64,000 bases of DNA, from contig OX597842.1 of NCBI GenBank assembly GCA_951406725.2, positions 18,724,001 through 18,788,000 of the forward strand, in the 5' to 3' direction. The DNA comes from Octopus vulgaris (lineage: Eukaryota). The notes under the pieces were generated by a model. That model was given only the letters and a program-made list of their open reading frames with translations. It searched no databases and was not told the origin of the DNA. This document shows positions 1-64,000 of the stretch, piece by piece. The translations under genes were made by a program, and so were the position numbers. How positions within the stretch are numbered: position 1 is the first letter of the stretch; every line of letters starts with the position of its first letter.

Positions 1-287
1 AGCTTGTCTAACCTAATGATGTTATTTCCCGTCGGCGTGTTTATGACTTTCAAGCCATTTTCAGTCTTCCTGCTTCAGCCATATATAGAAGATGGCTTTT
101 TCGACCGCCTCCTGTACTCTCCTTATTAGTTTACGCAGCTTGAATTAGTTCCAAAAATGTAATTACCAAAGTTAATGCTTAGGAGATTTGAATTTATTAT
201 CATATCGTTAAAATGTTTTAATAACTTTCTGTAGAATGACAAAGTAGATGAAGAAGCGGCAAAACAATCATTATGGCAAAACAATCA

Positions 288-456
288 TAGGCGCAGGAGT
301 GGCTGTGTGGTAAGTAGCTTGTTCACCAACCATACGGTTCCGGATTCAGTCCCACTGCGTGACACCTTGGGCTATTGTCTTCTACTATAGCCTCGGGCCG
401 ACCAAAGCCTTGTGAGTGGATTTGGTAGACTGAAACTGAAAGAAGCCCGTCGTATA

Positions 457-527
<71 letters not shown>

Positions 528-740
528 CGGGAAGCTTTATGAAAATAAACAAAGGACGAAGGCAGGTGGAAAACAAACGAACAATTGTATTAGTATGGCG
601 CTCAGGAAATATAAATAAAACAAGTCTTTAACGTTTCGAGCCTACGCTCTTCAACAGAAAGATACACAGAGAGAGAAAAACACAGAAAGAAGGGAGAAAA
701 AAAATGCGTGCAGTAGCTAACGAATCAACATGGCGATCTG

Positions 741-800
<60 letters not shown>

Positions 801-870
801 TTCTGTGTCTGTGTTTGTCCCCCCAATATTGTTTGACAACCGATGCTGGTGTGTTTACGTCCCAGTCACA
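288..870 (+). mobile_element. Long tRNA-derived SINE with internal (TA)n/(TG)n tract, interrupted at ~527-741
   Basis: Head taggcgcaggagtggctgtgtggtaag...ggattcagtcccac; same family as 20248, 22441, 50494, 54025. Confidence 0.75.
527..741 (-). mobile_element. Penelope-like terminal-repeat fragment with minimal hammerhead-like motif (625-662)
   Basis: Minus strand tcttt-CTGTTGA-a-gagc(gtag)gctc-GAAAC-GTT-aaaga; (TA)n on both sides; paralogues at ~31291 and ~41448. Confidence 0.6.
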
Positions 871-959
871 TAGAATATATATATAACAATTTAACAAATA
901 AAACTTATGCATACATACATACATATATGTACATACCTACATCTATATGTATATGTACA

Positions 960-1023
<64 letters not shown>

Positions 1024-1372
1024 TACAGGACACCACAAATAAACGTAGAACACAATGAGAAACGAAAACATAAAATCAAACAAGGAAACGGACTTTTTTT
1101 TTAACAACGAAAAAACAGAGTACAAGACAAACAATACAAGAAATATTCCCCTGTGTGTGTGTGTGTGTGTGTAAATGGTTGAATGAATAGTCCTTTGTTT
1201 AATGTTAACAGGGAAAAATCATTAAACAGTTACCAGGATAGCAAAATTCACGCAAGTAACAAGGATGTAGCGACCTATTCAAAGGTAGAAACTCCGGGTT
1301 AATATGCAGTAATTTGTGTAGTATAAGTAAATAAATGGAGTTGAACGCAGATGTTATTCAAACTCTTTTAAT

Positions 1373-1451
1373 TTCGACATATGTTTCGAAGACAACATTT
1401 GTTTTATTCCAAAGGAATAAACGGTGTAAAATAATATAATCTCATCAGGAA
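1373..1451 (-). ncRNA. Candidate hammerhead ribozyme (Penelope-type, palindromic stem III, long stem II)
   Basis: Minus strand ttc-CTGATGA-ga...tc-GAAAC-atat-GTC-gaa; stem I only 3 bp. Confidence 0.55.
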
Positions 1452-2306
1452 CGAAAGAGAACCTATCTCAACAACAAGACATTATAATAATTCGATGACT
1501 GCATAAATGATAAACAGAACGCTATTAAGTATTAAAAAAAACCGTTAGTAGATCCGACGTCAAAGGCAGACCCTTATATATATATATATATGCACCCCCC
1601 CATTTGCCTACATAACAGCCTAACAGCAAATGTACTTATGTATGTGTATTTTGTGGGTATTGGGGTATCAGAACCTTCTACGTGTATTTCCCATTAAGTA
1701 CGGGGGATGTTTCATTTATGAGGACACCTGATGGATCCTTCAGGTGCTTGGATAAAATGTGAATGTCAAGTCGACAGCGTGTCTCCATGTTAGTCTGTAG
1801 CATGCTGGTAGAGTATGGAATACTGTTTTTTTTTTTTGCCATCATATACCCCAAGTAATTATTTAATCACTCCGCAATACTTCTAGATGTTTTTCCAATG
1901 TATCCCATGTTCTTGTCTTTACAGGCACCCTCTGTGCATTTATGCTGTTGACTACACTTGTAGTTTTACATTTAATGCCATAGGTAGTCTTATATACTAC
2001 GCCGTTTTCATTAGTACACGTGTTGTAATTTCGAAGCGGTATGTCCTACATAACTATAAAGAGATAGAACTCCCTTGCTTTTCGACGTTTAGTTTGGTCA
2101 CACCTTCAGAGCTTTCTTAAATCTGCAAGCTAGTTCGCCATGGGCTGTAGACTCTACAAACGTCATTACTTGATATTTGTCAGCCCGCTAACATGTGTTT
2201 GCTTTGTTTGTTATGTTACAAAGTCTCTATATATTATTCCAATATTTGTCTCTAAATCTAGGGCGGTTATCACTGGTTTCAATACACATAATGCTATCTA
2301 AATTTC

Positions 2307-2928
2307 TCATTTCTTTATTGCCCACAAGGAGCTAAACATACAGGGGACAGACAAGGACAGACAAGGACAGACAAGGACAGACAAACAGATTAAGTCGATT
2401 ATATCAACTCCAGTGCGTAACTGGTACTTATTTAATCGACCCCGAAAGGATGAAAGGCAAAGTCGACCTCGGCGGAATTTGAACTCAGAACGTAGCGGCA
2501 GACGAAATACCTATTTCTTTACTGCCCACATGGGGCTAAGCACAGAGGGGACAAAAAAGGACAGACAAAGGGATTAAGTCGATTATATCAACTCCAGTGC
2601 GTAACTGGTACTTATTTAATCGACCCCGAAAGGATGAAAGGCAAAGTCGACCTCGGCGGAATTTGAACTCAGAACGTAGCGGCAGACGAAATACCTATTT
2701 CTTTACTGCCCACAAGGGGCTAAGCACAGAGGGGACAAAAAAGGACAGACAAAGGGATTAAGTCGATTATATCGATCCCAGTGCGTAACTGGTATTTATT
2801 TAATCGACCCCGAAAGGATGAAAGGCAAAGTCGACCTCGGCGGAATCTGAACTCAGAACGTAGCGGCAGACGAAATACCGCTAAGCATTTCGTCCGGCGT
2901 ACTAACGTTTCTGCCAGCTCGCCGCCTT
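2307..2928 (-). mobile_element. SINE trimer (tRNA-like head plus Meta/MESC-like core), ~181-bp units
   Basis: Head aaggcggcgagctggcagaaacgttag once, then three body units containing gtcgactttgcctttcatcctttcggggtcgat. Confidence 0.8.
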
Positions 2929-3434
2929 ACTTTCTCTAACTTCTTTCTAGCTCCCTTGTAACACGAATTCTAACTTTCTATCCTTTTTTAAAATTATCTT
3001 TTCAGATTTTCTATAGAAAATTTGAGCCAGCCATAATTTTTACGACTTTCGTTTACGAATATGTCAAAGAATTTTCTGTAGAAATAAATTAAAAAAGTTA
3101 TTCAATATGAGTGCTAATACGGCAGGACACACTATTGACTTACAACGCTTTTAATATACTTGGTAGTATATTATGGTTACATACCTGCAATTAATAGAGA
3201 TAATTTCGATTTATATAGTTTGGCATACTTTACGTGATGCTGATGTTTGTAAAATATTTAAATCTTCAGTGATGATGTCCACATAGCTGTGTAACACAGA
3301 ATAGGAACAAGTTTTACTTATATCTGTTGCCGTAACACCGTAAAGGTAAAGATATTTTCCCAAGACTGAAGTGCTGAGTTAGCTGCAAATTTTCATATAT
3401 CCTTGAAGAAATCTGATCAATATTAAGTATAAAA

Positions 3435-4095
3435 TAATAATAATAATGAAACTATTGTATACAGTGGTCAGGTGCACCACAACTTGTCAAAAAGTGCGTA
3501 TAAAGCATATACAGTAATGTACAAATGTCTGAAAAGCGAACAGTGTATGAGTCAGCTACATGCTTGTGTGTATGGAGGGGAGAAAGATCAGGTGTAGTGT
3601 TGGTGAATCTCAGGAAGCATGGAAGTTTTGAAGGATGCAGTGCTCCGACGACTAACAACTGACGCAGGCAGTTTGTTCCATGCTTCAACAACTCTCAGCG
3701 TGAAAAAATGTTTCCGAAAGTCATGGGAGCTGTGCTGTTTCCTGACTTTGTAAACATGTCCACAGGTGTTAGACATGTGGAGTTTTTAAATAATAATAAT
3801 AATGAAATTATTGTATACAGTGCTCAGGTGCACCACAACTTGTCAAAAAGTGCGTATAAAGTATATGCAGTAATGTACAAATGTCTGGAAAGCAAACAGT
3901 GTGTGAGTCAGATACATGCTTGCGTGTGTATGGAGGGGAGAAAGATCAGGTGTAGTGTTGGTGAATCTCAGAAAGCATGGAAGTTTTGAAGGATGCAGTG
4001 CTCCGACAACTAACAACTGATGCCGGCAGTTTGTTCCATGCTTCAGCAACTCTTAGCGTAAAAAATGTTTCCGAAAGTCATGGGAGCTGTGCTGG
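3435..4095 (-). mobile_element. Two tandem 5'-truncated CR1-like LINE 3' ends
   Basis: KVRKQHSSHDFRKHFFTLRVVEAWNKLPASVV (CR1 ORF2 C-terminal FFxxRVVxxWNxLP motif); (TAT)n tails. Confidence 0.75.
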
Positions 4096-4481
4096 CGACC
4101 CGATTTTATCTTTGTCATTTGCGACCCGATTTCCACTTTGTCATTTGTAGAACAATTTCGTTCCGATTAACAGATGTTTATGAAAGATGGTGTATTACAA
4201 CTTATTAATTGTCAAAATCTTCCATCATCAAGTGCATGTCTTACTCAAAATTTAAAAGATTCCATTTAATACTACAAAGTAGGAAACACAAAGGATGTAT
4301 AACAATGAGTACATAACTGATGAATTGAACATATTTAGTAATTTTATTGCTTCCTCAAGTTGGAGTTGTCAATAGACTTCCAGTGGTTCATTAATTGTTC
4401 TATTGTGTTTAATTTGCATTTAATATTTCCTCTCAAAATGGTTGTAAATTCCCTTAAATTTTGTTAAATCTTTCGTTACAG

Positions 4482-4710
4482 AAAATATTGAACCGGTTTC
4501 GCTATTGAATTTGAATATTTCAAAGGAAATAGAAAATGAAACACAAATTATTGAATTCGTTGTGTCCAATCATGAGAAAATGTTGCCACTGATATCGAAT
4601 GTGTCCGTGAATATAACACAGGAGAACATACTTCCTAGTGTCGACAGAATTATGAACATACTACAGAAAATTTTCGTCAGAGTTGAAAAGTTTACGAGAC
4701 TTGCTAGCAG
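4482..4710 (+). CDS. Adhesion GPCR, first visible internal exon (helical N-terminal part of GAIN region)
   Basis: ttacag acceptor and AG|gtaaaa donor; phase 1->2; NIEPVSLLNLNISKEIENE...FTRLASR joins in frame with the next exon. Confidence 0.75.
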
Positions 4711-4771
4711 GTAAAATTCAGATCACATCTGTTATTAATTCAGAGGCAACAGCGGTAGTAGCAGTAGCATC

Positions 4772-4827
<56 letters not shown>

Positions 4828-5064
4828 CAGTAGTGGTGGTGATGTTGGTGGTGGTTGTAGTGGCGGGAGTGGTGGATGTAGTGTTGGTGGTGGTGTTGTG
4901 ATGACATTAGCAGCAATAACAGTAAAAACAACAGAAGCAACAGTAACAGCAGTCGTGTAAATAAAGATTTGCTATTTAATACAATTGGTGTAATTACACC
5001 TGTTGCTAATTACGTGTTTGAATCACACTGTCAATTGAACCTTGTTTTCTTGATTTTCTCACAG

Positions 5065-5236
5065 AATACTGCAAATTATAGAAGTAATTCCAGAAAAGAT
5101 TCCACTGGAAGAGCAGCGAGTGACAGCTATATATTCTAATTTTGGTATTGGTGCTGCCAAAGTGGAGAAGAACACTTTCAATGGTGTTATTTATGCTGTC
5201 TCATATGGAACCAATGAAACGGAAGCAAGGACTGAG
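5065..5236 (+). CDS. Adhesion GPCR exon (GAIN)
   Basis: ttctcacag acceptor, GAG|gtacaa donor; phase 2->0; ILQIIEVIPEKIPLEEQRVTAIYSNFGIGAAKV...EARTE, open frame. Confidence 0.8.
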
Positions 5237-5339
5237 GTACAATTCTTTCTCTTGATTATTCTCGTATTCAACGTATATTTCAAATGCCAAGGTTGATAAA
5301 ATGCATCAGAATGAAATATATTTTTATTGTTATATAATA

Positions 5340-5994
5340 CTAGCAGCATAGCCCGGCGTTGCCCGGGTATGTAAAGCGTCCCCTAGACAGTCTGTGGTTT
5401 GTGTTTAATACACAAATCAGTTTGCTATGTGTGCCACATATGATTTAATTAACCGATTTTCTCCAGCAATAAAGTATCCTATTGGAATAAAAAGGGCCAT
5501 ATAGCTCCTTGGAGCAGACATGATGCTCGCTGTGAATTAAAAAAAAAAAATTCCTGTCAATTTGTGAAAGATATTGTCGAAAATATGTCATCTTGAATTT
5601 GAACGCGATTTCCCAAAATGGTATGATTTTATCGATTTTTTCTGATGGTAAGGTATTGCATGGAAAACTAACGTGAGAATTAAGTTTCTTAGGGTAACAT
5701 TAAGCTTCACCATGAGTTTGGTGAAAATCAATTGCAAGTTGCGAAAACTACAACAGAAAATGTGTTGTTGCATATGAAAAGCTTAGATTCTCGACCTCAT
5801 GTCGAATTTATCGATCTTTTTCAGAACTGATGGAACCTTTCAAAATTTTCTATGCGTTAGTTTTGAATTATGATGTTGGGCTATATGTGTCAAGTTTCAT
5901 CAGAATCGGTTGAAAGCCGTGGTCAGGATGAGGGTACAACCTGACAGACACACAAACTCACAGACAGACAAACTGCCGTTTATATAGAGAGAGA
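5340..5994 (-). mobile_element. Non-autonomous Helitron-like element
   Basis: Minus strand 5' TCTCT-ATATAAA with (GTCT)n, 3' hairpin cccgggcaacgccggg followed by CTAG|T. Confidence 0.7.
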
Positions 5995-6289
5995 TAGATA
6001 TGTTACAAAACTTGACAGAGATTGCAATTTAAATACAAAATATGATAATATATACAACACACAGATTATATAGTTTCGCAATAAAGCTAATATAATCCTT
6101 TCCACTACAGAAACACTATGAAATTTTTCTGGATGGGAGAGTTAGTTACATTGACCGCAGCACTTCAGTAATACGTATTTCATTGACCCCGAAAGAAGGA
6201 AGGGCAAAGTTGAACTCAATGAAATTTGAACCCATAACGTACAGACTAACGACATGGCGCAAAGCATTTTGTCCAGCGTGCTAATCATA

Positions 6290-8348
6290 CCTATTTCTTT
6301 ACTACCCCCAAGGGGCTACACACAGAGAGGACAAACAAGGACAGACAAAGGGATTAAGTCGATTATATCGACCCCAGTGCGTAATTGGTACTTATTTAAT
6401 CGACCCCGAAAGGATGAAAGGCAAAGTCGACCTCGGAGGAATTTGAACTCAAAACATAGCGGCAGACGAAATACCTATTTCTTTACTACGCCCAAGGGGC
6501 TACACACAAAGAGGACAAACAAGGACAGACAAAGGGATTAAGTCGATTATATCGACCCCAGTGCGTAATTGGTACTTATTTAATCGACCCCGAAAGGATG
6601 AAAGGCAAAGTCGACCTCGGCGGAATTTGAACTCAAAACATAGCGGCAGACGAAATACCTCTTTCTTTACTACCCCCAAGGGGCTACACACAGAGAGGAC
6701 CAACAAGGACAGACAAAGGGATTAAGTCGATTATATCGACCCCAGTGCGTAATTGGTACTTATTTAATCGACCCCGAAAGGATGAAAGGCAAAGTCGACC
6801 TCGGCGGAATTTGAACTCAAAACATAGCGGCAGACGAAATACCTATTTCTTTACTACCCACAAGGGGCTAAACACAGAGAGGACAAACAAGGACAAACAA
6901 AGGGATTAAGTCGATAATATCGACCCCAGTGCGTAACTGGTAGTTTTTTAATCGACCCCGAAAGGATGAAAGGCAAAGTCGACCTCGGCGGAATTTGAAC
7001 TCAGAACGTAGCGGCAGACGAAATACCTATTTCTTTACTACCCATAAGGGGCTAAACACAGAGAGGACCAACAAGGACAAACAAAGGGATTAAGTCGATT
7101 ATATCGATCCCAGTGCGTAACTGGTACTTATTTAATCGACCCCGAAAGGATAAAAGGCAAAGTCGACCCTGGCGGAATTTGAACTCAGAACATAGCGGCA
7201 GACGAAATACCTATTTCTTTACTACCCCCAAGGGGCTACACACAGAGAGGACCAACAAGGACAGACAAAGGGATTAAGTCGATTATATCGACCCCAGTGC
7301 GTAATTGGTACTTATTTAATCGACCCCGAAAGGATGAAAGGCAAAGTCGACCTCGGCGGAATTTGAACTCAAAACATAGCGGCAGACGAAATACCTATTT
7401 CTTTACTACCCACAAGGGGCTAAACACAGAGAGGACAAACAAGGACAAACAAAGGGATTAAGTCGATAATATCGACCCCAGTGCGTAACTGGTAGTTTTT
7501 TAATCGACCCCGAAAGGATGAAAGGCAAAGTCGACCTCGGCGGAATTTGAACTCAGAACGTAGCGGCAGACGAAATACCTATTTCTTTACTACCCATAAG
7601 GGGCTAAACACAGAGAGGACAAACAAGGACAAACAAAGGGATTAAGTCGATTATATCGATCCCAGTGCGTAACTGGTACTTATTTAATCGACCCCGAAAG
7701 GATAAAAGGCAAAGTCGACCCTGGCGGAATTTGAACTCAGAACATAGCGGCAGACGAAATACCTATTTCTTTACTACCCACAAGGGGCTAAACACAGAGA
7801 GGACAAACAAGGACAAACAAAGGGATTAAGTCGATAATATCGACCCCAGTGCGTAACTGGTAGTTTTTTAATCGACCCCGAAAGGATGAAAGGCAAAGTC
7901 GACCTCGGCGGAATTTGAACTCAAAACATAGCGGCAGACGAAATACCTATTTCTTTACTACCCATAAGGGGCTAAACACAGAGAGGACAAACAAGGACAA
8001 ACAAAGGGATTAAGTCGATTATATCGATCCCAGTGCGTAACTGGTACTTATTTAATCGACCCCGAAAGGATAAAAGGCAAAGTCGACCCTGGCGGAATTT
8101 GAACTCAGAACATAGCGGCAGACGAAATACCTCTTTCTTTACTACCCACAAGGGGCTAAACACAGAGGGGACAAACAAGGACAAACAAAGGGATTAAGTC
8201 GATTATATCGACCCCAGTGCGTAACTGGTATTTATTTAATCGACCCCGAAAGGATAAAAGGCAAAGTCGACCTCGGCGGAATTTGAACTCAGAACGTAGC
8301 CAAGAATTTCGCCCGGCGTGGTAACGTTTCTGCCAGCTCGCCGCCTTA
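6290..8348 (-). repeat. Tandem array of ~11 SINE body units (181 bp) with a single head at the right end
   Basis: Same unit as 2307-2928; diagnostic variants alternate along the array. Confidence 0.9.
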
Positions 8349-9096
8349 AGCTAACAAAAAGAAAATCCCAATACATTCTCTTCTACTCTCGGCAAAAGGC
8401 CCAAAACTTTTGGGAAGGGACCAGTTGATTAGATCGATACCAGTACGCAACTGCTACTTAATTTATCGACCGCGAAAGGATGAAAGGCGAAGTCGACCTC
8501 GGTGGGATTTGAACTCCGAACTTAAAGACAGACGAAATACCTTTTTCTTTACTACCCACTAGGGACTAAACACAGAGGGGACAAACAAGGACAGACAAAC
8601 GGATTAAGTCGATTATATCGACACCAGTGCGTAAGTGGTACTTATTTAATCGACCCCGAAAGGATGTAAGGCAAAGTCGGCATTGGCGGAATTTGAACTC
8701 AGAACGTAGCGGCAGACGAAATACGGCTACGCATCCCCTGCCAGATCCTCGTGGGGCTTTAGGTGTTTTCGCTCAATAAACACTTACCATGCACGGTCTG
8801 GGATTCGAAACCACGATCCTACGACCGCGAATCCGCTGCCCTATCCACTGGGCCATTGTGCCTCCACACACCATTAATTAGTTGACCAATATCTTCTGCT
8901 TTCTTGTGTAGGAAGTAGTGGTAGTGGGTGATAATAGTAGTTGTAGCTGTTATGGTAATTGTAATATTCTAGTAATGTAGAAGTGTTTGTGGAAGAAGTA
9001 AAAGTTACAACAATAATAAAAAACAGTAATAGTAATAAATCCTTTCTCGCAATGGATCTCGAAGCACATAAAGCAATAAATAATAGAATGTAAATA

Positions 9097-9322
9097 TTAC
9101 TCTTTACTCTTTACTCTTTACTCTTTTACTTGTTTCAGTCATTTTGACTGCGGCCATGCTGGAGCACCGCCTTTAGTCGACCATATCGACCCCGGTACTT
9201 ATTCTTTGTAAGCCCAGTACTTATTCTATCGGTCTCTTTTGCCGAACCGCTAAGTGACGGGGACGTAAACACACCAGCATCGGTTGTCAAGCAATGCTAA
9301 GGGGACAAACACAGACACACAA

Positions 9323-9389
<67 letters not shown>

Positions 9390-11990
9390 CATATATATAC
9401 ATATATACGACAGGCTTCTTTCAGTTTCTGTCTACCAAATCCACTCACAAGGCATTGGTCGGCCCGAGGCTATAGCAGAAGACACTTGCCCAAGATGCCA
9501 CGCAGTGGGACTGAACCCGGAACAATGTGGTTGGTTAGCAAGCTACTTACCACACAGCCACTCCTACACCTATATATATATATATATATACGACGGGCTT
9601 CTTTCAGTTTCTGTCAACCAAATCCACTCACAAGGCATTGGTCGGCCCAAGGCTATAGTAGAAGACACTTGCCCAAGATGCCACGCAGTGGGACTGAACC
9701 CGGAACCATGTGGCTGGTTAGCAAGCTACTTACCACACAGCCACTCCTACACCTATATATATATATATATATATACGACGGGCTTCTTTCAGTTTCTGCC
9801 AACCAAATCCACTCACAAGGCATTGGTCGGCCCGAGGCTATAGCAGAAGACACTTGCCCAAGATGCCACGCAGTGGGACTGAACCCGGAACCATGTGGTT
9901 GGTTAGCAAGCTACTTACCACACAACCACTCCTACACCTATATATATATATACATATATACGACAGGCTTCTTTCAGTTTCTGTCTACCAAATCCACTCA
10001 CAAGGCATTGGTCGGCCCGAGGCTATAGCAGAAGACACTTGCCCAAGATGCCACGCAGTGGGACTGAACCGGGAACCATGTGGTTGGTTAGCAAGCTACT
10101 TACCACACAACCACTCCTACGCCTATATATATATATACATATATACGACAGGCTTCTTTCAGTTTCTGTCTACCAAATCCACTCACAAGGCATTGGTCGG
10201 CCCGAGGCTATAGCAGAAGACACTTGCCCAAGATGCCACGCAGTGGGACTGAACCCGGAACCATGTGGTTGGTTAGCAAGCTACTTACCACACAACCACT
10301 CCTGCGCCTATATATATATATATATATACATATATACGACAGGCTTCTTTCAGTTTCTGTCTACCAAATCCACTCACAAGGCATTGGTCGGCCCGGGGCT
10401 ATAGCAGAAGACACTTGCCCAAGATGCCACGCAGTGGGACTGAACCCGGAACCATGTGGTTGGTTAGCAAGCTACTTACCACAGCCACTCCTACGCCTAT
10501 ATATATATATACATATATACGACAGGCTTCTTTCAGTTTCCGACTACCAAATCCACTCACAAGGCATTGGTCGGCCCGAGGCTATAGCAGAAGACACTTG
10601 CCCAAGATGCCACGCAGTGGGACTGAACCCGGAACCATGTGGTTGGTTAGCAAGCTACTTACCACACAGCCACTCCTACGCCTATATATATATATACATA
10701 TATACGACAGGCTTCTTTCAGTTTCCGTCTACCAAATCCACTCACAAGGCATTGGTCGGCCCGAGGCTATAGCAGAAGACACTTGCCCAAGATGCCACGC
10801 AGTGGGACTGAACCCGGACCCATGTGGTAGTTAACAAGCTACTTACCACACAGCCACTCCTACACCTATATATATATATACATATATACGACAGGCTTCT
10901 TTCAGTTTCCGCCTACCAAATCCACTCACAAGGCATTGGTCGGCCCGAGGCTATAGCAGAAGACACTTGCCCAAGATGCCACGCAGTGGGACTGAACCCG
11001 GAACCATGTGGTTGGTTAGCAAGCTACTTACCACACAACCACTCCTACGCCTATATATATATATACATATATACGACAGGCTTCTTTCAGTTTCTGTCTA
11101 CCAAATCCACTCACAAGGCATTGGTCGGCCCGAGGCTATAGCAGAAGACACTTGCCCAAGATGCCACGCAGTGGGACTGAACCCGGAACCATGTGGTTGG
11201 TTAGCAAGCTACTTACCACACAACCACTCCTGCGCCTATATATATATATATATATACATATATACGACAGGCTTCTTTCAGTTTCTGTCTACCAAATCCA
11301 CTCACAAGGCATTGGTCGGCCCGGGGCTATAGCAGAAGACACTTGCCCAAGATGCCACGCAGTGGGACTGAACCCGGAACCATGTGGTTGGTTAGCAAGC
11401 TACTTACACACAGCCACTCCTACGCCTATATATATATATACATATATACGACAGGCTTCTTTCAGTTTCCGACTACCAAATCCACTCACAAGGCATTGGT
11501 CGGCCCGAGGCTATAGCAGAAGACACTTGCCCAAGATGCCACGCAGTGGGACTGAACCCGGAACCATGTGGTTGGTTAGCAAGCTACTTACCACACAGCC
11601 ACTCCTACGCCTATATATATATATACATATATACGACAGGCTTCTTTCAGTTTCCGTCTACCAAATCCACTCACAAGGCATTGGTCGGCCCGAGGCTATA
11701 GCAGAAGACACTTGCCCAAGATGCCACGCAGTGGACTGAACCCGGAACCATGTGGTTGGTTAGCAAGCTACTTACCACACAACCACTCCTGCGCCTATAT
11801 ATATATATATATATATACATATATACGACAGGCTTCTTTCAGTTTCCGTCTACCAAATCCACTCACAAGGCATTGGTCGGCCCGAGGCTATAGCAGAAGA
11901 CACTTGCCCATGGTGCCACGCAGTGGGACTGAACCCGGAACCATGTGGTTGGTAAACAAGCTACTTACCACACAGCCACTCCTGTGCCTA
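9097..11990 (-). repeat. Long SINE whose 5' half (~185 bp plus (TA)n) is tandemly amplified 14 times
   Basis: Units begin acgac(a/g)ggcttctttcag from ~9406 to ~11825; single 3' half with (GAGTAAAA)n tail at 9097-9330. Confidence 0.9.
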
Positions 11991-12200
11991 TTAGGTTGAA
12001 AATTCATTTTAATAGGAAAAGTCGAAAGCTTTCCTATCAAAAAGGGTTTTTCATTTTACTATTTATGTGATTCGAAATCATTTCACTTCATGTTCTGTTA
12101 AAAATTTGTAAAAATGTTTATGATGTCGATAGCATTCAGTAGTAGAAGTATTTTTCTTTTATTTACCAATTTCTGTTGTTCTTTCATTTTCCTCCGCCAG

Positions 12201-12347
12201 ATATATAACGACTCAAATTCACAAGTAGAAGATATGATGGACTTCATTTCTTTCCCAAAAAGTTTTTTGAAACATCTGATAGACGAAGAACGGTCAAATT
12301 TTACAACGATTACATTTTTCTCTTTGCGGAATGACAAGCTATATAGG
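12201..12347 (+). CDS. Adhesion GPCR exon (GAIN)
   Basis: cctccgccag acceptor, AGG|gtatgg donor; phase 0->0; IYNDSNSQVEDMMDFISFPKSFL...FFSLRNDKLYR (ISxP and NDKLF-like GAIN motifs). Confidence 0.85.
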
Positions 12348-12403
12348 GTATGGTACAAAAACGGAAATATTTCTTCTAATTGACTAACGAAAGCTAAAAT
12401 TTA

Positions 12404-12884
12404 TCTGTATCTATAAAAGGCAGGATGTGTGTGTGTGTACGTGAATGTAATTAATGCACTTCCACAAATTAGCACGCATGTCGCTCCAAATTTAGGAGGA
12501 CATTTGTCACCATCGTACCTGGATTTTGTCATCATATTCTTCTCCCAAGGCACCCGCGGATAGCGGTAAAAATCTATTTTCAACCATAGCTTTTACCAAT
12601 TTTGAAGGTTGCTAACATGAGTTAAGTCTCTTCTAGCCATAGCCAAGCGCAAGTGTGTGTGTGAGGGAGAGAGAAGTTGTGTGTTGATGCGCGTGTGTGT
12701 GTGTGTGTGTGAGGGAGAGAGAGTGTCTCACAACATCTAACAAAAAAAGTAAAGAAAAAGTATGTGTACTTTCAAAATCAACAGATTTCGCCCAAATTTA
12801 TTACTTAGTTTGGTTTGAAATAAAGAATTTGATTAGCTTAATAATCGTAACTTAATCCCGGCCAAAGCCGGGTTATACTGCTAG
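12404..12884 (+). mobile_element. Non-autonomous Helitron-like element
   Basis: A|TC start, cccggccaaagccggg hairpin, CTAG|T end. Confidence 0.7.
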
Positions 12885-13450
12885 TCGTTATATATTTGAT
12901 CCTAGAAGAAACAATACTAACAAAACTCAACTGCCAATGTTCATATGTATGTACATATGTATGTATGAATGCGTGCCCGCATGTGTGTACCAATTTTGAC
13001 GCATATACAAACTCAGAACAAGCGGTGTTCTGAGGTTTGTTTCAGATAAATCACTTTTCAGCAATTTGGTGTGTTAAATTCAGTAATTTCATAAATCATA
13101 CCACAAAGTCATCAGCCGTAGGTGTGTATCTATTTAAGAAGAAAGCTAGTTACAGTGACTTCGAACATTCGGCTAGCTAAGCCATCATTTGGCAAGCTGA
13201 TGGGGGCTTAGCTGCCGCCGAGATTTTTAAGTCACTCTAAATACTACTCTCGTTAAAAAATAATAAATTTGTACACTTCAAAAATTTGGAGAAACCATTC
13301 AGATTAAAATGAAATAGTAAAATTGCTATTATGGCACTATGGCACTTTGAGTTCCGTCTCACGACGCAGCACTTTCTACATATTTCTTCTACTAAATTTC
13401 GAAGCCTACCAAATCCCTTGGGAAATTATTCGAAAGGGAAGGTGGAAGAT

Positions 13451-13521
<71 letters not shown>

Positions 13522-13861
13522 CGGCCGATTGTTCACCACTGACAATGGCCACTAATAGTCAGAAAACGTGTGGTCGCGGGATCCCATCGTCTGCTAGAGG
13601 GTAGTAAGGATTTGCTTCTCAGTTTGCAATATATAACGGGTGCAGACTGCATCGATAAACAACTGGAAGCGGATACTCCTGGTGTTTGAACGGTAGTAAT
13701 ATCGATTCCTATGGAACAGCCATGTTGATGTGGTGATAAATATTTCTTCTCGGTGTAGTTACTACATTCATCTCCTCTAGAGATTTTCTGACTTGCTACT
13801 TTGCTTGTTTTATACACACTCACGAGACAGACACAGACACACCACACATACACACACACAT

Positions 13862-14203
13862 ATGGTGACCCTCTTCGGTCAGACACTGACCATGGGTTTG
13901 CACCTAGAGAGTTACCCTCTGAGGCACAAGTCTGGGCAAGGTTGTTTTATGGAAGACCAGCAGTCGCCCATGCATAACGGCCTGCCCTCTCCACGTCACC
14001 GATGTTGTCCAAGGGAAAGGCAAAGGGGCCGGTACAGCTTGGCACCTGTGACGTAGCAACTCATTTCTACAGCTGAGTGAACTGGAGCAACGTGAAATAA
14101 AGTGTCTTGCTCAAGAACACAACACGCAGCCCGGTCCGGGATTCGAGCTCACAACCTCACGATCGTAAGCTCGACGCTCTAACCACTGAGCCACGCGCCT
14201 TCA
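13862..14203 (-). mobile_element. tRNA-derived SINE
   Basis: Minus strand A box tggctcagtggttagagc, B-box-like gagctcgaatccc, core tgtgttcttgagcaagacactt. Confidence 0.75.
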
Positions 14204-14219
14204 TACACACATATATATA

Positions 14220-14313
14220 TGCGGATAATACCGGACTGGCTTGGTGTCTAAACCTAATTGCCTATTTCAACTGAATCTAAATTATATATATATATATATA
14301 ATATATATAATAT

Positions 14314-14368
<55 letters not shown>

Positions 14369-14495
14369 AGCAAAAATTATTGAATAATTATATATATAAG
14401 CTTTACCGTCATCAATTGATATATATATTCAATATATATATACGTGGTTTTATAGTATATATATATACTTGATAATTTATATATATTATATATAA

Positions 14496-14574
<79 letters not shown>

Positions 14575-14633
14575 AGATTCAGTTGAAATAGGCAATTAGG
14601 TTTAGACACCAAGCCAGTCCGGTATTATCCGCA
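14220..14633. repeat. Inverted repeat with ~65-bp arms around a TA-rich spacer (fold-back/MITE-like)
   Basis: tgcggataataccggactggc...ctaaatt and its reverse complement ending at 14633. Confidence 0.85.
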
Positions 14634-15083
14634 CAGCTCGAAGTGAATAGAAATCAAATAAATAACAGGACGCCAGGGGACAAATGTTGAAATTTGGGAT
14701 CTCTTCAACAGTTTCAGCTACCAAATACATCTCTCAAAATTCTTGTCAACCACAAGCTGTTGTAGAAATCCCTTTTCCCAAGGTGCTATGTAAGGAGATT
14801 GAACAAAGGATACGTTGATTTTCAAGGAACTTTCTTAAGTACATAGACATAACAGCAGCTCTTAATATTTACAATTTAGATGTAAAAGCAATTTATCTAT
14901 TCCTTAAGGCAAGGATAACCCTCAGTAATGAACTCAATTGTAATATATAATGTAATATATGTTGTACTGACTAAAATAATATTGTCGTGGCACAACTCCA
15001 ATGTTTAATTCCATGCTTTAACGATGTATTAATAAACTCTTCTATGGCAATAAATATGTTTATCTAACGGCTTCCCTTTACAG

Positions 15084-15212
15084 GTAATACAAAACTCAAG
15101 TGCCAAAGCAAATACGAAAATTAACAGCCATATTATTGCTGCAAGTATTCCCAATGTTAATATAACCAACCGTGATGAACCAGTTACAATAGCATTCAAT
15201 GTAATAGATCCG
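15084..15212 (+). CDS. Adhesion GPCR exon (GAIN)
   Basis: ccctttacag acceptor, CCG|gtaagc donor; VIQNSSAKANTKINSHIIAASIPNVNITNRDEPVTIAFNVIDP (INSxIIAAS...N..EPVxIxF is typical GAIN-B). Confidence 0.9.
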
Positions 15213-15341
15213 GTAAGCGCTATGTATTTTGTTATAGCTGTCACAGTTTATGTTTCGTTTCAGGGCCATACACCACTGCTCACAAATGAAACACGGACCG
15301 CGGTGGAACAAGTAGTAGTAGTAGTAGTAGTCGTAGTAGTA

Positions 15342-15457
15342 GTTTCAACTTATAACTTATACTATCTTTATAATACACGCGACGGATATGTTTCCAGTTA
15401 TTTGTGTTGTAGTAGAAGTCGTAGTAGTAGTAGCAGTGGTGGTGTTGGTGTTGGTGT

Positions 15458-15500
<43 letters not shown>

Positions 15501-15614
15501 TTCAACTTATAACTTATACTATCTTTATAATACACGCGACGGATATGTTTCCAGTTATTTGTGTTGTAGTAGAAGTCGTAGTAGTAGTAGCAGTGGTGGT
15601 GTTGGTGTTGGTGT

Positions 15615-15646
<32 letters not shown>

Positions 15647-15762
15647 GTTTCAACTTATAACTTATACTATCTTTATAATACACGCAACGGATATGTTTCC
15701 AGTTATTTGTGTTGTAGTAGAAGTCGTAGTAGTAGTAGCAGTGGTGGTGTTGGTGTTGGTGT

Positions 15763-15794
<32 letters not shown>

Positions 15795-15919
15795 GTTTCA
15801 ACTTATAACTTATACTATCTTTATAATACACGCGACGGATATGTTTCCAGTCATTTGTGTTGTAGTAGAAGTCGTAGTAGTAGTAGTAGTGGTGGTGGTG
15901 GTGTTGGTGTTGGTGGTGG

Positions 15920-15957
<38 letters not shown>

Positions 15958-16077
15958 TTCAACTTATAACTTATACTATCTTTATAATACACGCGACGGA
16001 TATGTTTCCAGTCATTTGTGTTGTAGTAGAAGTCGTAGTAGTAGTAGTAGTGGTGGTGGTGGTGTTGGTGTTGGTGT

Positions 16078-16108
<31 letters not shown>

Positions 16109-16315
16109 TTCAACTTATAACTTATACTATCTTTATAATACACGCGACGGATATGTTTCCAGTCATTTGTGTTGTAGTAGAAGTCGTAGTAGTAGTAGTG
16201 GTGGTGGTGGTGATGGTGTTGGTGGTGGTAGTAGTAGTAGTAGTAGTTTCAACTTATAACTTATACTATCTTTATAATACACGCAGCGGATATGTTTCCA
16301 GTTATCTGTGTTGTT
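15342..16315 (+). repeat. Minisatellite, 7 units of ~150 bp containing (GTA)n/(GGT)n
   Basis: Repeated gtttcaacttataacttatactatctttataatacacgcgacggatatgtttccag. Confidence 0.9.
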
Positions 16316-16739
16316 TTTTTAGTATCACCAGTGTATTTTCTTAATATGTTTGTCTATTGCCTTCATTGATTGCGTCTGTGTATTTTAAATGTAATAAATT
16401 TCTTTGGGCTTCCGTTGACCATAGTTGAGGTTGTTATTGTTGTTTACCTTCATGTCATCTCTGATCCAGTAGGCCTCTGATGAAACACATTACAGCCATG
16501 ACCATCATGTCATTTTGTAGATCACTAAATATTTCAAGAACGACATCAGTTGTTAATGTGATGGAGTAGAAATTATCATACTAAACATAGATTAAAAAAC
16601 CAATTTGAATTGCCAGTTCAGCTACGTTACAAACAGTGATTTGGGGTTCACAGTGTCAATAATAACTAAACATTTATAACCATTGTTTGATATTTTGTTA
16701 CTTTCGCAAAGATACATTACATGTATTTTAATTACAAAG

Positions 16740-17094
16740 TAGAGTGGTTGTATACTGTCAACTTAACGTGACAGTCCTGTAAGGGAATTACACCACCGCT
16801 GTTTAGCCCTAGGAAGCTACACGTTTGCATTATGTTATATATACAATAATAATAAAGGACGTTACCGTATACATTTTTTACAAACCAAGGACGTTATATA
16901 CACCTTGACTCAGGTTAGAGAAGGAGTGCGTATTATACACAAGGTTTAGGTTTTTCAGAGGTACAACCCCCTAAAAATCCCCTGCATATTATACTCAAGA
17001 GCGGAATATGCTCGATGCTTCCTAGGGCTAAACAGCGGTGGTGTAATTCCCTTTCAGGACTGTCACGTTAAGTTGACATTATACAACCACTCTA
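16740..17094. mobile_element. Element with 78-bp inverted termini enclosing a fragment of the MITE at 17659
   Basis: 16740-16817 is the reverse complement of 17017-17094; interior matches ~17783-17985. Confidence 0.7.
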
Positions 17095-17181
17095 TCGCTC
17101 CACCACCGTACATATCTCTATGAGATATTTAGAAATTTAATATTTCTAATTACAACGTAATTTGATTAAATTGTATTTCAG

Positions 17182-17331
17182 AATGCCACCAACCCACAAT
17201 GTGTCTATTGGGACGAATCCCCAGGGCGTAATCCCCACTGGTCAGCAAAGGGCTGTGATACATCCGACTATGAACCTGGAAAAAAAGTATTTTGTACTTG
17301 TAACCATCTTACAAGTTTTGCCATGCTAATG
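17182..17331 (+). CDS. Adhesion GPCR exon with GPS autoproteolysis motif and tethered agonist (Stachel)
   Basis: NATNPQCVYWDESPGRNPHWSAKGC...FCTCNHL|TSFAMLM; tttcag acceptor, ATG|gttggt donor. Confidence 0.97.
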
Positions 17332-17658
17332 GTTGGTAATATTACGACAACTAGTTAATTGCCAGTACACTGGAAATCCTGTCTGTGCATAAATAATTTC
17401 AACACGTATTAACCATCATTTTAGTAAATATGTGAGGTTGGTATTTTGTAATAGGGCACTGTTGATCGTGCTCTTATTGCTGTTTATCAGTTTAAACTCA
17501 GAACGGTGTCTACTTGATGAACCAAGATACCATCCTCAATTAAATGCATGAGAATTCCTCAAAGGTGAATGTCATGGGACAGAGAAAAACAACCATTTTC
17601 GCTGAATTTAAAATCTATTGGGCTAAAACAATCTGAATGACAATCTAAGTAAGAGATA

Positions 17659-17997
17659 CCGTAAATCCTCGAGTATAATCCGCAATTTTTTCCAAAAATT
17701 TCCAGAGCGTACTATATACGCGGTAAAAATGAAAAATATTTCCTAAGCAATGTCCGAGTCTCTATTTGCTGTTAAGTACAAAGAAGCTACACGTTTGCAT
17801 TATGCTATATATACAAAAATAATAAAGGACGTTACCGTATACATTTTTACAAACCAAGGACGTTATATAGATCTCCTTGACTCAGGTTAGAGAAGGAGTG
17901 CGTATTATACACAAGGTTTAGGTTTTTCAGAGGTACAACCCCCTAAAAATCCCCTGCATATTATACTCACGGGCGGAATATACTCGAGGATCTACGG
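17659..17997. mobile_element. Tc1/mariner-pogo-type MITE
   Basis: TA|ccgtaaatcctcgagtata ... tatactcgaggatctacgg|TA. Confidence 0.8.
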
Positions 17998-18283
17998 TAC
18001 TTATTTAGTATACAATAATTCTCTAAAGCACAAAAGCCATGTTTGTAGCTTACAAGTTAAACATTTGGCCTCTTCATGATTCTGTTACAGGGTCTCTCCT
18101 CTCATTTACATGAAACCTCTGTGTCAATAATGCAGATATATACAATATCTATCAGTTTCTACAACACATCTGCTACCCGTAAAACTAAAACCTACCCCTA
18201 TCTTCTGTACATATTTTAGCTTAAAGGAATAGCTGAAGCAATGCAATAAGTTAGTTCACTCAATACCAGTTCTACTATCATCT

Positions 18284-18516
18284 TATTTCTTTATTGCCCA
18301 CAAGGGGTTAAACATAGAGGGGACAAACAAGGACAGACGAAGGGGTTAAGTCGATTACATCGACCCCAGTGAGTAACTGGTACTTAATTTATCGACCCCG
18401 AAAGGATGAAAAGTAAAGTCGACCTCGGCGGAATTTGAACTCAGAACGTAACGGCAGACGAAATACGCTAAGCCTTTCGTCCGGCGTGCTAACGATTCTG
18501 CCAGCTCGCCGCCTTA
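18284..18516 (-). mobile_element. Full-length monomeric SINE with 16-bp TSD
   Basis: TSD agttctactatcatct at 18268-18283 and 18517-18532. Confidence 0.9.
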
Positions 18517-18764
18517 AGTTCTACTATCATCTGACATCATAATGGCAGTGTTGTTAGAACATTACTAAATAACTTCACTTCTCTTTATTACACTATCTGG
18601 ATATTTATTTATCACATACTTTAAGCCATACGTCCGCCCTCAGTTAACGGTTTAGGTCAAACAGCTCCAATTATTTGTACTTATAACATATACTAAGATA
18701 TACCTTCAATGAATTTGAACTCAAGATTTATAGGACGGTGGTATATTCTAACTTGATTCAGATA

Positions 18765-19263
18765 TCTATATATATAAAACTGAAGTTGTGTGAGTGTCTG
18801 TCTCCTACGATTTAGATTCCTAACTACTCCCACAGTTTGCGGTGCAGTTTAACCAAAAGCGAGTATCTTATAGTCGTGATTCATATCGAGCCCTTCTGAG
18901 TATTAGCGCGCGTTTATGATGAGTCTACGATTTAAAAAATAATTTACCATAATTTTTTTTCATTTTTAATGCATTTTTTGCTATTATATAAGGGAAGTAA
19001 CTCTCTAAAAATGTCTATGATGAGTCTACGATTTAAAAAAATTTACCATAATTTTTTCCATTTTTAATGCATTTTTTGCTATTATATAAGGGAAGTAACT
19101 CTCTAAAAATGTCTACGATGAGTATACGATTTAAAAAAAATTTACCATCATTTTTTTTCCATTTTTAATGCATTTTTTTGCTATTTTTTGGCTATAACTC
19201 TCTAAAAATGCTTATATAGTTATTTCCCTTACAAACCCGAGCAACGCCGGGCGATACTGCTAG
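18765..19263 (+). mobile_element. Non-autonomous Helitron-like element with internal ~99-bp tandem repeats
   Basis: A|TCTATATATATAAAA start; cccgagcaacgccggg hairpin; CTAG|T end. Confidence 0.75.
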
Positions 19264-19446
19264 TCTCATATACATCATAACGACAGTGAAACTTCACACT
19301 GGGGTTAAGTATCATGTAACATGTAATAGAAGATGGCACCCGCCTATATTAACCCTCATAATTTATATAAGTATTGATTTAGCATATAAGAAAGAAATAA
19401 GATAAGAAAGGAGGGGATAATATGTTGTCGTTTGTTTCTATTGCAG

Positions 19447-19568
19447 GATGTCTACCAGAATGAAAGAGATGTAAAACATAGTCAAATCTTGTCTGTTCTT
19501 TCTAACATTGGTTCCGGAATATCATTTGTCTGTGTCATTCTGACAGCAATAGTTCATGTTTATTTCAA
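19447..19568 (+). CDS. Adhesion GPCR exon (TM1)
   Basis: ttgcag acceptor, AA|gtaagc donor; DVYQNERDVKHSQILSVLSNIGSGISFVCVILTAIVHVYFK; phase 0->2. Confidence 0.92.
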
Positions 19569-20247
19569 GTAAGCTTTTCAATTTCTATCTTATTTTGTAA
19601 ACTGTTCAAATGCAGAGAGACAGTGTCCAACAGTTTGTGGAATTCTCACAGATTGGTAAGATCAATAGTTGATGTCTGCAGAAAAATCATGGATGTGAAA
19701 AGAATTCCAGAATGTTGTCAATTTGATGAAGGATTGTTGACTGGACAAATATTTTAGTGCAGGTTTTTGTAAGCGACTCACATTAACGATGACATGCGAA
19801 AAAGAGGAGTGAGGGGTGTTCTGTGTGTTTAAGTAGAGTTAATTCAGAGAAGTATGGCTTTACTGTTACTACTATATCGGTCTCTATCATCTTTATACAA
19901 TATGTCTGTGACCGAGTTGTAGCTTGTTGACGAGTTTATATTCGCTATCCAACCAGATTAGCTTCCTTTGGGTGTGATCGAGAATATGTGTGTGCGGTGT
20001 GTATATATGTATGTATGGTATATGTTTTGCTGGAATGTCAATATTTGTCTAACGCTGCTCCGTATTCCCTGATCTTAATCAGAAATCTATGTCTTTCTGA
20101 CAGTGTTTATACATGCATACATATAACTTACATACATACATGAAATTAGGCTTCTCAAAACCAGAAAGGGGAAAGCTAAATCAAAGACTACAGAGCCAAT
20201 CTATCACTGAAACTGTAAAAATCTGTAAAACTTTCCAGGAGTTCATC

Positions 20248-20623
20248 ATAGGCGCAGGAGTGGCTGTGTGGTAAGTAGCTTGTTTACCAGCCACATGCTT
20301 CCGGGTTCAGTCCCACTGCATGGCACCTAGAACAAGTGTCTTCTACTATGGCCTCGGGCCGACCAAAGCCTTGTGAGTGGATTTGGTAGACGGAAACTGA
20401 AAGAAGCCCGTCGTATATATGTGTGTGTTTGTGTGTCTGTGTTTGTCCCCCTAGCATTGCTTGACAACCGTTACTTAGTGGTTCGGCAAAAGAGACTGAT
20501 AGAATAAGTACTGGGCTTACAAAAGAATAAGTCCCGGGGTCGAGTTGCTCGATTAAAGGCGGTGCTCCAGCATGACTGCAGTGAAATGACTGAAACAAGT
20601 AAAAGAGTAAAAGAGTAAAGAGT
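20248..20623 (+). mobile_element. Long SINE with CR1/L2-like tail
   Basis: Same head as 288; tail ggcggtgctccagcatg...ctgaaacaagtaaaagagtaaaagag. Confidence 0.8.
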
Positions 20624-21031
20624 ATTTAAATATATAAGAGCACATCTAGATAAGAATACATATATAAAACATACAAATCTTCACATAATAATACTCAAAA
20701 TAATTAATAATTGAGCATTTTATACGCAAATTCGTTAAGCAGATTTCCTTATACATTTTAGGAAATCTAGTTTACAAACTGTGTATCCGTGGAGACCTAG
20801 CGAGTTGTACTCTAACACAGAATTGAAACGAGTCCGGCTGATTCTTACTCTTATGGACAAGGAGACACTCTGTGTAATATGATACCTGCAACTGCATGTT
20901 GAGTACAGGGTTGACAAAAACTTACAGTCGTAGTCTATTGTACAGTGTAGCATTGCTGTTAATGTATTAACAACATATATGTGTGTACGTTGTGTGCTTG
21001 CATGCGTCAGCGTATTCTACGTTCAATGCGT

Positions 21032-21414
21032 GGAGGCGCAATGGCCCAGTGGTTAGCGCAGCGGACTCGCGGTCATAGGATCGCGGTTTCGATTCCCAGA
21101 CCGGGCGTTGTGAGTGTTTATTGAGCGAAAACACCTAAAAGCTCCACAAGGCTCCGGCAGGGGATGGTGGTGATCCCTGCTGTACTCTTTCACCACAACT
21201 TTCTCTCACTCTTACTTCCTGTTTCTGTTGTACCTGTATTTCAAGGGGCCGGCCTAGTCACTCTCTGTGTCACACTGAATATCCCCGAGAACTACGTTAA
21301 GGGTGCACGTGTCTGTGGAGTGCTCAGCCACTTACACGCTAATTTCACGAGCAGGCTGTTCCGTTGATTCGGATCAATCGGAACCTTCGTCGTCGTAACC
21401 GACGGATTGCTTCC
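21032..21414 (+). mobile_element. tRNA(Arg)-like SINE with TSD
   Basis: ggaggcgcaatggcccagtggttag...ggtttcgattccc; TSD acgttcaatgcgt; paralogues at 32888 and 51008. Confidence 0.85.
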
Positions 21415-21494
21415 ACGTTCAATGCGTCATGTACGGACATCTATCATGAACAACTATCAATGCGTCATGTACAGAACTACTATCAACAATCAAA

Positions 21495-21797
21495 CCTGTT
21501 TGTTCCTTCTCGAGCCATGCCTGGCTTTTAAGGGCCGGTTTCCCGGTTTCTTTGGCGTATAGGTTCCCCACCTGGACGGGACACCGGTCCGTCGTAGGTG
21601 AGCTGCATGATGCTGGAGGAAAGACTGAGAGAAAGATGTGGCAAAAGAGTCAGCAGAATTTCGCTACTCTTTTCTGCCGGAACAGCGTGGAGCTTAGGTG
21701 TTTCGCTCATAAGCATACACATTGTCTGGTCTGAGATTCAAACCCGCGTTCCCTCGACCGCGAGTCCGCTGCTCTAACAACTAGGCCACGTACCTCC
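21495..21797 (-). mobile_element. tRNA(Arg)-like SINE, shorter subfamily
   Basis: Related head on the minus strand; paralogue at ~25410-25712. Confidence 0.7.
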
Positions 21798-22038
21798 ACC
21801 TACCCAATGAACACAGTCAACAATAAACACAATGCTTTATATCTAATACAGCCTATTACACACAGCTACACTACACCATGTCTAAATACATATTGTAAAT
21901 GCATAGTCAACATATCATTTATATTTCGAATAACCATCACCTATAAACATAGTTGTAATACTATTTTGTGCTTTGAACAATGCATTTTATATTTGTGTTA
22001 ATTTAATGCAGTATTATTTCTTGTTTTCGTTATTTCAG

Positions 22039-22162
22039 AAATCTATGGAAATTAACGTCTTCCAAGGTTTTAGTAAACTTGTGCGTTTCTTTAGCTGCCA
22101 CTTATTTTATCTTTCTTGTTGGGTTCCAAGAATATAGTACAACAATAACAGCTGTTTGTAAG
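22039..22162 (+). CDS. Adhesion GPCR exon (TM2, ECL1)
   Basis: tttcag acceptor, AAG|gtaagt donor; NLWKLTSSKVLVNLCVSLAATYFIFLVG...AVCK; phase 2->0. Confidence 0.93.
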
Positions 22163-22440
22163 GTAAGTGAACACATATTTAACATAAAACACGATGGGTC
22201 ACGATCGTCGCCGTAAGGCACAGGACTACAGACCAAAATCGTGGCCCAGATAGATACATTTAATTTACGGGCGTTTGTAGGGGTCTAATGTCACTCAAAC
22301 GCTCTGATACCCCCCCCCCCCCCAGAATGCCAGAGGACTAATAGTTCAACTAATGACTTTTGAGATGATGTAAAACTTGCCCCCATTATATACTAAGAAG
22401 TTATTTAAAGTATTTTTTGTTTTTTTTTGTGTGCATGGCA

Positions 22441-22847
22441 CTCTTTTACTCTTTTACTTGTTTCAGTCATTTGACTGCGGCCATGTTGGAGCACCGCCTT
22501 TAGTCGAGCAAATCGACCCCGGGACTTATTCATTGTAAGCCCAGTACTTATTCTATCGGTCTCTTTTTGCTAAGTGACGGCGACGTAAACACACCAGCAT
22601 CGGTTGTCAAGCAATGCTAAAGGGACAAACACAGACACACAAACATATACACACACATACATATATATATATACATATATACGACAGGCTTCTTTCAGTT
22701 TCCGTCTACCAAATCCACTCACAAGGCTTTGGTCGGCCCGAGGCTATAGTAGAAGACACTTGGCCAAGATGCCACGCAGTGGGACTGAACCCGGAACCAT
22801 GTGGTTGGTAGGCAAGCTACTTACCACGCAGCCACTCCTGCGCCTAT
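22441..22847 (-). mobile_element. Long SINE with CR1/L2-like tail
   Basis: Reverse complement of the family at 20248. Confidence 0.8.
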
Positions 22848-23597
22848 TGTCTCATTTTCGTAAAAATATGCTTAGCAGTCCATGCTCTGTAAGTGCAAAT
22901 CCCTCATTGTGAAAGAAAGTCTACTAAACAGATTTCATCCAGTAAGAGAGCCCATGTTGTGGCTCTTTCCAAATTATTTCCAATATTTCTATTGATATTA
23001 CATTTAATCTTTCCGTTGTTCGTTCTTACATTCTTTCATTTGACCAGTGAGAGTGCGTCGCTAAGTGGTTAGGTTACTTGGCTCAAGATTGTAAATTCGG
23101 CTATTCAAGAGTTTGGACCTGGAGGTCTCCATTTCCAGCGACTTCGAGGGCCACCTCCCAGTGGTGTCGGGCGTCAACGAAAAGCCCTCGACTACAACAA
23201 GACGACGAAAGTTTTTTTTCCTAAGTCTGGGGTCTCTCGCCCCTAAGTCCTAGACCATCACCTAATAACACTTACCCGTCTTGTTGCTTAACAACAACAA
23301 CAACAACAACAAATTCTAAATTCGTGAGGTCGACGTCGTCAGGAAGACTCTTTATTCCATATTGTCCCCTTCCGCTCAGCTGGCAAAACCGAATGCTACT
23401 TTTACTTTAGAAGGGCCAGCTTTGCCACATTCTGTTCACGTTAAGGGTACCTGTGTCTCTGGAGTCCTCATCCACTTGCATCTTAATTTCACGATCAGGC
23501 TGTTCCGTTCACCGAATCAGCTAGAAGGTGAACCAGTTTTCATTTGATAATGATTAACTGTCTCAGAAATACCAAGAAATGAGTGATAATAATATGA

Positions 23598-24700
<1,103 letters not shown>

Positions 24701-25409
24701 TTTTATTTCGTCAAACTGTAATTTTGTAAGACATCTTCCACCCATCCGCTCGCCTTTATATAAAGTGTTAGCGCACCCCATATGTCTATGCTAGATTCCT
24801 GTTCAACATTCTTCGAATTTTATTCTATCCCTCTGAGCCTTTCTATCTAATCAGGCAATTTTTAGGAAGAAGGGATTCAGTCGATATCATCGATCTTTAT
24901 ACTTGACTGTTCCTTTCGTTTATCGACCCCAAGAGGGATGAAAGTAAAGGTTGAACCTTGTCATCCACTCAGGAGTCGATGAATTAAAGTAACAACCGAG
25001 TATTGAGATCGATAGTATCGATTAACCTCGCTCTCTCTAATACTTGCTCAACTCGTCACAGAATCGTTAGCACGCCGGACAAAATGCTTGGCGGCATTTC
25101 GTCCGTCTTTACTTTCTGAGATCGAATTCTACCTTTCACATTTCGAGATCGATAAAATAAGTACCAGCTGAGCACTTTGGTCAAAGTATTCGACTAAGAC
25201 ATTCCACCAAAATTTCAGGCCTCGTGTCTGTAGAAGAAATAATTATTATTGATATTATCACGATGTAATGATGAAGGCGGCGATCTAGCAGAAAAGTTAA
25301 CGAGGCGGATAAAATTCTTTGCAACACTTCGTCCGTCTTTTCATTCTGAATTCATATTCCACAGAGGTCGATATTGCCTTTAATACTTTCGTGGTCAATT
25401 AAGTAAGTT

Positions 25410-25938
25410 TTTTTGTTCCTTCTCGAGCCATGGCTGGCACATAAGGGCCGGTTTCTCGGTTTCCTTGGCGTATAGGTTCCCCACCTGGACGGGACGCCGG
25501 TCCGTCGTAAGTGAGCTGCATGATGCAGGAGGAAAGACTGAGAGAAAGATGTGGCAAAAGAGTCAGCAGAATTTCGCTACTCTTTTCTGCCGGAGCCGCG
25601 TGGAGCTTAGGTGTTTCACTCATAAACATACACATCACCTGGTCTGAGATTCGAACCCGCGATGCCTCGACTACGAGTCCGCTGCTCTAAACACTAGGCC
25701 ATGTACCTCCACTAAAGCCTAACCAGGCTCATGGGCCCGGTTTCCCGGTTTCTATGGCATATGTGTTCCCCAGCTGGACGGGACGCCAGTCCATCGCAGC
25801 GTTACTCGCCAGCTGAGTGGACTGAGTGAAATGAAGTGTTTTGCTCAAGAACACAACGCGTCGCCTGGACCAGGAATCGAAACCACAATCATACGATCAT
25901 GGTGCTGACACCCTAACCACTAAGCCATTCGCCTCCAC
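25410..25938 (-). mobile_element. Two adjacent tRNA-derived SINEs
   Basis: Minus-strand heads gtggaggtacatggcctagtg and gtggaggcgaatggcttagtgg; shared ggcccggtttcccggtttc tail. Confidence 0.7.
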
Positions 25939-26159
25939 AATTAAGAAAGTACCATTTGAGCACTGGAGTCGATGTAATCGACTTAGGCACAACCCCAAAA
26001 TTCCTGGCCCTGAGCAAAAATTTGAAGCCATTACTATGACGTAATAATGTAGTGTATTGACAAAAACATCAAACGAAATGCCTTTTTATATTGAAGGACA
26101 TCTTTTTGAGATTTCTATTAAAATGTCAGTCCTATATATGTACGTCCGTCCTATATATG

Positions 26160-26204
<45 letters not shown>

Positions 26205-26285
26205 ACAATTGAGGGTAAAATTAATTAATTATTAATCAATTTCACCAAGTGTTCAGTATGCAAAGGGACCATTTAAGGCGAATTC

Positions 26286-26761
26286 AAATTATTACATTAT
26301 ATAAAAGGGCTTAGTAAAATAAATTACTTTGCCGCATACTGAACTCATTAGAAATAGCAGCTAAAAAACTTTTTTAAAGCTATTTCTAATACTTAAAGAA
26401 AATCTCTCTCATATATAGTGTTTGCTTAATTCAACTCACAAAAGTTTGGGGTAAGGACATCAATAAATCAAATGCTAAGGTTATTTGAGAACGTACGTTT
26501 CAAGATTAGTCAAAACAACATTTCTATAGAAATGTTGTTTTGACTAATCTTGAAACGTACGTTCTCAAATAACCTTAGCATTTGATTTATTGATGTCCTT
26601 ACCCCCAAACTTTTGTGAGTTGAATTAAGCAAACACTATATATGAGAGAGATTTTCTTTAAGTATTAGAAATAGCTTTAAAAAAGTTTTTTAGCTGCTAT
26701 TTCTAATGAGTTCAGTATGCGGCAAAGTAATTTATTTTACTAAGCCCTTTTATATAATGTA

Positions 26762-26768
<7 letters not shown>
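26286..26768. repeat. Near-perfect spacer-less palindrome, ~240-bp arms
   Basis: Centre tttcta|tagaaa at 26526/26527; arms reverse-complementary; between (TA)n tracts. Confidence 0.92.
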
Positions 26769-26813
<45 letters not shown>

Positions 26814-27094
26814 ATGTGTGTGTGCGTGTATGTTTGTGTGTTTGTGTTTGTCTCCCTAGCATTGCTTGACAACCGATGCTGGTGTGTTTATGTCCCCGTT
26901 ACTTAGCGGTTCGGCAAAAGAGACCGATAGAATAAGTACTGGGCTTACAAAGAATAAGTCCCGGGATCGAGTTGCTCGATTAAAGGCGGTGCTCCAGCAT
27001 GGCCGCAGTCAAATGACTGAAACAAGTAAAAGAGTAAAGAGTATAGGCCATGCGTCAATGTCAGATATCTTTATTGTTGGTATTGTTGTTGTAG

Positions 27095-27236
27095 GCAATG
27101 GCTGCTGTGTTACACTACTTCCTTCTGACATCTCTCATGGGGATGACTGTAGAAGCAATTCATATTTATCGAGGCCTGTTTGTATTCAAAACCATTCGGT
27201 CATCTTTTATCAAGAGGATTTTAATTTTGGCCTGGG
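27095..27236 (+). CDS. Adhesion GPCR exon (TM3, ICL2, start of TM4)
   Basis: ttgtag acceptor, TGGG|gtatgt donor; AMAAVLHYFLLTSLMGMTVEAIHIYRGLFVF...ILAWG; phase 0->1. Confidence 0.93.
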
Positions 27237-28301
27237 GTATGTATAATGGTTTTATCTCACTTTATCGCTAATTTCATCTCTCTCTTTCTTTCTCTCAATC
27301 TCTTTCTTTCTCTCACTCTCTCTCCCTCTCTCTATCACACGCTCACACACGTATTCTCTCTCTCTCTCTATCACACGCACACACACGTATTCTCTCTCTC
27401 TTTTTCTTTCTCTCTCTCTCTCTCTCTTTCTTTTCTCTCTCTCTCTCTCTCTCTCTTTATCACACGCACACACACGCATTCTCTCTCTTTCTCTGTCTAT
27501 CTATCTAGTTGTCTAGCCATCTATCTATCCCGTAAATATATTCTCTGTGTAAAAGTTTTATAGATGTGAATTTGTTGATGCGGAAAATACTCACTTATTG
27601 ATTTTATTGAAGCAAAAATGAAAGAAAGAATTGACTTTCATGGGATTTTAATTCTGAGTACTAAACGAAACACTTTACATCATGTCTTTTGGGATTCTTT
27701 AAGTGAGAAAGGTAATGTGGTAAACGGTCATGGTATCGGCTTGAATAAATTAGTAACGTTGGAGAGATATGAAAATAATTCAAGCAAGATGTAAATATGG
27801 TGACGCAAAAGTGCATGGAAAAGCACATCGAAACATACGTAGGAAACGAAAATTACAAAGGAATAAATTTACTAGTTAAGTCATTCGAGCAGCCTCAGGT
27901 TACAATTTCATTCACACAGTTTCGCTTCGACTTCGTCTCTAAGACTTACTCATTTTGCACTTTCACCTAATGCACCGAGAAATTTGTGAAGAAGTTAGTG
28001 TGAGTGAATTGTTGTTGTCTTCCATATAGCTTAGTCTTTACACCATTATCCAGTGTTTTTTACTCGTTGTTTGCCACTGAAATAGAGTTGATAGAATCGA
28101 AGTTATCTGTCAGTCGTACCTATTCTAGAAGCAAAATGATCAAGTGTCTAGGAGTGACCTGTGTGAGATACGAAATATATTACTAATTTCTTTTGGACAA
28201 AGCATAATCGACTACATTTATTCAAATGTCATGTATTTATTATTAAATATTTTCATTAATATCAACAAATATTTATTCATTTCTGTAAATGTTGTTGACA
28301 G

Positions 28302-28377
28302 GTATTCCAGCTGGCATTGTCGTAACTACTCTGGCAATTAACAACACAGACAATTACATTAGAATTGAATCAGAAAT
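28302..28377 (+). CDS. Adhesion GPCR exon (TM4, ECL2)
   Basis: gacag acceptor, AT|gtaagt donor; GIPAGIVVTTLAINNTDNYIRIESEI; phase 1->2. Confidence 0.9.
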
Positions 28378-28788
28378 GTAAGTATGTATGTGTTTTATTG
28401 CCCTAATATTCTGTGATTTTTCACAATCAAGATTGCTAGTCTTATTTACGCGTTGAATATTGTAGAATAATGAAGAAACCACCGCCAGGATAAAGCCATG
28501 TCATAGATTCTTGGTAGTCATACACTGATAATAGTTCCTTTCGTTTTCTAAATATCTGTGATCTCATCCGTCCCTCCGTTCAATTCAATAAGAATAAATA
28601 TCTATTGATACATAACTTTAAAAATCTGGATGAATGTAACGTACACAAATAAACTAATCAACGTATATTTTTTTCAAATTAATAATTAAATAATATAGAA
28701 CCTATTGTACTATTAAGCTATTAAGTTGTTTTTTTTTATGCTAATATTAGAAACTCTTGAATTATACCATAACGTTCGAGAAGTTTCG

Positions 28789-29388
28789 TATTTCTTTATT
28801 GCCCACAAGGGGCTAAACATAGCGGGGGCAAACAAGGACAGACAAAGGGATTAAGTCGATTACATCGACCCCAGTGCATAATTGGTACTTAATTTATCGA
28901 CCCCGAAAGGATGAAAGGCAAAGTCGACCTCGGCGGAATTTGAACTCAGAACGTAGCGGCAGACGAAATACCTATTTCTATTTCTTTACTACCCACAAGG
29001 GGCTAAACACAGAGAGGACAAACGAGAACAGACAAACGGATTAAGTCGATTATAAAGTTAATCCAAACAAGAAAGCACGAAAAAACACAACAACGCGAGG
29101 ACGTGGAACAAATATAGTATTATTGGACGCTCAGGAAAGAAGGAAAGAAGGAGGGTTTAACGTTTCGAGCGGAGCTCTTTGTCGGAAACATAGGAGAAGG
29201 AAAGATCCAGAGAAGGGAAGACAGAGGAAAAAAAATCGCCAACGGTACACACATTATATATCGACTAGAGTGCGTAACTGTTACTTTTTTAATCGACCCC
29301 GAAAGGATGAAAGGCAAAGTCGACCTCGGCGGAATTTGAACTCAGACGAAATACCTATCTCTTAACTACTCACAAGGGGCCAAACACA
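28789..29388 (-). mobile_element. SINE multimer interrupted by a hammerhead-like insertion (~29056-29257)
   Basis: SINE body split at gtcgattata|...|tatcgac; insert carries minus-strand gttt-CCGACAA-a-gagc(tcc)gctc-GAAAC-GTT-aaac (29155-29189). Confidence 0.65.
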
Positions 29389-29645
29389 GCGACTTGAGCG
29401 ACTACACGGGACGTAAATCACCTATTTTGGCTAGACGACCCAATGAGGTTCATGTAGATATGTCAAGCTTGTTCGCCGATGTTCTCGCACCTTTCTAATC
29501 CAATTGGCGTCAGAAGGGGAGAATTCTCAGGTTTGTAAACTGGAGAGTAGTAATTCCGATAAGGATGGGATGCGTTATTGAAAATATTCGACCCATAATT
29601 CTACTAAACACAGAGTTTAACGATTGATTTTATATTTCTTTGTAG

Positions 29646-30037
29646 TTGTTGGTTATCCAGCGCATCGTTCTACGCTGCTTTCCTGGCTCCTGTGGTGATC
29701 ATTCTCCTCTTCAACCTTATCGTATTTTCTTCTGTTATGCGGCGACTGAAAGCAATGCAAAACGACGAACAAGTTGAACACAAAACACACAAAGTACGTG
29801 TTTTTGGTATCGTTGGATTGTGTTTCCTGCTTGGATTGCCCTGGATTTTAGCATTGTTCGCTTTTGGTGAAGTAGCAGAAGTGTTTAAGTATCTTTTTGC
29901 TATCTTCAATACCCTTCAAGGAATGTTTATCTTCATATGCTACTGCATATACAAAAAAGATACCAGGGATATCATCTGCCCGTATGTATGTAAACGAAAA
30001 CCACGGGCGCCGAGGGAAATTCGGAAGAATATGAAAA
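29646..30037 (+). CDS. Adhesion GPCR exon (ECL2 CW, TM5-TM7, helix 8)
   Basis: ttgtag acceptor, A|gtaagt donor; [16 protein letters not shown]...FNLIVF...LLGLPW...[15 protein letters not shown] (class B2 TM7 motif). Confidence 0.96.
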
Positions 30038-30244
30038 GTAAGTGTAATTTGGTCTCTCTTATTCTTGCCACCAACAAAAACGATATTGTCATAATGGGGA
30101 TAGTCACTAACAACACTTACACCAACACCATCGCTATGTACATCGCCACTCTTAGGATAGACATCATCATACATATCAACTTCACTGTCATCATCATCAT
30201 CATCGCAAGTATGTATTCCGTGTGTGTGTGTGTGTGTGCGCGTG

Positions 30245-30323
<79 letters not shown>

Positions 30324-30346
30324 GTGTATATATGTATGTATGTATG

Positions 30347-30394
<48 letters not shown>

Positions 30395-30495
30395 TATACA
30401 TATATATATAAATATATATGTGTGTGTGTGTGAGAGAGAGGAATTATTGAGTTTAAAACTTGATATTTAATATAGTTTTCTCATTATGTTTCCAG

Positions 30496-30548
30496 GTTCA
30501 AATTCCGAGCACGAAATAAGACGTACAGTAGCAGAAACGAACTTATGA
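30496..30548 (+). CDS. Adhesion GPCR terminal coding exon
   Basis: tttccag acceptor, phase 1 matches the previous exon; SSNSEHEIRRTVAETNL-stop; the C-terminal -ETNL resembles a class I PDZ ligand. Confidence 0.8.
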
Positions 30549-30689
30549 AGGAAAATCAAGAAAATGTGTCCAAGAGTATTCTCTGATTATATTTTACGTC
30601 AAAAAACTAAATGTTCTTATATTACAATTAAACTCCGTAAATATATTCTAGCGCAAATTTCATATTTACTATTTTTTGCTTTATGTATG

Positions 30690-30753
<64 letters not shown>

Positions 30754-31290
30754 ATAAATTAATAAATGAATAAAACATATGCATATATACATACATATAT
30801 GTACGTACTTACCTCTACATGTATATATACATGCATATATGGGTACAGGACACCAAAAAAACTTCGAACACAATGAGAAACGAAAACATAAACACAAAAC
30901 CAAGGAAATGGACATTTTTCTAAAACAACGAAAAAATAGAGTACAGGACATACAAAACAAGGAAAATTCCCCTTTTTTGTCGCCTTTGTTTCATCTACTC
31001 CTCCTTTCGAAGGTCAAGGCGATACATGACTTTAATGAAACAATCCTTCCCGCGAAAATCAAATTAAATAAAATTTGAGATTTTTTTGCGGAGGGGTAAA
31101 AATGGTAACAAAAACAGGACAGTAACGACAGTGCAAAATATAAACAGTAAAAAAAGACAGGACAAGGAGAATAACAGTAACACAAACAAGAAGGGCTGTT
31201 AAGCCGAACGAGATAAAATTTTTTCGAACGCTATTTTTTGAGAACGGCAAGAAGCAACAGAAAGTGCCGTCACTACATATATATATATAT

Positions 31291-31570
31291 AACGGGAAGC
31301 TGTATGAAAATAAACAAAAGACGAAGGCAGGTTTACGGAAATAAACAAAAGACGAAGGCAGGTGGAATACAAACAAACAATTGTATTAGTATGGCGCTCA
31401 GGAATATAAATAAAACAAGTCTTTTACGTTTCGAGCCTACGCTCTTCAACAGAAAGATACACAGAAAAGAAACACGGAGAGAAACAAGGAGAGAAAAAAA
31501 TGCGTGCAGAAGCTAGCGAATCAACATGGCGATCTGATTCCGACCAGAAGTCAAAGATCAAACGTGAGAC
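31291..31570 (-). mobile_element. Penelope-like terminal-repeat fragment with minimal hammerhead-like motif (31420-31457)
   Basis: Paralogue of 527-741; tcttt-CTGTTGA...GAAAC-GTA-aaaga. Confidence 0.6.
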
Positions 31571-32011
31571 GCATATATATATATATATATGCTCGTGTAT
31601 GTGTGTAGGCATATGTGTGCGTGTGTATATTTGTGTGTGCGTGTATATTCAAGAGTCACCTTGTATTATGTTTTCCTTCAAAAGACTAAATTTTCTTCTT
31701 ATATTGCATCAAACATACATTTACATAACGTAGCGTTATTTTTGCCTATTGATACAACGCTGCGCAACTAAGAGACTCTATAATGTAATTTTAAACCAGG
31801 CTACGTACCTGACGAGTGGCCGAAAGGCAAAGATCTGAAAATCTTCCCGCAATTTAAAATCTTTCCATATTTTCTAATTGTAAATTTCACTATTGACTTC
31901 TTTTTCAATGTAATATTTAAATTCTTCTGAATAAAGTCGTATGTTACTTATACTTTATGGAAATTCAGCTTAATCTATAATAATAATAATGATAATAATA
32001 ATAATAATAAT

Positions 32012-32067
<56 letters not shown>

Positions 32068-32068
32068 C

Positions 32069-32138
<70 letters not shown>

Positions 32139-32887
32139 GTAATAATATTAATAAAATTAGATATAATAAAAATCAGTCTTAAAATATTTATGTCTTTGGA
32201 ATAGCCAAGATATTTCGTACATTGTTATCATTATCTTTTATCGCAACTACTGACATGCTGGAGCATGCATGGAGGGAATTTCGTCAAAGGAATCGACGGC
32301 AGAAGAAAATTAGCCTGGTACTTATTCTATCGATTTATTTTCCTGAACCGCTAATTTACTTAACATAACAACACCGATTGAACATAACAACACCGATTGT
32401 GAAAGTCTGGTCGGGGGACATACACAAGCTACCCACGTACACACACACACACAGACACACACACACACACGCACACACACACACCTGTATATATATATAA
32501 TACATTAAAATCAGTTTGAATTTTGTTTGCTTGCTTGCAATGTTACCCAGCCAAACTGGTACATAATGGGAAAATACTATGAATTAAGTTTACTGTCAAT
32601 TGTCAAGACAAACGGTAGAAAACAAGCTTCGCGTAAATCAGACATGTATGTAACTTTAGAGAAATTAAAGGTTTTGGGGTACAAATACCCAAAACGGTTC
32701 ATAGTGGAAAAATATTCCGAAAATAATCTTCATTCTGAAAGGGAAGAAACTCTTATCTTTCTATTAGGTACAGTGACTTGACAACGAAAAAATATGCGTT
32801 TATACAGTGTGTTTCTATTTTCGATTTTGTTAAACACAATATTTCAAAAATTCAAGCTGTTTGTACGGTAAGTATTTATATTTTAGT

Positions 32888-33274
32888 GGAGGCGCAATGG
32901 CCCAGTGGTTAGGGCAGCGGACTTGCGGTCATAGGATCGCGGTTTCGATTCCCAGACCGGGCGTTGTGAGTGTTTATTGAGCGAAAACACCTAAAAGCTC
33001 CACGAGGCTCCGGCAGGGGATGGTGGTGATCCCTGCTGTACTCTTTCACCACAACTTTTTCTCACTCTTACTTCCTGTTTCTGTTGTACCTGTATTTCAA
33101 AGGGCCGGCCTTGTCACTCTCTGTGTCACGCTGAATATCCCCGAGAACTACGTTAAGGGTACACGTGTCTGTGGAGTGCTCAGCCACTTACACGTTAATT
33201 TCACGAGCAGACTGTTCCGTTGATTCGGATCAATCGGAATCCTCGTCGTCGTAACCGACGGATTGCTTCCATCC
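32888..33274 (+). mobile_element. tRNA(Arg)-like SINE with TSD
   Basis: TSD atttatattttag; same family as 21032. Confidence 0.85.
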
Positions 33275-33584
33275 ATTTATATTTTAGCTTTCTTTAAACA
33301 GAATATTTGAATGTTTTTAAAATCGCTATTAAGTGATCACCATTACAAAAATATTTTTCGGAATATTCAACCATGTGGTTCGCAAGCAAGCTACTTACAA
33401 CACAGCCACTCCCACGACTATGATGGTCACATTCAAAAACTAAAATCAGGATTTATGAATCAGAGACCCGCACACAATGCACAGAATAGAAGTTCGAAGT
33501 CATCCACCCGAGGTGCTTGCACAAGATTCCTGGTATCACCTGGCAAGAAAAAGTAACCAATACAAAAGTTTTGAGATAAGTTAT

Positions 33585-34208
33585 CGCTATTGCTCTCAGC
33601 TATCGTCACTATCCAGTGTTAAATTAATCGCAGAACTTGAGGCGATCCAACGAAGCTACACGAAGAAGATAGCCTCTGTGCAGCATATTAGCTACTGGGA
33701 AAGACTCAAGTGATTAAGACTCCTTTCCTTAGAGCGTAGGCGACAAAGATATGCTATAATATACATCTGGAAGATCCTAGAAGGACTTCTCCCAAACTTT
33801 GGAATCGAGAGTTTCACAAATGCTAGAACTGGGCGCCACTGCATAGTGCTAAGGACTCCAAATTTGCCATCAAGATGTAGGACAAGATACTATGATAGCC
33901 TGGGGCTTCCGAGGCCCACAGCTCTTCAATATCCTCCCGAAGAACCTGAGAGACCTGCATGGGGTGGGCGCAGATGTCTTTAAAATAAAACTGGATCTCT
34001 TCCTGTTAGGTGACCCTGATGAACCAACTTCACGGCAGGAGGTGCAGATGAGGGCAGCTGCATCGAACTCTCTCATGCACCAAATGGCAATTGCTAAAAA
34101 GCATTCGTGAAGTAAAATCATGTAGCAACACCAAATGGCGGTGCCCCAGCATGGCCACAGCTCGTGAGCTGAAACTTAGATAAAATAAAAATAAAATAAA
34201 ATAAAATA
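33585..34208 (+). mobile_element. Degenerate CR1/L2-group LINE 3' end (ORF2 C-terminus, 3' UTR, (TAAAA)n tail)
   Basis: YCSQL...LEAIQRSYTKKI...SYWERLK*LRLLSLERRR...WKILEGL...GPQLFNILPKNLRDL...FKIKLDLFL. Confidence 0.8.
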
Positions 34209-34821
34209 AGCAACAATTCCGAGTATGACAATAATTCTGTACAAAAGGAGAATGATATGGCGTGACGTACATGGATGAGAAAAACATCTTAATTAGTTGT
34301 TTTATAAGCTTGCTCACAGGAGGAGATTCAGAGGTCGACTGAAGCTGAGATTGAAGGACATAAGTAAGAGCAGCCTGAACACGTTCGACATCGAGACAAA
34401 GACAGAACAGCAAGGAAAACCTCAGTGGATAAAAGAGTCCAACAGCTCGAGAAATAAATAAAATACTGATCCTCAAAGAAAAACACAACTGAAAGAAAGA
34501 CAACACACATCAGCCCTGCATCAAACTAACTTGATTTCAGATTTTGCAGCTGTTTCCGTTAACTTACGGGTCGGACCACGTCGTTGTATTTACCCGGTGC
34601 ATATCGCCCCAGACTCCCGGCGACTGACGGGATCGGTCGCGGCTACGTCCACGTGTACGTGGGCGATACCGCGAGCTTCGATTCGTTCTTACTAGATCGG
34701 GCTCGGTAGCGCGGCGGAGCTCCGGGCGACTGGCGCAGGCCTGGCGCAACCCTGCCACTGGCGGCGTCCCCTACCTATACTAGCCGCAGTTGTCATCAAA
34801 CATAAGAAGGATGAGGCATGA

Positions 34822-35150
34822 GAGTTAAGTTAGTTTTTTGGCTCAAAAAGCAAAAAGCAAGGCCATGTAGGAAGACATGGAGTTATGTACAGGGAGAGTG
34901 TTCATGCAAAGAGTTCAGGCCATTTCTGGTCAAGGGAGACTTTGAACCGAGCGGTCGTCGGCATCTTCACTATCTCGTCCGGCAGCTTATTCCAGGGATC
35001 CGCAACCCGGACGGAGAAAGCCCCTCTCCTTCGATTGAGATGAAATCGTCGCAGATAGAGCTTTTCGGAGTGACCCCGCAGCCTACGCTCTGGAGCAGGA
35101 GGGAAGAACAGCTCTTTCGAGAGGTTACACTTCCCGCTTATGATGTTGTG
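34822..35150 (-). mobile_element. CR1-like LINE 3' end
   Basis: Minus strand FSVRVADPWNKLPDEIV...FKVSLD; (TAACT)n tail; paralogue at ~48115-48435 (+). Confidence 0.75.
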
Positions 35151-35334
35151 AGCGAGATTGAGAGAAGCTGAAGGGGGAAAACTGAGTACTTATTAAGACA
35201 CACTGCTTTGCTTAGACCCTCCCTCAAGACGTATAGAGCCATGTATAGACAGAAAGACCGAGAAGCAGGCAAGAAGTAGGCAGAGACACAGAAAGTGAGG
35301 GGCAGATAAATTGTTAGATAATTAGATAGGTAAA

Positions 35335-35373
<39 letters not shown>

Positions 35374-35436
35374 GGTGGGACAGGGATACAGAGAACGAAA
35401 GAGACAGATATATAAATTCTTAGAAGATAGATAGAC

Positions 35437-35507
35437 AGAAAGACAGACAGACAGACAGATAGATAGATAGATAGATACATACATACATACATAGTATGTA
35501 AGCATAG

Positions 35508-35540
<33 letters not shown>

Positions 35541-35744
35541 CATTCATACGTACATAGAAAGATAGATAGAAAGATGGATAGATAGATAGATAGATGGATA
35601 GATAGATAGATAGATAGATAGATCGATTGATAGATAGATAGATAGATACATACATACATACATACATTCATACGTACATAGAAATATAGATAGATGGATG
35701 GATAGATAGATAGATACATAGATAGACAGACAGATAGATAGATA

Positions 35745-35783
<39 letters not shown>

Positions 35784-35830
35784 AGAGATAGATGGATAGA
35801 TAGATAGATATATAGAGGGAGAGAGATAGA
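35437..35830. repeat. Compound (GATA)/(CATA)/(GATT) microsatellite
   Basis: Directly visible. Confidence 0.95.
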
Positions 35831-36216
35831 CAGACAGTCAAACAGAAAAAGAAAGTAAAAGAAAGAGAAATATATAAATTTGTTTTTTCTCCACCCTCCA
35901 ACCTTCGCTCCTCACTCTGCCTACCCCTGTTTGCCGGAATTTTCCTTGCAACCATCAACTTGCATTTGTCAAAGCAAGACATCTGCATCGTTGAAAATAT
36001 ACGTCACAATAACAGTGGACATTGAAACAGGTACTTAGATATGTAGCTCCCACTTAAGAAGTTCCGTTTTAAATATATATGAATAATATATGAGCGATTG
36101 TTCCGGGAATAAACTATTTGGCAAGAAGTCCTCTTGGAAAACAATAGATAAGTAGGCATCCAAAATAGAAAGACAGACAGGCATATGAATGTGTGTGAGT
36201 GTGTTTGTGTGTATAC

Positions 36217-36260
<44 letters not shown>

Positions 36261-36285
36261 ACAGACAGACAGAAAGACAGAGACA

Positions 36286-36343
<58 letters not shown>

Positions 36344-36536
36344 TTTACTCTTTTACTTGTTTCAGTCATTTGACTTCGGCCATGCTGGAGCACCGCCTTT
36401 AATCGAGCAACTCGACCCCGGGACTTATTCTTTGTAAGCCCAGTACTTTTTCTATCGGTCTCTTTTGCCGAACCGCTAAGTGACGGGGACATAAACACAC
36501 CAGCATCGGTTGTCAAGGGGGACAAACACAGACACA

Positions 36537-36580
<44 letters not shown>

Positions 36581-36582
36581 CG

Positions 36583-36643
<61 letters not shown>

Positions 36644-36764
36644 ACAATCAAGGAACGGCCATAATAGGCCATTCACCCACTAGAAATAACAGCCAAAAGC
36701 TTTAACCGCAAAATAACATTAATTCCGTAAACCAGGAGAAAATTGAAAAAACATTTACCCTGTA

Positions 36765-36871
36765 ATTTCTTAGACGATGCACCGTTTCATCTACCGTTTA
36801 ATGGTAAACTAACCTGATTAAATTAAATCAAGCCAATCCACCATAGGCCCTTAGACTCATCAGTAAGAAAT
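36765..36871 (-). ncRNA. Type I hammerhead ribozyme (inverted monomer)
   Basis: Reverse complement of the motif at 37270-37376. Confidence 0.88.
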
Positions 36872-37269
36872 AGCCAAGTCGGAACAGATATTTTTCACGA
36901 GGCATTCCTCTTGCTACCTCGGCAATATCTGACCTAAAATTTTCAAATCGTCGCACTCGCGCCAAATTTATCGGCAGCAAATAAATATAAGCCACTGATT
37001 CCATTACGGAACTAACCAGAACATTCATAATTAATCAATATAGGGTGGCAAAAAAATTTTGTAGAATTCTTTTGCCACCAGCGGCCTAGTGGGAAAAAAT
37101 TAAATAGTCATAAACCATTTTTAAGTTAGTTCCGTAATGGAATCAGTGGCTTATATTTATTTGCTGCCGATAAATTTGGCGCGAGTGCGACGATTTGAAA
37201 ATTTTAGGTCAGATATTGCCGAGGTAGCAAGAGGAATGCCTCGTGAAAAATATCTGTTCCGACTTGGCT

Positions 37270-37376
37270 ATTTCTTACTGATGAGTCTAAGGGCCTATGG
37301 TGGATTGGCTTGATTTAATTTAATCAGGTTAGTTTACCATTAAACGGTAGATGAAACGGTGCATCGTCTAAGAAAT
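37270..37376 (+). ncRNA. Type I hammerhead ribozyme, copy 1 (predicted cleavage after GUC at 37368)
   Basis: Stem I atttctta/taagaaat; core CTGATGA (37278-37284); stem II gtcta...tagat with a 19-bp inner helix; GAAA; stem III ACGG-tgca-TCGT; GTC triplet. Confidence 0.9.
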
Positions 37377-37759
37377 TACAGGGTAAATGTTTTTCAATTT
37401 TCTCCTGGTTTACGGAATTAATGTTATTTTGCGGTTAAAGCTTTTGGCTGTTATTTCTAGTGGGTGAATGGCCTATTATGGCCGTTCCTTGATTGTTGAT
37501 GTTGAACTTAAAAATGGTTTATGACTATTTAATTTTTTCCCACTAGGCCGCTGGTGGCAAAAGAATTCTACAAAATTTTTTGCCACCCTATATTGATTAA
37601 TTATGAATGTTCTGGTTAGTTCCGTAATGGAATCAGTGGCTTATATTTATTTGCTGCCGATAAATTTGGCGCGAGTGCGACGATTTGAAAATTTTAGGTC
37701 AGATATTGCCGAGGTAGCAAGAGGAATGCCTCGTGAAAAATATCTGTTCCGACTTGGCT

Positions 37760-37866
37760 ATTTCTTACTGATGAGTCTAAGGGCCTATGGTGGATTGGCT
37801 TGATTTAATTTAATCAGGTTAGTTTACCATTAAACGGTAGATGAAACGGTGCATCGTCTAAGAAAT
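37760..37866 (+). ncRNA. Type I hammerhead ribozyme, copy 2
   Basis: Same motif as copy 1. Confidence 0.9.
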
Positions 37867-38249
37867 TACAGGGTAAATGTTTTTCAATTTTCTCCTGGTT
37901 TACGGAATTAATGTTATTTTGCGGTTAAAGCTTTTGGCTGTTATTTCTAGTGGGTGAATGGCCTTTATGGCCGTTCCTTGATTGTTGATGTTGAACTTAA
38001 AAATGGTTTATGACTATTTAATTTTTTCCCACTAGGCCGCTGGTGGCAAAAGAATTCTACAAAATTTTTTTGCCACCCTATATTGATTAATTATGAATGT
38101 TCTGGTTAGTTCCGTAATGGAATCAGTGGCTTATATTTATTTGCTGCCGATAAATTTGGCGCGAGTGCGACGATTTGAAAATTTTAGGTCAGATATTGCC
38201 GAGGTAGCAAGAGGAATGCCTCGTGAAAAATATCTGTTCCGACTTGGCT

Positions 38250-38356
38250 ATTTCTTACTGATGAGTCTAAGGGCCTATGGTGGATTGGCTTGATTTAATT
38301 TAATCAGGTTAGTTTACCATTAAACGGTAGATGAAACGGTGCATCGTCTAAGAAAT
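38250..38356 (+). ncRNA. Type I hammerhead ribozyme, copy 3
   Basis: Same motif as copy 1. Confidence 0.9.
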
Positions 38357-38740
38357 TACAGGGTAAATGTTTTTCAATTTTCTCCTGGTTTACGGAATTA
38401 ATGTTATTTTGCGGTTAAAGCTTTTGGCTGTTATTTCTAGTGGGTGAATGGCCTTTTATGGCCGTTCCTTGATTGTTGATGTTGAACTTAAAAATGGTTT
38501 ATGACTATTTAATTTTTTCCCACTAGGCCGCTGGTGGCAAAAGAATTCTACAAAATTTTTTTGCCACCCTATATTGATTAATTATGAATGTTCTGGTTAG
38601 TTCCGTAATGGAATCAGTGGCTTATATTTATTTGCTGCCGATAAATTTGGCGCGAGTGCGACGATTTGAAAATTTTAGGTCAGATATTGCCGAGGTAGCA
38701 AGAGGAATGCCTCGTGAAAAATATCTGTTCCGACTTGGCT

Positions 38741-38847
38741 ATTTCTTACTGATGAGTCTAAGGGCCTATGGTGGATTGGCTTGATTTAATTTAATCAGGT
38801 TAGTTTACCATTAAACGGTAGATGAAACGGTGCATCGTCTAAGAAAT
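38741..38847 (+). ncRNA. Type I hammerhead ribozyme, copy 4
   Basis: Same motif as copy 1. Confidence 0.9.
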
Positions 38848-55696: not shown

Positions 55697-57650
55697 CTAT
55701 GCGCTTTCTCTTGCTCCTGCTACTGACGTCGTTCTGTTGATTGTCTCCCTTTGTTTCCAGTATATCTTTGCTAACTTCATAGCTTCCCGAGGCTTTTGTT
55801 TTCTGGCTCTCTCATCATCAGAGTGAAACAATGTGCTGATTGCTTTCGATTTTATGACTTTGAATTCCTTAACCGTTGACGAAAATGGTAGACGGAATAT
55901 AAAATTTTTACTGTACAGATTGACTGAACTGAAACTTGTGGTAATGCCCACATTCGAGCGAATTCTATTGTATAGGCCTTTCCCTAGAGTCAACCAGATT
56001 CATTAGCAAAGTCGTAAAGTAAGAATGGCCACTGAAGGCGGCGAGCTGGCAGAAACGTTAGCACGCCGGGCGAAACGCGTAGCCGTATTTCGTCTGCCGT
56101 TACGCTCTGAGTTCAAATTCCGCCGAGGTCGACTTTGCCTATCATCCTTTCGGGGTTGATAAATTAAGTACCAGTTACGCACTGGGGTCGATATAATCGA
56201 CTTAATCCTTTGTCTGCCCTTGTCTGTCCCCTCTGTGTTTAGCCTCTTGTGGGTAGTAAAGAAAAAGGTATTTCGTCTGTCTTTACGTTCTGAGTTCAAA
56301 TTCCGCCGAGGTCGACTTTGCCTTTCATCCTTTCGGGGTCGATTAAATAAGTACCAGCTACGCACTGGGGTCGATATAATCGACTTAATCCCTTTGTCTG
56401 CCCTTGATGTCCCCTCTGTGTGTAGCCCCTTGTGGGTAGTAAAGAAAAAGGTATTTCGTCTGTCTTTACGTTCTGAGTTCAAATTCCGCCGAGGTCGACT
56501 TTGCCTATCATCCTTTCGGGGTCGATTAAATAAGTACCAGTTACGCACTGGGGTCGATGTAATCGACTTAATCCGTCTGTCTGTCCTTATTTGTCCTCTC
56601 TGTGTTTGGCCCCTTGTGGGTAGTAAAGAAATAGGTATTTCGTCTGCCGTTACGTTCTGAGTTCAAATTCCGCCGAGGTCGACTTTGCCTTTCATCCTTT
56701 CGGCGTCGATTAAATAAGTACCAGTTACGCACTGGGGTCGATATAATCGATTAATCCCTTTGTCTGCCCTTGTCTGTCCCCTCTGTGTGTAGCCCCTTGT
56801 GGGTAGTAAAGAAAAATGTATTTCGTCTGTCTTTACGTTCTGAGTTCAAATTCCGCCGAGGTCGACTTTGCCTATCATCCTGTCGGGGTCGATTAAATAA
56901 GTACCAGTTACGCACTGGGGTCGATGTAATCGACTTAATCCGTCTGTCTGTCCTTATTTGTCCTCTCTGTGTTTGGCCCCTTGTGGGTAGTAAAGAAATA
57001 GGTATTTCGTCTGCCGTTACGTTCTGAGTTCAAATTCCGCCGAAGTCGACTTTGCCTTTCATCCTTTCGGGGTCGATTAAATAAGTACCAGTTACGCACT
57101 GGGGTCCGATATAATCGACTGAATCACTTTGTCTGCCCTTGTTTGTCCTCTCTGTGTGTAGCCCCTTGTGGGCAGTAAAGAAATAAGAATGGCCACTGAA
57201 GTCTGGGTATAAAATCATACTGGAAGCGGCATACTTTAAACCTTCCAATTAATCGGCTACAGTCTATGGATTTCAGCCAGTTCTCTGGTTGGATCTTTGT
57301 GCTTACGGCATTGCCATTATGTTTAGGAGTATGATCGTACCTTTTCCCAAACTGTCGAACTCCTTTTTGTTTTAGGATTATTAGAATAGGATCCTGAGAT
57401 TTCGCTGGATTGAATTTCAGGTGTGACAACGTGGCCATCTTCTACAGCCAGCTCATTGTCAGCCGCGTCCCTTCAGTTGATTGAGGCATAACTGTTACGT
57501 CGTCAAGGAACGCTCTGCATACTCGAATTTTTGCTTGCGTTTTCATTAGTTTTCTGGATCTCTCCTCTGCTTCCTTCTCACTTCTAGAAGTAGGTTCATG
57601 ACCGCCACAAATAGCTCCACGGAAATTGTACACACTACCATGATGCTTTT
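55697..57650 (-). mobile_element. Degenerate Hero/R2-group (RLE) non-LTR retrotransposon RT fragment, split by a SINE array
   Basis: IMVVCTISVELFVAVMNLLL...RAFLDDVTVM...LKFNPAKS...FGKRYD...GRFKVCRFQYDFIPRLQWPFL...SFSSVNLYS..RLPFSSTVKEFK. Confidence 0.7.
56038..57183 (+). mobile_element. SINE hexamer (head plus ~6 bodies) with 18-bp TSD
   Basis: TSD taagaatggccactgaag at 56020-56037 and 57184-57201. Confidence 0.88.
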
Positions 57651-60600
57651 TCTCCTCTCCTTTCCCTCCGCCTTTCTCTCCCCTTTACACCGTCCGGAGA
57701 GAAAGGCGGAGGGAAAGGAGAGGAGAAAAAGCATCATGGTAGTGTGTACAATTTCCGTGGAACTATTTGTGGCGGTCATGAATCATATCACGAAAGTGAG
57801 AGAGAAAGAGAGAGAGAGGGGGACGGTGAGAAGGGGAGAGAAAGGCGGAGGGAAAGGAGAGGAGAAAAAGCATCATGGTAGTGTGTACAATTTCCGTGGA
57901 GCTATTTGTGGCGGTCATGAATCATATCACGAAAGTGAGAGAGAAAGAGAGAGAGAGGGGGACGGTGAGAAGGGGAGAGAAAGGCGGAGGGAAAGGAAAG
58001 GAGAAAAAGCATCATGGTAGTGTGGTACAATTTCCGTGGAGCTATTTGTGGCGGTCATGAATCATATCACGAAAGTGAGAGAGAAAGAGAGGGAGAGGTG
58101 GGGACGGTGAGAAGGGGAGAGAAAGGCGGAGGGAACGGATAGGAGAAAAAGCATCATGGTTGTGTGTACAATTTCCGTGGAGCTATTTGTGGCGGTCATG
58201 AATCATATCACGAAAGTGAGAGAGAAAGACAGAGAGAGGGGGGGACGGTGAGAAGGGGAGAGAAAGGCGGAGGGAAAGGAGAGGAGAAAAAGCATCATGG
58301 TAGTGTGTACAATTTCCGTGGAGAGAGGAAAGGAAGGGAGAAAAAGCATCATGGTAGTGTGTACAATTTCCGTGGAGCTATTTGTGGCGGTCATGAATCA
58401 TATCACGAAAGTGAGAGAGAAAGAGAGGGAGAGGTGGGGACGGTGAGAAGGGGAGAGAAAGGCGGAGGGAACGGATAGGAGAAAAAGCATCATGGTTGTG
58501 TGTACAATTTCCGTGGAGCTATTTGTGGCGGTCATGAATCATATCACGAAAGTGAGAGAGAAAGACAGAGAGAGGGGGACGGTGAGAAGGGGAGAGAAAG
58601 GCGGAGGGAAAGGAGAGGAGAAAAAGCATCATGGTAGTGTGTACAATTTCCGTGGAGAGAGGGGGGACGGTGAGAAGGGGAGAGAAAGGCGGAGGGAAAG
58701 GAGATCAGAAAAAGCATCATGGTAGTGTGTACAATTTCCGTGGAGCTATTTGTGGCGGTCATGAACCTACTTCTAGAAGTGAGAAGGAAGCAGAGGAGAG
58801 ATCCAGAAAACTAATGAAAACGCAAGCAAAAATTCGAGTATGCAGAGCGTTCCTTGACGACGTAACAGTTATGCCTCAATCAACTGAAGGGACGCGGCTG
58901 ACAATGAGCTGGCTGTAGAAGAAGGCCACGTTGTCACACCTGAAAGAGAAAGAGAGGGGGGACGGTGAGAAAGGGAGAGAAAGGCGGAGGGAAAGGAGAG
59001 GAGAAAAAGCATCATGGTAGTGTGTACAATTTCCGTGGAGCTATTTGTGGCGGTCATGAATCATATCACGAAAGTGAGAGAGAAAGAGAGGGCGAGGTGG
59101 GGATTGTGAGAAGGGGAGAGAAAGGCGGAGGGAAAGGAGAGGAGAAAAAGCATCATGGTAGTGTGTACAATTTCCGTGGAACTATTTGTGGCGGTCATGA
59201 ATCATATCACGAAAGTGAGAGAGAAAGAGAGAGAGGGGGACGGTGAGAAGGGGAGAAAGGCGGAGGGAAGGAGAGGAGAAAAAGCATCATGGTAGTGTGT
59301 ACAATTCCGTGGAGCTATTTGTGGCGGTCATGAATCATATCACGAAAGTGAGAGAGAAAGAGAGAGAGAGGGGGACGGTGAGAAGGGAGAGAGGCGAGGA
59401 GGAAAGGAAAGGAGAAAAAGCATCATGGTAGTGTGTACAATTTCCGTGGAGCTATTTGTGCGGTCATGAATCATATCACGAAAGTGAGAGAGAAAGAGAG
59501 GGAGAGGTGGGGACGGTGAGAAGGGGAGAGAAGGCGGAGGGAACGGATAGGAGAAAAAGCATCATGGTTGTGTGTACAATTTCCGTGGAGCTATTTGTGG
59601 CGGTCATGAATCATATCACGAAAGTGAGAGAGAAAGACTTCGTGATATGATTCATGACCGCCACAAATAGCTCCACGAAAATTGTACACACTACCATGAT
59701 GCTTTTTCTCCTCCCTCCTTTCCCTCCGCCTTTCTCTCCCCTTCTCACCGTCCCCCTCTCTCTCTCTTTCTCTCTCACTTTCGTGATATGATTCATGACC
59801 ACCACAAATAGCTCCACGGAAATTGTACACACTACCATGATGCTTTTTCTCCTCTCCTTTCCCTCCGCCTTTCTCTCCCCTTCTCACCGTCCCCCCTCTC
59901 TACCTCTCTTTCTCTCTCACTTTCGTGATATGATTCATGACCGCCACAAATAGCTCCACGGAAATTGTACACACTACCATGATGCTTTTTCTCCTCTCCT
60001 TTCCCTCCGCCTTTCTCTCCCCTTCTCACCGTCCCTCTCCCTCCCTCTCTTTCTCTCTCACTTTCGTGATATGATTCATGACCGCCACAAATACCTCCAC
60101 GGAAATTGTACACACTACCATGATGATTTTCTCCTCTCCTTTCCCTCCGCCTTTCTCTCCCCTTCTCACCGTCCCCCTCTCTCTCTCTCTTTCTCTCTCA
60201 CTTTCGTGATATGATTCATGACCGCCACAAATAGCTCCACGGAAATTGTACACACTACCATGATGCTTTTTCTCCTCTCCTTTCCCTCCGCCTTTCTCTC
60301 CCTTTCTCACCGTCCCCCTCTCTCTTTCTCTCTCACTTTCGTGATATGATTCATGACCGCCACAAATAGCTCCACGGAAATTGTACACACTACCATGATG
60401 CTTTTCTCCTCTCCTTTCCCTCCGCCTTTCTCTCCCCTTCTCACCGTCCCCTCTCTCTCTCTCTTTCTCTCTCACTTTCGTGATATGATTCATGACCGCC
60501 ACAACTAGCTCCACGGAAATTGTACACACTACCTTGATGCTTTTTCTCCTCTCCTTTCCCTCCGCCTTTCTCTCCCCTTCTCACCGTCCCCCGTTTCTCT

Positions 60601-63600
60601 CTCTTTCTCTCTCACTTTTGTGATATGATTCATGACCGCCACAAATAGCTCCACGGAAATTGTACACACTACCATGATGCTTTTTCTCCTCTCCTTTTCC
60701 CTCCGCCTTTCTCTCCCCTTCTCACCGTCCCCCTCTCTCTGTCTTTCTCTCTCACTTTCGTGATATGATTCATGACAGACACAAATAGCTCCACGGAAAT
60801 TGTACACACAACCATGATGCTTTTTCTCCTATCCGTTCCCTCCGCCTTTCTCTCCCCTTCTCACCGTCCCCAACTCTCCCTCTCTTTCTCTCTCACTTTC
60901 GTGATATGATTCATGACCGCCACAAATAGCTCCACGGAAATTGTACACACTACCATGATGCTTTTTCTCCTCTCCTTTCCCTCCGCCTTTCTCTCCCCTT
61001 CTCACCGTCCCCCCTCTCTCTGTCTTTCTCTCTCACTTTCGTGATATGATTCATGACCGCCACAAATAGCTCCACGGAAATTGTACACACAACCATGATG
61101 CTTTTTCTCCTATCCGTTCCCTCCGCCTTTCTCTCCCTTCTCACCGTCCCCAACTCTCCCTCTCTTTCTCTCTCACTTTCGTGATATGATTCATGACCGC
61201 CACAAATAGCTCCACGGAAATTGTACACACTACCATGATGCTTTTTCTCCTCTCCTTTCCCTCCGCCTTTCTCTCCCCTTCTCACCGTCCCCCCTCTCTC
61301 TGTCTTTCTCTCTCACTTTCGTGATATGATTCATGACCGCCACAAATAGCTCCACGGAAATTGTACACACAACCATGATGCTTTTTCTCCTATCCGTTCC
61401 CTCCGCCTTTCTCTCCCCTTCTCACCGTCCCCACCTCTCCCTCTCTTTCTCTCTCACTTTCGTGATATGATTCATGACCGCCACAAATAGCTCCACGGAA
61501 ATTGTACACACTACCATGATGCTTTTTCTCCTTTCCTTTCCCTCCGCCTTTCTCTCCCCTTCTCACCGTCCCCCTCTCTCTCTCTTTCTCTCTCACTTTC
61601 GTGATATGATTCATGACCGCCACAAATAACTCCACGGAAATTGTACACACTACCATGATGCTTTTTCTCCTCTCCTTTCCCTCCGCCTTTCTCTCCCCTT
61701 CTCACAATCCCCACCTCGCCCTCTCTTTCTCTCTCACTTTCGTGATATGATTCATGACCGCCACAAATAGCTCCACGGAAATTGTACACACTACCATGAT
61801 GCTTTTTCTCCTCTCCTTTCCCTCCGCCTTTTTCTCTCCTTCTCACCGTCCCCCCTCTCTCTCTCTTTCTCTCTCACTTTCGTGATATGATTCATGACAG
61901 CCACAAATAGCTCCACGGAAATTGTACACACTACCATGATGCTTTTTCTCCTCTCCTTTCCCTCCGCTTATCTCTCCCCTTCTCACCGTCCCCCCTCTCT
62001 CTCTCTTTCTCTCTCACTTTCGTGATATGATTCATGACCGCCACAAATAGCTCCACGGAAATTGTACACACTACCATGATGCTTTTTCTCCTCTCCTTTC
62101 CCTCCGCCTTTCTCTCCCCTTCTCACCGTCCCCCTCTCTCTCTCTCTTTCTCTCTCACTTTCGTGATATGATTCATGACCGCCACAAATAGCTCCACGGT
62201 AATTGTACACACTACCATGATGCTTTTTCTCCTCTCCTTTACCTCCGCCGTTCTCTCCCCTTTTCACCGTCCCCCCTCTCTCTCTCTTTCTCTCTCACTT
62301 TCGTGATATGATTCATGACCGCCACAAATAGCTCCACGGAAATTGTACACACTACCATGATGCTTTTTCTTCTCTCCTTTCCCTCCGCCTTTCTCTCCCC
62401 TTTTCACCGTCCCCCTCTCTCACTCTTTCTCTCTCACTTTCGTGCTATGATTCATGACCGCCACAAATAGCTCCACGGAAATTGTACACACTACCATGAT
62501 GCTTTTTCTCCTCTCCTTTCCCTCCGCATTTCTCTCCCCTTCTCACCGTCCCCCTCTCTCTCTCTTTCTCTCTCACTTTCGTGATATGATTCATGACCGC
62601 CACAAATAGCTCCACGGAAATTGTTCACACTACCATGATGCTTTTTCTCCTCTCCTTTCCCTCCGCCTTTCTCTCCCCTTCTCACAGTCCCTCTCTCTCT
62701 CTCTCTTTCTCTCTCACTTTCGTGATATGATTCATGACCGCCACAAATAGCTCCACGGAAATTGTACACACTACCATTATGGTTTTTCTCCTCTCCTTTC
62801 CCTCCGCCTTTCTCTCCCCTTCTCACCATCCCCTCTCTCTCTCTCTTTCTCTCTCACATTCGTGATATGATTCATGACCGCCACAAATAGCTCCACGGAA
62901 ATTGTACACGCTACCATGATGCTTTTTCTCCTCTCCTTTCCCTCTGCCTTTCTCTCCCCTTCTCACCATCCCCCCTCTCCCTGTCTTTCTCTCTCACTTT
63001 CGTGATATGATTCATGACCGCCACAAATAGTTCCACGGAAATTGTACACACAACCATGATGCTTTTTCTCCTCTCCTTTCCCTCCGACTTCCTCTCCCCT
63101 TCTCACCGTCGCTCCTCTCTCTCTCTTTCTCCCTTACTTTCGTGATATGATTCATGACCGCCACAAATAGTTCCACGGAAATTGTACACACTACCATGAT
63201 GCTTTTTCTCCTCTCCTTTCCCTCCGCCTTTCTCTCCCCTTCTCACCGTCCCCACCTCTCCCTCTCTTTCTCTCTCACTTTCGTGATATGATTCATGACC
63301 TCCACAAATAGCTCCACGGAAATTGTACACACTACCATGATGCTTTTTCTCCTCTCCTTTCCCTCCGCCTTTCTCTCCCCTTCTCACCGCCCCCTCTCTC
63401 TCTCTTTCTCTCTCACTTTCGTGATATGATTTATGACCGCCACAAATAGCTCCACGGAAATTGTACACACTAGCATGATGCTTTTTCTCCTCTCCTTTCC
63501 CTCCGCCTTTCTCTCCCCTTCTCACCGTCCCCCCTCTCTCTCTTTCTCTCTCACTTTCGTGATATGATTCATGACCGCCACAAATAGTTCCACGGAAATT

Positions 63601-64000
63601 GTACACACTACCATGATGCTTTTTCTCCTCTCCTTTCCCTCCGCCTTTCTCTCCCCTTCTCACCGTCCCCACTTCTCCCTCTCTTTCTCTCTCACTTTCG
63701 TGATGTGATTCATGACCGCCACAAATAGCTCCACGGAAATTGTACACACTACCATGATGCTTTTTCTCCTCTCCTTTCCCTCCGCCTTTCTCTCCCCTTC
63801 TCACCGTCCCCACCTCTCCCTCTCTTTCTCTTTCACTTTCGTGATATGATTCATGACCGCCACAAATAGCTCCACGGAAATTGTACACACTACCATGATG
63901 CTTTTTCTCCTCTCCTTTCCCTCCGCCTTTCTCTCCCCTTCACACCGTCCACTCTCTCTCTCTCTTTCTCTCTCACTTTCGTGATATGATTCATGACCGC
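57594..64000. repeat. ~140-bp satellite (LINE RT fragment plus GA-rich tract), >40 units, orientation switches at ~57690 and ~59638; runs off the window
   Basis: Unit gcatcatggtagtgtgtacaatttccgtggagctatttgtggcggtcatgaatcatatcacgaaagtgagagag...ggagaaaaa. Confidence 0.93.

Follow-up and report, generated by a model that had tools for sequence, protein, structure and literature searches.

Anatomy of the locus

The window (the whole 64,000-nt stretch of Octopus vulgaris DNA that was analyzed) contains a tandem array of 491-nt units that lies between two (TA)n tracts within a SINE and consists of a short inverted arm joined head-to-head to a long forward arm. The features are listed in Table 1, and monomer positions are numbered so that position 1 is window position 37125. 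The inverted arm covers 487 of the 491 monomer positions, with one inserted T, and the forward arm comprises seven full units (490–491 nt) plus 481 nt, all sharing 99.4–100% identity. The original prediction for this DNA described the locus correctly: the array does split the SINE at an internal tract, here (CA)(TA), both halves being alignable to an intact copy at 22443–22900; the left part (36640–37127) is a single reversed monomer short by 4 nt; the GTT at 37125–37127 fits both arms; the forward run (37125–41039) is eight monomers less 10 nt; and neither end of the array coincides with the ribozyme cut, which is predicted after monomer position 244. In the forward arm the predicted cuts fall at window positions 37368, 37858 and so on to 40802, and the array ends at none of these.

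Table 1. Features of the retrozyme array and its target in the window
Feature	Position	Strand	Basis or remark
Host SINE, 3' part (positions 1-219 of intact copy plus expanded CA tract)	36342..36600	-	blastn against intact copy 22443-22900, 87% identity; target context
Left (TA)n target tract	36600..36641		overlaps first AT of inverted arm
Inverted arm, monomer 381-491 then 1-376	36640..37127	-	outer 3' end at site A (376), tail-less
Predicted type I hammerhead, inverted arm	36765..36871	-	alignment; predicted cut between 36773 and 36772
GTT overlap, head-to-head joint of both arms	37125..37127		
Forward arm, 7.97 units of 491-nt monomer	37125..41039	+	outer 3' end at site B (481)
Predicted type I hammerhead, unit 1 (present in all 8 forward units)	37270..37376	+	sequence, pair counts; predicted cut after 37368
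Structured 3' module (one unit), with closing stem and hairpins preceding A (38971) and B (39076)	38930..39076	+	fold z = -4.7, pair counts
Terminal 105-nt "tail", monomer 377-481	40935..41039	+	outer end of forward arm only
Right (TA)n target tract	41037..41068		
Split SINE, short continuation to position 265, then (TC)n(TA)n	41068..41094	-	SINE head missing

Relative to the intact copy, SINE positions 1–219 are found to the left of the insert (36342–36558) and positions 215–265 to its right (41044–41094), where only about 27 nt of the continuation is non-repetitive. SINE positions 266–405 were not found near the insert. Of the 118 loci where this SINE is split, three (the window, L056 and L090) have SINE coordinates that continue without a gap from one side of the insert to the other, and inside a (TA)n tract a TSD is undefinable. 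The array is one real, young insertion of a dispersed, hammerhead-bearing, non-coding repeat, i.e., a non-LTR retrozyme.

Other tandem arrays are present in the window, two of them made of SINE-derived units. One of these, at 6287–8300, has about 11 units of 184 nt and belongs to another common repeat; a second, at 9387–11991, has 14 units of 185 nt and matches the head half of the SINE; and a 140/141-nt satellite array extends from 57696 to 64000 and continues past the window end.

The predicted ribozyme and the structured 3' module

Each unit specifies a stem I, the CUGAUGA core, a long stem II, GAAA, a short stem III with a near-palindromic loop, and GUC. Rfam, searched at the gathering threshold, gave no match within the 64-kb window. 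In the minimum free energy structure, which is stable (z = -4.2), the core is base-paired, so the catalytic fold is not the one of lowest energy. Pair counts were made over 15 copies drawn from the monomer family and a sister family of about 73% identity, all of which are related sequences and hence not independent. The hammerhead helices were paired in 95.5% of cells, with 21 two-sided changes, a result above all 500 shuffles and all slid controls, and the helices of the 3' module were paired in 97.3%. The counts across the two related families thus support, short of proof, the predicted hammerhead. With tandem, non-coding units of a few hundred nucleotides, each bearing a predicted type I hammerhead, the array has the make-up of a non-LTR retrozyme.

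The two positions at which arms end, sites A and B (see below), resemble one another. Both end in AT, both lie 13–17 nt after a GC-rich hairpin, and they have nine of their last 12 nt in common. In the sister family this end-site motif is well kept at B and less well at A.

The motif TTTGGCGCG at about monomer 50–61 (window 37174–37185) is also kept in the sister family; it is a possible internal promoter element and resembles an E2F site. Contigs from four public runs, tentatively taken to be of RNA, cover the whole monomer, and in two of these runs a single-copy control is missing that is present in another; this hints at expression at most, and a circle junction would be indistinguishable in such contigs from the genomic tandem.

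Dispersal of the family and its two end sites

A search of the 2.8-Gb genome with the monomer gave 1041 candidates, and the 40 that were scored yielded 216 matches, which are spread over many chromosomes. Some thousand young insertions, usually two-armed, make up the family, a repeat that encodes no protein and carries a predicted self-cutting RNA. At about 120 other loci the outer ends of the arms are 3' ends that fall at two fixed monomer sites 105 nt apart, near position 376 (A) and near position 481 (B). Exact junctions with TA number 668 for site A and 922 for site B genome-wide, and reversed controls gave none. A (TA)4 run lay within 30 nt on both sides in 35/40 and 53/59 loci, the second set being anchored on one TA junction, against a background of 8.9%.

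Three locus sets were used to determine how the two ends are combined. The first was 39 loci from the monomer-search matches, and here 24 of 40 had one A and one B end, 11 were single-armed and five atypical. The second was 60 of 66 chromosome-1 loci anchored on the junction of position 481 with TA; an opposite A arm was present in 43 of the 60, 12 were single, four atypical and one without a match, and none had a B arm as partner. The third consisted of 20 stretches containing the first 21 of the 36 chromosome-1 matches to position 376 joined to TA that lack an exact partner, and in this A-anchored set 14 of 20 had a B arm, four were single and two disrupted, again with no partner of the same type. 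Leaving out complex loci and L034, L070 and L063, there were 85 simple two-arm junctions, of which 77 were A+B and eight had one atypical end, with no A+A and no B+B. In the exact-pattern lists for chromosome 1, likewise, all 21 outward pairs were heterotypic. The sister family retains both sites, and 12 of its 27 distinct loci are two-armed, all 12 of the A+B type. Sister retrozyme families (L201–L230) have units of 472–475 nt and gave 1828 candidates.

This is the main signature, overlooked by the original prediction: each insertion has one A end and one B end. The proposal that an inverted segment and TA targeting are a Penelope-like footprint is supported, and the findings that would have spoken against it, i.e., identical ends with TIRs or LTRs, or a family confined to one locus, were not made, the family being dispersed and without TIR or LTR. 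The length of the inverted arms is variable, and these arms do not constitute TIRs. The "permuted ends" do not survive, since the outer ends are fixed at A and B and only the inner 5' ends vary. Two features of Penelope-like element (PLE) insertions are present, namely an inverted, 5'-truncated copy adjoining a direct copy, and a one-sided tail between two fixed 3' ends, which was seen in 77/77 typed junctions and is 105 nt long rather than 30–40.

Joints, arm lengths and 5' ends

Among 77 joints between arms, 31 had a microhomology of 1–6 nt, four a longer one, 13 were blunt and 29 had insertions. The 3-nt microhomology noticed in the window represents one common type of joint and not a rule. 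The near-integer copy number, which had been read as evidence of a circular template, is not a family trait: of 115 arms of at least 300 nt, nine were within 15 nt of an integer, with 7.3 expected (p = 0.30), so that the two near-integer arms of the window are probably a coincidence.

The inner 5' ends are clustered. Forty of 189 fall at monomer 245–272, just past the predicted cut, where 15.6 are expected, and these stops are concentrated in the first pass over the unit (28/158, against 8/123 later; p = 0.006). A first-pass stop within 243–285 occurred in both arms at 12 of 76 loci, in one arm only at six and in neither at 58 (p = 5e-9), and in L051 both arms end exactly at 245. Exact stops at 243–247 made up 4 of the 189 5' ends, without significant enrichment. 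Stops at site A were not enriched either (7 against 4.7 expected), and those at site B were marginal (12 against 6.8, p = 0.04 uncorrected). An AT-rich joining hotspot could contribute to the cluster of 5' ends. In 16 of 85 joints the 5' ends of the two arms lie within 12 nt of each other in monomer phase (4.3 expected), and outside the cut cluster this holds for 9/56 (p = 0.002). Arm lengths are correlated (rho 0.57, n = 76). In 25 of 76 loci the A arm is the longer one, the difference reaching 2.4 kb; short A arms are without the tail that B carries. The clustered and coupled stops fit a ribozyme-cut linear monomer that was copied twice.

One RNA template or several

With L113 and L078 left out as complex, 23 haplotypes were found among 64 loci. 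Between the two arms of a locus, 8 of 968 diagnostic sites were discordant (62 loci), compared with 41% when pairs were shuffled. At positions covered at least three times, 26 rare variants were fixed in all units of a locus, 19 were partial and 171 single, and minority calls within a locus amounted to 26/5129. The window offers an example in 486G, which is found in the seven forward units covering that position and in the inverted arm (all eight) and at no other locus examined. This homogeneity of the units, together with the uninterrupted passage of long arms over the cut site (see below), implies that the lineage went through a monomer bottleneck at some point. It is likely that both arms derive from one RNA, given their shared haplotype and their joint stops just past the predicted ribozyme cut, although a single dominant source locus, or gene conversion, could also have produced the shared haplotype.

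Not all loci follow this pattern. Patterned variants differ between the arms in a few loci (L031, L078, L098, L099 and L185), so two templates or later conversion do occur. Variants alternate among units with period 2 in L032, L064, L069, L078, L118 and L185, unit differences are block-wise in L035, L051, L093 and L196, and an 18-unit arm in L034 has a variant period of about 3. Alternation and blocks call for dimer circles, read-through multimers or later local duplication, and the arms with period 2 or 3 may reflect dimer or trimer circles or else local duplication of a higher order. In long arms the cut site is crossed seamlessly, no deletion opening at any position from 238 to 246 in about 250 crossings each. 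The templates look mixed, with cleaved linear monomers on the one hand and multi-round templates (circle or read-through multimer) on the other.

As to the kinds of substitution, 16 A>G and 15 T>C are present among 80 variants fixed in a locus, compared with 13 and 17 among 228 singletons. An A-to-I editing signature was considered and set aside as not clean, both transitions being raised without sense-strand bias. Among the singletons, G>A (50/228) outnumbers C>T (25) in raw counts uncorrected for base composition.

Candidate helper elements

A tblastn search with PLE-A, described next, found no coding match in the window, and the retrozyme, having no RT and GIY-YIG ORF of its own, is non-autonomous. 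Two families from the same genome are candidates for supplying the enzyme. PLE-A came from a GIY-YIG search, in which 150 of 6136 candidates were scored, and is a young family with many open frames of 781 aa, a CX4CX2C linker and a C-terminal endonuclease; in Pfam, GIY-YIG was above its cut-off and RVT_1, at 28.9 bits, just under its cut-off of 29.6. By the linker motif, as set out in the available text of PMC8557442, PLE-A would be of the Neptune or Nematis type. PLE-B came from a protein search and is a very abundant young family (L231–L260; 23455 first-look candidates), with open frames up to 811–859 aa, TA targeting and a tail of about 42 nt. The two families serve as positive controls: each of them has two sites, some 40 nt apart, at which copies end in (TA)n, and one of each was present in 7/7 two-ended loci seen (PLE-A, L143, L166 and L168; PLE-B, L232, L243, L250 and L257). 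The retrozyme shares with PLE-A and PLE-B a grammar of two sites and one end of each, but its tail is 105 nt instead of their roughly 40 nt. That the helper class is PLE is well supported.

The original prediction had suggested looking for an autonomous PLE that shares the hammerhead. An autonomous PLE sharing sequence with the monomer was not found in 80 PLE-containing stretches of roughly ten families, where blastn with the monomer gave no match attributable to a PLE terminus. The same method detected no similarity of the monomer to PLE-A or PLE-B and no pLTR homologue. No chimeric PLE-retrozyme arm was seen in the loci examined; two apparent chimeras (L180 and L206/L231) proved to be separate, neighboring insertions.

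Some further features of these elements may be recorded. In the PLE-A copy at L161:930–6172, a 359-aa frame lies upstream of the 781-aa RT/GIY-YIG frame. The pLTR of PLE-A has a variant hammerhead-like motif, and its 3' region carries repeated TGACGTC and ATTGG motifs and a 40-nt tail. A different, abundant TA-flanked repeat occupies window positions 41448–41800, and its minus strand has a minimal hammerhead-like motif at about 41545–41585. Further copies occur at 526–735, at 31326–31544 and at many other loci (27 blastn rows), and the repeat resembles a Penelope terminus.

Proposed mechanism and alternatives

We consider it likely that the insertions were made by a Penelope-like RT/GIY-YIG protein acting in trans, with a single RNA on which each of the two cut target strands primed, one at either site. 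From the observed dispersal, TA target, fixed A and B ends, presence of one of each, shared haplotype and coupled stops, we infer the following course. The protein, probably a dimer, would nick both strands of a (TA)n tract, and one target 3' end would prime at A and the other at B. Each RT would then copy toward the 5' end of the RNA, the B copy displacing the A copy. If the template were a ribozyme-cut monomer, both copies would run off near position 245, and if it were a circle or an uncleaved multimer, copying would continue for several units. The rarity of exact stops at 243–247 means that run-off would have to be followed by trimming. Finally, the 3' ends of the cDNAs would be joined by short microhomology, bluntly or with a small insertion, and fill-in would give the inverted pair. 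At the locus in the window, copying would have ended slightly short of one round in the A arm and slightly short of eight in the B arm.

A bolder reading, which we put forward tentatively and with some doubt, is that PLE integration may be an obligately asymmetric two-site reaction, in which a dimeric RT uses two hairpin-marked starts on a single RNA, one per target strand, and overlapping stretches are copied with strand displacement. The retrozyme would then have rebuilt the module by structure alone, with a 105-nt spacing and without helper sequence, and ribozyme cutting or the closure of monomer or dimer circles would set the array length.

The alternative implied by the original prediction, that every insertion results from reverse transcription round a monomeric RNA circle and so has permuted starts and stops and near-integer arrays, seems to us unlikely. 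The seamless passage over the cut site in multi-unit arms and the 26 locus-private variants fixed in all units, with so few minority calls, are what such a template would give, and PMC7229834 reports that circular forms of animal retrozymes build up in coral, mussel and axolotl. Against this, the start points are fixed, there is no enrichment of near-integer lengths, the first pass has an excess of paired stops beside the cut, and period-2 or block-wise unit differences are impossible from a single monomer circle unless rearranged later. A circular template is thus possible on these other grounds, but the argument originally given for it fails, and part of the family points to linear, ribozyme-cut RNA. 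Array length would say nothing of the template if PLEs made short two-armed insertions that became multimers only later, via local unequal exchange or slippage. Higher-order variant patterns in long arrays such as L034 are in keeping with this, and post-insertion local amplification is proposed in the available text of bioRxiv 10.64898/2026.07.22.740005; even so, in young loci (98–100% identity) each of the two arms already comprises 2–8 units and has a non-integer inner end, the lengths of the arms are correlated, and the expansion must start from at least one full unit plus overlap, all of which makes it an improbable account.

Slightly more improbable again, and disfavored in its simple form, is the fold-back of a single target-primed cDNA that primes itself, making the inverted arm a second strand. 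It would directly explain the shared haplotype, self-priming has been suggested for head-to-head PLE repeats (PMC3846280, available text), and it predicts the in-phase inner ends found in 16/85 joints, including the 9/56 outside the cut cluster, as does a shared RNA 5' end. Fold-back requires nested arms, however, and A is longer than B in a third of loci (25/76), with short A arms that lack the tail; 69 of 85 joints are out of phase; and a fixed, TA-joined end at a second site is left unexplained. An assembly artefact or a one-off local duplication has a negligible chance of being correct: the units are near-identical, and the count of eight may accordingly be imprecise, but more than 900 loci have the same junctions, and contigs of separate public runs, which break at the TA tracts, pass from the monomer into (TA)n at 38971 (A) and at 39071–39076 (B). 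Priming from both strands by a PLE protein in trans remains our preferred reading, although the greater length of the tail, the failure to find a sequence-sharing autonomous PLE in the 80 stretches and the in vitro behavior of Poseidon (see below) count against it.

Comparison with known systems

A literature search of openly accessible main texts found no account of a cephalopod retrozyme or of obligate pairing of ends. Metazoan non-LTR retrozymes were described by Cervera and de la Pena 2020 (PMC7229834) as low-GC, tandem, non-coding units with one type I hammerhead each and no LTR, PBS or PPT; the paper considers PLEs to be possible helpers and proposes that a circle gives rise to tandem cDNA. 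The units reported there are 150–450 nt, compared with 491 nt here, and the fixed two-site ends and inverted arms of the octopus family are absent from that text, in which the words "inverted", "microsatellite", "octopus" and "cephalopod" do not occur. More recently, Li, Clavereau and Pollet 2026 (bioRxiv 10.64898/2026.07.22.740005) interpreted animal retrozymes as non-autonomous PLE derivatives, and our conclusion that PLEs mobilize retrozymes is the same. Until now this had rested on co-occurrence and pLTR similarity, the latter in 24/57 Xenopus families, whereas here it comes from the insertion footprint, without a pLTR homologue; the main text of that study, as available, samples no mollusc and does not analyze insertion ends.

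EN+ PLE insertions are described in the available texts of PMC8557442 and PMC3846280 as partial tandems with an inverted, 5'-truncated copy, a one-sided tail of 30–40 bp and a (TA)n bias, and non-autonomous, multicopy, head-to-tail elements of Chlamys are mentioned in the same literature. The octopus array is alike in architecture and target but has no ORF, and its tail is 105 nt long and structured. In those texts the tail is optional or often one-sided, and here it is one-sided in 77/77 typed junctions. How tandem and inverted PLE insertions with a one-sided tail are built is called unresolved in PMC8557442 (available text). In vitro, purified Poseidon PLE from Anolis carolinensis cleaves and extends both strands, acts on AT-rich targets and has two internal RT starts bounding a tail, and a dimer is predicted (Frangieh et al. 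2024, PMC11167929); start-site use did not differ between strands, and hammerhead cleavage was dispensable. Here, in contrast, A and B occur in one-to-one pairs, and 5' ends accumulate next to the predicted cut.

In LINE-1 twin priming, a single RNA is primed by both ends of the target, and joining of the cDNAs by microhomology gives an inversion; the arms copy adjacent, non-overlapping parts of the RNA, and the second start is variable. The octopus arms differ in that they overlap and the second start is fixed, with only 9/95 B arms beginning near site A.

The element class and the helper class were already known. What is new is that A and B are strictly paired, that the tail is long and structured, and that there are signs of one RNA, sometimes cut at the predicted ribozyme site, behind both arms. 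About a thousand young insertions of one 491-nt RNA provide a quantitative footprint of A+B pairing, shared template and coupled stops, by which both questions, the building of such PLE insertions and the mobilization of animal retrozymes, become a small in vitro problem whose components are a defined RNA, target DNA with (TA)n and the two candidate enzymes that this genome offers.

What the first reader, a model, noticed from the sequence alone, without database searches (positions are those of the whole stretch)
37285..37352. Unusually long G-U-rich stem II shows selection on the + strand RNA fold
Within stem II, atggtggattggcttgatt pairs over all 19 positions with aatcaggttagtttaccat, using six G-U wobbles. 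On the opposite strand these would be A-C mismatches, so this is an RNA hairpin rather than a DNA palindrome. A 7x7 internal loop (agggcct/taaacgg) lies 5 bp from the core, where a tertiary contact with an extended stem I (cttg/cagg) could form. Stem III (ACGG-TGCA-TCGT) is near-palindromic, which would permit dimeric hammerheads between adjacent units.
Basis: partly seen in the sequence, partly recalled or inferred. Interest (0 to 1): 0.72.

Follow-up and report, generated by a model that had tools for sequence, protein, structure and literature searches.

The report
Long-armed hammerhead in Penelope-type retrozyme
This hairpin is the unusually long side arm of a predicted self-cutting RNA (a hammerhead ribozyme) carried by a young 490-base jumping repeat, and its many G-U pairs were likely kept by selection on the RNA fold, so it is a new variant of a known kind of mobile element.

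Summary
The 19-bp stem (13 Watson-Crick, 6 G-U) is real, far beyond chance and strand-specific. It is the distal part of stem II of a type I hammerhead in a 490/491-bp non-coding unit, present 8 times in tandem plus an inverted arm, inserted in (TA)n. The genome holds 426 near-identical copies and at least 121 older relatives. Stems I-III covary. In the distal stem, typical subfamily sequences carry G-U 22 times against A-C 2, while one-off changes give 6 against 8. The stem appears to derive from an A-U-only (UUUAA)n hairpin, and its length is free (8-26 bp). Stem III is a 12-nt near-palindrome; two units are predicted to fold as a swapped dimer. In 17 of 18 two-armed insertions one arm ends about 132 nt after the cut site and the other about 236 nt after it. 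That layout resembles Penelope-like elements, so this is most likely a non-autonomous Penelope-type (non-LTR) retrozyme. Cleavage, expression, the loop-loop contact and the mobilising partner are untested. A-to-I editing as the source of the wobbles is a weaker rival.

The parts
37125..41039 (+). Tandem arm: 8 units of 490/491 bp, 5'-truncated at unit position 247, 3' end at unit position 236 (end B) running into (TA)n
36640..37127 (-). Inverted arm, head-to-head with the tandem arm, 3' end at unit position 132 (end A) running into (TA)n; carries one complete hammerhead (core match at 36856-36863)
36600..36641 (.). (TA)n target microsatellite, left flank
41037..41068 (.). (TA)n target microsatellite, right flank
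37266..37268 (+). Conserved GGC 5' of stem I, predicted partner of the internal-loop GCC
   Evidence: inferred
37271..37277 (+). Hammerhead stem I, 5' strand (pairs with 37369-37375)
37278..37284 (+). Catalytic core CUGAUGA
   Evidence: sequence
37285..37289 (+). Proximal stem II, 5' strand (5 bp with 37348-37352, opening with G-U instead of G-C)
37290..37296 (+). 5' side of the 7x7 internal loop, with conserved GCC at 37293-37295 (3' side 37341-37347)
37297..37340 (+). Distal stem II: 19 bp with 6 G-U pairs and a 6-nt apex; remnant TTTAA pentamers at the apex
37353..37356 (+). Core GAAA
   Evidence: sequence
37356..37367 (+). Stem III with UGCA loop, 12-nt self-complementary, predicted dimerisation site
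37368..37368 (+). C17 of the GUC triplet; predicted cleavage 3' of this base
   Evidence: inferred from the hammerhead consensus
37369..37858 (+). One predicted monomer, cut site to cut site (490 nt), non-coding (longest ATG ORF 66 aa)

Best explanation
The stem is the distal extension of stem II in a type I hammerhead motif inside a 490-bp repeat that is likely a non-autonomous Penelope-type (non-LTR) retrozyme, and its G-U pairs are likely wobble states kept by selection on the element's RNA fold. Proposed cycle: read-through transcripts of an array would self-cleave after GUC, most likely as swapped dimers through the palindromic stem III, releasing 490-nt monomers. These would circularise, be copied more than unit length by a Penelope-like reverse transcriptase supplied in trans, and be inserted at (TA)n as two head-to-head arms. 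The long stem likely serves as a scaffold that closes the internal loop and holds its GCC where it can pair with a GGC beside stem I, in place of the usual loop 1-loop 2 contact. It likely grew by slippage of a UUUAA pentamer into an A-U hairpin, in which A-to-G changes are tolerated (G-U) and U-to-C changes (A-C) mostly are not, and some G-U pairs then became G-C. Shown: the pairing, the covariation, the copy numbers and the insertion layout. Inferred: cleavage, dimer, loop contact, circles, the partner enzyme and the direction of change.
For: Rfam Hammerhead_1 match over 37272-37374 at E 0.0038, 22 bits. On 24 relatives, stems I, II-proximal and III are 95.8, 92.7 and 99.0% paired, with double changes in 5 of 6, 3 of 4 and 2 of 4 pairs. 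Distal stem with strand-neutral scoring: in the 10 subfamilies with 2 or more loci, WC 132, G-U 22, A-C 2, other 10; one-locus changes G-U 6, A-C 8, other 10 (Fisher p 0.002). On 13 equal-length stems, 87.0% of cells are paired against 82.3 +/- 1.5 shuffled (1/500) and at most 49% when slid; 18 double-change cells (0/500). In a two-unit RNA the dimer fold is -190.8 against -173.5 for two monomers, with swapped pairs at P 0.77-0.98. Layout: 17 of 18 two-armed insertions have one end A and one end B; 39 of 43 defined ends abut (TA)n; 10-15 nt flank duplications are visible where the flank is not pure TA. Older subfamilies end at similar distances, 126-134 and 225-240 nt, in 14 of 16 arms listed. 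Ten of 19 array-private variants are in every covered unit of their array, 9 of them on both arms, as expected for one template per insertion. Only 2 collapsed-stem members of the superfamily were found, both single copies.
Against: No cleavage, expression or circular RNA was shown; the RNA labels of runs holding the unit are guesses and no RNA run was laid on it. The Rfam score is below the gathering threshold (22 < 34; none at threshold). The monomer's best fold pairs the core with the cleavage triplet (-33.2 against -28.9 for the active fold; stem III P <= 0.01). The G-U counts are not independent: 16 of the 22 come from three related subfamilies, and the number of pairs with a double change (7 of 19) does not beat shuffles (59/500). 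One A-C mismatch persists in three subfamilies. The GGC/GCC core is nearly invariant, so it carries little covariation; the adjacent pair is broken in 8 of 24 rows including this family. Doubly compensated cases are single loci (L066, L224), and three loop changes are uncompensated (L205, L206, one L207 copy). No autonomous element sharing sequence with the unit was found. Variants fixed across an array could also come from unsampled parent arrays or gene conversion.
Confidence: 0.8

Rival explanations
1. The G-U pairs are fossils of A-to-I editing: ADAR edits the A-U hairpin in the element's RNA, reverse transcription writes G into the genome, and wobbles accumulate on the RNA strand by biased mutation rather than, or as well as, by selection.
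For: Relatives have A where this family has G. Variants shared within an array are A>G in 4 of 19 cases against 3 of 62 single-unit changes (p 0.049). In a squid, one class of A-to-I editing is directed at repeats (PMC9068888, abstract and passages); that the host is a cephalopod is my recall, not tested.
Against: No A>G change in the distal stem among 108 young units from 27 insertions; the four array-level A>G changes lie elsewhere in the unit. The p value is marginal, one of several comparisons. Editing alone does not explain G-U to G-C repair or the covariation in the core stems. Selection predicts the same A>G excess in an A-U stem.
Confidence: 0.15
2. The G-U pairs are selected to keep the RNA hairpin while breaking the perfect DNA inverted repeat, or the long perfect dsRNA, so lowering deletion, slippage or silencing of master copies.
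For: A-U-only subfamilies show pentamer length changes and two collapsed copies. G-U fraction falls with copy divergence (rho -0.74, p 0.058, n = 7). G:U hairpin transgenes avoid self-silencing in plants (PMC9263138, abstract only).
Against: The whole insertion is a near-perfect inverted repeat of hundreds of bases, which would dwarf a 19-bp effect. A-U-only subfamilies also amplified (28 of 114 sampled copies in one). The trend is not significant.
Confidence: 0.15
3. A satellite whose hammerhead is an inactive relic; the stem is a decayed DNA palindrome or a by-product of G+U-rich composition, and the arrays grow by unequal crossover.
For: Composition alone gives a 38 kcal/mol strand asymmetry. 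8 of 9 predicted Xenopus retrozyme dimers did not cleave in vitro (10.64898/2026.07.22.740005, part 3).
Against: Dispersed young insertions with fixed ends on many contigs; covariation in all hammerhead stems; decay gives G-U and A-C about equally in private changes but not in subfamily stems.
Confidence: 0.05

Closest known systems
Metazoan non-LTR retrozymes (PMC7229834, passages and section 14; 10.64898/2026.07.22.740005, parts 1-3 of 5)
   Same: Tandem non-coding repeats, one type I hammerhead per unit, low GC, no LTR structure; a mussel family there also lacks most of the archetypal loop 1-loop 2 nucleotides.
   Different: Unit 490 bp (the 2020 paper gives repeats of 150-450 bp; the 2026 preprint 51-972 bp). 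Stem II is a 5-bp stem, a 7x7 loop and a 19-bp stem, against 4-5 bp in most type I motifs. Two inverted arms with fixed, unequal ends were not described for retrozymes in the passages I read.
Penelope-like elements, EN+ clades such as Neptune and Naiad (PMC8557442, passages; PMC4209133, parts 1-2 of 4)
   Same: 5'-truncated partial tandems with an adjacent inverted copy, an extension on one end only, microsatellite targets including (TA)n, and a hammerhead with palindromic loop 3 expected to work as a dimer.
   Different: No ORF; the one-sided extension is about 104 nt rather than 30-40 bp; the hammerhead is not minimal (4-bp stem III, long stem II); no sequence similarity to the one autonomous family examined.
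Pseudoknotted hammerheads (PMC3088659, passages)
   Same: Watson-Crick pairing between the stem I and stem II regions replaces the non-canonical loop contact; that paper predicts this for about 40% of its representatives.
   Different: Here the predicted pairing is only 3-6 bp and comes from an internal loop closed by a long hairpin; it is untested.
Rfam RF00163 Hammerhead_1
   Same: Core and three stems align over all 45 model positions.
   Different: A large insertion in loop II takes the score below threshold (22 against 34 bits).

Membership tests
Type I hammerhead ribozyme | Core CUGANGA, GAAA and NUH triplet | tested here: met
   CUGAUGA 37278-84, GAAA 37353-56, GUC 37366-68
Type I hammerhead ribozyme | Three stems, stem I open, supported by covariation | tested here: met
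Type I hammerhead ribozyme | Rfam RF00163 gathering score | tested here: not met
   22 bits against 34, E 0.0038, with the long loop II modelled as an insertion; a library cut-off rather than a biological feature
Type I hammerhead ribozyme | Stem I-stem II tertiary contact | tested here: inconclusive
   GGC/GCC complementarity 87.5% over 5 pairs, little covariation
Type I hammerhead ribozyme | Self-cleavage | not testable with these tools
   needs an in vitro assay
Non-LTR retrozyme | [quoted passage not shown] | tested here: met
   8 of 8 units in the window
Non-LTR retrozyme | Non-coding, low GC, dispersed | tested here: met
   longest ATG ORF 66 aa; 181 of 490 G+C; 426 pattern matches
Non-LTR retrozyme | Expressed as linear and circular monomer RNA | not tested
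   10 runs guessed to be RNA hold 48-68% of the unit's words, but none was laid on it and contigs cannot show circles
Penelope-like element, non-autonomous | 5'-truncated tandem plus adjacent inverted copy, with an extension at one end only | tested here: met
   18 of 27 insertions two-armed, 17 of 18 with ends A+B; extension about 104 nt, longer than described
Penelope-like element, non-autonomous | Microsatellite target and flank duplication | tested here: met
   39 of 43 defined ends at (TA)n; 10-15 nt duplications in four two-armed insertions
Penelope-like element, non-autonomous | Sequence homology to the pLTR of an autonomous element | tested here: inconclusive
   no similarity in 30 loci of one abundant GIY-YIG family; other families not examined
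Penelope-like element, autonomous | RT plus GIY-YIG ORF | tested here: not met
   no ORF in the unit

The most novel reading that the evidence does not exclude
The stem records RNA editing written back into the genome: ADAR edits the A-U hairpin of a circulating retrozyme RNA, the Penelope-type reverse transcriptase fixes the edits as G, and selection on the ribozyme filters them. The subfamily ladder from an all-A-U stem to a six-wobble stem would then be a fossil record of editing-driven evolution of a new hammerhead architecture, one that uses an internal-loop pairing in place of loop 2.
Probability: 0.15. Interest if true: 0.75.

Novelty: new variant of a known kind. Interest (0 to 1): 0.42.

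Why it matters
Hammerhead retrozymes and their link to Penelope-like elements are known, but the 2026 preprint rests that link on co-occurrence and pLTR homology. This family shows the Penelope integration footprint itself (inverted arms, one-sided extension, TA targets) in hundreds of young copies, a good system for the unresolved Penelope insertion mechanism. The ribozyme has a stem II far longer than the 4-8 bp in the papers read, which pushes it under the Rfam threshold, so similar motifs are probably being missed. The subfamily ladder is a natural record of A-U, G-U and G-C states within one helix, and it makes the editing-fossil idea testable.

Tried and rejected
Young copies as a covariation source: near invariant; 4 distinct changes in the stem among 108 units, none compensatory. 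RNAalifold on the MAFFT alignment missed the distal stem because subfamilies of different length were misaligned; equal-length rows were used instead (13 rows, hand-picked), leaving out the longer and shorter subfamilies. A short-stem version of the same hammerhead as autonomous partner: 0 matches; 5 matches with a looser pattern, 2 of them collapsed members of the superfamily and 3 other minimal motifs. An abundant GIY-YIG element beside one insertion shares the (TA)n target but no sequence; its Pfam match is below cut-off (21.5 against 22.6 bits) and the RT-side fragment matched nothing. A microRNA reading of the hairpin was rejected (mir-577, E 7.4, 13.7 against 100 bits). Shortening the distal stem in silico did not change monomer stem I, II-proximal or III probabilities, so secondary-structure prediction gives no role for its length. 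A search for subfamilies whose loop 3 starts with another base gave 17 matches and no amplified relative of this family; TGCA was fixed in the main pattern, so its invariance is by construction. The extended stem I was inconclusive. The direction of substitutions was not polarised on a tree; only the G-U against divergence trend is available. Earlier findings of the scan: nothing. Literature searches for a published description found none of this family or of a stem II this long; subscription papers, Repbase and paper supplements were not seen and may hold it.

Full report
Observation. The two arms (37297-37315, 37322-37340) pair at all 19 positions with six G-U pairs. The segment folds with z -5.96 on the + strand and -1.35 on the - strand, and 0 of 1000 shuffles of the unit reach 19 bp.

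Context. The stem lies in stem II of a type I hammerhead motif: stem I 37271-77 / 37369-75, core CUGAUGA, a 5-bp proximal stem II, a 7x7 internal loop, the 19-bp distal stem, GAAA, a 4-bp stem III with a UGCA loop, and GUC with the predicted cut after 37368. Rfam finds nothing at gathering threshold but aligns Hammerhead_1 at E 0.0038, 22 of 34 bits. The motif sits in a 490/491-bp unit repeated 8 times (37125-41039, 99% match), with an inverted arm at 36640-37127, between two (TA)n runs. The unit is non-coding. The genome has 2.8 Gb in 227 contigs; that it is a cephalopod is my recall from size and repeats, not tested.

The family. An exact pattern finds 426 copies, control 0. 72 full units examined are 94.8-100% identical to the window's, median 98.4%. 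The unit is held by public runs under four organism labels, and contigs from four runs laid at 80% show relatives with A at several G positions. Of 27 insertions examined, 18 have two head-to-head arms, and 17 of these have one arm ending about 132 nt after the cut site and the other about 236 nt after it. 39 of 43 defined ends abut (TA)n, and 10-15 nt flank duplications show where the flank is informative. Truncated tandems, an adjacent inverted copy, a one-sided tail and microsatellite targets are the features listed for Penelope-like elements (PMC8557442, passages), though the tail there is 30-40 bp. Ten of 19 array-private variants occur in every covered unit of their array, nine of them on both arms. 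That fits repeated copying of one template, but could also reflect unsampled parent arrays or conversion.

Test of selection. Young copies are uninformative (4 distinct changes in the stem among 108 units). A looser pattern gave 121 matches with 37-64 nt loops, mostly older relatives, and a longer subfamily appeared. From the loci fetched, 114 hammerheads fell into 22 clusters. On 24 representatives, stems I, II-proximal and III covary strongly. For the distal stem I used a hairpin scorer that treats G-U and A-C alike. The commonest stems of the 10 clusters with two or more loci hold G-U 22 times and A-C twice; changes seen at one locus only give G-U 6, A-C 8 and other 10 (p 0.002). This is the contrast expected if master elements are filtered on the + strand RNA fold and dead copies are not. 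It is not fully independent: 16 of the 22 come from three related clusters. On 13 equal-length stems, 87% of cells pair (shuffles 82.3%, 1/500; slid registers at most 49%). Double-change cells beat all 500 shuffles, but the count of pairs with a double change (7 of 19) does not (59/500). Single columns run through A-U, G-U and G-C, or U-A, U-G and C-G; one A-C persists in three clusters.

Origin of the stem. The most diverged clusters have A-U-only stems built of TTTAA pentamers, and lengths differ largely in pentamer steps, from 8 to 26 bp among multi-locus clusters. A tree built without the distal stem runs from those clusters to this family, whose sister is the 26-bp cluster. G-U fraction falls with copy divergence (rho -0.74, p 0.058, n = 7). 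Growth by slippage followed by A-to-G changes is therefore likely but not shown, as changes were not polarised on the tree. Only two collapsed-stem members were found, both single copies, a weak hint that some distal stem is needed to spread.

Tertiary contact. GCC in the internal loop and GGC 5' of stem I are conserved at nearly fixed spacing and are complementary over 3-6 bp (87.5% over five pairs). Flanking pairs change together in two single loci (L066, L224). However, the core barely varies, the next pair is broken in 8 of 24 rows including this family, and three loop changes are uncompensated. I put the contact at about even odds. Base-paired stem I-II contacts are a known hammerhead device (PMC3088659, passages).

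Dimer. As a monomer, stem III hardly forms (P <= 0.01) and the core is predicted to pair with the cleavage triplet; the 12-nt stem III self-duplex is -17.5 kcal/mol against -0.2 for the hairpin. In a two-unit RNA the swapped form is 17 kcal/mol better than two monomers and dominates the ensemble. 108 of 114 relatives keep full 12-nt self-complementarity, with the loop fixed by my pattern. This matches the dimer model for palindromic loop 3 in animal hammerheads (PMC4209133, parts 1-2).

Partner. A young, very abundant element with a GIY-YIG-like domain (Pfam E 0.00028, below cut-off; 150 of 17,043 candidates scored, nearly all 98% identical) also ends in (TA)n, but shares no sequence with the unit. 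Calling it a Neptune-like Penelope element rests on recalled motifs. It is a candidate mobiliser only.

Rivals. Editing fossils: A>G is 4 of 19 array-level variants against 3 of 62 single-unit ones (p 0.049), but none falls in the stem, and selection predicts the same bias. Wobbles as protection against palindrome instability or silencing have a plant transgene precedent (PMC9263138, abstract), but the insertion is itself a long inverted repeat. An inert satellite is unlikely, though 8 of 9 predicted Xenopus retrozyme dimers did not cleave in vitro.

Verdict. It works like, and on tested features is, a non-LTR retrozyme with a Penelope-type insertion footprint (PMC7229834; 10.64898/2026.07.22.740005). 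What differs is a stem II far longer than the 4-5 bp usual and 6-8 bp 'long' forms (PMC13725137, passages), a probable internal-loop pairing, and a 104-nt one-sided tail. Searches found no description of this family, within the limits of the library; supplements were not read. Cleavage and expression remain untested. New variant of a known kind, interest 0.42.

Noticed in passing
L054:2-1350 (G000:C1, about 147.17 Mb) and L133-L162: Young, very abundant element with a GIY-YIG-like domain and open frames up to about 1200 aa, ending in (TA)n about 130 nt after a minimal hammerhead-like motif with a non-standard core; candidate autonomous Penelope-like element.
   Followed up: partly
window 2365-2879, 6287-8300, 9387-11991, 49586-49953, 54901-55458, 56085-57183: Several tandem arrays of 183-185-bp units; the consensus units shown for five of them look related. 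My scan of the window found no other hammerhead with a 4-bp stem I.
   Followed up: partly
window 57696-64000: 140/141-bp repeat array, purine-rich up to 59637 and pyrimidine-rich after 59639, apparently in inverted orientation with an abrupt flip of GC skew.
   Followed up: no
L221-L223 (G000:C27, about 10.046 Mb): Separate tandem repeat of about 440 bp with hammerhead-like core boxes, a long loop II and a palindromic stem III region; no similarity to the 490-bp unit.
   Followed up: no
L212, L219, L220: Another diverged group with core boxes about 60 nt apart and a shared GTGCC near the core; possibly an older long-stem hammerhead family.
   Followed up: no
unit positions 126-132 and 230-236 (window 37494-37500 and 41033-41039): Both fixed ends follow a TTGATT motif and finish in AT, which may be the priming or nicking signal at (TA)n.
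   Followed up: no
L111, L112, L114: Three dispersed minimal type I hammerhead-like motifs with short stem II and a TGCA loop, unlike this family in their flanks.
   Followed up: no
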